Notes under the pieces: model-generated
What the model saw: the letters and a program-made list of their open reading frames with translations, nothing else
What the model was told of the DNA's origin: nothing
Database searches by the model: none
Part shown: positions 1 through 64,000 of the stretch, one piece after another
How positions within the stretch are numbered: the first letter of the stretch is position 1
Layout of the letters: each line of letters begins with the position of its first letter
Position numbers and translations under genes: made by a program
From: an uncultured bacterium
GTDB taxonomy: Bacteria; Patescibacteriota; Kazan-3B-28
Assembly (NCBI GenBank): GCA_963695435.1
Contig: OY968788.1
Span: 54,781 to 118,780 of the forward strand
Reading direction: 5' to 3'
DNA: 64,000 bases

Positions 1-212
1 AAGTCGTTTTGGATAGTGCTTGGGGGAGATGTGCGGGCGGTGAACTTGTTGCCCAACAAAAAATTTGGATTGTTGCTGACTTTACAATTAGGAGACGCCG
101 ATGTGGAGATGGTAAGAGAAACCCTTAAAAAGTTCTTGCCAGAGGAGGCTAGTCGGGGGGAAGATACTGTGGACAAGGTTGGTCGGTTTTTTAAGTTGTA
201 ACCCGAATATAC

Positions 213-289
213 GCGCCTGTAGCTCAGGGGATTAGAGCGCTTAGCTACGGACTAAGAGGTCGGGGGTTCGAATCCCTCCAGGCGTACCA
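213..289 (+). tRNA. tRNA-Arg (anticodon ACG)
   Basis: Cloverleaf read by eye. The 7-bp acceptor stem gcgcctg/caggcgt starts with a G:U pair. The anticodon loop is cuACGga. A canonical T-arm ggttcgaatcc and an encoded CCA are present. Confidence 0.85.
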
Positions 290-295
290 TCGGTT

Positions 296-435
296 TTCAG
301 TAGCGATTAATGGTTTGAAATGGGGCCCCCGAAATGATCCAGCGAAGCGAACATTTTGGGGAAAAGGAAGAGCGTTGAGCGAAAAAGCCGAGCAAGCTTG
401 TCGAGCTCGTGCGTAATGTGAAACTGCTCTGACGT
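296..435 (-). repeat. Inverted copy of the tRNA-trailer repeat element. It is about 85% identical, as a reverse complement, to 1284..1425.
   Basis: The reverse complement of 300-435 aligns with the segment after tRNA-Ser(CGA): ttcacRttacgcacgagctcgacaagctYgctcggc ... ccccaaaatgttcgctWcgctggaWcatttYgggg. Confidence 0.7.
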
Positions 436-525
436 GGAGAGGTGGCTGAGTGGTCGAAAGCGGCACACTGCTAACGTGTTATACCCGCAAGGGTATCGCG
501 GGTTCGAATCCCGCCCTCTCCGCCA
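436..525 (+). tRNA. tRNA-Ser (anticodon GCT), class II with a long variable arm
   Basis: The 5' end ggagaggtggctgagtggtcgaaagcggc is a typical tRNA-Ser D-arm. The anticodon loop is cuGCUaa with one A-C mismatch at the stem base. A long variable arm, a ggttcgaatcc T-arm and CCA are present. Confidence 0.8.
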
Positions 526-707
526 CTGAAAATTCGGCGGGCTTGTCCCGACAAATTTTCAGTGAGGGGGCTGATGAGAACCCATGTGAAACATAGAGGG
601 TTCGCGCACGATGCCGCTCTATAAATTTGTTGTTTTCCATTAGGCGGCGAGTGAAGGGCCCCTGCAGCAAGCAGGGAAAATCTCCCGCCCTCTCTTTAAA
701 TATAAAA

Positions 708-1172
708 ATGTCTAATATGCTACACCAAAGATACATCACCGAAGTTTTGCGCTTGGCGCGTCTGGCTTTAGCAAAAAAGGAAGTTCCGATTGGGGCGATT
801 GTGGTTCATAAAAACGGAACAATTATTGGGCGAGGGTATAATCAAACACACGCCAAAAAAGATGGGCTGCAACACGCAGAACTAATAGCGATCAAGCAGG
901 CGCAGAAAAAAATCGGGGACTGGCGGCTTGATGGAACGAGTTTGTATGTGACGGTCGAGCCGTGTTTGATGTGTCTGGGTGCGGTTGGTAATGCTCGGAT
1001 GAAAGATGTTTATTATTTGTTAACCGATCCCTTGTTTGGTTCGGTAGAAAGTAAGCTATCCAAAGCACAGGTGAAAAAGATTTTCCCGAAATTGGGATGC
1101 CAGAAGCTAAAGGACGATGGTACTGTGGGGGGATTGATGAAAGGGTTTTTTCAGAGTTTGAGAAAGCGGTAA
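708..1172 (+). CDS. tadA: tRNA-specific adenosine deaminase TadA (CDA-fold zinc deaminase)
   Basis: HAELIAI...VEPCLMCLGA zinc-binding motifs are present. The start is placed at the ATG of MSNMLHQRY; the ORF track extends 27 codons further upstream. Confidence 0.85.
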   Translation: MSNMLHQRYITEVLRLARLALAKKEVPIGAIVVHKNGTIIGRGYNQTHAKKDGLQHAELIAIKQAQKKIGDWRLDGTSLYVTVEPCLMCLGAVGNARMKDVYYLLTDPLFGSVESKLSKAQVKKIFPKLGCQKLKDDGTVGGLMKGFFQSLRKR

Positions 1173-1191
1173 GGTACAATTAAATCATTGA

Positions 1192-1283
1192 GGTGAGGTG
1201 GCCGAGTGGTCGAAGGCGGCGCTCTCGAAAAGCGTTATACCCTTCACGGGGTATCGTGGGTTCGAATCCCACCCTCACCGCCA
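1192..1283 (+). tRNA. tRNA-Ser (anticodon CGA), class II
   Basis: The acceptor stem is ggtgagg/cctcacc. The 5' region gtggccgagtggtcgaaggcggc is Ser-like. The anticodon loop is cuCGAaa. A long variable arm and CCA are present. Confidence 0.85.
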
Positions 1284-1440
1284 CGTCGAAATGGCTTCAC
1301 GTTACGCACGAGCTCGACAAGCTCGCTCGGCTATTGGCGTTCAGCATTTCTCCTTTCCCCCAAAATGTTCGCTACGCTGGAACATTTTGGGGACCCCGTT
1401 TTAAGACTCCTTGGTTTGTGATTTTGGTTAGGCTACAAAT
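1284..1440 (+). repeat. tRNA-trailer repeat element. It begins cgtcgaaatggcttc and contains a 13-bp hairpin ccccaaaatgttc/gaacattttgggg, the block cagcatttctcctttc and the motif ttggtttgtgattttggtt.
   Basis: Related copies lie after the tRNAs at 46424, 40111, 46915-47042 (minus) and 526-625. An inverted copy lies at 296-435. Confidence 0.7.
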
Positions 1441-1470
1441 AAAAGACCACTCATGAGGAGTGGCCTTTTA
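1441..1470. terminator. Bidirectional stem-loop terminator
   Basis: The sequence aaaagaccactcatgaggagtggcctttt has the stem ccactc/gagtgg flanked by A/T runs. It lies between the tRNA unit and the convergent pilin gene. Confidence 0.55.
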
Positions 1471-1486
1471 GAAAAACAGAGAAAAG

Positions 1487-1825
1487 TTATCTTCCCAGAG
1501 CGAAGATAGCGTTAACTATCACATACGACAGAATGATAATGACAATACCGGTGATTGCGTTGACGATTTGTTTCTTTGCCAATTCGTCTGCTTTGGGGCC
1601 ACCGACAATGTATTGGATACCAGCGTAGACCAAGTATGCAACAGCGAGGACTCCAGCAATCAAAAGCATCCAGTCAATAATTGTGCCGATGAGGTCGACA
1701 AGGTCCTGAATACTAGTTCCTCCGGATTGGGGAACAGCGCCTGGAAGTTCTGCTGCCAAAACCGGACGAACCCACAAGGCGGCAGAGGCAGCTAACGCTG
1801 TTGCCGCGCGAAACCAATTTTTCAT
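1487..1825 (-). CDS. VirB2/TrbC-like (type IV secretion-type) pilin family membrane protein with a signal peptide
   Basis: The start MKNWFRAATALAASAALWVRPVLAAE is preceded by a GGAG ribosome-binding site. Two C-terminal transmembrane helices are present. It is a paralog of the downstream ORF. Confidence 0.6.
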   Translation of the reverse strand: MKNWFRAATALAASAALWVRPVLAAELPGAVPQSGGTSIQDLVDLIGTIIDWMLLIAGVLAVAYLVYAGIQYIVGGPKADELAKKQIVNAITGIVIIILSYVIVNAIFALGR

Positions 1826-1895
1826 AAAATAACTCCTTGAATATTTTAGTATATGAATATAGTACGCGTTTATTATATCAGAGTTGGGAAAGAAA

Positions 1896-2153
1896 CTAGA
1901 GCTTAAATAACCCACTCGCCAGAGTAACTATGAATGTGGCGAGTATTACGATGATTAGTCCAATGATGGCGGCAGAGAGGGTTTTTTTACCGTTGTCCTT
2001 TTGGCCCATAATATATTGGTAGCCGCCAATAATTAACATTACTACGATAACCGAACCGGCAAGAGACAGAATGACAGTTTGAACATCACCGATGGCATTT
2101 TTTATGCCGTCAAAGAGTTGTCCAATAAGACTATTTTGGCCCCAGTTGTTCAT
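1896..2153 (-). CDS. VirB2/TrbC-like pilin family small membrane protein (paralog)
   Basis: The region GGYQYIMGQKDNGKKTLSAAIIGLIIVIL aligns with AGIQYIVGGPKADELAKKQIVNAITGIVIIIL of 1487..1825. Confidence 0.55.
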   Translation of the reverse strand: MNNWGQNSLIGQLFDGIKNAIGDVQTVILSLAGSVIVVMLIIGGYQYIMGQKDNGKKTLSAAIIGLIIVILATFIVTLASGLFKL

Positions 2154-3499
2154 AGTAGGTTGATATCACGAACTGCGGTATCGATGGCGACCGAAGGAGA
2201 GAGCTTGTCGCGGACAACACTATTAATCATTCTGACGAAAATAGCTTCAACTTCGGCAGTATTTTTCCGGTACCAAGTTTGAGAGTAGGGTATTTGCGCG
2301 GCGACTGCTCCATAGTAGCGGCGACCGGAAGCGGTATCTTTTAGATCCTTGCGAGCGGAAACATAACCAGCAGTACGGGTGAAGGTGCCTTGGTTGCTCC
2401 GCTTTATCATGTAGTTGATGAAGTCCCATGCCTCATTGGGATGCTGGCTGTTTTTGGAAACGGTCTCACCCCAATAATTGGTGATGGTGGCAGGATCTTG
2501 TAGCTGGTTTTGGGGTAAAACAGCGGTTTCAAATTTTAGTTTTGGCGCGAATTTCCGAATATTTTTTATCTGGTAAGCGTAGTTGAGCATCATTGCCGTT
2601 TTCCCTTCCATGAATGCTTGAACATCGGAGGGGAAAAGGCGGTTGCCGGAAGCATCTTTGGCGTCGGTGTAGGTGTAAACAGAGGAAGCGGGGTTGGCAA
2701 ATTGGGCGTAGTAAGCTAATGCTTCCTGCCCGCCCAAGACGGCTGGTTCGCTGCCGGGGACAGGGAGATTGAAGGTAGAGGTTTTGTGATCGGCGGATGT
2801 CATATCAACCCCGTATTGCATCATAAGAGCGGCAACAATATCGGATGCACGAGGAATGCCATCGGTCCCGCCGAGAGGAATGGCAGAGCGGATAATTCTG
2901 CCTCTGCTGTCTTTTTCGGTTAGCTTCGGAACGAGATCAACGAGTTCCTGCAAAGTTTTGGGCGGAGTTTTGATTTTCTTTTCGGTGAAAATGTCGGTGT
3001 TGTAGTAAAGGATCAGATTGTCGATGCCGTAAGGGATGCCGTAGATTTTATCACTGCTGACAAAATCTTGTTGGACGACTTCGGGGAAAATATCTTTGTA
3101 CTGACGCAAGGTCATTGTGCCGGTAGGCATCGGAGAAATCTGGTTGATTTGGTAAGGCAGCCAAGTGTTGTGAATCATAAACATATCCGGCCCACCGCCA
3201 TCGGCGATTGCCTTGATGATGTCGCGCTGGTAGCTATAAATATCGTAGCCCGGTTTAATCTCGATCTTTTTGACCTCGATTGAAATATTGGGGTGCTCGC
3301 TTTGGTAGGACTTTATGTATTCGTCAAAAGTGCTGCTGTCATCCCACAGTCGCCAATACTCTAAAGTAATCGGCTCCTTGGTGATTGGAGTCGGGGTAGT
3401 GGTGTTTGAATTGGAACCTAGCGGCGAACTGCAACGGGCGGCAGTCAGAAGCATGCCCCCCAGAAGCAGAAGAGAAACGGAACGAAATAGTTTTTTCAT
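2150..3499 (-). CDS. ABC transporter substrate-binding protein (family 1 solute-binding, sugar type), lipoprotein
   Basis: A signal peptide with a Cys lipobox (LLTAARCSS) is present. The length and composition are typical of extracellular solute-binding proteins. The stop overlaps the downstream pilin-like gene by 4 nt. Confidence 0.7.
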   Translation of the reverse strand: MKKLFRSVSLLLLGGMLLTAARCSSPLGSNSNTTTPTPITKEPITLEYWRLWDDSSTFDEYIKSYQSEHPNISIEVKKIEIKPGYDIYSYQRDIIKAIADGGGPDMFMIHNTWLPYQINQISPMPTGTMTLRQYKDIFPEVVQQDFVSSDKIYGIPYGIDNLILYYNTDIFTEKKIKTPPKTLQELVDLVPKLTEKDSRGRIIRSAIPLGGTDGIPRASDIVAALMMQYGVDMTSADHKTSTFNLPVPGSEPAVLGGQEALAYYAQFANPASSVYTYTDAKDASGNRLFPSDVQAFMEGKTAMMLNYAYQIKNIRKFAPKLKFETAVLPQNQLQDPATITNYWGETVSKNSQHPNEAWDFINYMIKRSNQGTFTRTAGYVSARKDLKDTASGRRYYGAVAAQIPYSQTWYRKNTAEVEAIFVRMINSVVRDKLSPSVAIDTAVRDINLL

Positions 3500-4371
3500 C
3501 TTCGGCGTACCTTATTAAAAATAATTTGTTTGAGTTCGGGTTGGTCGAGGGCGTATTCCAGCATCGTGTCGAGATAGGTTGCCGGGTCACCAGTGGTGAG
3601 CCATTTGCCGCCTTTTACTTTGCAGGTAGCAACCCGCCCCTTGTGGGCTAAAATTTTGATGCCATCAACAACCCAGTATTCTCCACCCTTTCCTTTCTTG
3701 ATTTTGGCCAAGGCATCAAAGATTTCGGGAGTGAAAAGGTAGCGTCCAAATGAGGCGAGTTGAGATGGAGCTTTGTCGGGTGACGGTTTTTCAACGATGT
3801 CTTCGAGAAAGTCGGTTTTCCCTGACAATTTAACTATGCCATACTTTGACACTTCTTTCTTATCCACTTCCTGTACTCCAATAACGCTACACCCGTATTT
3901 GTGGTAAGCATCAATGAGTTGTTTGGCAAAAGGAACTTTGGATTTTACTAAATCATCGCCGAATGCATATATAAATGGTTCGTTGCCAATAAGATCTTTG
4001 GCGGTGATGGCGGGGAGGGCATTGCCGTAGCCTTCGATTTGGCGCATATAACTGAAACTCGCCAGCTGACTTATTTTTTTGATTCTGGCCACTAACTCTT
4101 TTTTACCTTGGGCGAGTAGCATGTTTTCCAATTCGAACGATGGATCAAAGTGATCCTCGACAGATTTTTTCTGCCAGTTGGTAATCAAAATAATCTCTTT
4201 GATGCCGGCGGCAGACAGTTCTTCGGCAATGTACTGAACAATCGGCTTATCAAGAATTGGAAGCATTTCTTTGGGGCTGGCTTTGGTCGCTGGTAAGAAA
4301 CGAGTGCCGAAACCGGCAATCGCGATGACAGCCTTACGGACTTTGGGCAGTTTGATTGGTTTGGGGGTCAT
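3496..4371 (-). CDS. galU: UTP--glucose-1-phosphate uridylyltransferase
   Basis: AIAGFGTRFLPATKASPKEMLPILDKP is a sugar-nucleotidyltransferase signature. The GalU family layout is present. Confidence 0.85.
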   Translation of the reverse strand: MTPKPIKLPKVRKAVIAIAGFGTRFLPATKASPKEMLPILDKPIVQYIAEELSAAGIKEIILITNWQKKSVEDHFDPSFELENMLLAQGKKELVARIKKISQLASFSYMRQIEGYGNALPAITAKDLIGNEPFIYAFGDDLVKSKVPFAKQLIDAYHKYGCSVIGVQEVDKKEVSKYGIVKLSGKTDFLEDIVEKPSPDKAPSQLASFGRYLFTPEIFDALAKIKKGKGGEYWVVDGIKILAHKGRVATCKVKGGKWLTTGDPATYLDTMLEYALDQPELKQIIFNKVRRR

Positions 4372-4772
4372 GGCTTTTTGATGCGGATTATTTTGGATTG
4401 TCTAGGGTTGAGAATTGGCATAACGATAGTTAGGATCCCCTCGTGAAGGGACGCGCGAGTAGCATCGGGATTGACCGAAACGGGAAGATCGACAGAACGG
4501 GACAGCTCTCCCCAGTAGCATTCTTCGGTATAGGCCCGGTCGGGCTCATCGATGCTGGTTGGCGAAACCGCTGCTTTGTGAATGGTAAGTTGGTTTTGGC
4601 CCAGAGACACGCTGACTTTGTTGATGTCTACTCCTACAATAGGAGCTCTTGCTATCAATTTATCGCCGACACGCAGGATATCAATAGGCAGCTCCAGTTC
4701 CGCTGAATCAGCGGAGGAGGGCTGGTCGGTTGTCTTGGGGTCTGACTTGGTGAAAAAAGTGTCTCGTAACAT
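4368..4772 (-). CDS. Hsp20/alpha-crystallin small heat-shock protein
   Basis: An alpha-crystallin domain is recognisable. The stop overlaps the galU start (ATGA). Confidence 0.75.
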   Translation of the reverse strand: MLRDTFFTKSDPKTTDQPSSADSAELELPIDILRVGDKLIARAPIVGVDINKVSVSLGQNQLTIHKAAVSPTSIDEPDRAYTEECYWGELSRSVDLPVSVNPDATRASLHEGILTIVMPILNPRQSKIIRIKKP

Positions 4773-4855
4773 ACCTATACCAGTATCGGATATCAGAGTG
4801 AGCCCAGCAAGGGGAGAGGGAATAAGAGATGGGGTATAATAAGGAGCGTCGGCTT

Positions 4856-7168
4856 ATGAAAAAACTGATAATCACTAGTCTGGGGGTGTTTGTTGTAATG
4901 GCGGGTTCACTTATGACCTCGCCTAGTTTAGCAGTCGCGCAAGCGGCTGGGCTAAAAGCCGAGCTAGTTTCGGCCAACTCACCGATTACCGCTAAGGCGG
5001 GTACAGCTGTCGAATTTACGGTAGCAATCAAAAACATTGGCAGCACCACATGGACCAATAGTGGCAGTAACGCGGTGAATCTTGGGACTGTAAAACCGAT
5101 GGATCACAAAAGTCGGTTCGCAACTTCCGGCTGGATCGGAAACAACCGACCGGCAACAATGCAAGAAACAACAGTGGCGGCTGGAGAGACGGCGCATTTT
5201 AGATTTTTGGCAGCAGCAACTGGCAGTGGCAAGGTGACTGATTATTTTGGGTTGGTGATGGAGCGAGTGAGCTGGTTTAGTTTATCGATTCCCTTAACCA
5301 TCAATGTCCAGCCGGCAATTTTTAAGGGTGAATTGGTGGCTCAATCGGCAGCTAGTTTTGAATTGAAGACACAGGAAACTGTTACCGTTACAGTTCGTGT
5401 AAAAAATACAGGCGATGTGGCGTGGGCAAACAGCGGGGCAGGAGCAGTGAAGGTTGCAACTAGTAGCCCATTTGATAGAGCGAGCAATTTGTATCATTCG
5501 AGTTGGCTTAGCAAAAATCGAGCGGCGATGGCGAGTACGGTAATAGAATCGGGGGATGGGGGCGAGTTTACTTTTACGATTCAGGCTCCTAACAAGACAG
5601 GCATTTTTAAAGAAGAGTTTAGTTTGGTAGCGGAGGGAACGGCGTGGATACCGATAAAATTTTGGCTAACAGTGAAAGTAGTGCCTGCGGTGTGGTCGGC
5701 GGAGTTGGTTAACCAATCAACCAAAGTCGTGTCTTTGCCGCCGGAGGATACTGCTACTTTGTGGGCGGAGTTTAAGAATACTGGCAATACGACTTGGCGA
5801 GGAGATGGAGCCAACGCGGTTAAATTGGGGACAGCGCGTAAGTTAGATAGAGTCAGCGTATTCCAAGACAGTTCGTGGTTGAGCAAAAATCGAGTGAAGG
5901 CAATTAGTCCGGTGGAGATTGCCCCCGGAGAGACTGGGCGGTTTGAGTTTGCGATCAAAGCGCCTAATAATCTGGGGAAATATCAAGAATATTTTCGGCC
6001 AGTAGTCGAGGGGGTCACATGGCTTAATGACAGCGGTTTGACGTGGGAAATTACAGTAGAAGAAGAGCTAACTATTAAGGATCCAATTCGGGTTGGCATT
6101 GCTTCTACGGCTGACACGATTACGGTTCAGGGAAATAGTTTTGTAATTCGGCGGGGCAGCGACAAGGGATTGGTAAAGAAAGTATCGGGGGGCAGTGTGG
6201 TGGTGACGGCGTTCAATGGCGGGTATAGTTTGAATACGGGCGAGTCGGTAAATGATTGGCTAAGATTTATTCCGCTCAACAATGCGTTGCTGTCGGTTCG
6301 CACAAGCGGGATTGGCAGTAGTTACGATACATTCCGTGGGATTATTGATGTTCGGCGATCAAGTATGTCGGGTAATGTTTGGGTGGTGAATGTATTGGAG
6401 TTTGAAGATTATATGAAGGGGATTGCTGAAGTTCCGGAAGGCTGGCCGGCTGAAGCGCAGAAGGCGCAGATGGTGGCAGCGCGTACTTATGCTGTGACGA
6501 AGTTGAAGGCTCCGGTAGCTGACATTTTTGATATTTATGATGATACTCGGGATCAGGTTTATTACGGATACGATTATGAATCCAGCCGACCAGGACTAGT
6601 TGCGGCGGCGGAATCAACAAGAGGAATAATTATCAAATACAACGGTGTGCCAATCTCTGCTTATTATTTCTCGGACAGTGGCGGTTATACCGAAAATGTG
6701 GAAAATGTTTGGACGAAGACTATCCCGTATCTAAGAGCTGTGCCCGATCCGTATGCTAAGCCGATTGAATGGACGGCGACTTTGACCCAAGATTATTTGC
6801 AAGGTCGTTTTGATGAATCGCTGGATGTTGCTCCGGGCGCGGATGTGATTGTGGGCATTGCGGTAACCGAGCGGAATCCATCGGGCAGATTGAAAACGAT
6901 AACATTTACTATGCAAAGCGGTAAAGTTGTACCGATTTCGTCCAAGACATTTGATTATCTGACCAATGGCAATGAAGTTAAAAGCATGAAATTTGATGTT
7001 GTTGCTACTGGGGACCCCGCACGGCCAGACTTTATTTTTACCGGACAAGGTTGGGGTCATGGCGTGGGGATGGCGCAGTGGGGCGCGAAGAATATGGCTT
7101 TGCAGGGTAAAAATTATCAGGAAATTCTGACTTATTATTACACTGGTGTTACCGTCGGCTCTCGATAA
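4856..7168 (+). CDS. Secreted SpoIID/LytB-domain protein. Three N-terminal tandem repeats of about 120 aa with an Ig-like beta-sandwich are followed by a C-terminal SpoIID amidase-enhancer/lytic domain.
   Basis: The start is chosen at MKKLIITSL, with AAGGAG 9 nt upstream; the ORF track starts 9 codons earlier. The repeats read TVKV.NTG...W.NSG...LVAEG.AWI. The C-terminus has the SpoIID-type YYFSDSGGYTENVENVW. Confidence 0.8.
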   Translation: MKKLIITSLGVFVVMAGSLMTSPSLAVAQAAGLKAELVSANSPITAKAGTAVEFTVAIKNIGSTTWTNSGSNAVNLGTVKPMDHKSRFATSGWIGNNRPATMQETTVAAGETAHFRFLAAATGSGKVTDYFGLVMERVSWFSLSIPLTINVQPAIFKGELVAQSAASFELKTQETVTVTVRVKNTGDVAWANSGAGAVKVATSSPFDRASNLYHSSWLSKNRAAMASTVIESGDGGEFTFTIQAPNKTGIFKEEFSLVAEGTAWIPIKFWLTVKVVPAVWSAELVNQSTKVVSLPPEDTATLWAEFKNTGNTTWRGDGANAVKLGTARKLDRVSVFQDSSWLSKNRVKAISPVEIAPGETGRFEFAIKAPNNLGKYQEYFRPVVEGVTWLNDSGLTWEITVEEELTIKDPIRVGIASTADTITVQGNSFVIRRGSDKGLVKKVSGGSVVVTAFNGGYSLNTGESVNDWLRFIPLNNALLSVRTSGIGSSYDTFRGIIDVRRSSMSGNVWVVNVLEFEDYMKGIAEVPEGWPAEAQKAQMVAARTYAVTKLKAPVADIFDIYDDTRDQVYYGYDYESSRPGLVAAAESTRGIIIKYNGVPISAYYFSDSGGYTENVENVWTKTIPYLRAVPDPYAKPIEWTATLTQDYLQGRFDESLDVAPGADVIVGIAVTERNPSGRLKTITFTMQSGKVVPISSKTFDYLTNGNEVKSMKFDVVATGDPARPDFIFTGQGWGHGVGMAQWGAKNMALQGKNYQEILTYYYTGVTVGSR

Positions 7169-7841
7169 AGTAGGGACATTTGTGCGGGACGCGATTGCGC
7201 CGGCGTTTTGTGTGCAGTGTGGGACATCCGGTGGGTGGCTGTGTTCGGTATGTGCCGAGCAAATTTTTTTAGTGAAAGAGCAGGTTTGTTACCGATGCAG
7301 CAAATTGAGCGAACACGGCAAAACTTGTGAAAGATGTAGGAGACACACGGAACTAAATGGCGTAATCGTGGCGACACACTATGAAAGTGGGCCAGTGCGG
7401 GAGCTGGTTCATAAATTGAAGTATGAGGGGCTGACCGATTTGGCGGGAATCTTGGGTTGGATTTTATTTCAGGGAACTGTAGTAAAAGAATGGAAAGATT
7501 GGGTAGTAGTGCCTGTCCCATTACACCCAAGTAAATTTTCTAGTCGGGGGTTCAACCAAGCGGACTTGTTGGCGTCTCGGTTGGCGAAGTATTTGAAGTT
7601 GCCGTATCAAATAAAATGGCTTAGGCGAGTGCGGGCAACGGAAACTCAAACAGAGCTGACTCGTTCGCATCGCCAAGTAAATGTATATAAGGCTTTTTCA
7701 GCGAGGGGCGACTTGAGGGGGAGGAAGATTTTGCTGGTGGACGATGTAATGACGACGGGTGCGACACTGGAGGCGGCAGCACAGGCATTGAAGGACGCGG
7801 GGGCACGGCAAATCTGGGGAGTCGTAGTGGCACGCGGTTAG
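7146..7841 (+). CDS. comFC: ComF family protein (phosphoribosyltransferase domain, N-terminal Cys4 zinc finger)
   Basis: CVQCG...CSVC and CYRC...CERC zinc knuckles are present. The C-terminal PRTase motif is ILLVDDVMTTGATL. A GTG start overlaps the previous gene, so the start is uncertain. Confidence 0.75.
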   Translation: MLPSALDKVGTFVRDAIAPAFCVQCGTSGGWLCSVCAEQIFLVKEQVCYRCSKLSEHGKTCERCRRHTELNGVIVATHYESGPVRELVHKLKYEGLTDLAGILGWILFQGTVVKEWKDWVVVPVPLHPSKFSSRGFNQADLLASRLAKYLKLPYQIKWLRRVRATETQTELTRSHRQVNVYKAFSARGDLRGRKILLVDDVMTTGATLEAAAQALKDAGARQIWGVVVARG

Positions 7842-7879
7842 TTGCTATAATGCGGGAGTAGATTTTTTACAGGGAGTTT

Positions 7880-8650
7880 ATGACTATTCGAGTAAAAGCG
7901 CCAATGAGAGTCTGTTTTGGGGGAGGGCTTTTGGATATTTTCCCGATAAATGCGATTGTCGGAGGGTATACCGTAAATGCTGCAATTGATAAATTCGTCA
8001 CGGTTGAAATTGAAGACGGCGAAGGTTTGAAAATTAATGCCAGAAACGAAGAGCTTCCTGGGCTTCTGGCTGATATCTACAATCTAAAAAATAAAACCAT
8101 CACGATTAGCGAAGATGTTTTTGGGTTTAGAGGATTTGCCCAAAGTGCCGCTTTGGGAGTGGCACTAGGGTTTGCCGCGACCGGAGACAAGGAGACAGCG
8201 GCTCTGATTTCCTACGAAACAGAAAATAAGATTTTGGGAGTTATGGGCGGATACCAGGATCAAATTGCGGCGAGTAGAGGAGGTTTCAATATTATTACGA
8301 ATCGCGCCGGCGCCTACAGCGTAGAAACTCTGACTGATTTCAACCAAGATTTTCTGGAGAGAATAAAAAAAGCAATTCCGTTCTACTCCAAAGCATATGC
8401 CCATAGTGGATTGAAAAATGAGGAAGTGGTGGATAAGGTTGTGGCTGGGGACGAAGAAACTATTAGTATTCTAAAAGAGCTTCGTAACTGCACCGAACAC
8501 ATAGTGCAGGCTCTAAGAGAGCAAAATGCGGATGAATTTATCAAATGGTGTTTGGAAGAAAGGCGGCACCACGATAAATTGCGCCAACGCGAAGGCGAGC
8601 AGTTGGTGGGATACAACTTCGAGTTTGAGGGCGTAAGAAAAATAGACTAG
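7880..8650 (+). CDS. GHMP-kinase-like protein (sugar/mevalonate-kinase fold), function unknown
   Basis: The N-terminus RVCFGGGLLD and the block GGYQDQIAASRGG are present. The glycine-rich motif is weak. An AGGGAG ribosome-binding site precedes the ATG. Confidence 0.45.
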   Translation: MTIRVKAPMRVCFGGGLLDIFPINAIVGGYTVNAAIDKFVTVEIEDGEGLKINARNEELPGLLADIYNLKNKTITISEDVFGFRGFAQSAALGVALGFAATGDKETAALISYETENKILGVMGGYQDQIAASRGGFNIITNRAGAYSVETLTDFNQDFLERIKKAIPFYSKAYAHSGLKNEEVVDKVVAGDEETISILKELRNCTEHIVQALREQNADEFIKWCLEERRHHDKLRQREGEQLVGYNFEFEGVRKID

Positions 8651-9636
8651 CCGACCAACCCGATTTTCTTTTTGACTTCGGCAAGAGTTGGGTTAGCAAT
8701 GCGGGCAGCTTTGGCAGCGCCCGTTTTTAGGATTCGGTCGAGGAGACGGCGATTTTTCATGTAATGGTCGATTTTTTTCTGGATAGGCGCAAGAGAGGTG
8801 ACGACTAATTCAGCCAGCTCTTTTTTGAAATCGCCGTATCCTTTGCCCGCAAAATATTTTTCGATTTGGGACTCGGTTTTGCCCGAAAGCATTTGGTAGA
8901 TGGTGAGGAGATTGTACAATCCTTCCCGCTTAGGGTCGAATTTGATTGTACTGCCAGAATCGGTGACGGCTCGCATAATTTTTTTGCGGATAATTTCGGG
9001 GCTGTCGGTCAGGGCGATGTAACTCCCCGCAAGGTCGCTCTTACTCATTTTTCTACTCGGATTATCCAATGCCATAATGCGGGCACCAGTTTTGCCAATG
9101 ACGGGCTCGGGGACAATAAAAGTTTTTCCGAAACGATTGTTGAATCTCTCTGCTAGGTTGCGTGCCAGCTCAACATGCTGTTTTTGATCTTCGCCGACAG
9201 GAACGACTCCCGCTTGGTACAATAGAATGTCAGCGGCCATCAGCACGGGATAATCAAACAGTCCCACGGAAGTGTTGTCGGCGTTGCCCTTTTGAGACTT
9301 GTCTTTGTATTGAGTCATACGGGAAAGTTCGCCCATATGAGCGATGGTGTTAAGAACCCAAGCCAGCTCGGTGTGGGCGGGGACAGAAGATTGGGCGAAG
9401 ATAATAGATTTCCTGGGATCGATCCCGGAAGCTAGATAGATTGCTGTATTCAGGTAGGTACTCTCGGCTAATTCTTTCGGATCCTGTGGGACAGTAATGG
9501 CATGGAGGTCAACCACGCAAAAGATACTCTCATATTTGTGTTGAATTTCCACCCAAGGCAGGATTGCTCCGAGGTAATTACCAATGTGGATTACTCCGCT
9601 GGGTTGGATACCTGAAAAGGCGCGCTTCTTGGTCAT
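8647..9636 (-). CDS. trpS: Tryptophan--tRNA ligase
   Basis: The class I motifs HIGN (HIGH-like) and KMSKS are present in a TrpS-type architecture. Confidence 0.9.
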   Translation of the reverse strand: MTKKRAFSGIQPSGVIHIGNYLGAILPWVEIQHKYESIFCVVDLHAITVPQDPKELAESTYLNTAIYLASGIDPRKSIIFAQSSVPAHTELAWVLNTIAHMGELSRMTQYKDKSQKGNADNTSVGLFDYPVLMAADILLYQAGVVPVGEDQKQHVELARNLAERFNNRFGKTFIVPEPVIGKTGARIMALDNPSRKMSKSDLAGSYIALTDSPEIIRKKIMRAVTDSGSTIKFDPKREGLYNLLTIYQMLSGKTESQIEKYFAGKGYGDFKKELAELVVTSLAPIQKKIDHYMKNRRLLDRILKTGAAKAARIANPTLAEVKKKIGLVG

Positions 9637-9667
9637 AGATTGTGATAGTTAGTATCTTCAAGATAAC

Positions 9668-10600
9668 ATGAAAGTAATGGGCAAAAAACTGACGGGGGGA
9701 CGAGTAAGGCAACGATTGATACCCTTGGTTTTTTTTGGAGCTGATTACTCGGCTCGTGGGCGGACTCTAACGATACCGCAACTTCGCCGCTACGGTTGGC
9801 AGAGGGATTGGTCGTTTGAGGAGATAAAGGAAGCTCTGCAGGAGTTGGATTTGCCGAGTGTCGAAGGAACCTATTATTGGGGTGACCCGCGAAGTCGCCA
9901 GAGCGGTAATCCCGAGTTGGCTAAGAAATTCTGGCGGATGGCGAGAAAAAAAGTAAATTTATTCAGATGGATCCCCTTCGTCAAATTGGTAGGAGTGATG
10001 AACAGTTTGTCTCACGACAATGTTGGGAGGGATTCCGACATAGATTTCTTTATTGTGGCGAGGGAGGGGAGGATATGGACGGTGAGAGCAATAACATTGT
10101 GGCTTTTGAGGTTTCTTGGGTGGCGGGCAGGAAGACAAAAATATTTGAAAATTTCACCCGATTTGTTTTTGAGCGAGGACGGGATGGATTTATCCCAGGC
10201 CGGAATCCCCAACGATTATTTGCTGGCGTATTGGGCGTGCGATTTTATTCCGGTATACAAAGCGGAATTCTTTAGAAAGTTTTGGCAGGCAAATGCGTGG
10301 CTAAAAACGACCTTGCCTGTGGCGTATCGTTCACCCCAATACCGTCCGGAGGTGGAAGTGGGGGGCGGGTCACTTCGTTCCATCCTTTTGGTTGAAAAAA
10401 TGTTTGGTGGGAAATGGGGAGATAATATAGAAGCCAAGCTAAAACAAAAGCAATTGGGTATTATTGATAGGAATGTGAAGAAGCTCGGGCAGAACCCGTT
10501 AGCGCTGGCGAACGACAGAATAGTAAAGATCCATTTTGGCGATGACAAAAGATATCATCTTAGGGCAGTGGTGGAAGAGTTCTTGGCTGAAGAGGTTTGA
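9668..10600 (+). CDS. Pol-beta-superfamily nucleotidyltransferase-domain protein of unknown function
   Basis: The motif NSLSHDNVGRDSDIDFFIV fits the [GS]S..G..SD[IV]D minimal nucleotidyltransferase signature. The remainder has no recognisable domain. Confidence 0.5.
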   Translation: MKVMGKKLTGGRVRQRLIPLVFFGADYSARGRTLTIPQLRRYGWQRDWSFEEIKEALQELDLPSVEGTYYWGDPRSRQSGNPELAKKFWRMARKKVNLFRWIPFVKLVGVMNSLSHDNVGRDSDIDFFIVAREGRIWTVRAITLWLLRFLGWRAGRQKYLKISPDLFLSEDGMDLSQAGIPNDYLLAYWACDFIPVYKAEFFRKFWQANAWLKTTLPVAYRSPQYRPEVEVGGGSLRSILLVEKMFGGKWGDNIEAKLKQKQLGIIDRNVKKLGQNPLALANDRIVKIHFGDDKRYHLRAVVEEFLAEEV

Positions 10601-11867
10601 GCAGGGGGTTTTGTGGTTGACGGTTTTTATGCTGCCCTGGCAATTGCGGCATACTTTTTGCTTCGCGAGTTACGGCGGAAATTACTTTGAGTATTCTTCG
10701 ATCCAGTTGTACGCTACCGATCTTTTGATCGTTGTTTTGTTGGTTCTTTGGATTCTGCGCTGGCCGAAACTGCAGTTACCTGCCAAATGGGTTTGGCAGC
10801 CCTTGGTTCTCTGGCTGGTTTGGATAACAGTTTCCGGTTGGTACGGGTTGGACTGGCAGAATAGCTTACAACAGTCGGTTCATTACTGGCTGATGTTCGG
10901 GTGGCTTCTGTACCTATTTAATAATGTGAAAGATTTGAGGCAGATATTTTGGCCATTTGTTTGGGGAGTGGCGCTTCAGGCAGTTTGGGGGATAGCGCAG
11001 TTTATAGGGAATCATGATTTGGGAATGCAGATTTTGGGTGAGTCGCCATTGGGGCCAAATCAAGGTGGAGTAGCGGTCGTGGGGGACGAAGCGCATCGGC
11101 AAATCAGAGCGCAGGGGTTGTTGCCGCATCCAAATATGTTGGGAGGATTATTGGTATTTTCTATTTTGCCACTGGTTCAGCTGTATCGTGACGCAAGTAA
11201 AAAACAAAAGTACTGGTTGTTAGCGGTTGCGGGGTTGGTGGGGGTGGCATTAGTGTTGTCATTTTCACGGACGAGCTGGGTAGTCGCGCTAATAATAATG
11301 TTGGTGATGGTTTTGGTTGCGATATTTAGAAAACGCGAAAGGTTTATTTGGCTCCCATTAGTAGCTTTGCTTTTGGGGGCAGGGGTAGCTGTGGGGTGGC
11401 AGTGGTCAAATGTGACAGGGAGATTTTCGACCGAATCACGGCTGGAACAAAAATCGGTGGAGGATAGGGTGGGGAGCCTGGGTGATTGGGGAAAAATTAT
11501 TAGCGGTCACGAATTTGCGGGGGTGGGTACTGGCAACTATACTCAAGCACTAATACAACTGAAGCCAAACCAGAAAGTCTGGACTTACAAACCAATACAC
11601 GATATCTATTTGCTGATAACAGCAGAAACGGGAGCGGTGGGGTTAGCGATCTGGCTATGGATGATGTTTGTGGTTGGGTGGCTTTGGCTCAAGCTTATTA
11701 GGCAGAACTGGGCAAATTGGTGGCTGGGGCTGCCGTTAATTGGGATATTGGGGGCGGGGGTAGTAGATCATTGGGCGGTATCTTTTCAGCAAGGAAGGTT
11801 GTTGTTCTTTCTGGCTCTGGCATTGATTATTTTAGAATCTAAGGTATTATTGGAGCGACAGGAGTAA
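10542..11867 (+). CDS. O-antigen ligase/Wzy_C-family polytopic membrane protein
   Basis: About 10 transmembrane segments are predicted. The loop SFSRTSWVVALI is typical of Wzy_C/WaaL. The start is uncertain: an ATG at 10542 overlaps the upstream gene by 59 nt, and a TTG near 10611 has an AGGGGG ribosome-binding site. Confidence 0.6.
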   Translation: MTKDIILGQWWKSSWLKRFEQGVLWLTVFMLPWQLRHTFCFASYGGNYFEYSSIQLYATDLLIVVLLVLWILRWPKLQLPAKWVWQPLVLWLVWITVSGWYGLDWQNSLQQSVHYWLMFGWLLYLFNNVKDLRQIFWPFVWGVALQAVWGIAQFIGNHDLGMQILGESPLGPNQGGVAVVGDEAHRQIRAQGLLPHPNMLGGLLVFSILPLVQLYRDASKKQKYWLLAVAGLVGVALVLSFSRTSWVVALIIMLVMVLVAIFRKRERFIWLPLVALLLGAGVAVGWQWSNVTGRFSTESRLEQKSVEDRVGSLGDWGKIISGHEFAGVGTGNYTQALIQLKPNQKVWTYKPIHDIYLLITAETGAVGLAIWLWMMFVVGWLWLKLIRQNWANWWLGLPLIGILGAGVVDHWAVSFQQGRLLFFLALALIILESKVLLERQE

Positions 11868-11878
11868 TTTCTAATCTT

Positions 11879-12277
11879 ATGGAAGAACAAGAACCAATTA
11901 GAGAAGTCTTGCCGCAGCCGGTTCACAGCGGGAATTTGAGCAGTGAGGATAAGGTCTTTGCGGCATTGTCGTATGTTTCGATAATGTTTATTATTCCGCT
12001 GATTTTGCGGCACGATCAAGAGGATGTTTACTTTCATGCTCGGCAGGGGATGGTGTTGTTTGGCGCGGAGGTAGTCGTCTGGTTTCTATTGTTTATGCTG
12101 GAATCTTTTGTGGTAGCGCTGATGCCAAGCAATAGCTTGGGGCTTGTGGCGATTTTGGGGGCAGCGGCTTGGATATTGTTCGTGGGGCTAAGCATTGTTG
12201 GGATTTACTTTATCTTTCGCAATAAGCGGTGGGAAATGCCGGTATTAGGGAAGATTGCCAAGAAGATTGAAGTTTAA
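11879..12277 (+). CDS. DUF4870-family small membrane protein
   Basis: The sequence AALSYVSIMFIIPLIL...DVYFHARQG matches the DUF4870 pattern. There are 3-4 transmembrane helices. Confidence 0.6.
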   Translation: MEEQEPIREVLPQPVHSGNLSSEDKVFAALSYVSIMFIIPLILRHDQEDVYFHARQGMVLFGAEVVVWFLLFMLESFVVALMPSNSLGLVAILGAAAWILFVGLSIVGIYFIFRNKRWEMPVLGKIAKKIEV

Positions 12278-12293
12278 GTAGACTAACGAACAG

Positions 12294-12369
12294 GGGCCGT
12301 TGGCTCAGTTGGTAGAGCGCCTCCATGGCATGGAGGAGGTCACCGGTTCGAATCCGGTACGGTCCACCA
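12294..12369 (+). tRNA. tRNA-Ala (anticodon GGC)
   Basis: A G3:U70 identity pair lies in the acceptor stem gggccgt/acggtcc. The anticodon loop is auGGCau. CCA is encoded. Confidence 0.85.
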
Positions 12370-12502
12370 GTCTTCGCTACCTTACGGTAGCTACGCCTGG
12401 CTTACGCCATTCTACTTTCTACTAGAATGACTAAGTCTGGCTGATGACAAATATAAAAAATAAAAGCGAAGACTGCCCTGCATAGCTCGGAGAGCGAAGC
12501 AC

Positions 12503-12547
12503 GGGCAAAACAAAATTGCCCTTGTGAGGCAATTTTGTCGTTTTAGA
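12503..12547. terminator. Bidirectional rho-independent terminator hairpin
   Basis: The stem caaaattgcc/ggcaattttg with loop cttgtga is T-rich on both sides. It lies between tRNA-Ala and the convergent surface-protein gene. Confidence 0.6.
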
Positions 12548-12562
12548 ATTGTTAGTTAGTTT

Positions 12563-13657
12563 CTATCTTTTTATCAGACTGACGTTGGCATAACTTTGCT
12601 TGGTTATTCCATCGCTGGTAGCTGTGGCGTTAATTAATACAGACCAAGCGTTGTGGGTTTTGTCGTTAAAGCTAAATGTAACCGGAACACTGCTAATACC
12701 ATCTGCTCCCGTTGTGGGTGTCCCAAACTTTACACTTACCCAAGGAGGAGTTGCGTTATTTTTTGCCCAGCTGAAATCTACTCCTTGCGTTATTATTTTT
12801 CCGGATATATCAAGAGCTTTGGCTGTAAAGGTATAAGTTCTTCCAGAAAAGTAGGTGCCGACTGCAGGTGCCACTACAACACTATTTAATGCCGGTCGTT
12901 GGGGGTCAACCGCAACATATTTGGCGGTTGATACAGTTGTTCCACGGTAGGTAGCATCAAGAAATACAATAAAGTAGCCACCGTAAGCTCCCGTATTGAT
13001 TCCTATAAATTTTACCCAAGGCTTAATGCCTTGCGGGTCGTGGAAAGTAGCGGTAGCGGTGACATTTTGAATTCTCCACTTGTATTCGACTTGGGCATTG
13101 TCGAGGGCAGCACCCGTAGTGTCTAATGCTTTGGCAGTAAGAACCAAACCCCCGACTGTGGGCTTGCGGTCGAAGCTAATTTGAGCGGAAGCAATTTGTT
13201 TGGCTGGAGCAACTCGAATCACGGCTATAGAAGTCTTGTCGGTGTTACCGAAACTGGCTGTAACTTTCAAAATACTCCATCCACCGTTATTTGGAGCGGA
13301 AACTGCTGTCAGGCGGACTTGATTTGATGAATTGGAACTTATGCTGGTTTTAACTCCCACACCACTGCCCGTATCATCAGTGACCCACTTATAGGTAACG
13401 GCGCCAGATGCAGAAACACCTTTTGGAATGGCGGTGAAGTAAGTACTCTGTCCTTCTGATAATTGAGCGCTAGGTGGGCTAGTTTCTACCGAACTTAAAA
13501 CATTGCCGGTCTGTGTGCCGGCTTCTGTGCTGAAGATATCGTTCTTTGCGACGTACCAGCCAAGTAGGCCGATAACTATGACAGCGGCAACTACAAACAT
13601 CCAACTAGGGATAGTTAGTTGCTTTTGTCTCTTGCGAGAGACTCTTCTTTTTTTCAT
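12563..13657 (-). CDS. Cell-surface protein with an N-terminal transmembrane anchor and Ig-like/Big-type beta-sandwich repeats
   Basis: The start is chosen at MKKRRVSRKRQ. One transmembrane segment is followed by Ser/Thr/Gly-rich repeated beta-strand modules. Confidence 0.45.
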   Translation of the reverse strand: MKKRRVSRKRQKQLTIPSWMFVVAAVIVIGLLGWYVAKNDIFSTEAGTQTGNVLSSVETSPPSAQLSEGQSTYFTAIPKGVSASGAVTYKWVTDDTGSGVGVKTSISSNSSNQVRLTAVSAPNNGGWSILKVTASFGNTDKTSIAVIRVAPAKQIASAQISFDRKPTVGGLVLTAKALDTTGAALDNAQVEYKWRIQNVTATATFHDPQGIKPWVKFIGINTGAYGGYFIVFLDATYRGTTVSTAKYVAVDPQRPALNSVVVAPAVGTYFSGRTYTFTAKALDISGKIITQGVDFSWAKNNATPPWVSVKFGTPTTGADGISSVPVTFSFNDKTHNAWSVLINATATSDGITKQSYANVSLIKR

Positions 13658-13777
13658 TACTTTAAGTTGATTAATAAATATAGAAGGTGCAAGAGATAAA
13701 TACACCTGAATTATACCTTAGTTTATTGCAAAGATTGCAAGGTTAGGGGGTGAGCGGGTTTTTGTTATGATATACCC

Positions 13778-16147
13778 GTGGCAGAAGAAAAATACGATCA
13801 CAAACTGATTGAGCCGAAATGGCAAAAATACTGGGCAGATAACCAGATTTTTAAGGCGATTGATGGGGACAAAAAAGCGAAGTATTACGCTTTGGATATG
13901 TTTGCCTACCCATCAGGAGATGGGTTGCACACAGGGCACCCTAGAAGCTACACGGCGACTGATATTTTTGCGCGCTACTATCGGATGAAGGGCTACAATG
14001 TGATGCGGCCAATTGGGTGGGATGCGTTTGGGCTCCCTGCGGAAAACTATGCGATCAAAAAAGGTGTACATCCAAGTAAGACTACTGCGGACAATATTGC
14101 GAACTTTACTCGACAGGTAAAGTCGTTTGGTTTTGCCTACGATTGGGGCAGGGAGGTGAATACTGCCGATCCAAATTATTACAAATGGACGCAGTGGGTT
14201 TTTAAAGTTTTGTATGACAACGGATTGGCTTATCAAAAAGAGGCGTATGCCAACTGGTGTCCAAAAGACCAAACAGTACTTGCCAACGAGCAGGTGGTGA
14301 ATGGTTGTTGCGATCGGTGCGGGGCACAAGTGGAACAAAAGAAACTGAAGCAGTGGTTTTTCAAAATCACAGATTTCGCTGAAGAGCTTTTGGCAGGACT
14401 GGATAAAATCGACTGGCCTGAATCCACAAAGACGGGACAGCGAAACTGGATTGGAAAAAGTGAAGGAGCGGAAATCGCATTCGCGATTAGCGGGTCAGCG
14501 GGTCAGCAGGTCAGCGGGTCAGAAATTAGAGTGTTTACGACTAGGCCGGATACATTGTTTGGGGCGACTTACTTAGTATTGGCGCCGGAGCATGAATTAG
14601 TAGAGAAGCTCACGACTGCGGAGCAGAAAAAGGCGGTTGAAAAATATGTAGCCGACACCAAGTTAAAGACCCATTTGGATAGAACGATGGCGAAGGATAA
14701 GACAGGCGTGTTTACGGGCAGTTTTGCTATCAACCCGGCGACTAAAAAAGAAATTCCAATTTGGATAGCCGATTATGTTCTGACCGATTATGGCACGGGT
14801 GCGATTATGGCGGTGCCGGCGCATGATGAACGAGATTTTGATTTTGCTAAAGAGTTTAAATTGCCAGTGGTGCAGGTTATTCAATCGGACGAGAAACTTT
14901 ACACGGGGGATGGTTCATTAATGAATTCGGGTGAGTTTGACGGACAAGACTCTAAAACGGCTGGACCAAAGATGGCGAAAAAGTTTGGAGGGGAAATAAC
15001 CGTTCAATATAAATTGCACGATTGGCTGATTTCTCGTCAGCGTTATTGGGGAGCTCCGATTCCAATTGTTTATTCTGCAGACGGGGAGACTCAAAGTGTA
15101 GCGGTGGAAGATTTGCCGGTGATATTGCCCAGTGATGTTGATTTCAAACCAACGGGCGAATCGCCATTGGCGAAGTCTAAAACTTTCCAAACGGGGGTTG
15201 AAGAAAAATACGGCAAGGGCGCCAAAAGGGAACTAGATACAATGGATACTTTCGTTTGTTCGTCATGGTATTATTTGCGTTACTGCGACTCCAAAAACGC
15301 TCAAGAATTTGCGGGTAAAAAATCCTTGAAATACTGGATGCCGGTGGATTTGTATATTGGTGGGGCAGAGCATACCAATGGGCATTTGTTGTATGCAAGA
15401 TTTATTACCAAGGTTTTGCACAAACTCGGTTATTTGGATTTTGATGAGCCGTTTTTGAAACTGCGTCATCAAGGATTGGTGCTTGGAAGTGACGGGGAAA
15501 AAATGAGCAAATCCAGAGGAAATGTGATTAATCCTGACGATTTGATTGAACAATATGGCGCTGACACAGTGCGGATGTATGAAATGTTTATGGGGCCGTT
15601 TGACCAGCCCATTGCTTGGGATACTAATGGGGTGGTGGGAGTACGGAAGTTTTTGGACCGAGTGTACCGAATTATTAGTGAGAGAGCAGGTATAAAAGGA
15701 AAGCAAAATGACAATATCCATGGATTGATAAAGAAGGTGACCGAGGATATCGGGGTGATGAAGTTTAATACGGTAGTGAGTAGCTTTATGGAATTTACCA
15801 ATGAGGTTTCCAAAGACGATAGTAGTAATTGGCTCCCAGACTTTGTGAAACTTTTGAGCCCGTTTGCTCCGCACTTGGCAGAAGAATTATGGCAAGAAGT
15901 TTTAGGTCAGAAGGGTAGTGTCTCAGAAGCTTCATGGCCGGAATTTGATGAAGCCAAAACGAAAGCAAAAACAGTCACTATTGCGGTGCAAGAAAAAGGA
16001 AAACTGCGTGGAACGGTCGAGATGCCAGCAGGGGCGAGTGAGACTGATGTTTTGGTAGAAGTTAATAAAAATGAAAAACTGGCAGGCATCACCAAGGCTA
16101 GTTCCAAACATATTTTTGTGAAGGATAGGATTATTAATTTTATTTAG
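13778..16147 (+). CDS. leuS: Leucine--tRNA ligase
   Basis: It has a GTG start. The sequence PYPSGDGLHTGHPRSYTATD carries the HIGH-region motif HTGH, and KMSKS is present. The editing domain is short. Confidence 0.9.
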   Translation: MAEEKYDHKLIEPKWQKYWADNQIFKAIDGDKKAKYYALDMFAYPSGDGLHTGHPRSYTATDIFARYYRMKGYNVMRPIGWDAFGLPAENYAIKKGVHPSKTTADNIANFTRQVKSFGFAYDWGREVNTADPNYYKWTQWVFKVLYDNGLAYQKEAYANWCPKDQTVLANEQVVNGCCDRCGAQVEQKKLKQWFFKITDFAEELLAGLDKIDWPESTKTGQRNWIGKSEGAEIAFAISGSAGQQVSGSEIRVFTTRPDTLFGATYLVLAPEHELVEKLTTAEQKKAVEKYVADTKLKTHLDRTMAKDKTGVFTGSFAINPATKKEIPIWIADYVLTDYGTGAIMAVPAHDERDFDFAKEFKLPVVQVIQSDEKLYTGDGSLMNSGEFDGQDSKTAGPKMAKKFGGEITVQYKLHDWLISRQRYWGAPIPIVYSADGETQSVAVEDLPVILPSDVDFKPTGESPLAKSKTFQTGVEEKYGKGAKRELDTMDTFVCSSWYYLRYCDSKNAQEFAGKKSLKYWMPVDLYIGGAEHTNGHLLYARFITKVLHKLGYLDFDEPFLKLRHQGLVLGSDGEKMSKSRGNVINPDDLIEQYGADTVRMYEMFMGPFDQPIAWDTNGVVGVRKFLDRVYRIISERAGIKGKQNDNIHGLIKKVTEDIGVMKFNTVVSSFMEFTNEVSKDDSSNWLPDFVKLLSPFAPHLAEELWQEVLGQKGSVSEASWPEFDEAKTKAKTVTIAVQEKGKLRGTVEMPAGASETDVLVEVNKNEKLAGITKASSKHIFVKDRIINFI

Positions 16148-16166
16148 ATTCTGAAACGAGTTCAGA

Positions 16167-16808
16167 ATGACGAGAGAAGCTATGGACGAATTACAGCCAA
16201 GTACTAAAGATACGATTTCGGTTGAAGCCGAATGGAAACGAGTGGAGCAATTGTTGGCATCTAAAGAAGACGCCGCATGGGCAATGGCGGTGGTGGAGGC
16301 GTTTAAGATTTTCCATCAAGTTTTGGATGAAGTAAGTTTTGGTGAGACGGTGGAGGAGCAAATTCACAATGCCGGTGAATTGTTCCGTGATGTTCGGGGG
16401 GTGTTGGCAGCAGAAAAAGTTTATCAGCATATTTTGGGGAAAGTTGGTCATCGGATAACTAAGAGTGACGCCAGCAAAGCCAGTGCAGCATTCTTGCAGG
16501 CGATTTTGGATATGATCGGGCGGGATTGGGAGAGTCGGGGCTGGCTAGACCGGTGGCTTTCGGGGCTAAATTATTTTTGGGGGACTCACCCGAAGGCTTT
16601 GGTGGGATTTTTGGCGGGGATATTGATTTTTGTAGTGCTGGTTTGGTTTTTGGCCGACACAGACCTTGGGAAGTGGGTAGCGGGGTTGATGGTTGGGTTT
16701 GCCCATTTTGTACTGGACAACCCTATCTTATTGATAGCGCTAGGAGCGGCTTTGGTGATTTCGATACTGCTTGGGATGACACTCTCCGGTAGGCGACACA
16801 AGCGGTAG
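16167..16808 (+). CDS. Hypothetical membrane protein
   Basis: An N-terminal soluble part is followed by 3 C-terminal transmembrane helices. No motif is recognised. Confidence 0.4.
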   Translation: MTREAMDELQPSTKDTISVEAEWKRVEQLLASKEDAAWAMAVVEAFKIFHQVLDEVSFGETVEEQIHNAGELFRDVRGVLAAEKVYQHILGKVGHRITKSDASKASAAFLQAILDMIGRDWESRGWLDRWLSGLNYFWGTHPKALVGFLAGILIFVVLVWFLADTDLGKWVAGLMVGFAHFVLDNPILLIALGAALVISILLGMTLSGRRHKR

Positions 16809-16862
16809 CTGATAGAATTAGGGGTACCGTAATACTAACTTCTTGAGCTTAGGGAGGTGAGA

Positions 16863-19800
16863 GTGAAGTTTGTGCATCTGCATTTGCACAGCCATTACAG
16901 CTTGCTCGACGGTCTTACCAAGATCCCGAGTTTAGTGAAGAAAGTGGTTGAGCAAGGGGGAGAGGCAGTGGCTCTGACCGACCACGGGGTTATGTATGGG
17001 GTCATCGAATTCTATAAAGAATGTAAGGCGGCCGGCATCAAGCCGATTATCGGAAACGAAGTTTATGTAACGGCGGGGAAAATGTCGGATCGCGAAGCAA
17101 CCAGAGGTGAGCGAAATTATTTTCATTTGACGCTGCTCGCTAAAGACTTGGAGGGATATCGGAATTTGATGAAGCTGACGACCGAGGCGCACCTGCGGGG
17201 GTTTTACTATAAACCGCGAGTGGATCACGAAACGCTGGAAAAATATGCTGGTGGGTTGGTGGTAATGTCGGGATGTCTGAAGGGCGAAATATCGCAAGCG
17301 ATTATTGCTAATAATTTAGATAAAGCCAAAACTTTGGCACTGTGGCATAAAAAGGTGTTTGGTGACGATTTTTATTTGGAGATGCAAAGCCACCCCAATA
17401 TTCCTGAACAGCAGAGGGTGAATGATGGGCTGATTGCCTTATCTCAAGAATTGAATATCCCTTTAGTCGCAACTACTGACTCTCATTACTTGGACATAGA
17501 TGACGCAGAGGCACATGATGCTTTGCTCTGTGTCCAGACGGCGACTCGAGTGGCTGATACCAATCGAATGTCGATGATGAACGAACATTTTCATGTGAGT
17601 AGCCCGGAGGAAGTTATTGAGGCGTTCAGCCATGTCCCGGAGGCGATTGAGAATACGGTAAAAATTGCTGAAAAATGTAATTTGGAAATCCCGATGGGAA
17701 AATTAGTGTTCCCGAACTTTGTCCCACCGGACGGTAAGACGATTGACGATTATTTTGCCGAACAAGTTGAGATTGGCTTAAAGATAAAGTTTGGCGATAC
17801 CGTCCCCGCTGATGTGCGCGAACGGATGGATTATGAAATATCGGTAATCGCGCAAATGGGATACAAGGGCTACATGCTAACGGTGGCTGATTTTGTGAAT
17901 TGGGCAAAAGATCAGGGCATCGTAGTTGGGCCGGGACGCGGGAGCGCCGCGGGCAGTATGGTGTCGTATATTTTGCGAATTACCGAAGTGAACCCCTTGG
18001 AGCACGGATTACTGTTTGAACGGTTTTTGAACCCAGAGCGGGTGTCGATGCCGGATATTGATTTGGATTTTGCCGATGATCGCAGGGCGGAAGTGATTGA
18101 ATATGTCAGACAAAAATATGGCAACGAGAAGGTGGCGCAGATCATCACTTTTGGGACGATGGCATCGCGTGCGGCAGTGCGGGATGTTGGACGGGTTTTG
18201 GGGATGCCATACAACGAAGTGGACAGAATTGCCAAACTCATCCCTCCTCCGCAGCAGGGGAAATTTACGCCACTAATCAAACATATCGAGGAGGTGGCTG
18301 ACCTAAAAGCAATGTATGCCGAAAGCGAATCGGTAAAGAAATTGCTGGATTTATCGATGAAATTGGAAGGGACGATTCGGCACGCATCGGTTCACGCGGC
18401 AGGAGTGGTGATTGGGGATAGAGAACTCACTTACTACATGCCACTGCAATACTCGCCTTCGGACGACAAAATTTTGGTGAGTCAATATTCGATGTATCCC
18501 TTAGAATCACTTGGTTTATTGAAAATGGACTTTTTGGGTTTGAAGAACCTGACGATTATTAAGAACGCTTTGAGGATTATTCGAAAAGTTCACGGCGTAG
18601 AGGTTGATGTGACGAAGTTGCCGTTTGATGACAAAAAAACTTTTGAGCTGCTGGCGGCTGCCAATACTACTGGGGTGTTTCAGTTGGAAGGCGAGGGGAT
18701 GCGGAAAAACTTGAAAGAGCTTCGGCCAACCGTGTTTGGGGACATTGCGGCTATGGTGGCTCTGTATCGACCGGGGCCGATTCAGTTTTTGCCAGACTTT
18801 ATTGCCAGAAAACGGGGGCAGAAAAAGATTGAGTATATCCACCCCAAGCTTGAGCCGATTTTGAAAGATACTTACGGGATTGCTGTCTACCAAGAACAGG
18901 TGCTCCAGATCGCTCGGGATTTGTGTGGGTTTACTTTGGGGGAGGCAGATGTTCTGCGCAAAGCGATTGGGAAAAAGAATGTCAAACTGCTCAACGAACA
19001 GAAGGAAAAATTCATTGCCGGCGGGGTGGCACATGGAGTTCGCCCAGACATTGCCGAACAACTGTTTCATTTTGTTGAACCGTTCGCGTTATATGGGTTT
19101 AACCGAGCCCACTCGGTGAGCTACGCGGTAATTGCGTATTGGACGGCTTATTTGAAGGCGCATTTCCCCAATGCTTTTATGGCGGCATTGATGACATCGG
19201 ATCAGCAGGACTTAGACAAGATTGCTACGAATATTGCCGAATGTGAGCATATGAAAATTCGGGTCTTGCCACCGTCGGTAAACAAAAGTTTTACCGGCTT
19301 TGCCGTAGTAAAAGAAACTGGCGATATTGTTTTTGGGCTAAACGCGGTAAAAAATGTAGGGCAAAAAGTGTCGGATATGATTGTAGAAGAACGGCAGAAA
19401 AATGGCTTGTACCAGGACTTGGCAGATTTTGTAAAACGGGCGGGGAGGGAAGCGATTAACCGTAAGACAATGGAAAGCTTGATTCTGGCGGGAGCGCTTG
19501 ATGATTTTGGAGACAGAAAAACTTTGTTTAGCAATATTGATTCGATCCTGAATTTTTCCACAGAGCATCAACGGCAAGCTAACTCGAACCAGCTGGGGAT
19601 GTTTGGGGCGGCTGAAAAAGCGACTCGGCAAACTATTCAACTTTCTCAAATCGAAGAAGCGACTGACCAAGAAAAATTGGCGTGGGAAAAAGAGTATCTA
19701 GGGACTTTTGTTTCGAGACATCCCCTAAAGGAGATAATGCCGAAGTTGTCCGGTATCGTGAGATCAACAACGACGCTTTCGGGAGCGGATGACGGGCGGG

Positions 19801-20381
19801 TTGCAAAAGTGGCGGGGATAATAACTCGAGTTCAGAAAGTGTTTACCAAAAATGGGGACGCGATGTTGTTTGTAACGCTGGAAGATTTGGGCGGGACAAT
19901 TGAGGCGATAGTTTTCCCCAGAGTCTTGGATAGCACTCGAAGTATTTGGGAGCGCGACAAAGTCATATTGGTGTCGGGCAAAGTAACGGTAAAGGAGCGG
20001 GCGGAAAATCAAGGCGAAAGCATTGTTGTTTTGACCGAGCCAAAGATTTTGGTTAGTGAGGCGTATGAAGTGAATAACGCGTATTTGAAACAACTGGAAG
20101 AAGCGGCAGCGATGACAAGGCGAGCAGAAAGTCCTTCGACATTTGTTCAGCCTGTCATCCAAAGATTTGAATATACAGCTGACGGGATGCTGATAAAATT
20201 GCCAAAAACATTTACCAACGCTCGCTTGGCAACGCTAAAACAGACGCTGGAAAAATATCCGGGTGAATTCAAAGTGATGCTGGAAGTTTTCAGTAATGGT
20301 CGGTGGCAGAAAATTGCGACTAATACTCGGGCAGTAAAGTCAGCCGGCTTGGAGCAAGAGCTGACTCGAATTCTTAAGTAA
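16863..20381 (+). CDS. dnaE: DNA polymerase III alpha subunit
   Basis: The PHP domain VHLHLHSHYSLLDG is present, along with the polIII alpha catalytic core and an OB-fold tail. The start is placed at the second GTG, 5 nt after GGAGG. Confidence 0.9.
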   Translation: MKFVHLHLHSHYSLLDGLTKIPSLVKKVVEQGGEAVALTDHGVMYGVIEFYKECKAAGIKPIIGNEVYVTAGKMSDREATRGERNYFHLTLLAKDLEGYRNLMKLTTEAHLRGFYYKPRVDHETLEKYAGGLVVMSGCLKGEISQAIIANNLDKAKTLALWHKKVFGDDFYLEMQSHPNIPEQQRVNDGLIALSQELNIPLVATTDSHYLDIDDAEAHDALLCVQTATRVADTNRMSMMNEHFHVSSPEEVIEAFSHVPEAIENTVKIAEKCNLEIPMGKLVFPNFVPPDGKTIDDYFAEQVEIGLKIKFGDTVPADVRERMDYEISVIAQMGYKGYMLTVADFVNWAKDQGIVVGPGRGSAAGSMVSYILRITEVNPLEHGLLFERFLNPERVSMPDIDLDFADDRRAEVIEYVRQKYGNEKVAQIITFGTMASRAAVRDVGRVLGMPYNEVDRIAKLIPPPQQGKFTPLIKHIEEVADLKAMYAESESVKKLLDLSMKLEGTIRHASVHAAGVVIGDRELTYYMPLQYSPSDDKILVSQYSMYPLESLGLLKMDFLGLKNLTIIKNALRIIRKVHGVEVDVTKLPFDDKKTFELLAAANTTGVFQLEGEGMRKNLKELRPTVFGDIAAMVALYRPGPIQFLPDFIARKRGQKKIEYIHPKLEPILKDTYGIAVYQEQVLQIARDLCGFTLGEADVLRKAIGKKNVKLLNEQKEKFIAGGVAHGVRPDIAEQLFHFVEPFALYGFNRAHSVSYAVIAYWTAYLKAHFPNAFMAALMTSDQQDLDKIATNIAECEHMKIRVLPPSVNKSFTGFAVVKETGDIVFGLNAVKNVGQKVSDMIVEERQKNGLYQDLADFVKRAGREAINRKTMESLILAGALDDFGDRKTLFSNIDSILNFSTEHQRQANSNQLGMFGAAEKATRQTIQLSQIEEATDQEKLAWEKEYLGTFVSRHPLKEIMPKLSGIVRSTTTLSGADDGRVAKVAGIITRVQKVFTKNGDAMLFVTLEDLGGTIEAIVFPRVLDSTRSIWERDKVILVSGKVTVKERAENQGESIVVLTEPKILVSEAYEVNNAYLKQLEEAAAMTRRAESPSTFVQPVIQRFEYTADGMLIKLPKTFTNARLATLKQTLEKYPGEFKVMLEVFSNGRWQKIATNTRAVKSAGLEQELTRILK

Positions 20382-20420
20382 GGGAGTGTCGTACTTTAAC
20401 AAATAAGGAGGTGGCCGCAG

Positions 20421-22394
20421 ATGTTGGCCAAGCTATTGTCGTGGAAGATTGGTGGCTTGGCTGTTTTGGCTGCCACCGCTGTTTGGGCATCAGTTGGTCC
20501 AGACAGTATTATTCAGAATAATGTTGTGGATAAGGTACGGGCGACGCAGGCTCTTGGTCGGTTGATGGAGGTAAGCGATTCTGATCCATTAGGCATCCGT
20601 TATCCGATTGTTATTATCCCTGGAAAGAACTCTTCTAAAGATCCTAATGGTCCGTCAGAAAGTGAGATTCTCGAAATGGTCAGAGCGGTTTTGGGTGGCG
20701 ACTGGCAGAGTTCGTATCAAAACTGGACTGGTTACATTTTCGCTGAAGATGTGAAGGTTTACGTTTTTTGGTACAACTCTGATTCGGCTGACCCTGACAT
20801 TGCTCAATCGATGAATGCACTTGTTGAAGGTAGTCCAGATTTGACTAAAGCTGGGATACGGTTTTCAAGTGTGACTCACAGCAAAGGCGGTAATATTCTC
20901 TTTTGCTATTCGGTCCAAACTGATAACCGCAAATTAGATGCCAAAGTATCTTCTGCTGCACCGACCATTGGTACTGGGATGGCTGACCGCAACAAGGTTG
21001 CGCAGGGAATTAGGAGAGCATTCCCCTTGTTGGGGAAATTGCTGAATAAACTACTGGGCAATCGGGGGATGGATTTAGATTCGCCCGGAGTTCAGTGGCT
21101 TCTCCCAAACTATCCTCCAATGATAGAGTTGCGCAAAAAGCACCCATTAGATTCGAGTTGGACGCTTATTGGTGGGAAAGTAAAACCAACCGGGAAAAGC
21201 GTAATCGCTCGAAACCTAGATTTGGGATTTTTGCTCGACCGAACTCTGCTTGAGGGAGGAAATGATCAGGACACCAAGGCTTATCAAGTTGGTGCTCTGA
21301 TTATGAAAGAGATGGGAGTTACTTGTGGCAGTGACGGGGTGGTTCCTTTAGACTCCGCGCTTTGCAGGGGTTATGCCGGTGGGGCAAATACGATAGTCTT
21401 GCCCTCTGACCACAACCACAGTCAAATGTGGTGGGGTAACTCTAGTATGGAAGCTCATGATGCCATGCTGAAGCCGATTATCCCGTACATTTTGGCTAAC
21501 AAAGAAGCCAACAAGAAACTTCATCTGACAATGTGGCTGCCGGAAATGCCAGTAATTAAAATTCCTGAAACTCAAACAGATGGGCTGGAGCAGGCTCGGC
21601 TGGTTTGGGGTAATGAGGAAGGTGGTATTTCGGTGGCGGATAGTCAATTCGCGAACCCGCGCAAACTGTATTTGCCGGAAGGCAGATATTTTTGGCCGCA
21701 GTGGTTTGGAGATGGTTTCGTCGCAACTTGGTCGCACCAAGGAGGCAACGACATAGTTTCTGTTTTTGACGGACAAGTGGTTCAGCTGACTACTGACGGT
21801 CAAAGCTCGCTGGCGACAGCGGGGGACGGGAAGATAGTTTTTCTTGGCAACGGCAACTTGGTTCTGCGGACTGCCGGCGGCTTAGCGAAAGTGTTGGTAA
21901 GGGGCCCGCTGCTTATGGAATATCCACCAGTAATAATGGGCGACAAGGTGTACTTTACTGTTTCCAACTCGCTGGGTGGGGCTGACCTGCGATGGGTCAG
22001 TACGGAAGTCAGCGATTACCCGCTTGCCAAAACGAGATTGGTCGAAAGCCAAGTGACCCATCCGATGAAAATCGGTGATGTGCTCCTCGCGGTCAAGGTC
22101 GGGGCTGACAGCTCTTCCCTCACAGTAGTGACTGGTAAATGGGGGACTTTGAGAGCGACTCTTGCTACTGGGATGAAAACGCTGAACGAAAGTTTTGCAG
22201 GTGGCAGTGTCCCGTTGCCCACGCTCCTGGACATGGACAGCCAAGAGAACTGGCTGTATCTGGTGATAGGTAACGATATCCGTCAGCTAGATGTTGGGGC
22301 TATCGCTCAAACTATCGCTAGCGGCGGCGGTTCGATTACTCTAGACCAGGCTGCAATTCGGCGTGTAACCGGAACGCAGTTTGACGCGAAATGA
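20421..22394 (+). CDS. Secreted alpha/beta-hydrolase-fold protein (lipase/esterase-like) with a C-terminal beta-propeller-like region
   Basis: A signal peptide is present. PIVIIPG and THSKGG form a GxSxG-like nucleophile elbow. Downstream SDGVVPLDSA and SDHNHS motifs are present. AAGGAGGTG precedes the ATG. Confidence 0.45.
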   Translation: MLAKLLSWKIGGLAVLAATAVWASVGPDSIIQNNVVDKVRATQALGRLMEVSDSDPLGIRYPIVIIPGKNSSKDPNGPSESEILEMVRAVLGGDWQSSYQNWTGYIFAEDVKVYVFWYNSDSADPDIAQSMNALVEGSPDLTKAGIRFSSVTHSKGGNILFCYSVQTDNRKLDAKVSSAAPTIGTGMADRNKVAQGIRRAFPLLGKLLNKLLGNRGMDLDSPGVQWLLPNYPPMIELRKKHPLDSSWTLIGGKVKPTGKSVIARNLDLGFLLDRTLLEGGNDQDTKAYQVGALIMKEMGVTCGSDGVVPLDSALCRGYAGGANTIVLPSDHNHSQMWWGNSSMEAHDAMLKPIIPYILANKEANKKLHLTMWLPEMPVIKIPETQTDGLEQARLVWGNEEGGISVADSQFANPRKLYLPEGRYFWPQWFGDGFVATWSHQGGNDIVSVFDGQVVQLTTDGQSSLATAGDGKIVFLGNGNLVLRTAGGLAKVLVRGPLLMEYPPVIMGDKVYFTVSNSLGGADLRWVSTEVSDYPLAKTRLVESQVTHPMKIGDVLLAVKVGADSSSLTVVTGKWGTLRATLATGMKTLNESFAGGSVPLPTLLDMDSQENWLYLVIGNDIRQLDVGAIAQTIASGGGSITLDQAAIRRVTGTQFDAK

Positions 22395-22481
22395 ACCCTC
22401 TGGCCCCTGTTCAAGGACGAACGGGGGCCTATTTATAAAAACCTTGCGCTGGAGGCGCTCTTTTGATAGGCTACTTAGGTT

Positions 22482-23138
22482 ATGAACCTAATTGCTGAAC
22501 CAATTTTGAAACTGTTCCGTAAGTCCGACATCCCCAAAATCGAAGTGGGTGATGTAGTGCGGGTGCACCAAAAAATCCGCGAGGGCAATAAGGAAAGAAT
22601 TCAGGTGTTTGAAGGAATTGTGATTGCAACCAATCACGGTACGACCGCGAACGCCAGTTTCACCGTACGGAAAATTGCTTCCGGAGTGGGTGTAGAGAAA
22701 GTGTTTTTACTCCATTCGCCCAACATTGTGAAAGTTGAATTCAAACAGGGGTCTACCGCCAAGAGGTCTAAACTTTATTTTTTGCGGGCGCTTACAGGTA
22801 AGGCTTTGAAATTGAAAGGTAGTGCCAGCAAAAAGGAAGCGTGGGCAGAGGTGTTGGGTCAGGAAACTGAAGCCAAAACGGAAGCTACAGAAGAAGACAT
22901 CGCTGAAGCGGTTAAGGCCGATGAAGAAAAGAAGGCGGCAGAAGCTCAAGTTGAACCAACTGAAGAAGTCTCAAATATTGAATCCGCAGGGAGCGATGTT
23001 GTTGAAACTCCTGTAGAGAGTGAAAGCCCAGTGGAGGTGAATGATGGAACAGAAAAGCAAAACTCGGGGGAAGAGCAAACAGTCACTGACGAGTCCGACG
23101 CTGGAGCTGGAAACGACACTGAAGGAAGCCGGAGTTAA
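22482..23138 (+). CDS. rplS: 50S ribosomal protein L19 with an acidic C-terminal extension
   Basis: DIPKIEVGDVVRVHQKIREGNKERIQVFEGIVIA matches the L19 consensus. It is followed by a roughly 100-aa tail rich in E, K and A. Confidence 0.85.
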   Translation: MNLIAEPILKLFRKSDIPKIEVGDVVRVHQKIREGNKERIQVFEGIVIATNHGTTANASFTVRKIASGVGVEKVFLLHSPNIVKVEFKQGSTAKRSKLYFLRALTGKALKLKGSASKKEAWAEVLGQETEAKTEATEEDIAEAVKADEEKKAAEAQVEPTEEVSNIESAGSDVVETPVESESPVEVNDGTEKQNSGEEQTVTDESDAGAGNDTEGSRS

Positions 23139-23727
23139 GTTAGTTGCTGGAGTGGATGAAGCTGGTCGAGGCTCTTGGGCCGGACCGGTGGTTGCCGCTG
23201 CGGTAATTTTGCCGACTGATGTTCCCAAAAATACTGGCATCAATGATTCAAAACAACTAACCCCTTCTCAACGAGATGGGTTGTTTTCAAAAATCCAAGA
23301 GCTTGCGGTGGCAGTTGGTGTGGGAGTAGTTGGAGTAGATGAAGTAGATAGGCTGGGAGTTGCGCAGGCGACCTATGTTGCGATGGCACAGGCAGTTGAA
23401 GGGTTGAAGAAAAAACCAGACTTTATTTTGGTAGATGGGTTCAAAGTTAATTTTGCTTCAGCTCCCAGTAGTGGGATTATCGATGGCGACCAGAAGTCAG
23501 TGTCGATTGCGGCGGCGTCAATTGTGGCAAAGGTCGTTAGGGATAGACTGATGGTAGAACTGCACCAAAAATATCCGCGCTTTGGTTTTGCGATTCACAA
23601 AGGCTATGGTACGGCATTGCACCAAGAGCGAATCGCCAAACACGGAATTTGCCCGGCGCATAGAAAAAGCTTCGCACCAGTTAAAATGGTAATGCATCGT
23701 AAATTTACGCAAGAAACCATTGGCTAA
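23041..23727 (+). CDS. rnhB: Ribonuclease HII
   Basis: AGVDEAGRGSWAGPVVAAAV is the catalytic DEAGRG motif. The ATG at 23041 overlaps rplS by 98 nt, so the true start may be later. Confidence 0.8.
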   Translation: MMEQKSKTRGKSKQSLTSPTLELETTLKEAGVKLVAGVDEAGRGSWAGPVVAAAVILPTDVPKNTGINDSKQLTPSQRDGLFSKIQELAVAVGVGVVGVDEVDRLGVAQATYVAMAQAVEGLKKKPDFILVDGFKVNFASAPSSGIIDGDQKSVSIAAASIVAKVVRDRLMVELHQKYPRFGFAIHKGYGTALHQERIAKHGICPAHRKSFAPVKMVMHRKFTQETIG

Positions 23728-24067
23728 TCGTACAATCGGACAATCGGGGGAAGACAAAGCGGCTAACTGGCTCGAGTCGCGGGGTTGGCAATTGTTGGAA
23801 CGAAATTACCGCTGCCGTTTTGGGGAAGCGGATATTGTTGTTTGGGACGGCAAGACATTATTGATGGTCGAGGTGAAGGCGAGAGGGAGTGTTAGGTTTG
23901 GTTCGCCGGCGGAGGCGATAACCAGAAAGAAGCTGAAAAGGATGCAATTGGTGGCGGAGAGTTTTCGGAGGGAAAGGGGGCCGTGGGCGCCTGTTCGTTT
24001 GGGGGTGGTGACAATTTTAGGCGAAGGAGAACCAGAACTAATTACTGATATTGAGGCAGTTGACTAG
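23720..24067 (+). CDS. yraN: YraN/UPF0102 family endonuclease
   Basis: GEDKAANWLESRGWQLLERNYRCRFGEADIV has a classic YraN N-terminus. Confidence 0.8.
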   Translation: MANRTIGQSGEDKAANWLESRGWQLLERNYRCRFGEADIVVWDGKTLLMVEVKARGSVRFGSPAEAITRKKLKRMQLVAESFRRERGPWAPVRLGVVTILGEGEPELITDIEAVD

Positions 24068-24167
24068 GGGGCAACGAAAGAGTACAGTACAGGCGTTGTT
24101 AGTAGCAGGTTTGATACTCAAGCCTGCTGGTTTATGATAGGTATAGTAATGAAGCTAAGGTAATAAT

Positions 24168-25328
24168 ATGGCATCTGAATTTATGGCAGCGATCATGCAG
24201 ATCGCGGAAGAAAAAGGGATTTCTAAAGAAGCCGTCTTGGAGACGGTAGAGGCAGCATTGGCAGCGGCTTATCGCAAAGATTTTGGCCAAAAAGAGCAGC
24301 TGGTAGTAGCCCAAATGGATCCAAAATCCGAGAAAGCTCGATTATTTATAGTGCATAAAATTGTGGAAGAAGTAGAAGACCCGGTAAAGGAAATTTCTTT
24401 GAAGGATGCCAAGAAGGCAGATAAAAAAGCAGAAGTTGGTGGAGAGATTCGCGAAGAGGTTTTCCCACCGGCGGAATATGGGCGGGTAGCGGCGCAAACT
24501 GCCAAGCAGGTAATTTTACAGAGGTTGCGTGAAGCCGAGCGGACAATGATTTTCCAAGAATATAAAGAAAAGGAAGGTCAGCTTATTAACGGTACAGTTC
24601 AGCGGGTGGAAGGGAATGTGGTAATGGTAGATATCGGAAAATCGACCGGTATCTTGTTCCCATCCGAACAATCGCGGACAGATCGTTACTATTCCGGTCA
24701 GCGGATGAAATTTTACATTGTAAAAGTTGATGATTCGGGCAAAGAACCGCAGGTGCTTTTGTCCCGTTCACACCCACAAATGATTGCTCGGTTATTTGAA
24801 ATGGAAGTTCCTGAAATCGCCGGTGGCACAGTGGAAATCAAGGGTGTCGCGAGAGAAGCGGGTGTACGTTCAAAAGTTGCGGTGCATTCACTGCAAGAAG
24901 CGGTGGACCCGGTCGGTTCATTGGTTGGTCGCCGGGGGGTGCGGGTACAGGCAGTGATGGCTGAAATTGGTGAGGAAAAAATTGATATCGTTTTATGGAG
25001 CGAAGATACCAAACAGTACATCATCAACGCATTATCTCCCGCCAAAATCAAAGAAGTTATTTTAGACGAAGTAAATCACTCGGCTTTAATTAAGGTAGAA
25101 GAAGATCAGTTATCGTTAGCGATTGGTAAGGCGGGTCAAAATGTCAGGCTGGCTAGCAAATTGAGTGGTTGGCAAATTGAAGTGGAGAAAGGTAGCCACG
25201 CGGCTGGTCACGCAAAAGAGGTGAGCGAAGAGGAATCGGAATCACCAGAAGAGGTGTCAGCAGAAACGACTGAAGAGAAGCCAGCCGAGGAGCCTGCGGG
25301 TGAGACTCCCGAAGCACCGGAGTCCTAA
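24168..25328 (+). CDS. nusA: Transcription termination/antitermination factor NusA
   Basis: The NusA N-domain, S1 domain and two KH domains are present. An acidic C-terminal tail follows. Confidence 0.9.
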   Translation: MASEFMAAIMQIAEEKGISKEAVLETVEAALAAAYRKDFGQKEQLVVAQMDPKSEKARLFIVHKIVEEVEDPVKEISLKDAKKADKKAEVGGEIREEVFPPAEYGRVAAQTAKQVILQRLREAERTMIFQEYKEKEGQLINGTVQRVEGNVVMVDIGKSTGILFPSEQSRTDRYYSGQRMKFYIVKVDDSGKEPQVLLSRSHPQMIARLFEMEVPEIAGGTVEIKGVAREAGVRSKVAVHSLQEAVDPVGSLVGRRGVRVQAVMAEIGEEKIDIVLWSEDTKQYIINALSPAKIKEVILDEVNHSALIKVEEDQLSLAIGKAGQNVRLASKLSGWQIEVEKGSHAAGHAKEVSEEESESPEEVSAETTEEKPAEEPAGETPEAPES

Positions 25329-25345
25329 ATTAATCAGGGGGCAAA

Positions 25346-27823
25346 ATGGACAATTATTTTCTAGACAAATTTACGACCAACGCCAAGAAGGTGTTAACCA
25401 ACGCCCAAAAGTTGGCTCGTGATTTAGGTGACGCGCATTTGGGGAGCGAACACCTGCTTTTAGCCATGCTCAATGTTCACACAGGTTCGGCATATGAGAT
25501 TTTGAGTAGCCTGGGTGTCAGTGCCGAGCGGGTAGAAATGATGATGGGGCTGGTTCAGCGGGGAGTCGGTCAAAGAGTGGGGCTGACCGATAATGCCAAA
25601 CGCTCCATTGAAGGAGCGGTGCTGGTCGCTGCGCAGTACGGCAGTTTCTATATTGGAACGGAACATTTGTTATTCGCAATGGCGCAGAATCGCGCCAGTC
25701 GCGCATACGCGATTTTATTGGAATTGGGAGTTGACCCGGGAGTGGTGGCAACGCAGGTTGCGGCTTTGATGGAGGCCAATCGGGAGCGCGAACCGCGGGT
25801 GCGGGTTGGGGCAACGGAAGGCAGCAGCGACAGTAAAAGCACGACTCCTATTTTGGATCAATTTAGCGTGGATATTACAAAGATGGCACGGGAGGACAAG
25901 ATTGATCCGGTGATTGGTCGTGATCAGGAAATTGCCCGAGTGGTTCAGATATTAAATCGTCGGACTAAAAACAATCCTGTCCTTTTGGGTGAGCCGGGTA
26001 TTGGTAAAACGGCGATTGTGGAGGGGTTGGCTTTGATGATAAAAGACGGCAGTGTGCCAGAGAATTTGAAGAATAAAAGAATTATGGCAATCAACCCGTC
26101 AGCAATGGTGGCGGGAACGAAATATCGCGGAGAGTTTGAAGATCGTATCAACCAAATGGTGGACGAGGTTACGAAGGCAAAAGACGTTGTTTTATTTGTT
26201 GATGAACTTCATACATTAGTGGGTGCCGGAAGTGCGGAGGGTAGTCTTGATGCCGCTAATATATTGAAGCCGGCTCTTGCTCGTGGTGCTTTGCAGATGA
26301 TTGGTGCAACCACTTTGGATGAATATCGTAAACACATTGAAAAAGATGCGGCTCTGGAACGGCGTTTTCAGCCGGTAATGGTAAGCGAACCAACAGCGGA
26401 CGATACTATCAAAATTATCAAAGGCGTCGGGCAGAATTACGAAAACTATCACAAAGTGAAAATTACCGATAAGGCAATCGAAGCGGCGGTGAACCTGTCT
26501 GTTCGCTACATCAACGATAGATTTTTGCCCGACAAGGCAATCGACTTGATCGATGAAGCCGCATCAGCGGTCAGGATTGCTGCTGGCATCAGCCAGCCCG
26601 AATTGGCAAATGCAGAAAAAGAAGAGTTGGCTCAAGTAGTTTCGGAAAAGGAAGAGGCGATTGATAGACAGGATTTTGAAGGAGCGGCCAAACTGCGGGC
26701 TACTGAAATGCGGTTGAAGAAAAAAATTGAGGCGCTTTCAAAGCAGCACAACAAAGGCAAAAAGACTGATTGGCCGAAGGTGGATGAAAAGGACATTGCT
26801 AAAGTTGTATCGCAGTGGACTAATATTCCGGTAGGGAATCTTGCCGCAGATGAAATTGAGAGACTGCAGGATTTGGACAAGGTTCTAAAGAGCAGACTTA
26901 TTGGTCAGGATGAGGCGGTAGAGGCGGTGGCATCAGCTATCAAACGCTCTAGGGTGGATATTGGCAACCCTGACAGGCCAATGGGTTCATTCTTGTTCTT
27001 GGGCCCGACTGGTGTAGGTAAAACAGAACTGGCTAAAGTATTAGCCGAGGAAATTTTCAAAGATCGTGACGCTCTAATCAAGATTGATATGAGCGAGTTT
27101 ATGGAACGGCACAGTGTTTCGAGATTGGTAGGCGCGCCTCCGGGATATGTTGGATATGACGAAGCGGGGAAACTTACTGAAGCAGTTCGGCGCAAGCCCT
27201 ACTCGGTAGTTTTGATGGATGAAGTGGAGAAGGCTCACCCAGAAGTAATGAATATCTTGCTGCAGATGCTGGAAGATGGTTCACTTACGGATGCCAAAGG
27301 GCGGAGGGTAAGTTTCAAAAATACGATTGTGATTTTGACTTCCAATGTCGGGACGGAAGCACTCAACAAGCAAGCGGTGTTGGGCTTCAACCGAGGCGGG
27401 GATACAATGCAGGACTACGAAAAAGTAAAAGAACAGGTTTTGGACGAAGTGAAGAAAAGATTCCGTCCTGAACTTATAAACCGGTTTGATAAAATCGTTG
27501 TGTTTAGACCATTGGGTGCAACAGAAATCGCCAAAATCGTTCAGCTGCAATTGGGGGATTTGATGAAGCGGCTAGATCGACAAAAGATCAAATTAGATGT
27601 AAGCTTGGCTGCGCAGCGCTGGTTAGCGGAACACGGGTTTGAGCCAGAGCTTGGAGCTCGACCAGTCAGAAGATTGATTCAAACAATGATTGAAGATAAA
27701 TTGGCGGAAGGTATCTTGGCAAAACAGTTTGCCAAAGGCTCGACGGTCAAAGTTGAGCAGGCGGATGATAAACTAGTCTTGAGTTCCGCTCGCCCGCGGA
27801 CGCGGGCTAAGACAGCGGTTTAG
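25346..27823 (+). CDS. clpC: ATP-dependent Clp protease ATP-binding subunit ClpC-type AAA+ chaperone
   Basis: Clp_N repeats, two AAA+ modules (GEPGIGKT and GPTGVGKT) and a short UVR-like middle domain are present. Confidence 0.85.
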
Positions 27824-27867
27824 GATTTATCTGGTTTTTATTTAGGGATTTATCTCACAACTAGAAT

Positions 27868-28838
27868 ATGATTTGGCAGATTATTATTGGCGCGCTACTG
27901 CTATTCCTGGTGGTTTATGTGGTAATAGCAAAGAAGATCACGATGATTCCTTCATCGGTGTTTGTGATGACTTTGCTGGGCGTTATCGTAGGACTTTCTA
28001 TCGGGACATTGGTGTCGTTGCCTCTGGCAAAGATGTCAGGAGTCTGGGGGTGTGGCTCCCTCTCTTGGTAAACATTTTTTCGGTAGCGATTACTACAACT
28101 TTCTTTTATAACCAGCGGGATAAAATTGGTGAGTCTCTGAACCAGTTCTTTGCGCTGATGAATACATTGGTAAAAGAGACAAAAAAATTGCGGCGGGATA
28201 CTCCAGGGAGTCTCTCCGAGGGCGGAATTGTGCTGGATACGAGTGTAATTATTGACGGTCGGATTGCCGACTTGGCAAAAACGGGCTTTCTTTCAGGCCG
28301 GTTGATTTTGCCGAGGTTTGTGTTGGACGAATTGCAATTGGTGGCGGACTCGGAAGAAGCTATGCGGCGCAACAAAGGCAGACGGGGGTTGGAGGTTCTG
28401 GATGAACTGCGGCATGAGCGGGGTGTTCGGCTGGAAGTAGTGGATGATGATTTTATCAGCGAGTCTGATGTGGACTCGAAGATTATTCGGTTGAGCAAGA
28501 AGTATCATGCTCGGCTGATGACGGTGGATTATAATCTCAATCGAGTGGCGCGGATTCAGAATCTAACGGTTTTGAACATTAACGAGCTGAATAACGCGCT
28601 TCGGCCGGTGGTGCTGCCAGGGGAGGTAATGAAACTGAAAGTAATCCAGTCAGGGAAGGATGTTGGACAAGGCGTTGGTTATTTGGACGATGGGACAATG
28701 GTGGTGGTTGAAGGGGGAGATAAGCACATTGGGCAAGAAGCAGAAGTAGTGGTGACCCGAGTTTTTCAGACGGTGGCGGGGAAAATGATATTTACGATGC
28801 CAAAAGAGAAGTATCAAGAACGTCGTAGAGTGATCTAG
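27868..28838 (+). pseudogene. yacL: YacL-like PIN + TRAM domain membrane protein, interrupted by a -1/+2 frame change at a G5 run (28046-28050)
   Basis: Transmembrane helices are encoded in one frame (27868-28071). The PIN and TRAM domains (ILDTSVIIDGRIADLAKTGFL, RNKGRRGLEVL, VLNINELNNALRPVVLPGE) are encoded from about 28040 in another frame. The match to B. subtilis YacL continues across the shift. Confidence 0.65.
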
Positions 28839-28902
28839 GTTTTTCTTTTTCTGTCATGCTTGAGCGAAGCGAAGCATCTATAATGATGTTTCTTTTTGTT
28901 TT

Positions 28903-29105
28903 CAAGGGTCTCCGCGACCCTTGTATCGCGGTTACTTTGTCTTGTCAAAGTAACCAAACCGTCCCGCCAGTCGCTTTCGCTATTCATCTAATAAAATTAG
29001 CTTTCTGACTTACGGCGAACTCCTCCTTGTCAGTCGTCAAACAGCGCCTTCGTCAGCGCTAATTTTATTGATTCATTACACTCAAGCTCCAATGGCGGAT
29101 GGGAG
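28903..29105 (+). repeat. Intergenic structured repeat element, copy 1 of 3. Two leader hairpins are followed by a core of about 140 nt closed by long-range pairing, ending ctcaagctccaatggcgg.
   Basis: The core 28963-29105 is about 92% identical to 60727-60860. The hairpins 28903-28960 match 34963-35020. Confidence 0.7.
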
Positions 29106-29282
29106 ACAAAAAACAAGTGGATTGTTTCGAATCCGCTATATAGAGAAGGTATGTGCTGCAACTAGTGGGCGACTAGCCGCCTATTTGTCCACCATTAAGT
29201 ATCATTTTGGCTCCTGTAATTCATAGAACAGTATAAGATACTGACATAATAACATATGTCTAAGGGCGAAAAGTGAGCTGAC

Positions 29283-29311
29283 TTGACGAGAGGTAGTTTT
29301 TGTGGTATAAT
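29283..29311 (+). promoter_or_regulatory. Strong sigma70-type promoter: TTGACG, 17 nt spacer, extended -10 TGGTATAAT
   Basis: The sequence cttgacgagaggtagtttttgtggtataatga lies about 28 nt upstream of the TTG start of the surface-protein gene. Confidence 0.6.
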
Positions 29312-29338
29312 GAGCAATAAAACTAAAATAAAAACGGC

Positions 29339-30679
29339 TTGAATAAAATCAGCTTCAATAAGCATAAATTGTTTCAATGGCTGGAGCGAGAGCTGTGTGC
29401 CGTTTTAGCAATACTAATAGTAGGGGCGGGTGTCGTATTGACGCGAGCAGGGACTACTAGTGAAGTGTTAACGACGCTAAGTGTCTTGCCGGCTGCAGGG
29501 ACAATCCAGGTGGATGTTCCTAATGGCGGAGAGAGTTGGCAGATTGGGACTAGCCAGACAATTGAGTGGATGGCAGGGGCTGGTATAGCTGATGTGAAGA
29601 TAGAGCTACAGCGGACTACAGGTGGGACTTGGGAAACGATTGTCGCAACGGTGGCAGCGAGTGACGGGAGTTATCCATGGACCGTAACTGGTTCGGCAAC
29701 CACTACAGCAATTGTTAAAATTAGCGATACAACCGATCCATTGATTACGGATGTAAGTAATGGGGTGTTTGCAATTACGGCGGCAGTTGTTCCCCCAGTG
29801 ACTCCTCCAACTTCTGGTGGGGGTGGTGGGCCGACTTTACATCCGCCTTTTATTAGCAATGTACAGCCGAGTTCCTTTACAAATACAACTGATGTAATTT
29901 TGGATGTGACGGGATTAAATTTTGAGTACAACACGATTTTCAAATTAGGTACTTCAGATATACGGATGTTGTGGAGCGGCAATACTTCTCATGTTCGGTT
30001 AAAAGTGCCGAGAGGTTTCAAACCTGGCAAGTATGTTTTGGCTGTGTATAACAGCGATGGTACGTTGGCGACTTGGGACAAACAAATTGAGGTTAAGGGA
30101 ATGTATTATGAAGCCGCTTTATTGAACCAGTCGAGTCGACAAATTAAATTGACTGTCGGTCAAACTGCGGAGGTTTGGGCGGATTTTGTAAATACAGGAA
30201 CTGAATCGTGGCTAACCTATACTCGTAACACTACTCGCTTGGGTACTTCTCAAAAACGCGACAGACGAAGTGTGTTTTGGCGAAGTAGCTGGGTGTTGCT
30301 CAACCGACCGGCTAATGTCCAGAAAGCAGGTCTAAGAGGCAGACAAGAGATTAGGCCGGGAGAGACTGGTAGGTTTATTTTTAAGGTGAAAGCTCCGAGC
30401 AAGTCGGGAAATTATGTGGAGTATTTTTCACCAGTAGCAGAATATCTCCAATGGATGGATGCGACAGTATCTTGGGAAATTGTTGTTACAGCTAAGCCAA
30501 CGACTAAGGTTCCAACCACAAGTCAATCTACGATTGGTAGTAAAAGTGTTAGTTGGCCGACATTTGGTCTTCCCGAAGGACCATTAGATTTTTACGACAG
30601 AACCGAGGGATTCTTGTGTGATTTAGGTGGATTATTTAATCGGCTTCTAGGCGGATTTAAAAGTTTGTGGGGTAACTAA
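29339..30679 (+). CDS. Surface protein with an N-terminal transmembrane anchor, a Kre9/KNH-like Ig-fold domain (G.SW..G....I.W), Gly/Pro linkers and a C-terminal Ig-like repeat shared with the SpoIID protein
   Basis: It has a TTG start. PNGGESWQIGTSQTIEW...YPWTV is present, as are the PPVTPPTSGGGGGP linker and a NTG..W...F.VKAPSKSGNYVEYF module. Confidence 0.55.
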   Translation: MNKISFNKHKLFQWLERELCAVLAILIVGAGVVLTRAGTTSEVLTTLSVLPAAGTIQVDVPNGGESWQIGTSQTIEWMAGAGIADVKIELQRTTGGTWETIVATVAASDGSYPWTVTGSATTTAIVKISDTTDPLITDVSNGVFAITAAVVPPVTPPTSGGGGGPTLHPPFISNVQPSSFTNTTDVILDVTGLNFEYNTIFKLGTSDIRMLWSGNTSHVRLKVPRGFKPGKYVLAVYNSDGTLATWDKQIEVKGMYYEAALLNQSSRQIKLTVGQTAEVWADFVNTGTESWLTYTRNTTRLGTSQKRDRRSVFWRSSWVLLNRPANVQKAGLRGRQEIRPGETGRFIFKVKAPSKSGNYVEYFSPVAEYLQWMDATVSWEIVVTAKPTTKVPTTSQSTIGSKSVSWPTFGLPEGPLDFYDRTEGFLCDLGGLFNRLLGGFKSLWGN

Positions 30680-31749
30680 TGAAAAACTTTCGACTTCACC
30701 GATTTTTGCAGTGGGTGGAGCGCGAACTATGTGCGGTATTAGCAGTAGGGATAGTTGGGCTGGGGAGTATATGGGCGATGGCCGGCACTAGTGGTACGGC
30801 AACTTTGTCAGTAACAATCTTGCCTCCGGGAGGAGAAGTTATTTCGGTGACAACGCCTAACGGCGGAGAGAGTTGGACAGTGGGTACTAGTCAAAGTATC
30901 ACTTGGACTGCTACGGTGACAATTACGGATGTCAAAATTGAATTACAGCGTTCGGTTGGAGGAGCTTGGGAAACAATAGTTGCATCAACTACTAATGATG
31001 GAACTTATTCATGGACAGTTGCAGGGTCTGCTACAACAGCAGCAAATATACGAATTAGCAAAGTCGGAGATGCTTCGGTTAATGATGTAAGTAATGCGAT
31101 ATTTAGTATAGTTGCGGCAGGCGGCGGTGGTGGAGGAGGGATTACTCAACCAGTTCCTCAACCCGTAGCGCCTCCAGTCGTAGAGGTGTGGCAAGCGTCT
31201 GATTATCGGGCACGGGTGATTCAACAAACCTATGCTCTTGTCTTATTGCCAGAAGAGGAAGCGACGATAACAATAAGACTTTTGAATACAGGTCGGGCGA
31301 CTTGGTATGGTAATGGCGTTTCCAACCCGATTCGATTGGGAGTTGTGGGTGACGACCCCAGTACGCTATCGGCTGACGCTTGGATAAAATTTAATCGTGC
31401 GGCAGCAATAGAGTCGAATGATGTTCTTGGAGCGGTTCAGCCGAAAGAAGAGGGGTGGTTCACTTTGAAAATACAGGCTCCATTAAAGCCGGGTGTTTAT
31501 CGTGAACAGTTTGCGGTAGTCGCAGAGTATCTTACTTGGCTATCTAATACAAAAGTTAATGTAAAAGTGACGGTGCCAGCCCCTAAGGTAATCGCAAAGA
31601 AGACTTCGTCTAAAGTTACTCCAACAACCCCGACTACTCCAAAGACTATAAAAGGAACCGTCCCGCAAAAGGAAGGTTGGTTGGCCACGGTATGGCATTG
31701 GATATTAAATAAAGCGGTAGCTGCGGTGAAAGCTGCGACTACACATTAA
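30679..31749 (+). CDS. Paralogous surface protein (same transmembrane anchor + Kre9/KNH-like domain + GGGGGGGG linker + Ig-like repeat)
   Basis: MKNFRLHRFLQWVERELCAVLAV aligns with the upstream paralog. PNGGESWTVGTSQSITW is shared. The start overlaps the stop of the previous gene. Confidence 0.55.
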   Translation: MKNFRLHRFLQWVERELCAVLAVGIVGLGSIWAMAGTSGTATLSVTILPPGGEVISVTTPNGGESWTVGTSQSITWTATVTITDVKIELQRSVGGAWETIVASTTNDGTYSWTVAGSATTAANIRISKVGDASVNDVSNAIFSIVAAGGGGGGGITQPVPQPVAPPVVEVWQASDYRARVIQQTYALVLLPEEEATITIRLLNTGRATWYGNGVSNPIRLGVVGDDPSTLSADAWIKFNRAAAIESNDVLGAVQPKEEGWFTLKIQAPLKPGVYREQFAVVAEYLTWLSNTKVNVKVTVPAPKVIAKKTSSKVTPTTPTTPKTIKGTVPQKEGWLATVWHWILNKAVAAVKAATTH

Positions 31750-32833
31750 AGCGGAAGAGGAGGACATCGCCATCTTTGACGATGTATTCTTTTCCTTCGC
31801 TTCGAACTTTGCCTGCTTGTTTGGCACCAACCCAGCCGCCATTATTTACAAAGTCGTCATATGCGACGGTTTCGGCGCGGATGAATCCTTTGGTGAAATC
31901 GGTGTGAATTGCGCCGGCGGCAATTGGGGCGGTGTCGCCATTGTGAATTGTCCAACCGCGAGTTTCTTTTTCACCGGCGGTTAAAAAGGTAATGAGGCCA
32001 AGTAGTTTGTAGCCAGCTCGGATTACTTTATCCAAACCCGATTCGGTGATGCCGGCTTCGCGGAGATAGTCGATGCGTTCATCAACACTTAGTTCGGTCA
32101 CTTCGGCTTCAGTCTTGGCATCAATGGCAATGATTTCGGCATTGTCTTTTAGGGCAAGTTCGCGAAGGGGAGCGAGAAGAGTGTCAGCGTCTTTGATTTG
32201 AGCTCCATCAATGTTAGCGACATAAAGAATTGGTTTGGCGGAAATTAGCTGAAGTTCTTTTAGCCAAACTGGCTCCTCTCCGGTAAGGGTTAGGGAGCGA
32301 GCTGAAAATCCATCGCCCAAATGTTTTTGTACTTTCAGGAAGAAATCAACTTTGGGTTGGAGTTTAGCATCACCGCGGGCGGCCTTTTCTTCTTTGGGGA
32401 GCCGTTTTTCAATATTCTGGAGGTCGGCCAAAATTAGCTCGGTGTTGATGATTTCAATATCATCTTTTGGATTAATCCCGCCACTGACATGGGTGACATT
32501 GCTGTCGGCAAATAGTCGAACTACTTCGACTATAGCGTCTGTTTCTCTAACATGGGATAGAAATTGATTGCCCAAACCTTCACCCTGACTAGCGCCCCTA
32601 ACGAGTCCTGCGATATCAACGAATTCAACAGTTGCGGGAACGATTTGAGCGGAGTGTTCGAGCTCGGCGAGTTTGGCAAGTCGAGCGTCTGGGACTGGGA
32701 CAATGCCTGTGTTTGGTTCAATCGTACAGAATGGGAAATTGGAAGCGGCCGCTTGGTTTGCGCCAAGCAGAGCGTTGAAAAGTGTAGATTTTCCGACGTT
32801 GGGGAGACCAACGATGCCGAGTTTAAGAGACAT
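31739..32833 (-). CDS. ychF: Ribosome-binding ATPase YchF (Obg-like GTPase)
   Basis: GIVGLPNVGKSTLFNAL is the G1 motif. The C-terminus is a TGS domain. Confidence 0.9.
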   Translation of the reverse strand: MSLKLGIVGLPNVGKSTLFNALLGANQAAASNFPFCTIEPNTGIVPVPDARLAKLAELEHSAQIVPATVEFVDIAGLVRGASQGEGLGNQFLSHVRETDAIVEVVRLFADSNVTHVSGGINPKDDIEIINTELILADLQNIEKRLPKEEKAARGDAKLQPKVDFFLKVQKHLGDGFSARSLTLTGEEPVWLKELQLISAKPILYVANIDGAQIKDADTLLAPLRELALKDNAEIIAIDAKTEAEVTELSVDERIDYLREAGITESGLDKVIRAGYKLLGLITFLTAGEKETRGWTIHNGDTAPIAAGAIHTDFTKGFIRAETVAYDDFVNNGGWVGAKQAGKVRSEGKEYIVKDGDVLLFRFNV

Positions 32834-33393
32834 TACTTTGCTCTCTCTAAATATGAACCGTCACGAGTATCTACCAGAATTGTATCACCGGCATTGATAA
32901 ACATTGGAGCGCGAAGATTCATGCCGGTTTCAATTGTGATATTTTTTTGCGGGTTGGTAGCGGTATCGCCACGAACTGCCGGTTCAGCTTCAATCACTTT
33001 GAAGGGCATTTTTGCGGGCAGATTAATATTGATAGGCGAACCGTTGTAAAAAACCAAGTCAACTTCCTGACCGTCTTTAATAAAACTGCTAGCAAAACCA
33101 ATAATGGGCCCTCCGATATTGAATTGGTCAAAAGTCGTGCTATCCATAAATACAAAGTCGGTACCTTGTCGGTAAAGGAATTGAGCTTTTCGGCGTTCGA
33201 GATTCACGGGGTTGAATTTTTCGTCGCCGTGAAAAGTCCGCTCAATGTTGTTGCCGGTTAGTAAGTTTTTTAGAGTGGTTCGCAGCACAGCTCCTCCGCG
33301 TCCCATTTTGGAGTGCTGGTATTTGACTACTTCATAAGGAGCTCCTTCAAGCTCGATGTTTACGCCGGTTTTGAGATCGTTAAGAGAAAGCAT
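32833..33393 (-). CDS. efp: Elongation factor P
   Basis: The N-terminal KOW-like region and the conserved K in SKMGRGGA are present. The length is 186 aa. Confidence 0.9.
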   Translation of the reverse strand: MLSLNDLKTGVNIELEGAPYEVVKYQHSKMGRGGAVLRTTLKNLLTGNNIERTFHGDEKFNPVNLERRKAQFLYRQGTDFVFMDSTTFDQFNIGGPIIGFASSFIKDGQEVDLVFYNGSPININLPAKMPFKVIEAEPAVRGDTATNPQKNITIETGMNLRAPMFINAGDTILVDTRDGSYLERAK

Positions 33394-33531
33394 GGGATTG
33401 GGATTTTAAATTTGTGAGCAATCTCGAATTCACTTCGGATTGCGAACTCTATTTGGAAAGGGAGGCAGTGAGCGTAAGCGAGCGTCGGAAGGGAAAACCC
33501 TTGATTCTCGGGTTTTCACTCCGAGCTTATT

Positions 33532-33792
33532 TTAATGCAGGGCGTAAGGAACCAGCGCCATGTAGCGGGCGCGTTTGATTGCTACAGCCATATCACGCTG
33601 TTGCTTGGCGGTAAGACCGGAACGGCGGCGTGGTTCGATTTTCATGTAGCGAGTCATGTACCGACGGATAAGTCGGACATTTTTGTAGTCGATGTAGTTC
33701 AGCTCGTCGCTTCCCACATTGTAATTGCGTGGAGTCAGAGTGGTGACTCGGCGACGGCTTACGCTAGTAGTAGATTTTTTTGGGAATGCCAT
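33532..33792 (-). CDS. rpsR: 30S ribosomal protein S18
   Basis: IDYKNVRLIRRYMTRYMKIEPRRRSGLTAKQQRDMAVAIKRARYMALVPY matches the S18 consensus. Confidence 0.9.
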   Translation of the reverse strand: MAFPKKSTTSVSRRRVTTLTPRNYNVGSDELNYIDYKNVRLIRRYMTRYMKIEPRRRSGLTAKQQRDMAVAIKRARYMALVPYALH

Positions 33793-33813
33793 AGTTCTTT
33801 TAGAGTTATTAGT

Positions 33814-34266
33814 TTAGAAAGGAATATCTTCAATATTGATTTCATCGCTGGCGGTGCTCAAAGGATCAGAGGCGACAGCGGCAGGTTGTTCAGTTTTTTC
33901 GGAAGCGCTGTTTTGGAGCGGAGCGACTTCGCTGGCAGGTGCACGGTCGAGCAAGATTAAGTCAGAGGCAATCACTTCGGTTTTGTAGCGCTTGATTCCA
34001 TCTTGTTCCCAACTGCGAGTTTGGAAACGACCTTCGACATATGTCCGACGGCCTTTGCGGTAGATCTGGCCAACAATTTCAGCGAGCTTGCCCCAAGCCA
34101 CGATATCCATGTATTCGACAGCGTCTTGGCGATTGCCTTGGGCATCATTCCAAGAACGATTTGTGGCGACAGAGAACGAAGCGACAGTCTGTCCGCTTGG
34201 AATAGTGCGAACTTCTGGGTCGCGGGTCAGGTTCCCGATGAGCATTACTTTGTTTAGGTCACGCAT
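33814..34266 (-). CDS. ssb: Single-stranded DNA-binding protein
   Basis: An OB-fold N-terminus is followed by a flexible tail ending DIPF. Confidence 0.9.
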   Translation of the reverse strand: MRDLNKVMLIGNLTRDPEVRTIPSGQTVASFSVATNRSWNDAQGNRQDAVEYMDIVAWGKLAEIVGQIYRKGRRTYVEGRFQTRSWEQDGIKRYKTEVIASDLILLDRAPASEVAPLQNSASEKTEQPAAVASDPLSTASDEINIEDIPF

Positions 34267-34295
34267 GATATTTGAAATTAATGGCTAATATGCCT

Positions 34296-34838
34296 TTATT
34301 CTTCTTCTAGTAGTTTACCAAGCTTCTCTTCCAACTCTTTCATCCGAGTGGCTTCGTCTTTTTCGGATGGCTTAGGTGCTTCTGCGACTGGAGTTGTCGA
34401 TTTGGTGCGTGTGCGAGGAGCTGGTGTACGTCTTTCGGTGGAAGTGGTTGGGCGAGAAGGAGTGCGCTCACTTAGGGGAGCTTCTTTGAATGGGTCAACG
34501 CGTTTCATTGTTTCTGGAGTGATACCTTCCTTTTCCAAAGAAAGAGCGAGGTGGCGAATTATTTCTGGCATTAGTTTGATGTCGTGGGTGAGTTCGGCAA
34601 ACCCTGCGGTTGGATATGAAAAGACGAGGGCGGCGTAAAAGCCGAACTCGAACTTGCCGATTGGATAAGCGAGGCGCTGTTTGCCCCACATATCGGTCGA
34701 AAAGATTCGACCGCCTTTTTGGGCGATTTGATTCTGTAGTTTAGCGATTATTTTTTGGATATCCATCTCCTGTGTCTCGGGGGAGATGAGGAGGGCGATT
34801 TCGTAGTTGCTAAAGGTGATTTCTTCAGTTGTAGCCAT
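34296..34838 (-). CDS. rpsF: 30S ribosomal protein S6 with a basic/acidic C-terminal extension
   Basis: YEIALLISPE...WGKQRLAYPI is the S6 signature. The gene order rpsF-ssb-rpsR is conserved. Confidence 0.85.
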   Translation of the reverse strand: MATTEEITFSNYEIALLISPETQEMDIQKIIAKLQNQIAQKGGRIFSTDMWGKQRLAYPIGKFEFGFYAALVFSYPTAGFAELTHDIKLMPEIIRHLALSLEKEGITPETMKRVDPFKEAPLSERTPSRPTTSTERRTPAPRTRTKSTTPVAEAPKPSEKDEATRMKELEEKLGKLLEEE

Positions 34839-34962
34839 GGTTAAGAATCCTTATCTATGGTTGAGCCCTGTGGGCTTCACCCCGAGATGCTCGGGGAGTA
34901 GAAGGTTAGAGTTATATGAGAGGAGTATAAGGGATTGACCTGAACAGGTCAAGGGAGGGGTG

Positions 34963-35190
34963 CAAGGGTCTGCGCGACCCTTGTACCGCGGTTACTTTGT
35001 CTTGTCAAAGCGACGGAAACCGCTTGCCCACGTCGTCGGGCTTATTCATTGGATAAATTACCTTACCGCTTAAAGGGCAAACTCACCCGATAGCCATCGG
35101 GTTCAAACATGCCCCCGCGACGGCAATTTATCTCAATTCAGGACAGCCCTCCTCCTATGGCATGAAGACAAAAGCTCCAATGGTGGGGAG
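34963..35190 (+). repeat. Intergenic structured repeat element, copy 2 of 3 (divergent copy)
   Basis: The leader hairpins ggtctgcgcgaccc and ggttactttgtcttgtcaaag match copy 1. In the core, the closing stem arms are replaced by different but still complementary sequences (ggataaattacc / ggcaatttatct). The 3' end is aagctccaatggtgggg. Confidence 0.55.
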
Positions 35191-35244
35191 GAGAAAACAG
35201 GTATAATATGGTCAGTTAGGGGGCGGTATAGTTTTAACATTCGC

Positions 35245-35334
35245 GGAGGGTTCGCCTAGTGGTCTATGGCGCTCGCTTGGAAAGCGGGTTGGGGCGCAAG
35301 CCTCTCGAGGGTTCGAATCCCTCACCCTCCGCCA
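35245..35334 (+). tRNA. tRNA-Ser (anticodon GGA), class II
   Basis: The acceptor stem is ggagggt/accctcc. The anticodon loop is uuGGAaa. A long variable arm and CCA are present. Confidence 0.8.
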
Positions 35335-35347
35335 GAAAGGAGATAGT

Positions 35348-36094
35348 ATGTTTGTCAAAGCGATTAGGGTGGCGCAGGATGTGATGTTCCCAATTTTTGG
35401 TTGGAATCAAATTTCGCCAACCGAAGCACAGGTTGGGGTTGCAGGCACGGGCTTTTTCGTTAGTTCGGAGGGGCACTTTGTCTCTGTGGCCCATGTTTTT
35501 GATACAGGCAACACGACTACCAAATTTCTATATATAGGACGTCTACCAGAAGAAGTTCATACCCGGCTTGAAATTCAGGAGATTGCTAGAGATGACGAGA
35601 ATGATGTTTTTCTGGGCAAAGTTGATGTAAAAGGTGTCCCGTATGTGATAGTGGATTCATTGGTCCCAGATGTGGGTCGTTCGGTTTGTATTGGCGGGTA
35701 TCCTTTGGCTACAATTTCAACCAACGAAAACGGAGGTCTGCAACTTGGTGGGGTTCGTCGTTATTTTCAGCCCTCATTCGTTTTGGATAAAGCGGGGGAG
35801 TTGCTTAGTAAGGGACCAACGGGGAAAATTAGAAAACATAATGGGTATCCAGTTCGTGATGCGGGACTTTATGGTATGAGTGGTGGTCCTGTGTTTGATG
35901 CGGACGGTAATGTCGTAGGTGTTCAAGGGTCTATTATTTCTCGGGACAGTAAAAATGCGGTAGGGCAATCGATTGCTGTTCACAACGCGTTTTCATTGCA
36001 GATGAATAAGTTTGTGGATCTAATGCGCAAACACGGTGTCGGGAATAATAGGGTGGTTGACGCAGGGAGCCTAGAACCTATTTCGTCGGAATAA
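35348..36094 (+). CDS. Cytoplasmic trypsin-like (S1/chymotrypsin-fold) serine protease
   Basis: The catalytic triad context is GTGFFVS..HFVSVAHV (His), DENDVFLG (Asp) and GMSGGPVFD (Ser). No signal peptide or transmembrane segment is present. Confidence 0.6.
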   Translation: MFVKAIRVAQDVMFPIFGWNQISPTEAQVGVAGTGFFVSSEGHFVSVAHVFDTGNTTTKFLYIGRLPEEVHTRLEIQEIARDDENDVFLGKVDVKGVPYVIVDSLVPDVGRSVCIGGYPLATISTNENGGLQLGGVRRYFQPSFVLDKAGELLSKGPTGKIRKHNGYPVRDAGLYGMSGGPVFDADGNVVGVQGSIISRDSKNAVGQSIAVHNAFSLQMNKFVDLMRKHGVGNNRVVDAGSLEPISSE

Positions 36095-36096
36095 TT

Positions 36097-36507
36097 ATGA
36101 CAAACTTTATTACAAGAATATTCCCTTCTAAAGAAGTAAAAGCAGCGTTAGGAGTCATCGATGAGGCGGCTGTGATTTTTGATGACAACTTATCCTTCCC
36201 GTTAGTAATAGGCCATGTTCGGTCGATGATTCTGGCACAACCAGAGAAATTTGTATCCATAATTCAGAAGGGGCAGACTCCTCGTGCATGGGTGTATTCC
36301 GCTATTGCTAATGTGGCAAGCGACCTTGCCGAGAGTGGAAACTATCATCTTTACAGGGGTATGTTGAATCCAATCGGGCCCGGTGGTGGTTTGTTTAAAT
36401 TATATTCTGCGGCAGTTGATGAATTAGTACACCTTGGGGTTGTGGATGAAAGTTCTGCTAAAGAACATAAAGCGCAGGTGGCTCACAATATTGGTCAGGT
36501 TGGGTAA
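36097..36507 (+). CDS. Hypothetical 136-aa protein, probably translationally coupled to the protease (gap of 2 nt)
   Basis: It is an ORF with no recognisable motif and sits in a compact two-gene unit. Confidence 0.4.
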   Translation: MTNFITRIFPSKEVKAALGVIDEAAVIFDDNLSFPLVIGHVRSMILAQPEKFVSIIQKGQTPRAWVYSAIANVASDLAESGNYHLYRGMLNPIGPGGGLFKLYSAAVDELVHLGVVDESSAKEHKAQVAHNIGQVG

Positions 36508-36528
36508 GACTTTATTTGTTATTTTTTT

Positions 36529-38259
36529 ATGACGGATTTAGAGGAAATAAAGGGGAAGATTGATTTGGTCGATTTTATCGGTCGATATTTGCCGTTGAAA
36601 AAAGCGGGGACGAATTACAAAGGTTTGTGTCCTTTTCATATGGAAAAGACTCCGTCTTTTATGGTGAGCCCTGACAAGCAGATTTGGCATTGCTTTGGCT
36701 GTGGGCGGGGCGGAGATGTTTTCAAATTTGTAATGGAAAAAGAAGGAATTGGATTTGCGGAGGCCTTGCAGATGTTGGCGGAGCAGGCGGGGATTCAACT
36801 TTCTAAAGTTCCGCAGTCAGGGATTGATACTCGCAAGACTTTGATGAACATCAATGAGACGGCGGCGAGATTTTATGAAAAAGTTTTGCAGGATACTAAT
36901 GAAGGCAGAGCGGCAAAAGAATATATGGTAGGGAGGGGGATGCTGCCGGCTACATTAACGGAGTTTCGAATTGGTTTTGCGCCTAGAGGTGGGAAAGCGT
37001 TGGTGGAGTTTTTGATTCGTAAAGGTGCGAAAGAAGCGGATATTGAAAAGGCGGGGTTGGGAGTCCGTAAGGGACAATTTTTATACGATAAATTTGTGGG
37101 GCGGGTGATGTTCCCATTGTGGGATAGTCTTGGCAGGGTGGTGGCATTTACGGGACGAGTTTTGGATCCGAGTGGAATTCCTAAATATTTGAATTCACCA
37201 GAGACCCCTCTATTCCATAAAAGCGAACTGCTTTACGGGCTGCATTTGGCAAAACAGACTATCCAGCGAGAGGGACGGGTAGTTTTGGTAGAAGGGCAGA
37301 TGGATACAATTAGTTCCTATCAAGCGGGGGTGAAAAATGTGGTGGGGATTTCGGGAACGGCGCTGACGGAACAACAACTGCAAATGCTAAACCGTTACTG
37401 CAAAGAAATTGTGTTGTCGTTGGATGCGGATACTGCCGGCGGAGAAGCTACGCGTAGAGCGTTAGAGATGGCAAACAATTTTGATATGGCGATGAAAGTC
37501 GTTTTGTTAGGCGGCCACAAAGATCCCGATTCGATGATTAAGGAAAATCCTGAAAATTGGAAACGGGCGGTAGAAGAAGCAGTGCCTGTGATGGATTTCT
37601 ATTTTGATGTGGCGGCACGGAAATATAATGTTGCTAAATTAGAAGACAAGAAACAACTGACACGCGAATTGCTGTCAGTGATTACCAAAGTGAATGACCC
37701 AGTAGAACGGGATCACTATATAAAGAGGTTGGCGCGAACGGTGGACGTTGATCCGTCAATTTTGTATGACACGCTGAAAAAATCGCTGAAGCCAGCTCGT
37801 AGCTTCATGAAGCCCGTGGCCGGGGAGGCAACCGAGATGTCCCCAACTTGGCTGGAGGAGCGGGCAGTGATGCTGCCGATGTTGGCTCCCAATCTAATGT
37901 CCCAACTACTGGCGGTGGGCGGGCGGATAAAATGGGCTTCTGGACTGGCAAATACCATTTACGATGCGATGTCTTCTTGGTATACTGCCAACACAACCCT
38001 GTCAGCTGAAGATTTTTTGAAACGACTTCCCGAGCCAACTAAAACTGCTGCCTCGGAACTGATGCTAGTTTTGGAACAAGGCTATGAGGAGGTTTCTGGG
38101 GAAGATTTGGAAAAGGAACTGAAATTCTATCTTGATTTACTACTGAATCGATCAGCAACTGTCAGGAGAAATGAACTGGCAGCAGCAATCGCGGAAGCGG
38201 AAGCAAAAAATGATCAAGCAAGGGTGGCGGAGCTCCTGAAAGAACTTAATCAACTATAA
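36529..38259 (+). CDS. dnaG: DNA primase
   Basis: The zinc ribbon CPFHMEKTPSFMV...CFGCG is present, followed by a TOPRIM domain. Confidence 0.9.
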   Translation: MTDLEEIKGKIDLVDFIGRYLPLKKAGTNYKGLCPFHMEKTPSFMVSPDKQIWHCFGCGRGGDVFKFVMEKEGIGFAEALQMLAEQAGIQLSKVPQSGIDTRKTLMNINETAARFYEKVLQDTNEGRAAKEYMVGRGMLPATLTEFRIGFAPRGGKALVEFLIRKGAKEADIEKAGLGVRKGQFLYDKFVGRVMFPLWDSLGRVVAFTGRVLDPSGIPKYLNSPETPLFHKSELLYGLHLAKQTIQREGRVVLVEGQMDTISSYQAGVKNVVGISGTALTEQQLQMLNRYCKEIVLSLDADTAGGEATRRALEMANNFDMAMKVVLLGGHKDPDSMIKENPENWKRAVEEAVPVMDFYFDVAARKYNVAKLEDKKQLTRELLSVITKVNDPVERDHYIKRLARTVDVDPSILYDTLKKSLKPARSFMKPVAGEATEMSPTWLEERAVMLPMLAPNLMSQLLAVGGRIKWASGLANTIYDAMSSWYTANTTLSAEDFLKRLPEPTKTAASELMLVLEQGYEEVSGEDLEKELKFYLDLLLNRSATVRRNELAAAIAEAEAKNDQARVAELLKELNQL

Positions 38260-38280
38260 ATAGTATTTAACTGACTTTCT

Positions 38281-39957
38281 ATGGCGAGCAAAAAAACTGC
38301 TCCAAAAAAGAAAGCAGCCCCTCGCGTGGCGGGTAAACGGGCGGTGGCTCGGAAACGGGTGACCGTCGGGAAAAAGCCGGCGAAAAGTAAGCAGGTCAGC
38401 AGGTCAGCAGGTAAGCGGGCAAGTAATAAAAAAGTAGTGAAAAAAATGGCAAAGAAGAAACCGATTAGAAAACCGGCTCCAAAAAAGACCGCCCCTAAAC
38501 GGGCAGGTAAAAAACGGGTGATTAAGAAAAAGCCGGCAAAAAAATTGGTAAAGAAAGTATCAAAGAAAAAGCCGGCAAAAAAGATAGTAAAGAAGAGACC
38601 GATAAAAAAGGCTGTTAAGAAGAAACCAGCGAAGAAACTGAAGCCGAAGAAGTCGGTAAAGAAACCGTTGAAGAAGCTAGCAAAGAAAGTTGCTCCTAAG
38701 AAGGTAAGTAAAAAACGCAAATCAGAAGCAGAAGAATTGCTCGGAGAGCCAAGACCAGAAGAACCAAAACTCAAGATATTTGAGATTGAGGATGAAGACG
38801 AAATTGCCAAAAAAAGGAAACGCAAAGAATCTGGTATTGGTAAGCTCCCGGGGCCGGTAGCGGATTTGGTATCCGCCGGTAAGGCAAAAGGCTTTATCAC
38901 TCAACAAGAACTAGAGCAGGCGGTCCCGAATGTGGAAAAGCAAATCGAAATGCTTGATTTGTTGTTCCAGATTTTGATGGAAGAAGGAATTGAGGTGGTA
39001 GATGTTCGGGACGATCTGATCTGGGCATTGGCCGGGGACAGTAAGCTAAGCAAGAAAACTGAAGCCACTAAGAAAAAAATGCGGAACAAGCTGGATGTGA
39101 ATATCGATCCGCACTTGTTGGAAGATGACATCAGTGATGACTCGGTAAGGATGTATCTGAAGGAAATCGGACAGGTGCCGTTGCTTCGAGCCGAAGAAGA
39201 AGTCGCGTTGGCAAAACGAGTGGAAATGGGTGATGTGCTGGCGTCCAAACAGTTGGCGGAAGCAAACTTGCGGTTGGTTGTATCGATTGCCAAAAAATAT
39301 ATTGGCCGAGGATTGTCGCTTTTGGATTTGATTCAGGAAGGCAACATCGGTTTGATGAAAGCGGTGGAGAAATTTGACTGGCGACGAGGATTCAAATTCT
39401 CAACTTACGCGACTTGGTGGATTCGTCAGGCCATTACTCGCGCCATTGCCGACCAAGCTCGAACAATTCGTATCCCGGTGCACATGGTAGAAACGATGAA
39501 CAGGCTTTCTCGTACTCAACGGCAATTGGTGCAAGAGCTTGGGCGTGAGCCGACTCCAGAAGAAATTGCCAATGAAATGGAATTGGAAGTTGAAAAAGTT
39601 AACCACATTCTAAAGATTTCGCAGGAGACTGTATCTTTGGAAAAGTCGGTCGGTGACGAAGATGACTCTTTGCTTGGTGACTTTATTCAAGATGAAGATA
39701 GTCTGACGCCGGAAGAAGCTTCGGCTTACGAACTTCTGAAAGGTGATGTGGGCGGAGTACTTGATTTGTTGTCGCCAAGAGAGCAAAAGATTCTGAAGTT
39801 GCGATTTGGTCTTGGCGGCGAGTGGGCACACACGCTGGAGGAAGTAGGTAAAGAATTCGGAGTCACTCGTGAGCGTATTCGTCAGATCGAAGCTAAGGCA
39901 CTAATGAAATTGCGCAAGAGCAAAGACAGTAAGAAGTTGAAAGATTATTTGAAGTAA
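38281..39957 (+). CDS. rpoD: RNA polymerase sigma factor RpoD (sigma70) with a roughly 170-aa lysine-rich N-terminal extension of histone-H1-like AKKPAKK repeats
   Basis: The region 2 motif is [30 protein letters not shown]. The region 4 motif is [15 protein letters not shown]. The dnaG-rpoD order is conserved. Confidence 0.9.
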
Positions 39958-39993
39958 ATTACAATTACCGCGTCGCCATTTGGCGACGCGCAT

Positions 39994-40068
39994 TCCGGGG
40001 TAGCTCAGTGGTAGAGCGGTCGACTGTTAATCGATTGGTCGTGGGTTCGAATCCCACCCCCGGAGCCA
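39994..40068 (+). tRNA. tRNA-Asn (anticodon GTT)
   Basis: The acceptor stem is tccgggg/ccccgga with a U1:A72 pair. The anticodon loop is cuGUUaa. CCA is encoded. Confidence 0.8.
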
Positions 40069-40073
40069 GAAAA

Positions 40074-40110
40074 AAGTCCGCGAGTCTTCGCGGGCATTTT
40101 TCTTTTTCGG
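40074..40110 (+). terminator. Rho-independent terminator
   Basis: The stem ccgcga/tcgcgg with loop gtct is followed by atttttcttttt. Confidence 0.7.
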
Positions 40111-40310
40111 GGTGAGGGTTTGAACCCATGCGAAGCACAAAGGGTTCGTGCATGATGCTGCTTAGTCTCCAAAGGAGACGACTATAATATTTGTTGGGTA
40201 TACCTTATTGCAGCGAATGGCGGGGCCCCACAGTAGTGGGGAAACAATTCCCACCCCACTTGGTTTGTGATTTTGGTTGGGGAAAACAATTCCCACTCCC
40301 GGAGAACTAG
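40111..40310 (+). repeat. tRNA-trailer repeat region
   Basis: It contains the hairpin motif gaacccatgcgaagcacaaagggttcgtgcatgatgctgc, which also occurs at 580-622 and as a reverse complement at 46905-46925. It also contains ttggtttgtgattttggtt, flanked by 20-bp direct repeats ggggaaacaattcccacYcc. Confidence 0.6.
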
Positions 40311-40329
40311 AACCTGATAAGATAAAGCT

Positions 40330-40944
40330 ATGAAAAATAGAAATGCTATACATTACGACAAATTGTACGCTTCAGAAAAAGTGGTTTTTGGCGAAGGCAA
40401 ACCAGAGAGTCTAGTCATTAGGGCGTTAGATCATTTGCGTTCTGGTAAGGTTTTGGATATTGGTGGTGGCGAAGGCAGGAATGCCGTGTTTATGGCGGAG
40501 AATGGTTTTGATGTAGAGGTTGTAGATGTTTCCAAGGTCGGCATAAAGAAGATTCAGGATCGAGCAAAAGAACTCGGCATCAATATCAAAACCAAAGTCG
40601 CGGACATAACTGAAATAGAATTTGGAAATTATGACATAATTATCCTTTCGTTTGTTCTGCATGTTATAAGGCGTGACAAAGCTGTGCAATTATTAAGGCG
40701 GGTTATGGAGCACACAAATCCAGGCGGGCTGAATATTGTTATAGGCTTCACTAAAAAAGGTGATTTTTTCAAGGACAACCCGAATGTTAAGAGCTATTAT
40801 CTTGATTTGGAGGAGCTCAAGAAGATTTATAGTCACTGGGAGATCATTGAATATGTGGAAAGAAATACTAAAGCTCGCCAAACAAAAACTAATGGGGACC
40901 CGATGTTCAACACGACCGCCTTTCTCTTGGCTCAAAAACAATAG
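40330..40944 (+). CDS. tehB: TehB-like class I SAM-dependent methyltransferase
   Basis: VLDIGGGEGRNAVFMAENGFDVEVVD is motif I with an acidic loop. The overall order matches TehB tellurite methyltransferase. Confidence 0.7.
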   Translation: MKNRNAIHYDKLYASEKVVFGEGKPESLVIRALDHLRSGKVLDIGGGEGRNAVFMAENGFDVEVVDVSKVGIKKIQDRAKELGINIKTKVADITEIEFGNYDIIILSFVLHVIRRDKAVQLLRRVMEHTNPGGLNIVIGFTKKGDFFKDNPNVKSYYLDLEELKKIYSHWEIIEYVERNTKARQTKTNGDPMFNTTAFLLAQKQ

Positions 40945-41068
40945 AATTATTGTAGATATATCAAATCGGGTCCGGATGGGTTCAAAAATTGGCTGTGAGA
41001 CTAGCTTTGTTAATTGCTGGTTTTTCTTCGTAAAAACGCAGCTTATACTAAAAATGTAAGGGGCGCAC

Positions 41069-41087
41069 CTTGTACAACTTGTACAAA
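41069..41087. promoter_or_regulatory. Tandem palindromic octamers TTGTACAA-C-TTGTACAA (candidate operator)
   Basis: Two perfect self-complementary 8-mers lie 15 nt upstream of GGAGGTGA and the GTG start of the next ORF. Confidence 0.4.
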
Positions 41088-41101
41088 AGGGAGGTGATAT
41101 T

Positions 41102-41845
41102 GTGCTACAGTGGACGCCATCCGAAAGGGCAACGCGAAGTCATCTTTCTCGACGATTCAAGGAACTAAAACTGGGTCTTGGAAAGCTTAAGAAAGATGGT
41201 GAGTGTGGAGATGAGAGGAAGGAGAAAGCTCGAGAGTATGTTTCAGCATTGTCTAAACTCGTTGCCTTCAACAACGAGGCTATCGGGCGCGTGGAAGACT
41301 ACATTCGCGAACAGGGTTCTTCACGGCTTGAGGAACAACTCGAGTACCATCGGATACTCTATGAAGGTGCAGGGTCGGGTTTCCGCGGGTATACGGGAGC
41401 TCACTTTAGGCACGCGGGGCGCTTGGTTCGTTTTGCTTCCCTCGACGATGGCGGTGAGTTTACCTCATCTCAACTTCGGCGGAGAAAAGCTTATCTCGCG
41501 CGCAAGCTGCTGGCCCCAATTAGGATCCCGAAAGGTAGGCCGCAGAACCTAATTCGGGTAACCAAAGACGGTCAGCGTCTGCCAACCTGCTCTGGGCAGT
41601 ACATCCGTGTCGCGGGAGAGTGGTTTGAAGTTTTGGGGCTGCCACGTATCCGAGGTGGTCACTATCACTGCAAAAGGCTTCGCTACGATCCGGATGATGT
41701 ATTTAGCGGTCAGATGCTTCATGATGTTCTGGCGGAGGAAATCGATGGCGTGTCCGTGCGACATCCCCTCGACTACTTGTTGGAACAGCCGGAGCAGCAG
41801 GAAGCTCTTTTCGGCTCTTCACTCGGCGTCGAGTTTGATCTTTAG
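41102..41845 (+). CDS. Hypothetical 247-aa protein that is compositionally atypical (GC-rich relative to its neighbours)
   Basis: A GTG start is preceded by a strong GGAGGTGA ribosome-binding site. No motif is recognised. Local GC content is clearly higher than in flanking genes. Confidence 0.5.
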   Translation: MLQWTPSERATRSHLSRRFKELKLGLGKLKKDGECGDERKEKAREYVSALSKLVAFNNEAIGRVEDYIREQGSSRLEEQLEYHRILYEGAGSGFRGYTGAHFRHAGRLVRFASLDDGGEFTSSQLRRRKAYLARKLLAPIRIPKGRPQNLIRVTKDGQRLPTCSGQYIRVAGEWFEVLGLPRIRGGHYHCKRLRYDPDDVFSGQMLHDVLAEEIDGVSVRHPLDYLLEQPEQQEALFGSSLGVEFDL

Positions 41846-41895
41846 GGGACAGGTGGTTCAATCTGTTCCCTTTTTAATTTGGGTTATTCGTATTT

Positions 41896-43296
41896 TTATC
41901 TCAACATTGCTTGGGTGGGAAATTCGTGACTAGTTTTATCCCAAGGGATTGATTGACGGTCTGATCGGAAGAAGAAATGGTAAATCGCTCGAACAGAGGC
42001 GGAGAAGTTAATGAAATTGCCGATTACATAACGGATAGGGACTAGCAATGAATTTCCAAAACCGTAAAAAACACTTACAGCTGACATTCGTAGTATTATT
42101 CGTAAGAAAAACAGAAGGGTATCAAACAAGAAAAGGTACCACAGAATAATTGGGATGTGATGGATTGGGCTAATCCCGAAGAAAAATGGCAGGATGAAAA
42201 ATGGAATTAGTACAATGTAGCCGAAGAAGTTAAGCGAGCCGGTAATTATTTGTTTGCGGTCACGAAATAGACAATATTTCATTTTGAAGTCGCCTAACCA
42301 TCCGGTTTGTTGCCAAGTTTGTAAAGCAATGCCTGTGATCCAGCGGGTTTTTTGGCGAATCGAAGCGCGGTAGTGGCGGGGAAATATTGAACGGGTAGCG
42401 ATAACTTCCCCGCGGTCGGTAAACATGGTGGCAAAGATTGTGTCGTGGCCGGTGTGGTGCAGCTCAATTGCGCTATGGTAGTCTTCCACTAGACTTTCGT
42501 CGTTGAAGACTCGTCCATGATGTTTTTCTAATGTTTCCAGAGAGGCCCGGTCGTAGGCGGTTCCTACTCCCGCAGAGGGGACAAAAGCACCGATATGTTC
42601 GCGGGTAATCATATGGCGGAGATGATTTTCGGAAAATTCGTCAGCGTAAGTCCAGTGGATCAATTCCCACCACGGCATAGAAAGTGGCAAAACGGGAATT
42701 TGCACCATATGTTTTTTCCGTTCACAAATCAGGTAGTTGAAAACGCGTAGGGAGTATGGATGAATAACATCCTCGCTGTCGTGAGTGACAATGACGCGGA
42801 AGGGTTTTTTGCCCTCGATAGTTTCTAAAGCGATAAAAGTGGAATTGAGATTGTCGGCTTTGGTGGTTGGACCGGCATTCTGGTTAACTATAACTTTCAC
42901 GTGTTCAGGGAAACGTTTTTCTAATTTTCGAGCGGCAGTAATGGTGGGTTTGTCATTTGGATAAACTCCCAAGACAATTGAATAATTTGAATATTTGATG
43001 GTTTTTACTGCGTTGTGTACCATTCTCCCAATTACAGAACTTTCGCGCCAACAGGGTACCAAAATTGCAACCCGTTGCTCTTTGTGGGGTTCGAGCGAAT
43101 GGACAGTAAAGTTGCGAATTCGGTTACGATTGAAGAAGCGGTGAATTCGCCATTTGAGGTAAAGTCCGTCAAACAAGAGGTCGTCGAGACCGCTGATTGC
43201 AAAACCGCCAGCTACGATATAGGAGAAAACTATAAAGTAGGGGTGGGCGAAAATGGACAGGAATATATTCATAGGGGAGCTCCCAGTAGTGTACAC
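41896..43296 (-). CDS. Family 2 glycosyltransferase, membrane-embedded processive type (cellulose-synthase-like)
   Basis: A GT-A fold with DSED is present. The QxxRW motif is RQKTRWITG. N- and C-terminal transmembrane helices are present. Confidence 0.7.
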   Translation of the reverse strand: MYTTGSSPMNIFLSIFAHPYFIVFSYIVAGGFAISGLDDLLFDGLYLKWRIHRFFNRNRIRNFTVHSLEPHKEQRVAILVPCWRESSVIGRMVHNAVKTIKYSNYSIVLGVYPNDKPTITAARKLEKRFPEHVKVIVNQNAGPTTKADNLNSTFIALETIEGKKPFRVIVTHDSEDVIHPYSLRVFNYLICERKKHMVQIPVLPLSMPWWELIHWTYADEFSENHLRHMITREHIGAFVPSAGVGTAYDRASLETLEKHHGRVFNDESLVEDYHSAIELHHTGHDTIFATMFTDRGEVIATRSIFPRHYRASIRQKTRWITGIALQTWQQTGWLGDFKMKYCLFRDRKQIITGSLNFFGYIVLIPFFILPFFFGISPIHHIPIILWYLFLFDTLLFFLRIILRMSAVSVFYGFGNSLLVPIRYVIGNFINFSASVRAIYHFFFRSDRQSIPWDKTSHEFPTQAMLR

Positions 43297-43359
43297 CTAT
43301 GGGGTTTATCGCTAAAGAGGCGGTGGCTTTTGTGTGATAATAGGGACGAAAGGAGTTAT

Positions 43360-43581
43360 ATGAAGAAAATATTTCTTTGGGGCGGGTTAGTTGGCTTTAT
43401 CGTCTTTTTCCTGTTGGGATTTTTGGCGGGGGCAACTAATGGTCCTGATAATCAGCCGGTTTTTGCGTTAGTCTATGGTACTAACCAGGTTCTCTGGGCA
43501 TTCCTTGGTCTTGTTTTCGCAATTCTTTTCATCATCGGTTTAGTGATGGTGATTGTTGGTGCGATAAAGAGACGCAAATAG
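43360..43581 (+). CDS. Small (73 aa) two-transmembrane membrane protein
   Basis: AAGGAG precedes the ATG. The start MKKIFLWGGLVGF and the end IIGLVMVIVGAIKRRK are recognisable. It is a paralog of the next ORF. Confidence 0.55.
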   Translation: MKKIFLWGGLVGFIVFFLLGFLAGATNGPDNQPVFALVYGTNQVLWAFLGLVFAILFIIGLVMVIVGAIKRRK

Positions 43582-43637
43582 TAGGGGATAGATAATTCTC
43601 TTAGATATTAGAATGACTGTTTGGTAAAAGGATTTTT

Positions 43638-43853
43638 ATGAAAAGAACATTTCTTTGGGGTGGGTTGATTGGTTTTGCCGTATTTTTTCTGATAGGACTT
43701 CTAACCAGCACATCAAACAATGGACCGTCCATATTACCTCTCACTTGTGATTCAAAAGGTTTGATATGGGTTCTCTTTGCTCTTGTTGGCGCTGTATTTT
43801 TCCTGATTGGCTTGGTGATGGTGATTGTTGATGTGATAAAAAGACGCAAGTAG
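43638..43853 (+). CDS. Small (71 aa) two-transmembrane membrane protein (paralog)
   Basis: MKRTFLWGGLIGFAVFFLIGLL...LIGLVMVIVDVIKRRK is about 60% identical to 43360..43581. Confidence 0.55.
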   Translation: MKRTFLWGGLIGFAVFFLIGLLTSTSNNGPSILPLTCDSKGLIWVLFALVGAVFFLIGLVMVIVDVIKRRK

Positions 43854-44825
43854 ATGGCAAAAGGGTTTTGGGGAAAATTGAAGCGGCCGATTTTGGCATT
43901 GGCGCCAATGGCGGATGTGACTGACCCGGCTTTTCGTCGGCTGATTGCTAAATATGGCAAACCGGATGTGATGTGGACGGAATTTGTTTCGTGTGATGGG
44001 TTGTGTTCACCAAAAGGCAGATCGGTGCTGTCGGCGAGTTTGAAATATGTTTCGGCAGAACGACCGATTGTGGCGCAGATTTTTGGGAGTAAGCCAGAAA
44101 ATTTTTATCAGTGCGCAAAGTTATTGAAAAAACTAAAGTTCGACGGTATTGATATAAATATGGGATGCCCGGATAGGAAAGTGGAAAAACAAGGCGGCGG
44201 GGCAAAGCTAATGCTAAATCCTGTTCTTGCGAAAGAAATTATTCGACAAACTAAACGGGGGGCAGGCGGGTTGCCGGTTTCGGTAAAAACTAGAATCGGC
44301 TACAACAAAAAAGATTTGGAAGGCTGGATAAGGGCTCTAGTAGATGCAGACCCCGATGTTTTGATTATTCATGCCCGCACTCGTAAGGAAATGTCGAAAG
44401 TGCCGGCGGATTGGAAGGTGATTAAAGAAGTAGTGAAGTTGGTAAAAAAATCAGGTAAAGATATTTTAGTAATCGGTAATGGTGATGTGAAAAATTTGGA
44501 AGATGCGAAGAAGAAAATAAAACAGTCTGGAGCGGATGGCGCGATGGTAGGGCGGGGGGTGTTCGGTAACCCGTGGTTTTTCAATAAAAGAAAAAAGAAA
44601 GTTAGTTTGAAGGAAAAGCTAAGGGTTTTGGTAGAGCATGCCAGGCTCTTTGAGAAGGTTTCGGGAAAGAAAAACTTTGCCATCATGCGGAAACATTTCA
44701 AAGCTTATATCGTGGGGTTCAATGGGGCGGTGAGTTTGCGGGCGAAATTGATGCGGGCAAACAACTCGAGAGAGGTGGTAGCCATTCTTAGGGCAAAATA
44801 CCCCAAAATCAGCTTCCAGAGGTAG
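43854..44825 (+). CDS. dus: tRNA-dihydrouridine synthase
   Basis: LAPMADVTDPAFRRL...NMGCP is the Dus active-site region. A TIM barrel is present. Confidence 0.85.
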   Translation: MAKGFWGKLKRPILALAPMADVTDPAFRRLIAKYGKPDVMWTEFVSCDGLCSPKGRSVLSASLKYVSAERPIVAQIFGSKPENFYQCAKLLKKLKFDGIDINMGCPDRKVEKQGGGAKLMLNPVLAKEIIRQTKRGAGGLPVSVKTRIGYNKKDLEGWIRALVDADPDVLIIHARTRKEMSKVPADWKVIKEVVKLVKKSGKDILVIGNGDVKNLEDAKKKIKQSGADGAMVGRGVFGNPWFFNKRKKKVSLKEKLRVLVEHARLFEKVSGKKNFAIMRKHFKAYIVGFNGAVSLRAKLMRANNSREVVAILRAKYPKISFQR

Positions 44826-44956
44826 TTATTGCTATTCTTGGAGAAGTGTGTATAATGCTTTTGTTGGTAGGTTTTGTCGTTGGTAGGTTTCGTTTTCCTT
44901 ATGTCTCTTGGAGAGGTAGGGAGTAGAAGGCCAGACGGGGTCACCCTACTCGTATA

Positions 44957-45259
44957 TTGTTCAAAATCCAAAGAGATATGGCTAAGAAACTTTTTGTTGG
45001 TGGACTTAGTTGGAATACAACTGAGGACACTTTGCGCGAAGCTTTCGCGCAGCATGGTACCGTGGCCTCCGCTCAGATTATCTTCGATAAGATGTCCGGT
45101 CGGTCCAAGGGATTTGGTTTTGTGGAATTCGAATCTGATTCAGAAGCGGATGCCGCAGTTGCCGCCCTTAATGGTACTGAAGTTGATGGCAGAACCATTA
45201 CTGTCAACGAAGCGCGTCCAATGGGCGAACGCCCACCACGTCGCGATTTTCGTCGGTAA
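44957..45259 (+). CDS. RNA-binding protein with a single RRM domain
   Basis: RNP-2 is LFVGGL. RNP-1 is KGFGFVEF. An Arg-rich tail follows. Confidence 0.8.
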   Translation: MFKIQRDMAKKLFVGGLSWNTTEDTLREAFAQHGTVASAQIIFDKMSGRSKGFGFVEFESDSEADAAVAALNGTEVDGRTITVNEARPMGERPPRRDFRR

Positions 45260-45371
45260 TCGAACTTAAATCAATAAAAATCCGCTCTGGAAGCAATTCT
45301 AGGGCGGGTTTTTAGTTGAAGAGGACTAGAAATGATAAAATATTGATAGGGTCGATCTTTATACAATCAAT

Positions 45372-45587
45372 TTGGACTTATCCGATATGTTAAATATTAT
45401 TGCTTTAATTCTGGTTATCATCGGTGGTTTGAACTGGGGTTTGGTCGCTTTCCTGCAATGGGATTTAGTAGCCAACCTGTTCGGCGCTGGTGATATGTTC
45501 GCCATGGTTCCTCGCATCATTTATGGATTGGTCGGCTTGGCCGCCCTCTACATGCTGGTGACGATTGGAACTTGGTTGAAGAAATAG
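45372..45587 (+). CDS. DUF378-family small membrane protein
   Basis: ALILVIIGGLNWGLVAF...YGLVGLAALYML matches the DUF378 pattern. Confidence 0.6.
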   Translation: MDLSDMLNIIALILVIIGGLNWGLVAFLQWDLVANLFGAGDMFAMVPRIIYGLVGLAALYMLVTIGTWLKK

Positions 45588-45601
45588 TCACGGTATTATC
45601 A

Positions 45602-45631
45602 AAAACGCCCCGATGCAGATCGGGGCGTTTT
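45602..45631 (+). terminator. Rho-independent terminator
   Basis: The sequence aaaacgccccgatgcagatcggggcgtttt forms a 10-bp stem followed by a T-run. Confidence 0.75.
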
Positions 45632-45646
45632 GTTATAGTAGGGTAG

Positions 45647-46336
45647 ATGGAAAGACTACAAAAGGTGCTAGCTCAAGCTGGGGTTGCCAGCCGCCGTAAG
45701 GCGGAGGAGTATATTGCGAAGGGTTTGGTCACAGTAAATGGTAAGGTGGTGACAACACTTGGGACTAAGGTGGATCCAGCCCAAGACAAAATCGAATACA
45801 ATGGACGGCTCTTAAAAAAAGAAGAGCAGGTGATTTACGCTTTTTACAAACCAGCTGGCGTCACTTCAACAATGAGCGACCCTTACGCCAAAAAAACAAT
45901 TGCCGATTATTTCAAAGGCAAACGAGTTTATCCAGTTGGACGATTGGATAAATATAGTGAAGGATTGATGCTGATAACAAATGACGGTGATTTAGCGCTT
46001 GAGCTTACTCACCCGCGATACGAACACGAAAAAGAATATGAAGTTTTATTGCAAGGGAAAACGGAAGATAACATCCCGAAGTTTGAACAGAGATTTAAAA
46101 TTGACGACGGTTATCGAACTCAACCGATGAAATTGGTGATGAGCAAAAAAGTGAAGGACAGGCAGTGGCTGGTAGGATTGGTTTTGAAAGAGGGGAGAAA
46201 AAGACAGATTCGCAAGATTGCAGAAATATTAGGTTATCAAGTTATTGATCTCAAAAGGGTTAGAATAGAAAAACTGAAATTAGAAGATCTCCAGCCGGGA
46301 AGGTGGAGAGAGGTAGGTCGAGGCGATATAATTTAG
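45647..46336 (+). CDS. rluB: rRNA pseudouridine synthase, RsuA/RluB family (S4 domain + catalytic domain)
   Basis: The S4 domain is LQKVLAQAGVASRRKAEEYI. The catalytic motif is VGRLDKYSEGLMLITNDG. Confidence 0.8.
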   Translation: MERLQKVLAQAGVASRRKAEEYIAKGLVTVNGKVVTTLGTKVDPAQDKIEYNGRLLKKEEQVIYAFYKPAGVTSTMSDPYAKKTIADYFKGKRVYPVGRLDKYSEGLMLITNDGDLALELTHPRYEHEKEYEVLLQGKTEDNIPKFEQRFKIDDGYRTQPMKLVMSKKVKDRQWLVGLVLKEGRKRQIRKIAEILGYQVIDLKRVRIEKLKLEDLQPGRWREVGRGDII

Positions 46337-46347
46337 ATAATTGACTT

Positions 46348-46423
46348 GGGCCCGTAACTCAGTGGTTAGAGTAGTCCCCTCATAAGGGATTAGTCCTTGG
46401 TTCGAATCCAAGCGGGCCCACCA
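46348..46423 (+). tRNA. tRNA with CAT anticodon, probably tRNA-Ile2 (lysidine tRNA) or an elongator Met
   Basis: The acceptor stem gggcccg/cgggccc is fully paired. The anticodon loop is cuCAUaa. The D-arm resembles E. coli tRNA-Ile2. CCA is encoded. Confidence 0.75.
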
Positions 46424-46556
46424 CGGCGTCGAAATGGCTTCGCTCGACGCGCGAGCAAAACAGGTTTGCTCGGCTAATGAAGCTCAGCATTTCTCCTTTC
46501 AAAATTACAAACACTTCGTTGGTTTACAATTTTGGTTAGAGACAAAGACTTAGTAT
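46424..46556 (+). repeat. tRNA-trailer repeat element
   Basis: It begins cgtcgaaatggcttc as at 1284. It shares gctcggctaAtg and cagcatttctcctttc with that copy and carries the variant motif ttggtttacaattttggttag. Confidence 0.65.
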
Positions 46557-46565
46557 GTTTTCAAG

Positions 46566-46907
46566 ATGAAGAAGGCGATATCATATCTTTTTTATTTCAA
46601 AGCGCTGGTTTGGATAACTCTAGCGTTCTTTTATTTGAGTCGCCATCTTAGTCCTAATGAAAATGTGGTCTACCAAATTGTTGCTGGTTTACTGTTTGTG
46701 AATGGTTCTGCATACGCAGTTTTGGGATATCTTTTGAGACAAAAAGTTCGGTGGGTATTTTGGCTGTCGCTTGTTTTGGTGGCGGGAAATATTTTGCTGA
46801 CAATTACTGACCAAGTGGGCTGGGTGGATTGGATATCTTTGGCTACTGATTTGGTTCTGGTAGTTTTGTTGCTTTGGTACAGAAAGGAATGGATTCCATC
46901 AAAATAG
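46566..46907 (+). CDS. Hypothetical 113-aa membrane protein (3-4 transmembrane helices)
   Basis: It is an ORF with hydrophobic segments and lies between two convergent tRNA genes and their trailer repeats. Confidence 0.4.
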   Translation: MKKAISYLFYFKALVWITLAFFYLSRHLSPNENVVYQIVAGLLFVNGSAYAVLGYLLRQKVRWVFWLSLVLVAGNILLTITDQVGWVDWISLATDLVLVVLLLWYRKEWIPSK

Positions 46908-46914
46908 TGGCATC

Positions 46915-47042
46915 GTGCGCGGACTCAAACCAAAATCACAAACTAACGAAGTGTTTGTGATTTTGAAAGGAGAAATAACGAGACCCAAAAGCAACCCCGA
47001 GCCTGTCGAGGGCGTTAGCGTAAAGTCGAGTTTATTTCGACG
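46915..47042 (-). repeat. tRNA-trailer repeat element (minus strand, behind the initiator tRNA)
   Basis: The reverse complement reads atttctcctttcaaaatcacaaacacttcgttagtttgtgattttggtttgagtccgcgcacgatgccac. It forms an inverted repeat with 46480-46556. Confidence 0.65.
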
Positions 47043-47118
47043 TGGTTGCGGGGGTGAGATTCGAACTCACGACCTTCAGGTTATGAGCCTGACGAGCTAG
47101 CCACTGCTCTACCCCGCG
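47043..47118 (-). tRNA. Initiator tRNA-fMet (anticodon CAT)
   Basis: A C1xA72 mismatch is present (5' cgcgggg, 3' ccccgca + a + cca). The anticodon arm ucaggcuCAUaaccuga is E. coli tRNAfMet-like. Confidence 0.8.
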
Positions 47119-47152
47119 AGCCAATGTTAGCAATTCAGCTCATATCTGTCCA

Positions 47153-47217
47153 CCCCGTAGAAGAAATTTAATCGCGCTTTGCGCACCAGTCGAAGACATT
47201 AAATTTTCTCTACGGGG
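47153..47217. repeat. Conserved long palindromic hairpin (20-bp arms ccccgtagaagaaatttaat / attaaattttctctacgggg), copy 1
   Basis: The same arms, with a different loop, occur at 63603-63679. On the minus strand it immediately precedes a candidate promoter for the initiator tRNA (TGGACA, 17 nt, TAACAT). Confidence 0.6.
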
Positions 47218-47227
47218 TCCACCCCTA

Positions 47228-47653
47228 TCAAGCGACTTCGTGCAAACCGAGTATCAATCTCCACCATTTTTCGGGGTTGGTTGGTTCCTTTGGAACGGTT
47301 TTTGTTTGGTCTTGGATGTTACCTTCTGTAAATCTTTCAATGTCTTCGTTGGGAATTATCAGCACAGTTTCTCCAACTTTCTGGTAGTTCAGTTTTTCCC
47401 TTGCTTCCTTATCTTTGAAAGCATCTGTTTGGCGGTAGGCGATTAGATTTTGCAGATATTTGTTGTGTAATTTGAGGTCAGCGTTTTCCTGTCTTAGTTG
47501 AGTCAGCTCTTTATCTATTTGATAATTTTGCCAAATTGCTTGAATGGTTGAAACTACCATATATACCAAAAGGATTGCCCCCATGGTCATCAATAGTCTC
47601 GCACGCAATTCCTTGCCCTGCGGTAACTTAATTTTTCCTGATAGCTTGTTCAT
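47228..47653 (-). CDS. ftsB: FtsB/DivIC-like septum formation initiator (short N-terminus, one transmembrane segment, coiled coil)
   Basis: LRARLLMTMGAILLVYMVV is the transmembrane segment. A Q/L-rich coiled coil follows (LTQLRQENADLKL). The start is placed at MNKLSGK; the ORF track's TTG start would overlap the upstream tRNA. Confidence 0.6.
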   Translation of the reverse strand: MNKLSGKIKLPQGKELRARLLMTMGAILLVYMVVSTIQAIWQNYQIDKELTQLRQENADLKLHNKYLQNLIAYRQTDAFKDKEAREKLNYQKVGETVLIIPNEDIERFTEGNIQDQTKTVPKEPTNPEKWWRLILGLHEVA

Positions 47654-47658
47654 AGTTT

Positions 47659-47733
47659 TGGTGCCAGCGACAGGATTCGCACCTGTGACCAATGGCTTAT
47701 GAGTCCACTGCTCTACTGCTGAGCTACGCTGGC
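47659..47733 (-). tRNA. Elongator tRNA-Met (anticodon CAT)
   Basis: The acceptor stem is gccagcg/cgctggc. The anticodon loop is cuCAUaa. The variable loop and T-arm ggtcacaggtgcgaatcc are near-identical to E. coli elongator tRNA-Met. CCA is encoded. Confidence 0.8.
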
Positions 47734-47804
47734 TAGTCGTCGGAGTGGGAGCCCTTTGACATAAGAGGAAAGGAGTACGACTTTAGTATAGTAGATTTGG
47801 TGAC

Positions 47805-48779
47805 ATGGAAAAGCAAGGTTTAGCTAACCTGGTTAGGGGGGAACTGACAAATGTCGGAATCAGACCGACAGATGTTTTGGTGGTGGCGGTATCGGGTGGA
47901 CCCGATTCGATGGTACTTCTCGATTTGCTTACCCAGATTTATCGTGGGTACGAGCAGAAACTAATTGTGGTGCATATCAATCACGGGTTACGCAAGACAG
48001 CGGACAGGGAAGAAAAATTGGTGGCGGATTATGCCAAGAAACACAAACTGCAGTTTGTTTCACGCAGGGTAAGTTTGGCTGGCAAAAAAACGGGTATTGA
48101 GGAACGGGCGCGGGAATTGAGATACTCTGCACTGCAGGAAATTGTTTCTCTTCACAAAGCGAGTTGGATTATTACTGCGCATACTGCGGATGATCAAGTA
48201 GAAACAGTAATTGCTAATTGGCTACGGGGAAGCGGAGTGCGAGGGCTTGGTGGGGTGCATTCGGTTGCCGGAAATATTGTTCGGCCAATGTTGAATATTC
48301 AGAAAGAGAAATTGCTGGACTATGCCAAAAAACATAAATTGCGGTATGCAATTGATGAAAGCAACGCCAGTTTGGAATTTACTCGCAATCGGATTCGTCA
48401 TCAGCTTCTGCCTATTTTACGAAAATATAATTCCCAGATTGATAATCAATTATTGAACAGCAGCCGAATTTGGCGGCAGGTTGATGAAGCATTGACGGAA
48501 CTGGCTAGGGTTTATTTGCGCCGAATCGGGAAGACGGCAAAGGGGCGAGTGGTGCTCTCAATTTCTAAATTGCGAGAACTGACGCCCTTGATGCAGGTTG
48601 AGGTGATGAAACTTGCGATTAGGACGATTGGGGGGAGTCTGGTGGACTTGGAGCAGACTCATTTTGGGGAAGTAGCGAAGCTGATGGCAAGTTCGAGGCA
48701 TCAGGTCAAAAAAAGGCGGTTGGGGGGCGGATTGTTCATCTCGAAGGCGTATGATAAGATTACGGTTAGTCAAAGCTAG
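47805..48779 (+). CDS. tilS: tRNA(Ile)-lysidine synthetase
   Basis: The PP-loop is VAVSGGPDSMVLL. The TilS N-type ATPase domain and a C-terminal substrate-binding domain are present. Confidence 0.85.
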   Translation: MEKQGLANLVRGELTNVGIRPTDVLVVAVSGGPDSMVLLDLLTQIYRGYEQKLIVVHINHGLRKTADREEKLVADYAKKHKLQFVSRRVSLAGKKTGIEERARELRYSALQEIVSLHKASWIITAHTADDQVETVIANWLRGSGVRGLGGVHSVAGNIVRPMLNIQKEKLLDYAKKHKLRYAIDESNASLEFTRNRIRHQLLPILRKYNSQIDNQLLNSSRIWRQVDEALTELARVYLRRIGKTAKGRVVLSISKLRELTPLMQVEVMKLAIRTIGGSLVDLEQTHFGEVAKLMASSRHQVKKRRLGGGLFISKAYDKITVSQS

Positions 48780-48782
48780 CCC

Positions 48783-50567
48783 ATGCGCTCAAACTCCAAC
48801 AAAACTATAGGTTATATCTTAGCCATCCTGCTGGTGGGGGCGTTGGCGTACAGTCTGTTCGGCTCCGGTGGTACTCCAACTCAAGTGGTCCCCTTAAGTG
48901 ATGTGGTTGAGAGGGTGGATGCAGGACGAGTAGAAAAGATTACCGTCAGAGGGGATGTTTTGCGGGTGTATACGACTGACGGGAAAGAACTGTTGTCACG
49001 GAAGGAATCAGGAGTTTCCCTGAAAGATAGCGGGGTAGACACTACCAAAATCCAAGTAGATATATTGGATAACCAAACTTCCGGACTTTGGGTGGGTCTG
49101 CTTGGTACGGTTTTGCCGTTCTTGCTGGTGATTGGATTTTTATGGTTTATGTTGCGGCAGGCGCAGGGCAGTGGGAACCAGGCGCTTTCGTTTGGGAAGT
49201 CTCGTGCGCGACTGATGATTGGCACAAAAAATAAAATCACTTTCAAAGATGTGGCGGGTGAAGAAGAGGCAAAACAGGAATTATTGGAAATAGTAGAGTT
49301 TTTGAAATATCCGACTAAGTTTATTAATTTAGGTGCTCGAATTCCTAAGGGTGTGTTGTTGGTAGGGCCTCCGGGAACAGGAAAAACTTTGATGGCGAAA
49401 GCGGTGGCGGGTGAAGCCAGTGTTCCATTTTTCAATATTAGTGGAAGCGAATTTGTAGAAATGTTTGTTGGTGTGGGAGCTTCTCGTGTTCGGGATTTGT
49501 TTGCTAAGGCAAAGCGTAATGCGCCCGCGATTGTATTTATAGATGAAATTGATGCGGTCGGTCGCCAACGCGGTGCAGGTTTGGGCGGAGGACATGATGA
49601 GCGCGAACAAACTCTTAACCAGATTTTGGTGGAGATGGACGGATTTGAAACTGACACCAATGTAATTATTATCGCGGCAACCAACAGGCCCGATGTGCTT
49701 GACCCGGCATTGCTTCGCCCCGGTCGGTTTGACCGAAGAGTGGCGTTGGAACGACCGGATATAAAAGATAGGGAAGCGATTTTGGTAGTACATACCAAAA
49801 ATAAGCCGTTGGACTCTACGGTGAATTTGAGAACAGTAGCGGCTAAGACTCCGGGTTTTGCCGGCGCTGATTTACAGAACTTAGTAAATGAAGCGGCAAT
49901 TTTGGCGGCGCGGAGAAATAAGAAAGTTATTAGCCAGCTCGAGATGGATGAGGCGATTGAAAAAGTTTTGCTCGGGCCTGAACGCAAAAATAAATTGTTG
50001 TCCGAGAAGGAACGGGAGATTACCGCTTACCACGAAGCCGGACACGCGGTAGTTTCGCACATATTGCCAAATGCCGATCCGGTACAAAAAGTTTCTATTG
50101 TGAGCCGTGGCATGGCACTTGGATATACATGGAGCATGCCGGAACAGGATAAGTATTTGTATTCTCGTGAACAATTTATGGATGAACTGGCAAGCGTTTT
50201 GGGCGGTCGGGTAGCGGAAAAACTCGTGTTCAAAGAAGTGACCACGGGTGCCGCCAACGATTTGATAAGAGCGACAAAACTTGCTCGTCAAATGGTTACG
50301 AAGTATGGGATGAGCGAAAAAGTTGGCCCAATTACTTATGGTACAGACGAGGATATGGTGTTTTTGGGACGGGAGATTCACGAACAACGCAACTACAGCG
50401 ATAAGATTGCCGCGGTTATTGATGAAGAAATTTCGGCAATAATCGAAGAGGCGAGCAAAAAAGCAGAGAAAGTGTTGCGGGAGCATTCTAAAGAATTGAA
50501 AGCAATTGCAGAAGAACTGCTCGAGCGTGAAACTCTTGGCAAGGAAGATTTCGAAAACTTTTTTTAG
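48783..50567 (+). CDS. ftsH: ATP-dependent zinc metalloprotease FtsH
   Basis: Two transmembrane helices are followed by the AAA motif [18 protein letters not shown], the SRH region and the HEAGHA zinc site. The tilS-ftsH order is conserved. Confidence 0.9.
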
Positions 50568-50691
50568 CTCTCGAGAAAAGAACGAGGTGTGTTCTTCTCT
50601 CGACGGTCAGTCAGCAAAAGCTGAGTTTCAATAAATTGAAACCAAGCTGACCTGCTCTCATCTCCACCCTAACGGAGAAAACCATAACTAT

Positions 50692-52281
50692 ATGTTTAGG
50701 AAGCTGATTACCCGCAAATCGAGTGTGTTGGAGGCAACGGCCGTGCTGGCAGTTGCTTCTTTAGTTAGTAGAATATTTGGTTTGCTTCGGGATAGAACTT
50801 TAGCAGCGCACTTTGGTGCGGGGAATGTGACAGATGCTTATTTTGCGGCGTTCAAGATTCCCGACCTCATTTTTAACTTATTGATATTGGGAGCGTTGTC
50901 ATCAGCGTTTATTCCTATTTTCACTGAATATTTACACAAAAACGGCGAAGATAAGGAAGAGGCGTGGAGCATTGTAAATTCGCTGGTGAATATCGGGATG
51001 GTTGCGTTGGCAGTGATATTGCTGGTGGCAGCGGTATTTGCGCCGATGTTGGCAAAAATTGTGGCACCGGGGTTTGATCCCGCGAAACAGGAATTGACCA
51101 TATCTTTGATGCGAGTGATGCTGCTCTCTCCGTTATTTTTTGGCATCAGTAATCTAGCGGGTGGGATTCTAAATTCTTTCCGCAACTTTTTGGCATATGC
51201 GGTGGCGCCGATTATGTATAACTTCGGGATTATTGCTGGTGTGCTTTGGCTGGTGCCGAGATTTGGCAATATCGGTTTGGCTTACGGTGTGGTTTTAGGT
51301 GCGTTTATGCATATGGCAATTCAGTTACCGGGAGTTTTTGCTCTCGGTTACAAATATCGTTTTCATTTCAACTGGAAACATCCTGCATTGAAAAAGATGG
51401 CACTATTGATGGCGCCAAGGACTTTGGGTATCGCGATATCTCAATTCAATGTGGTAATAAACACGATAATTGCTTCAACGCTTGCAGTAGGGAGTGTGGC
51501 GGTATTGAACTGGGCGGATAACTTACAGAGTTTGCCGATTGGTATTTTTGGAATATCTTTTGCGATAGCGGTGTTTCCTGTGTTGGCGGAAAAATATACA
51601 TTGCAAAAATTAGGAGAATTCAAAGATGACTTTACGCGGGTATTAAAACAGATTCTCTTTTTGATTATTCCAACCATGGTTTTGTACTGGCTTCTGCGCG
51701 CGCAAATTGTTCGACTTGTTTTGGGTGCAGGACATTTTGGGTGGGAAGATACTCGATTCACAATTTCCGTGTTAGCGTTTATGACTTTCGGGATGATTGC
51801 CCAAGCCACTATTCCACTTCTGGCGAGGTCATTTTACGCTCTGCAGGATACAAAAACTCCGCTTATTGCGGGCGTTGTGGCGTTGGTAGTAAATGTGGCG
51901 TCAGCAGTAATTCTGATTCCGCAACTGCAGGTGGTGGGGTTGGGAGCGGCGCTTTCTATTTCGGGACTGACCAATATGCTGGTGTTGGCAATTGTGTTGA
52001 ACCGTAAGTTGGCGGGGTTGCCGTGGAAACAAATCTTTGCCTCAATGGGCAAAATGATATTTGGCGCAGTGGCAATGGGAGGAGTGGGATATCTGATGTT
52101 GCGGGTGATGGATTTGATTATTAATACTAATCAATTTTTTGGTTTATTCGCTCAGACTATTGTGACTATAGTTGTAGCGCTCTTGTCGTATTTGGTAATA
52201 ACCAAGTGGTTGAAACTCGGTGAAGTAGAAATGATTATTAGTCCCGTCAAAACGCTCTGGCAAAAGGTGAGAAGGGGGTAG
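50692..52281 (+). CDS. murJ: Lipid II flippase MurJ (MviN family)
   Basis: There are 14 transmembrane segments. The N-terminus RIFGLLRDRTLAAHFGAGNVTDAYFAAFKIPD is a MurJ signature. Confidence 0.85.
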   Translation: MFRKLITRKSSVLEATAVLAVASLVSRIFGLLRDRTLAAHFGAGNVTDAYFAAFKIPDLIFNLLILGALSSAFIPIFTEYLHKNGEDKEEAWSIVNSLVNIGMVALAVILLVAAVFAPMLAKIVAPGFDPAKQELTISLMRVMLLSPLFFGISNLAGGILNSFRNFLAYAVAPIMYNFGIIAGVLWLVPRFGNIGLAYGVVLGAFMHMAIQLPGVFALGYKYRFHFNWKHPALKKMALLMAPRTLGIAISQFNVVINTIIASTLAVGSVAVLNWADNLQSLPIGIFGISFAIAVFPVLAEKYTLQKLGEFKDDFTRVLKQILFLIIPTMVLYWLLRAQIVRLVLGAGHFGWEDTRFTISVLAFMTFGMIAQATIPLLARSFYALQDTKTPLIAGVVALVVNVASAVILIPQLQVVGLGAALSISGLTNMLVLAIVLNRKLAGLPWKQIFASMGKMIFGAVAMGGVGYLMLRVMDLIINTNQFFGLFAQTIVTIVVALLSYLVITKWLKLGEVEMIISPVKTLWQKVRRG

Positions 52282-52283
52282 AG

Positions 52284-52396
52284 AAAGATCGACTTGCAGT
52301 CGATCTAATGTCCAATATCCAATGTCCAATGCGGTAACAATAAAGACAAGAATCGACTTGTGGTCGATTTAATTTCCAATTTCCAATCTCCGATTG
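52284..52396 (+). repeat. Two tandem copies of a roughly 48-bp unit: a palindrome atcgacttgYRgtcgat plus a TCCAAT-hexamer array
   Basis: The units are 52284-52334 and 52349-52396. TCCAAT occurs six times. Confidence 0.55.
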
Positions 52397-52594
52397 AGCA
52401 ATGGAAGAAGAAGAGTGAGGAATTTTTGGACAAACGAAAAGGGCTACCGAGTGGTAGCCCTGCGGAATTTAACCGCTACTATCCAGTAAGGAAGGGGGTC
52501 CTTACAAGAAGCAAAGGTTCAGAACTGACCATAGGGTCAGAGTTTCGCCAAACTTTGAAGTCTGGCTGAATAATAGAAAAGAAAAAAGGACAAA

Positions 52595-52683
52595 GTACCC
52601 GGCGAGACTCGAACCCGCTTCCTTCTGGATCCCTAAGTATCTGGGTGTAGCCAGACGCTCTAGCCCAATTGAGCTACGGGTAC
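52595..52683 (-). tRNA. Atypical tRNA-like gene with unresolved isotype. The acceptor, D and T arms are canonical, the anticodon-loop candidate is CUACACC and there is a 21-nt extra region. No CCA is encoded.
   Basis: The reverse complement is gtacccg-ta-gctc-aattgggcta-gagc-g-tctgg-ctacacc-ccaga-tacttagggatccagaaggaa-gcggg-ttcgagt-ctcgc-cgggtac. Confidence 0.45.
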
Positions 52684-52785
52684 AAACATAGTATCGATAT
52701 TATCAGAGCAATGGATTTGCGTCAAGATTTCTGCTCTGGGGACGGGTTTTTAGGGAGTAGAGGAGATTTCTGGTAAGATATCAGG

Positions 52786-54558
52786 GTGGATAAGATAAGA
52801 AATTTCTGTATTATTGCCCATATTGATCACGGGAAGTCGACTTTGGCTGACCGGCTTTTGGAATTGACCAATACGGTGTCTAAGCGGGAAATGAAGGCGC
52901 AGTATTTGGATACGATGGATTTGGAGCGGGAACGCGGAATCACTATTAAGCTTCAACCTGTGCGGATGCAGTACAAGGGATTCGAGTTGAATTTGATTGA
53001 TACTCCGGGGCATGTGGACTTTACTTACGAAGTGTCCCGTTCACTTGCGGCTGTTGAAGGAGCTTTGTTGGTGGTGGATGCGTCTCAGGGAATTGAAGCG
53101 CAGACTTTGGCGAACTTGCAATTGGCTTTGGTACACAATCTGAAAATTATTCCGGTTATTAACAAAATCGATTTGCCGGCGGCGGATGCGGATAGAGTCA
53201 TTAAAGAAATGCAGTCGGTTATTGGGATTGAGCCAGAGGATGTGATTTTGGTATCAGCAAAAACTGGCGAAGGGGTAGATAAAATTTTGGATGCTATCGT
53301 GGAACGAATTCCTGCACCAAGAGGAAATGAAGATGCGCCTTTGCGCGCATTGGTGTTTGATTCTTATTTTGACCAGTTTCGCGGAGTGGTTGCGTATGTG
53401 CGGGTGTTGGACGGAAAAGTTTCTGTCGGCGACCAAATTATGATGATGGCAAGTCGTGCAGAAGCAGAAGCGATGGAAGTGGGATTTTTTGCACCGAAGC
53501 TCACAAAAAAACAAATTTTAGAAAATAGTGAGATTGGTTATATTGCAACTGGCCTGAAGGATGTTCGGGCGGTGCGAGTGGGAGATACGGTGACTCTGGC
53601 AAAAAATGTGAATGAAGTAAAAGCTTTGGAAGGATATAAGAAAGTAATGCCTTTTGTGTATGCGGGTATCTTCACTGTAGATAATGCAGATTTCCCACAA
53701 CTAAGAGAGGCACTGGATAAACTGCAGTTGAATGACTCAGCACTGGTTTTTGAGCCGGAAAGCTCACCTGCTCTAGGATTTGGCTTCCGATGCGGATTTT
53801 TAGGTCTATTACATTTGGATATTGTGCAGGAAAGATTGGAGCGGGAGTTCAATCTGAATTTAGTCACAACAACACCGAGTGTTAGTTACAAAGTGATAAT
53901 GGCGAACAATGAAGAAAAAATTATTCACAATCCGACAGAACTTCCCGAAGCGGGAACATACAAAGAAATTGCGGAACCTTGGATTCGGTTGGAAATTGTC
54001 AGTCCTGCGGAATATGTTGGAAGTGTAATGCAATTAGTGCAGGGGAGGCACGGTGTTCAGGTTGATGTGAAGTATTTGGATCCGACTCGCGCAGTTTTGA
54101 TTTATGAGATTCCACTCTCTGGAGTAATTACCGAATTTTATGATCAACTGAAAAGCGCAACATCAGGATACGCATCGATGTCGTATGAATTGTTGGAATA
54201 TAGAGTTGGGAAACTGGTAAGAGTGGATGTGTTGCTGAATACTAAGCCGGTGGATACATTATCGGTGATTGTGCATCGGGATGAGGCGAATAAAATCGGA
54301 CAGCAAATTACAGCGAAGTTGAAGAAGCTTTTGCCAAAACAGAATTTCAAAATTGTAATTCAAGCGGCGATTGGCGGGAAGGTAATTGCGCGTGAGGAAC
54401 TTTCGCCATATCGCAAAGATGTTTTGGCAAAACTATACGGCGGAGATAGAACGCGGAAAGACAAACTTTTGGAGAAACAAAAGAAGGGGAAAAAGCGAAT
54501 GAAGATGGTGGGGAGTGTGGAAATTCCGCAAGAAGCATTCATGAAGCTACTTTCATAG
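52786..54558 (+). CDS. lepA: Elongation factor 4 (LepA)
   Basis: FCIIAHIDHGKSTLADRLL is the G1 motif. The DTPGHVDF motif is present. The LepA-specific C-terminal domain is present. Confidence 0.9.
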   Translation: MDKIRNFCIIAHIDHGKSTLADRLLELTNTVSKREMKAQYLDTMDLERERGITIKLQPVRMQYKGFELNLIDTPGHVDFTYEVSRSLAAVEGALLVVDASQGIEAQTLANLQLALVHNLKIIPVINKIDLPAADADRVIKEMQSVIGIEPEDVILVSAKTGEGVDKILDAIVERIPAPRGNEDAPLRALVFDSYFDQFRGVVAYVRVLDGKVSVGDQIMMMASRAEAEAMEVGFFAPKLTKKQILENSEIGYIATGLKDVRAVRVGDTVTLAKNVNEVKALEGYKKVMPFVYAGIFTVDNADFPQLREALDKLQLNDSALVFEPESSPALGFGFRCGFLGLLHLDIVQERLEREFNLNLVTTTPSVSYKVIMANNEEKIIHNPTELPEAGTYKEIAEPWIRLEIVSPAEYVGSVMQLVQGRHGVQVDVKYLDPTRAVLIYEIPLSGVITEFYDQLKSATSGYASMSYELLEYRVGKLVRVDVLLNTKPVDTLSVIVHRDEANKIGQQITAKLKKLLPKQNFKIVIQAAIGGKVIAREELSPYRKDVLAKLYGGDRTRKDKLLEKQKKGKKRMKMVGSVEIPQEAFMKLLS

Positions 54559-54584
54559 GGGAAGGGTGGACTGGGGGCGGATTT

Positions 54585-55076
54585 TTGTATAGGATGGGTG
54601 CATCAGGTACTGACCTGATGTTTTCGTTTTGCACTTTATCATCGGGGGTGACTCATATGTTGATAGCGGGCGTGTTTGTTCTGGTGGGTTCGGGACTGAT
54701 CTTCGCGATCATTTACGGCTTTAGAGTTCGCAAGGGTCTAATCAACCCCGAGATTGTTCTGACACGGCGTCAGATGATCCTGCTGGGCAGCGTGATTGCC
54801 CTGATTGGCTGGGGAGTTGTCTGGTATTTTCAAGACGGATTAGCGATGCTGTCTTGGTATTGCTGGTTGGGTCTTGTACCGTTCGGTTTGCTCCTCAGCT
54901 TCGAGATGGCGGTAGGCAAAGAGCCAAAGAAGAAGCTACTGTACGAGTGGCTGCCAAGCTGTTTTTTATGTATCCCATATGTTGGGCAGATTGGGACAGC
55001 TGTCGTGGCTCTAGTTTGCTTGTTGGTTGTCTTGGGCGACCGACAAAGAGTAGAGGAGGACATGAGTGCTTCCTAG
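54585..55076 (+). CDS. Hypothetical small membrane protein (4 transmembrane helices)
   Basis: It is a hydrophobic ORF with GC-rich local composition. Confidence 0.35.
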   Translation: MYRMGASGTDLMFSFCTLSSGVTHMLIAGVFVLVGSGLIFAIIYGFRVRKGLINPEIVLTRRQMILLGSVIALIGWGVVWYFQDGLAMLSWYCWLGLVPFGLLLSFEMAVGKEPKKKLLYEWLPSCFLCIPYVGQIGTAVVALVCLLVVLGDRQRVEEDMSAS

Positions 55077-55101
55077 TATCAGCAATGAGAAGAACTTGTT
55101 T

Positions 55102-55146
55102 AAGAGGCGACTTGGGTTATATCCCCGGGCACGCCTCTTTTTCTTA
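55102..55146 (+). terminator. Rho-independent terminator
   Basis: The stem aagaggcg/cgcctctt with a large loop is followed by tttttc. Confidence 0.55.
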
Positions 55147-55182
55147 TATCTAATCGAAGAACATCCAGAGGCACTATTACAA

Positions 55183-55222
55183 TTAGCACTGTATTGACAG
55201 GAGTGCTAATGGGGCATAGAAT
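55183..55222 (+). promoter_or_regulatory. CIRCE operator (TTAGCACTG-N9-GAGTGCTAA) overlapping a sigma70 promoter (TTGACA, 17 nt, TAGAAT)
   Basis: The CIRCE inverted repeat is at 55183-55209. The -35 box TTGACA lies inside the CIRCE spacer. The -10 box TAGAAT is at 55217-55222. The element sits immediately upstream of hrcA. Confidence 0.75.
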
Positions 55223-55263
55223 GCGGTTTGTAGGATATTTTTTATTTGTTGTATGGGGGAGAT

Positions 55264-55983
55264 ATGGATAGTAAAGTTATGCAATTGAGTTTTCGGCAAA
55301 AACAAGTTTTGAAGACAGTGGTGGAGGGGTATGTAAAACACTCTGAACCAATCGGTTCGCACCATGTTGTCGAAATGTTAGCGGAGAATGTTAGCTCGGC
55401 GACTATTCGTAATGTAATGGCGGAGCTGACTGATTTTGGGTTATTGGCGCAACCGCATACATCAGCGGGACGAATTCCGACAGAAGCAGGGTTCAAAGCG
55501 TATATCGAAACAATGATGCACGAGCAAAAAGCGCTTTCGCAACATCAGCAGGAAGTTTTGTCGGCGCATTTTAAGAAATTAAAAAATTTGCAGGAAAGAT
55601 TCAGAGAGGCGGCGCGGATGCTGTCGGAATTATCTGGGAGTGTCGGTTTGCTAGTTGATGAATCCAATCAGGTTTATATGTCAGGGCTTTCTAATTTGCC
55701 GAAATTGCCGGAGTTTAGAAATGAAGAATTCGGAAGTGAGTTTATGGAATTACTTGAGAATCCTGCAGAAAGTTTGAAGCAAATGACGAAAAGTAGTGGT
55801 TCGCAGATGCGGGTGTTGCTGGGGAAAGATAATCCGACGATGGGGAATGCGAGTATTGTGATTACAAAATTCGGTCAAGGAGGGAAGAAAGTGATTTCGA
55901 TTATCGGTCCGATGCGAATGCGGTACGGCAAGACTTTGCCGACGATGGAATATATAACCAAGATCCTCAACGAGGACTTTTAG
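55264..55983 (+). CDS. hrcA: Heat-inducible transcription repressor HrcA (short form)
   Basis: A winged-helix N-terminus is present (QKQVLKTVVEGYVKHSEPIGS). It is followed by grpE-dnaK-dnaJ. The start is at ATG 55264 or 55279. Confidence 0.8.
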   Translation: MDSKVMQLSFRQKQVLKTVVEGYVKHSEPIGSHHVVEMLAENVSSATIRNVMAELTDFGLLAQPHTSAGRIPTEAGFKAYIETMMHEQKALSQHQQEVLSAHFKKLKNLQERFREAARMLSELSGSVGLLVDESNQVYMSGLSNLPKLPEFRNEEFGSEFMELLENPAESLKQMTKSSGSQMRVLLGKDNPTMGNASIVITKFGQGGKKVISIIGPMRMRYGKTLPTMEYITKILNEDF

Positions 55984-56055
55984 TATTTGTTTGTCATGCT
56001 GAACTTGTTTCAGCATCTAGATCCTGAACTAAATTCAGGATGACGGAGAAAAGAT

Positions 56056-56508
56056 ATGGATAAAAAACACGACAAAAAAGAGGAGCAACCGAAAGATCAG
56101 CCTATCGACTGGGAGGATGTGGCGAAGCGGGCGATGGCGGATTTGGACAACTATCGCAAGGATGCCGAGAAGCGGCAGGTTGAGATAGTGCAGTTTCTGA
56201 AAGCGGCTTCGCTAATCAAGTTTTTGGAGATTTATGATGATTTGAATAGGGCGGTTGAATTTGTAACGGATGAGAAGGCAAAACAGGGGTTATTGGATGT
56301 TCAAAAGAAATTTAAAGATTATTTGCATACAGAGGGGCTCACGGAAATTGAGTTCAAGGAAGGGGACGAATTTAATCCTGAATTAGCTGAAGCAGTGAGT
56401 TATGAAGAAAACGAAGTCGGCGAGGGAAGAGTTATTGAAACAATGGAAGTTGGTTTGAAATATAACGATAAAGTAATAAAGCCGGCGAAGGTGAGGGTAG
56501 GGAAATGA
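56056..56508 (+). CDS. grpE: Nucleotide exchange factor GrpE (short form)
   Basis: It has the coiled-coil and beta-sheet GrpE layout and sits in the operon position after hrcA. Confidence 0.8.
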   Translation: MDKKHDKKEEQPKDQPIDWEDVAKRAMADLDNYRKDAEKRQVEIVQFLKAASLIKFLEIYDDLNRAVEFVTDEKAKQGLLDVQKKFKDYLHTEGLTEIEFKEGDEFNPELAEAVSYEENEVGEGRVIETMEVGLKYNDKVIKPAKVRVGK

Positions 56509-56831
56509 GTACAAGTTTGAATGTAAAAATCGTTGTCTTTGTTCCAGAATCACATGTCGATGCGGTGCGTGAAGCAATGGCGGAGGCAGGGGCTGGGAAG
56601 ATTGGCAATTATACTGGTTGCAGTTTTTCTTCCAAGGGTGTTGGTAGGTTTTTGCCACAGGTAGGTGCTCATCCAGCAATCGGTGAAGTAGGCAAAGTGG
56701 AAGCCGTGGAAGAAGAGCGCATCGAAGCAGTATGTGCAAGAGAAGTTTTAGACGAAGTTATCAAGGCTATTAAAGTAGTGCACCCTTATGAAGAGGTTGC
56801 GATGGACGTATATCCGTTAGAAGAATATTAA
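56505..56831 (+). CDS. Small alpha/beta protein (PII-like / Nif3-insert-like fold, COG3323-type) inserted between grpE and dnaK
   Basis: KIVVFVPESHVDAVREAMAEAGAGKIGNY....HPYEEVA is reminiscent of standalone Nif3-insert/PII-like proteins. The start overlaps the grpE stop. Confidence 0.4.
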   Translation: MSTSLNVKIVVFVPESHVDAVREAMAEAGAGKIGNYTGCSFSSKGVGRFLPQVGAHPAIGEVGKVEAVEEERIEAVCAREVLDEVIKAIKVVHPYEEVAMDVYPLEEY

Positions 56832-56842
56832 ACAAATAAATT

Positions 56843-58765
56843 ATGAGTAAAATTATTGGGATTGATTTGGGGACAACAAACTCTGCCGCGGCAGTGATGC
56901 GCGGTGGAAAGCCTGAAATTATTCCGTCATCTGAAGGTGGACGAACTGTGCCGTCTGTGGTGGCAGTGAATAAAAATGGCGAAGTTTTGGTCGGGCAAGT
57001 TGCCAAACGGCAGGCTGTAACAAATGCTGAAAATACAGTTTATTCTGCCAAGCGGTTTATCGGGCGCAGATTTAGTGATGCTTCGGTGCAGGCGGATGCT
57101 AAGACAATGCCATTCAAAGTGGAAGAATCTTCCAATGGCGGGGTGGTGTTTGTGATGGGTGATAGAAATTGGCAACCGGCAGAAATTTCGGCTAAAGTTT
57201 TGCAGAAGATTAAAAGAGATGCGGAAAGTTTCTTGGGTGAACCTGTGACAGAAGCGGTGATTACCGTTCCTGCCTATTTTGACGATTCACAAAGACAAGC
57301 CACTAAGGATGCGGGAAAGATTGCAGGATTGGATGTAAAAAGAATTATTAACGAACCAACCGCGGCCACTTTGGCGTACGGCTTGGATAAGAAAAAGAAC
57401 GAAAAGGTTGCCATCTATGACTTAGGTGGTGGAACTTTTGACATCTCTATCTTGGAGATTGGAGATAGTGAAGGAGAATCCGTTTTCGAAGTGAAGGCGA
57501 CCAATGGCGACACGCACTTGGGCGGAGATGACTTTGACCAAAAGATTATCGATTGGATTGTTGAGGAATTCAAGAAAGATCAAGGCGTAGATTTGCGGGA
57601 GGACAAATTGGCGATTCAGCGATTGAAAGAAGCGGCGGAAAAAGCTAAGCACGAACTTTCAACTGCGTCCGAGACGGAAATAAATATTCCGTTCGTAACA
57701 GCAGATGCTAACGGTCCAAAACATTTGACGATGAAATTGACCCGCGCACAGTTGGAACAATTAGTAGTAGACTTGATTGACCGCACTATTGAGCCAATGA
57801 AAAAAGCAGTCGCTGATTCAGGATTAGCATTGTCCGATATTGATGAAGTAATTTTGGTGGGTGGACAAACTCGCATGCCTGCCGTGCAGGAAGCGGTACG
57901 AAAATTCTTCGGCAAAGAGCCAAACCAAAGCGTGAACCCAGATGAAGCGGTTGCTTTGGGTGCGGCTATTCAAGGCGGTGTGTTGCAGGGTGACGTGAAA
58001 GATATTCTGCTTCTGGATGTGACGCCGCTATCTTTGGGCTTGGAAACTTTGGGTGGAGTAGCGACTAAACTAATTGAACGCAATACAACTATTCCAACTA
58101 GCAAATCACAAACATTTTCTACGGCGGCGGATAATCAGCCGAGTGTGGAAGTGCATATCGTACAAGGTGAACGGGAAATGGCATCAGACAACAAGTCTCT
58201 CGGAAGATTTGTGTTGGACGGCATTGCACCAGCTCCAAGAGGTTTGCCACAAGTGGAAGTGACATTCGACATTGACGCTAACGGCATTCTGAATGTTCGT
58301 GCCGTAGATAAAGGTACGGGCAAGGAACAACACATTACAATTACTGGTTCTTCGGGACTTTCTAAAGAAGAAGTTGAGCGGATGGCGAAAGAAGCGGAAG
58401 TGCATGCGGCAGAAGACAAGTTGAAGAAAGAAAAGATTGAAGTTCGCAACCAAGCAGATAGTCTTATCTATGCTTCAGAAAAAGCGCTGAAAGATGCGGG
58501 TGATAAAGTGGATACCGCTACTAAGGGACAAATTGAAGACAGGGTAAAAGCGGTAAAGGATGCGCTGGAAAAGGATGATACGGAAGCGATCAAAAAAGCC
58601 ACCAGTGAATTATCGGAAGTGATTCAGAAGATTGGGCAGGCGGTTTATGGTGCACAACAAGGTGCAAAACCCGATGACAGCCAAGGCAGTCAACCGGGCA
58701 GGGATGCGGATTTTACGCAGGAACCTTCACAAAATAACGAGGATACTGGAAACGAGACGAAATAA
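56843..58765 (+). CDS. dnaK: Chaperone DnaK (Hsp70)
   Basis: [14 protein letters not shown] is present, along with the Hsp70 signatures DLGGGTFD and [11 protein letters not shown]. Confidence 0.95.
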
Positions 58766-58803
58766 CGGCTATGCTGGTGTTGTAGTCTTTTCGGGGAAAG
58801 AGA

Positions 58804-59514
58804 ATGAAGAAAAACAGCAATTTAGCCGCTATTCTAGTGTTGGGTGTCGTCGTAATGATGGCGCTCACGGCTTTGAGTTGCAGACGCGCAACTACTGACA
58901 ATACTGATAACACGGCCAACAACACCATCACCAACGATACTAATACGATTGCCAATAACACAATCGCCAATACGATAGTAGATCAAGGCAGCGGTTTGCC
59001 TGACGCGACCGCGGCAAGATCGGTGTTGCAGGAGGAGCTGAAGCAGGCGACGGCAAAGATAAAAGCGCTGAAGAGTGATGTGGTATTACAGCTAGTGTCG
59101 ATGAAGTTCGTCAATTCGCTGTCGGACTCTTCTGGGTTGGTGACGAATTACTATATTTTCGTTTCTCCGACCGATCCTAGATACTACTATATGGTGAATG
59201 TGCCGCATAACGGAGAAGGTGTCAAAAGATTCTTGATGCCACAGGAAGATATGGAATTGCCATTTAGTTTGATACCGGTTTCGTTCCAGTTCTGGAAATT
59301 GTCTTATGTGGACGCGCTGAAGCTCGCTGAAGAAAATGGCGGAGCGGCGTTTAGAGCCAAGCACTCTAAATTTGAGGCGTCAGTTATCTTAGGTAAACCA
59401 ACCGGACAGTATCTGAATTGGTTTGTTACTTATCGGGCGACTGACGGTTCGGCGGATGTGCTGCAGATATCGATTGACGCGTACGATGGCAAAATACAGA
59501 CTCCGACGACCTAA
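58804..59514 (+). CDS. Hypothetical lipoprotein (signal peptide, lipobox LSC) inserted between dnaK and dnaJ
   Basis: [26 protein letters not shown] is the signal peptide with lipobox. An Asn/Thr-rich linker follows. No domain is recognised. Confidence 0.5.
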
Positions 59515-59546
59515 AGGATAGAATCCAGAATATAGAATATAGAATC

Positions 59547-60650
59547 ATGGCATTTGATTCGTGGTTTATGAGTGGTAATTATTACGAGATATTGGGTGTA
59601 TCAAAAACTGCTACACCAGATGAACTAAAAAAAGCTTATCGGAAGCTTGCTTTGAAATATCATCCTGACAAAGGGGGTGGGGCGGAGGCAGAAAAGAAAT
59701 TCAAAGAAATAAACGAGGCGTATCAGGTTCTGTCGGACGAAACTAAACGGCGGCAGTACGATCAATACGGCCAAGTGTTTGGCAATGGTCAGCAGGCAGG
59801 GGCGGGATTCGGAGGATTTGATTTTAGTTCTTTTGGCGGAGAAAACTTTGGCGATTTTGGAGATATATTTGAAACATTTTTTGGCGGAGGCGGGAGGAAG
59901 TCCAAGCGGAGCAAGGAAGATATCTTGAGAGGAGAAGACATTGAGCTGGTGATGGAATTGAGTTTTGAGGAGGCGATTTTTGGCGGAGAAAAAACTATTT
60001 TGGTGACACATGAAACTGTTTGTAAAAATTGCAACGGAACCGGCTCATCAACAAAAAAACAAACCACTTGTGCTAAATGCGGAGGAACGGGACGAATTGA
60101 AATCACTCGCCAAACAGTATTTGGCGCAATTCGTCAGTCTCAAACTTGTTCAGTCTGCAAAGGAGCGGGGGAAGTGCCGGAAAAAGAATGTCAGACTTGT
60201 CGCGGAGCGGGACGAGTGCGTCAGCAACGAGAAGTGAAAATAAAAATTCCCGCAGGCATTGATGGAGGACAAACAATTCGGGTGAATAGCGAAGGTAATG
60301 CTGGTAAGCGCGGAGGGAAGTCCGGCGATTTGTATATTACCGTAAAAATCAGACCCAGTCGCGAATATCGGCGTTCGGGCGCGGATTTGTATAAAACAAT
60401 TTCCATACCTTTCACTAAAGTTGTGTTGGGCGGAAGCGTAAAAGTAAATACTTTGTACGGGGAACTGAATGTAAAAATTCCACCTGCAACTAAGGCAGGA
60501 GAAGTTTTGCGGGTGCGCAATTACGGCGTTCCGACAGGAAGCACTAAGGGAAGTTTGTATTTGCAAATGGATATTGACGTTCCCACTAGGTTAACGATTA
60601 AACAACGTAGGTTGCTTCAAGAGCTTGATGGGGAACTAAGAGACAATTAG
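59547..60650 (+). CDS. dnaJ: Chaperone DnaJ
   Basis: The J-domain carries HPD. A G/F region is present. Four CxxCxGxG zinc-finger repeats are present. Confidence 0.9.
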
Positions 60651-60666
60651 TTTTTTATTTTCTTTT

Positions 60667-60860
60667 TAAGCGCTCGCGCCGCGCTTAGACTGGCGGTGTC
60701 TTTTCTAGAAAAGACACCCAAAAGTCCCCGCCAGTCGCTTTCGCTATTCATCTAATAAAATTAACTTTCTGACTTACAGCGAACTCGCTACGCTCAAACA
60801 GCGCCTTCGTCAGCGCTAATTTTATTGATTCAGTACACTCAAGCTCCAATGGCGGATAGA
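60667..60860 (+). repeat. Intergenic structured repeat element, copy 3 of 3
   Basis: The core 60727-60860 is about 92% identical to 28963-29105. It is preceded by two different hairpins (aagcgctcgcgccgcgctt; ggtgtcttttctagaaaagacacc). Confidence 0.7.
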
Positions 60861-60953
60861 GAAATAATAAAAAATTAGTAAGCTTTACTTTTGGGATTTT
60901 TTCTGGCATGCTGTGGTCAGTTAATTTCCGCCTTAAAAAGCTATTATTAATCT

Positions 60954-61469
60954 ATGGTCCCAAGCTGGGATTTAGTACTGCTGGTATTTGGGGGCGCAAG
61001 TGTCGTCTATTCTTTGATGTTGCGTGAAAAGGTAGTAGTCACCCTGCTTGCTGCCTACGCGGGGATGATAGTGGCTGACAGATGGGGAGGAGCTCTTTAC
61101 CATTTGGTGACTAACCAGAGCGGAGGGGTGCTGAACGAGAAATTCATTAACGGGAATGTATCTGTGCTGACAGTTCAGATAGCGCTATTTGTTATCGTTA
61201 TGCTGGTGATAGCGCTAAGAGGTGGAGTATTGATTCATCCTGATTCAATCGGTAATGGGTTTGTATCTTACGGTGTATTGATGCTTTACGGGTTGCTGAC
61301 GGCGGCATTAATCGGTTCGGCTCTCTTGAGTTTTGTGCCAAAGGAACAGTTGGATATAATTTATTCCAGTTCCAAGATTGCTAAGCAGTTAGTTGATTAT
61401 CAAGCTTGGCTTCTTATTGCGCCTTTAGTTTTGATGTTGATATCGGGTTGGGGACATCGGGGAGAATAA
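60954..61469 (+). CDS. Hypothetical membrane protein (5 transmembrane helices)
   Basis: It is a hydrophobic ORF with no motif. Confidence 0.4.
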   Translation: MVPSWDLVLLVFGGASVVYSLMLREKVVVTLLAAYAGMIVADRWGGALYHLVTNQSGGVLNEKFINGNVSVLTVQIALFVIVMLVIALRGGVLIHPDSIGNGFVSYGVLMLYGLLTAALIGSALLSFVPKEQLDIIYSSSKIAKQLVDYQAWLLIAPLVLMLISGWGHRGE

Positions 61470-61535
61470 TAGACTAATAGACGATAGACTAATAGACAAT
61501 GAGTCCATGGGTCTATGTGTCTATAAGTCTAAATT

Positions 61536-61928
61536 ATGAAAATCCAATTTCTCAATTTGAATGGGGACAGAGTGCCATGGTTGCAGTGGAGCCGGTTTAA
61601 GCGGCGAGAAGAGAGTTTGTTTGTATTTGTTTGGATAGCTGTCATTTTGCATGTGGTTTTCTGGGTGATGTGGCAGTTTTTGATAAAACCATATCCGATA
61701 GCGTTGACCATCCCGATTTCGTTCAGCTTAGGGCCCTTTAGCTTTTTGCAGGACTATTTGTGGCCGTTGAGTAACACTGCGCTTCTGGTGTTGAACACCG
61801 CGCTTGCGTTTAGAATTTACAAAAAAGATATATTTGCCAGTTGGATTTTGATCGGCTCTAGTATATTTCTTCAGGTTCTGCTTTTGGCCATTACATTTTA
61901 TTTAGCTTCGTTTGTAACAGGATTGTAA
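61536..61928 (+). CDS. Hypothetical membrane protein (4 transmembrane helices)
   Basis: It is a hydrophobic ORF immediately upstream of the GT2 gene. Confidence 0.4.
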   Translation: MKIQFLNLNGDRVPWLQWSRFKRREESLFVFVWIAVILHVVFWVMWQFLIKPYPIALTIPISFSLGPFSFLQDYLWPLSNTALLVLNTALAFRIYKKDIFASWILIGSSIFLQVLLLAITFYLASFVTGL

Positions 61929-61930
61929 AA

Positions 61931-63589
61931 ATGTTTAGTAGAAGAACTTATCGTTTTTACGAAATTATTCCAGGTGTCATTACCTGGTCTATTTTACTGT
62001 TGCCGTTTATTTTGGCATGGGTTTGGCCGGTGGGAGTGGCATATTTCATTATTGTTTTTGATACTTACTGGCTTACCAAAGCGCTTTTGATGGGAGGCCA
62101 TTTGGTTTCCGGCTATATGCACATGAAGCGAGTAATGCGGATTGATTGGCTGACCAGGTTGCATCAGTCGGAAGATTTGGGCGGGTTGTCTGATTCGCTG
62201 ATGCGTCAATATTTGTTGGCACGGGGTTTTCAGGCTCGGAAATTGAAAGAGGAGTGGGAACAAGTAGAAAAAATCAAAGGTTTCCCAGATCAGCAAAAAC
62301 GGTGGCAAGAGGTTACCCACGCGGTAATTTACACTATTTACAAAGAAAGCTACGAAGTGGTGGAGGCATCGGTTCGTTCTTGTCTTGAGAGTAATTATCC
62401 CAAAGATAAAATTTTGGTTGTGCTTGGGATGGAAGAAAGGGCGGGGGCAGGAGCGTTGGAGGTGGCGCGAAGGGTGCAGGAAAAATTTGCGGGTGTATTT
62501 ATGGATATGCTCATTTCGGTTCATCCCGACGGGATTGTGGGTGAATTGAAGGCTAAGGGAGCTAACGCGTATCATGCTGGCAAAATGCTGCAGGGGTATA
62601 TAGATGAGCGTGGTATCAAGTATGACAATGTAATAGTTTCCTGTTTTGACTCGGACACGGTTGTGAGTAAACAATATTTTGCCAATGTTACTTACAACTA
62701 CATTTTGATTGCCGAACGAGTATTTCGCAGTTATCAGCCGATTCCTTTGTTCAATAACAACATTTGGGATGTGCCGGCGCTGAACAGGCTGGTGGCATTC
62801 GGCTCGTCCTACTGGCAGATGATTGAATCGACTCGTCCTTATCGCTTGGTGAATTTCTCTTCTCAAGCAATGAGTTTGAAAACATTGGTGGACATCGATT
62901 TTTGGGATAGAAGTGTTGTTTCGGAAGACTCCAAACAGTTTTATCGCGCATATTACCAATACAACGGGAACCACAAAGTTATTCCTATTTTCACGCCGGT
63001 TTCGATGGACGCTGTCTTAGGAAAAACTTATTGGCAAACACTAAAGGCGCAGTACATCCAGAAGCGTCGGTGGGCGTGGGGGATTGAGCATTTTCCTTAT
63101 GTGATGGAAAAGTTTTTCAGCACTCGCCACCAAATGACTTTGTACCAACGCATCATTCATCCGTTCAGAATTTTTGAAGGGCACATTTCTTGGGCGACAT
63201 CATCTTTGTTGATTATGATGGGCGGGTGGTTGCCGATTTTGGTGAACATTGATTTTCGAAGCAGTATCTTGGCGTATCATTTGCCAGTATTGGCGAGAGA
63301 CCTTTTGAGCATTACTTGGGTAGGGATTATTATTTCCACGATCATATCTTTCCAACTGTTGCCCCCGAGACCGGCTAAATACGGCGGGGTGCGGGTGCTG
63401 GAGATGATTCTGCAATGGATTTTGGTGCCTGTCTCGGGAATTATTTTTGGCTCTATCCCGGCGATTGATGCCGAAACTCGGCTGATGTTCGGTAAATACC
63501 TGGGCTTCCATGTGACGGAAAAAGAGCGCAAGACAGAGGTCCCTTCGTCGGTGATAGACAAGCCGACTGTCTCCCAGGTCTCCGTCTGA
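61931..63589 (+). CDS. Family 2 glycosyltransferase, membrane-embedded (cellulose-synthase-like), second copy in the window
   Basis: N-terminal transmembrane helices are present. The GT-A core has FDSDT (DxD). The QxxRW motif is QKRRWAWG. C-terminal transmembrane helices are present. Confidence 0.7.
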   Translation: MFSRRTYRFYEIIPGVITWSILLLPFILAWVWPVGVAYFIIVFDTYWLTKALLMGGHLVSGYMHMKRVMRIDWLTRLHQSEDLGGLSDSLMRQYLLARGFQARKLKEEWEQVEKIKGFPDQQKRWQEVTHAVIYTIYKESYEVVEASVRSCLESNYPKDKILVVLGMEERAGAGALEVARRVQEKFAGVFMDMLISVHPDGIVGELKAKGANAYHAGKMLQGYIDERGIKYDNVIVSCFDSDTVVSKQYFANVTYNYILIAERVFRSYQPIPLFNNNIWDVPALNRLVAFGSSYWQMIESTRPYRLVNFSSQAMSLKTLVDIDFWDRSVVSEDSKQFYRAYYQYNGNHKVIPIFTPVSMDAVLGKTYWQTLKAQYIQKRRWAWGIEHFPYVMEKFFSTRHQMTLYQRIIHPFRIFEGHISWATSSLLIMMGGWLPILVNIDFRSSILAYHLPVLARDLLSITWVGIIISTIISFQLLPPRPAKYGGVRVLEMILQWILVPVSGIIFGSIPAIDAETRLMFGKYLGFHVTEKERKTEVPSSVIDKPTVSQVSV

Positions 63590-63602
63590 TAGCCCCTATT
63601 GA

Positions 63603-63679
63603 CCCCGTAGAAGAAATTTCATTGGGCTTTCGCCTTTATATCCCTCTTGAGGGGGATATATGAAATTTTCTCTACGGGG
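63603..63679. repeat. Conserved long palindromic hairpin (arms ccccgtagaagaaatttcat / atgaaattttctctacgggg), copy 2, abutting the rRNA promoter -35
   Basis: It has the same 20-bp arms as 47153-47217. The loop contains the second palindrome ccctcttgaggggg. Confidence 0.6.
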
Positions 63680-63708
63680 TTGACAGGGGGCAGGGTGGGG
63701 CTTAGAAT
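63680..63708 (+). promoter_or_regulatory. rRNA operon promoter: TTGACA, 17 nt, TAGAAT
   Basis: The sequence ttgacagggggcagggtggggcttagaat lies about 200 nt upstream of the 16S 5' end. Confidence 0.6.
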
Positions 63709-63910
63709 ACTCACTAGAGTTGCATTAATTTTAAAGCTAGGTCGAGGCTATAAAAGCTAAAGGGATTCCGGTTGCCGGAGTCTATCTTTTATTTACCCCT
63801 CCTAGGGCTTTGAGGCAGCTCCTAATCAGTACTTTTACAACCAGAGAGTACTTAGAGAGCAAATAGTGAATTCAAGAATAAAATTCCAGAAGTGGAATAA
63901 AAATATACTT

Positions 63911-64000
63911 TTTTGAGAGTTTGATCCTAGCTCAGGATTAACGCTGGCGGCATGCCTAACACATGCAAGTCGAATGGCCCGCAAGGGTACCATGGCGAAC
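63911..64000 (+). rRNA. rrs: 16S ribosomal RNA, 5' end (partial; continues beyond the window)
   Basis: The sequence tttgagagtttgatcctagctcaggattaacgctggcggcatgcctaacacatgcaagtcgaa matches the universal 16S 5' region (the 27F primer site). Confidence 0.9.

Follow-up and report, generated by a model that had tools for sequence, protein, structure and literature searches.

Anticodon arm of the tRNA-like gene

What does a tRNA gene encode when its anticodon cannot be read? This question is raised by a 90-nt element on the minus strand at 52594-52683 (the discriminator U at 52594 included) of the window, by which we mean the whole 64-kb stretch of DNA that was analysed. When the whole window was searched against Rfam, the element matched the tRNA family RF00005 at 51.3 bits (gathering score 29, E = 4.3e-8). 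A tRNA-like gene had been placed here in the first-pass annotation, and it is genuine, well beyond chance. ARAGORN called the same 52594-52683 interval as 'tRNA-???' with a 2-base 'anticodon' (ac). None of the tools that were run assigned an isotype, which bears out the earlier description of the anticodon region as uninterpretable.

Read from 52683 to 52594, the minus strand is GUACCCG-UA-GCUC-AAUUGGGCUA-GAGC-G-UCUGG-CUACACCCAGAUACUUAGGGAU-CCAGA-AGGAA-GCGGG-UUCGAGU-CUCGC-CGGGUAC-U. The acceptor (7 bp), D (4 bp) and T (5 bp, one G.U) stems are free of mismatches, 21 of 21 pairs form, and the four arms follow the 7/4/5/5-bp stem pattern of a canonical tRNA. The T loop contains UUCGA. When the anticodon stem is closed by the second of two CCAGA copies, the tertiary residues U8, A14, G18G19, A21, G26.A44, G46, G53-C61, T54-Psi55-C56 and A58 are also present, and the acceptor, D and T arms are as textbook as had been claimed. 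Position 15/48 is A/A, which is non-standard. The gene does not encode CCA, the discriminator U being followed by UUG, and CCA is encoded by 9 of the 9 other tRNA genes of the window.

A canonical 7-nt anticodon loop with U33 and a purine at position 37 is not found; the loop is either 6 or 22 nt. CCAGA occurs twice as a 5-nt direct repeat, the copies being 16 nt apart. The 5' strand of the anticodon stem, UCUGG (52655-52651, minus strand), is separated by 22 nt (CUACACCCAGAUACUUAGGGAU; 52629-52650, minus strand, from the Rfam and orthologue alignments) from the second CCAGA copy (52624-52628, minus strand), with which it pairs in the Rfam covariance model. The first copy (52640-52644, minus strand) can also pair with UCUGG, as judged from the sequence and the ARAGORN structure.

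In the reading chosen by ARAGORN, the first CCAGA leaves a 6-nt loop, CUACAC, and a 21-nt 'variable' region. The 2-base 'anticodon' is printed because this copy closes a 6-nt loop. In the reading of the covariance model, the loop is 22 nt (7 plus 15 inserted) and the variable loop is an ordinary 5-nt AGGAA; the arm is then about double the usual length and ends in a loop of 9 nt. The two readings are isoenergetic (-29.6 vs -29.5 kcal/mol). The UCUGG/CCAGA stem proposed at first can pair, but the loop that it closes is CUACAC, 6 nt, and not CUACACC. The pyrimidine noted at position 37 holds in that first-CCAGA reading. So do the 21 extra nucleotides with GGATCC (UACUUAGGGAUCCAGAAGGAA), which do not exist as such when the second CCAGA is used.

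Orthologues, the insertion and maintenance of the stems

Along the window, the gene follows tilS-ftsH and murJ (50692-52281, plus strand) and precedes lepA (52786-54558, plus strand) and hrcA-grpE-dnaK, with murJ and lepA on either side of it. The murJ-lepA interval was compared in genomes whose LepA is 80-97.5% identical to that of the window, and the nearest LepA relatives are uncultured Patescibacteria/CPR genomes around 'candidate division Kazan'. One locus, L092, was added from a metagenome scan with a promoter-plus-tRNA pattern. It was the only true relative among the 10 matches of that scan; the others were unrelated tRNA-Gly or other loci, or coding DNA.

In the sister of the window genome (L081/L082), the tRNA-like gene has the loop CUGAUUU and a C2.A71 mismatch. 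LepA of L081 is 97.5% identical to that of the window, with 64% identity at four-fold degenerate sites. The LepA call is 666 aa in L081/L082, with a 36-codon N-terminal extension (4001-4108 in L081). The 97.5% identity was obtained after trimming to the conserved GTG/VDKIRNF start, and the 91% given by the protein search understates relatedness. The anticodon loop is CAGAUUA (A33, U37) in L001/L083 and CCAACUA (C33, U37) in L084. L085/L088 have a canonical Arg loop, CUACGGA, and a U6.U67 mismatch, and L092 has two genes in tandem, one with the loop CAGAUAA (A33) and then one with the canonical Lys loop CUCUUAA. Among the orthologue loops of L081, L001, the first gene of L092, L084 and L085, that of L085 is the sole canonical one. 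None of the orthologous genes encodes CCA, none contains the 15-16 extra nucleotides, and the variable loops are all 4-5 nt. With five syntenic orthologues that have a 7-nt anticodon loop and a short variable loop, the earlier suggestion of a tRNA carrying a short insertion agrees well, and the insertion is specific to the lineage of the window.

The insert was placed at 52634-52648 when the gene was aligned to its orthologues with MAFFT. On sequence grounds, the CCAGA repeat allows two equivalent descriptions of the event: 15 nt added within the loop, or 16 nt inserted or duplicated where the 3' strand of the anticodon stem meets the variable loop. The inserted sequence has no second copy in the window (with up to 3 mismatches) or in 101 loci, and is therefore neither a repeated element nor a miniature mobile one. 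Attempts to derive it from the adjoining sequence by tandem duplication, or from the loop of an orthologue, yielded only ambiguous partial matches. CAGAUA in the insert resembles the L092 and L001 loops CAGAUAA and CAGAUUA, CUAC...GGA resembles the Arg loop, and CUUA resembles the Lys loop.

Across six syntenic orthologues, the window included, 98.4% of stem cells are in standard pairs, and two-sided compensatory change is seen in 13 of the 21 pairs. The covariation score is 0.57 as compared to 0.27 in shuffles, with 0 of 500 shuffles reaching 0.57, and pairing dropped to 33-46% in controls in which the partners were slid. Covariation among tRNA-derived sequences could in part reflect different parental tRNAs. 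In the anticodon loop, C32 is the sole position that is constant among the orthologues. The discriminator (U, A, G) and the acceptor stem vary as well.

Changes outside the loop were polarised between the window and L081 with L001 as outgroup. The window lineage has 12 private substitutions and L081 has 4, a rate about three times faster. Two compensatory pairs arose in the window lineage, 3-70 from G-C to A-U and 51-63 from A-U to G-C; a C2.A71 mismatch, as in L081, became U2-A71, and one G-C became G.U. No pair was broken by any of the 12 changes. These patterns suggest a fast-evolving sequence whose cloverleaf is nevertheless policed, and they do not resemble passive decay of a pseudogene. 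The view that this is a decaying tRNA thus keeps one of its parts, in that the anticodon region is free of decoding constraint, but it does not account for four stems kept by compensatory substitutions, the window lineage included. It is important to note that maintenance by selection is seen over the lineage as a whole, and that the insertion could be very recent.

Promoter, trailer and cargo of the murJ-lepA interval

A promoter scan placed a conserved block, AGAGCAGAAATC, upstream of the gene, followed by a -35 element TTGACG (52725-52720), a 17-nt spacer and a TG-extended -10 element TAATAT ending at 52697 (52697-52737 in all, minus strand). The promoter is of the sigma-70 type, with G1 of the tRNA-like gene 13 nt downstream of the -10 element, and an rpoD gene is present within the window. 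A block of the form AGAGCnnnWAWnTTGACR-17-TAnnAT precedes the cargo in L001 and in L081-L092, and it is always directed at murJ.

On the other side of the gene is a trailer of about 160 nt (52431-52593, minus strand), defined by its conservation with L001 and L081 and by a terminator scan. Its parts are, in order, a U-rich tract, a covarying hairpin, an invariant CUGACC-nnAn-GGUCAG hairpin, a variable hairpin, an invariant GCGGUUAAAUUCCGC hairpin and an intrinsic, covarying terminator (52461-52440 plus UUUUCGUUUG). The trailer is conserved in three genomes only (the window, L001 and L081) and is different in L084. A plus-strand ORF of 69 aa (52360-52569) was rejected as the cause of this conservation: the indels are 7 and 9 nt, and the trailer is non-coding because they are not all multiples of 3. 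No Rfam family matched the trailer. At the E-value threshold, the gene, the trailer and the closest loci gave no SRP, 6S, tmRNA, riboswitch or intron match, and the same search yielded only tRNA and a generic terminator-like ctRNA match. The trailer may be a novel small RNA. Scans of viral contigs for the trailer motif, for a CAGAUWA-type tRNA pattern and for the 200-aa ORF found downstream in some relatives returned nothing, so no phage link is drawn. Just past the murJ stop, two short arrays of a 7-nt repeat, nTCCAAT (52303-52331 and 52371-52395, 3.6-4 copies each), flank a small hairpin (52351-52369). The repeat is enriched in the window, with 7 matches as compared to 0.8 expected, and the arrays were not seen in the L001 or L081 sequence read beside the trailer.

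Several relatives have other cargo behind the promoter. L091 has an 83-nt four-way junction in which the tRNA likeness is gone (858-940, minus strand), and L090 has a long hairpin that is not tRNA-shaped (about 1640-1715, minus strand). Both keep an acceptor-like terminal stem (GCGUAUA/UAUGCGC in L091, ...UCCG/CGGA...GCA in L090). In L086, L087 and L089 the interval contains a small ORF and then a CCA-less tRNA-Thr(AGU), and in L002 and L004 the tRNA-like gene is missing. The gene is dispensable, since it has been lost or has degenerated in close relatives.

The leaders behind the promoter in L091 and L090 are structured, with z-scores of -4.5 for the four-way junction and -4.3 for the hairpin, and these two elements may be snapshots of a tRNA gene becoming another structured leader. 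A gene for a protein of about 200 aa without known function follows downstream in L091, L085 and L092; two members were scanned and neither had a Pfam match. The downstream gene in L090 is an unrelated ORF of 164 aa. No remnants of the relatives' downstream ORFs were detected by tblastn in the window, L001, L081 or L084. From these comparisons the murJ-lepA interval behaves as a variable slot with a fixed promoter, occupied by one tRNA-like gene or by two tRNAs in tandem, by a structured leader that is not a tRNA, or by a small ORF from either of two unrelated families. The conserved feature is the stable structure after the promoter and not the anticodon, given that L091 and L090 have highly structured non-tRNA leaders behind the same promoter.

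The tRNA-like genes also differ in their closest tRNA. Outside the loop, those of L084 and L085 share 83% identity with the resident tRNA-Arg(ACG), and the entire acceptor stem and discriminator are common to L084 and the resident gene. For the window copy the best match is the Lys(CUU) gene of L092 (80%), ahead of L081 and the first gene of L092 (74%). Such differing parental likenesses would point to replacement, or to differential loss from an ancestral array, and not to evolution in place. No mobile-element or phage signal was found for the tRNA-like gene. Because of the tandem pair in L092, the simplest history is one in which the clade ancestor had a small cluster of CCA-less accessory tRNAs behind the promoter, members of the cluster were lost differentially by lineage, and the anticodon loops then drifted.

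Decoding, competing explanations and known systems

Judged from its sequence, the tRNA-like gene is almost certainly not a working decoder, because a 6-nt loop cannot present a triplet and the alternative is an arm of roughly doubled length. Nor is there a conserved anticodon to restore, since the loops are non-canonical even in orthologues that lack the insert. A canonical tRNA-Arg(ACG) with CCA is encoded at 213-289, adjoining a TadA-like deaminase gene, and the organism must read AUY, CGN and other codons via other tRNAs.

With respect to processing, bacterial RNase Z cuts directly after the discriminator and prefers CCA-less precursors, and it is strongly inhibited by an encoded CCA or by a C after the discriminator (PMC7479834). 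That no member of the family encodes CCA, and that the trailers start with U, suggests an RNase Z processing route. Pfam scans of about 50 ORFs of the 64-kb window, which is part of a contig of roughly 560 kb, found no gene for RNase Z or a CCA-adding enzyme, and no splicing endonuclease or ligase.

The explanation that we favour, by a modest degree, is a supernumerary tRNA-derived RNA that no longer decodes and is kept for its tRNA shape. The conserved sigma-70-type promoter would drive a short minus-strand unit made up of the tRNA-like 5' module, the structured trailer of about 160 nt and the terminator. The transcript is predicted to fold to a normal L-shape, all of the tertiary-interaction residues being present. 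It would probably be excised in the manner of a tRNA, with an RNase P cut at G1 and an endonucleolytic cut after the discriminator, the latter predicted because CCA is not encoded and the trailer starts with U. The anticodon arm would be without decoding constraint, and in the window genome it has gained a 15-16-nt insertion, flanked by the CCAGA repeat, that either doubles the length of the arm or reduces the loop to 6 nt. Recognition of the module by RNase P and RNase Z, or by other tRNA-binding factors, may punctuate or stabilise the transcript. Both the co-transcription with the trailer and the tRNA-type processing are predicted from motifs, and we infer a processing or stabilising module rather than an adaptor. 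Put as a statement on CPR bacteria, a shape-only tRNA module with an unconstrained anticodon arm would be kept to stabilise a downstream RNA or to punctuate it for RNase P/Z; this is essentially the favoured explanation, and in that form it is less likely than not.

A plain pseudogene, that is, a redundant accessory tRNA recently knocked out by a slippage- or duplication-type insertion of 16 nt and now functionless, is a rather unlikely explanation but the main rival. A CCAGA direct repeat around extra bases is typical of duplication or insertion mutation, the window lineage changes about three times faster than L081, the orthologues in L081 and L085 have single acceptor mismatches, and the gene is dispensable, as seen from the loss of tRNA shape in L090 and L091 and its absence from L002 and L004. 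However, 21 of 21 stem pairs are intact in the window despite the 12 private substitutions, 5 of which make up two compensatory pairs and one mismatch repair, and neutral decay at 64% four-fold identity to the sister should have yielded mismatches. The promoter, the tertiary residues of the D and T loops and the terminator are likewise intact. A conserved body with anticodon loops that are hypervariable among close relatives would also be expected of a tRNA mimic that acts as a regulator or decoy. It might titrate a tRNA-binding protein, for example an aminoacyl-tRNA synthetase, TadA or an anticodon nuclease, or work as a small regulatory RNA, and its functional end would then be the rapidly changing anticodon arm. 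There is precedent in a pseudo-tRNA that works outside translation and influences cell-wall and antibiotic phenotypes (PMC3399842), and the locus adjoins murJ. We consider a mimic improbable, as no conserved partner gene is adjacent, the cargo behind the promoter differs between clades, and the variable acceptor stem and discriminator do not keep a single synthetase identity.

The remaining explanations retain a decoding tRNA, and the first, a 15-nt mini-intron of a new kind whose removal, by a pathway without a ribozyme, would restore a 7-nt loop, is very improbable. Deleting 15 nt can give the loops CUGGGAU, CUAGGAU, CUACGAU and CUACAAU, which have U33 and A37 and would read as CU-ACG-AU (Arg), CU-GGG-AU or CU-AGG-AU (Pro) or CU-ACA-AU. 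The split CUAC...GGA moreover resembles the Arg loop CUACGGA. Proline tRNAs want G37, and arginine tRNAs want A20 and A or G at 73; A37 misfits Pro, and U73 and the absent A20 misfit Arg. tRNA introns are exceptionally common in Patescibacteria, and some interrupt the gene at 35/36, an unusual position (PMC13011429). Against this, 15 nt falls far below the size of a group I or II ribozyme, no Rfam intron matched at either the gathering or the E-value threshold, and folds within 3 kcal/mol contain no bulge-helix-bulge or relaxed hBH motif. The intron-aware ARAGORN runs that had been proposed as a check (-i, -i0,40, -ps90) again returned 'tRNA-?(Val|Cys)(ac)', with no normal isotype and no intron solution. 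Removal at 37/38 would leave C37, not a purine, and with A33, C33 or U37 in the insert-free orthologues splicing would restore no conserved anticodon. The Arg(ACG) that such a tRNA could supply is already encoded, with CCA, at 213-289, whereas the candidate itself lacks CCA. Least credible is the class II-like tRNA suggested at first, in which a UCUGG-CUACAC-CCAGA hairpin and a 21-nt variable arm are used as such. ARAGORN prefers this structure, which becomes the constrained minimum free-energy fold (-31.2 kcal/mol) once a G26-U pair is added. It is excluded by homology with the insert-free orthologues, as all of these have variable loops of 4-5 nt and none has a long variable arm. As drawn by ARAGORN, the putative arm has only 5 of 8 Watson-Crick pairs, the 6-nt loop cannot present a triplet, and the 'anticodon' matches none of Leu, Ser and Tyr. 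The usual residues A44, G45 and G46 are kept only when the second CCAGA is used, and position 48 is A.

A tRNA-derived RNA kept for its shape has counterparts among known systems. tRNA-like processing modules or by-product RNAs include mascRNA/MALAT1, 3'ETS-leuZ and mitochondrial tRNA punctuation. As in these, a tRNA shape is here joined to another RNA in one predicted transcript, and in mascRNA-type modules only the shape recognised by RNase P/Z needs conserving. Unlike in those modules, the joined RNA differs between clades, and cleavage is predicted from motifs alone. Accessory tRNA genes and arrays are extra to the housekeeping set, as this gene probably is, have their own promoter and include aberrant or pseudogene members, as in the Anabaena trn operon (PMC8421152). 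The tandem genes of L092, and the relation of L084 and L085 to the housekeeping tRNA-Arg(ACG) as paralogues, fit this pattern. Such arrays have tens of genes, whereas one or two are found here, with no mobile-element or phage context, with mostly non-canonical loops and with covarying stems at a fixed chromosomal locus.

The tRNA-Other of B. cereus is chromosomal, non-translational and dispensable and has been proposed to be recruited to another role (PMC3399842). The gene described here is likewise a chromosomal, dispensable tRNA-like gene that is predicted not to decode. In tRNA-Other, which borders a genomic island, the loop is still 7 nt long and carries a Trp anticodon (PMC3399842), unlike in the present gene with its disrupted loop, lack of CCA and conserved structured trailer. 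In the same phylum, tRNA group I introns of Patescibacteria are self-splicing, match RF00028, start after a U, end at a G and restore a conserved anticodon (PMC13011429). Here too the interruption is inside the anticodon loop, which is why standard tools fail to assign an isotype, but the insert is only 15-16 nt, with no ribozyme and no RF00028 match.

Pseudo-tRNAs, accessory tRNAs and tRNA-like RNAs are thus kinds already known, and this gene is a variant among them. The description that fits best is of a tRNA-like gene conserved in structure, probably supernumerary and non-decoding, with an insertion specific to its lineage, which is moderately unusual. If the favoured explanation is true, CPR bacteria with tiny genomes retain an RNA of tRNA shape that stands outside the genetic code; compensatory evolution polices its stems, and the anticodon loop mutates freely and even tolerates a 15-nt insertion. 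It would be a clean natural example of selection for tRNA shape alone, the selected property probably being recognition by RNase P/Z or other tRNA-binding factors. It also serves as a warning for annotation, since 'undetermined' tRNAs of Patescibacteria are not all intron-containing genes. No major concept is changed unless the insert proves to be spliced, in which case a 15-nt bacterial tRNA intron would make the feature remarkable.

Other tRNA genes of the window and its relatives provided further observations. The TadA-like deaminase gene (627-1172; MafB19-deam/dCMP_cyt_deam_1) lies inside a tRNA cluster at 213-1283 that contains Arg(ACG) at 213-289, Ser(GCU) at 436-525 and Ser(CGA) at 1192-1283, and the enzyme is therefore encoded beside its expected substrate. 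Other A34 anticodons are found on CCA-less tRNAs of relatives, namely AGU in L086 and an AAC-like loop in L084. Three tRNA(CAU) genes are present within 1.4 kb (46348-47733), adjoining tilS (47805-48779), and in the one at 47659-47733 the T-loop is UGCGAAU, in which position 55, normally invariant, is G. At 63909-64000 the 5' end of a bacterial 16S rRNA gene runs off the window.
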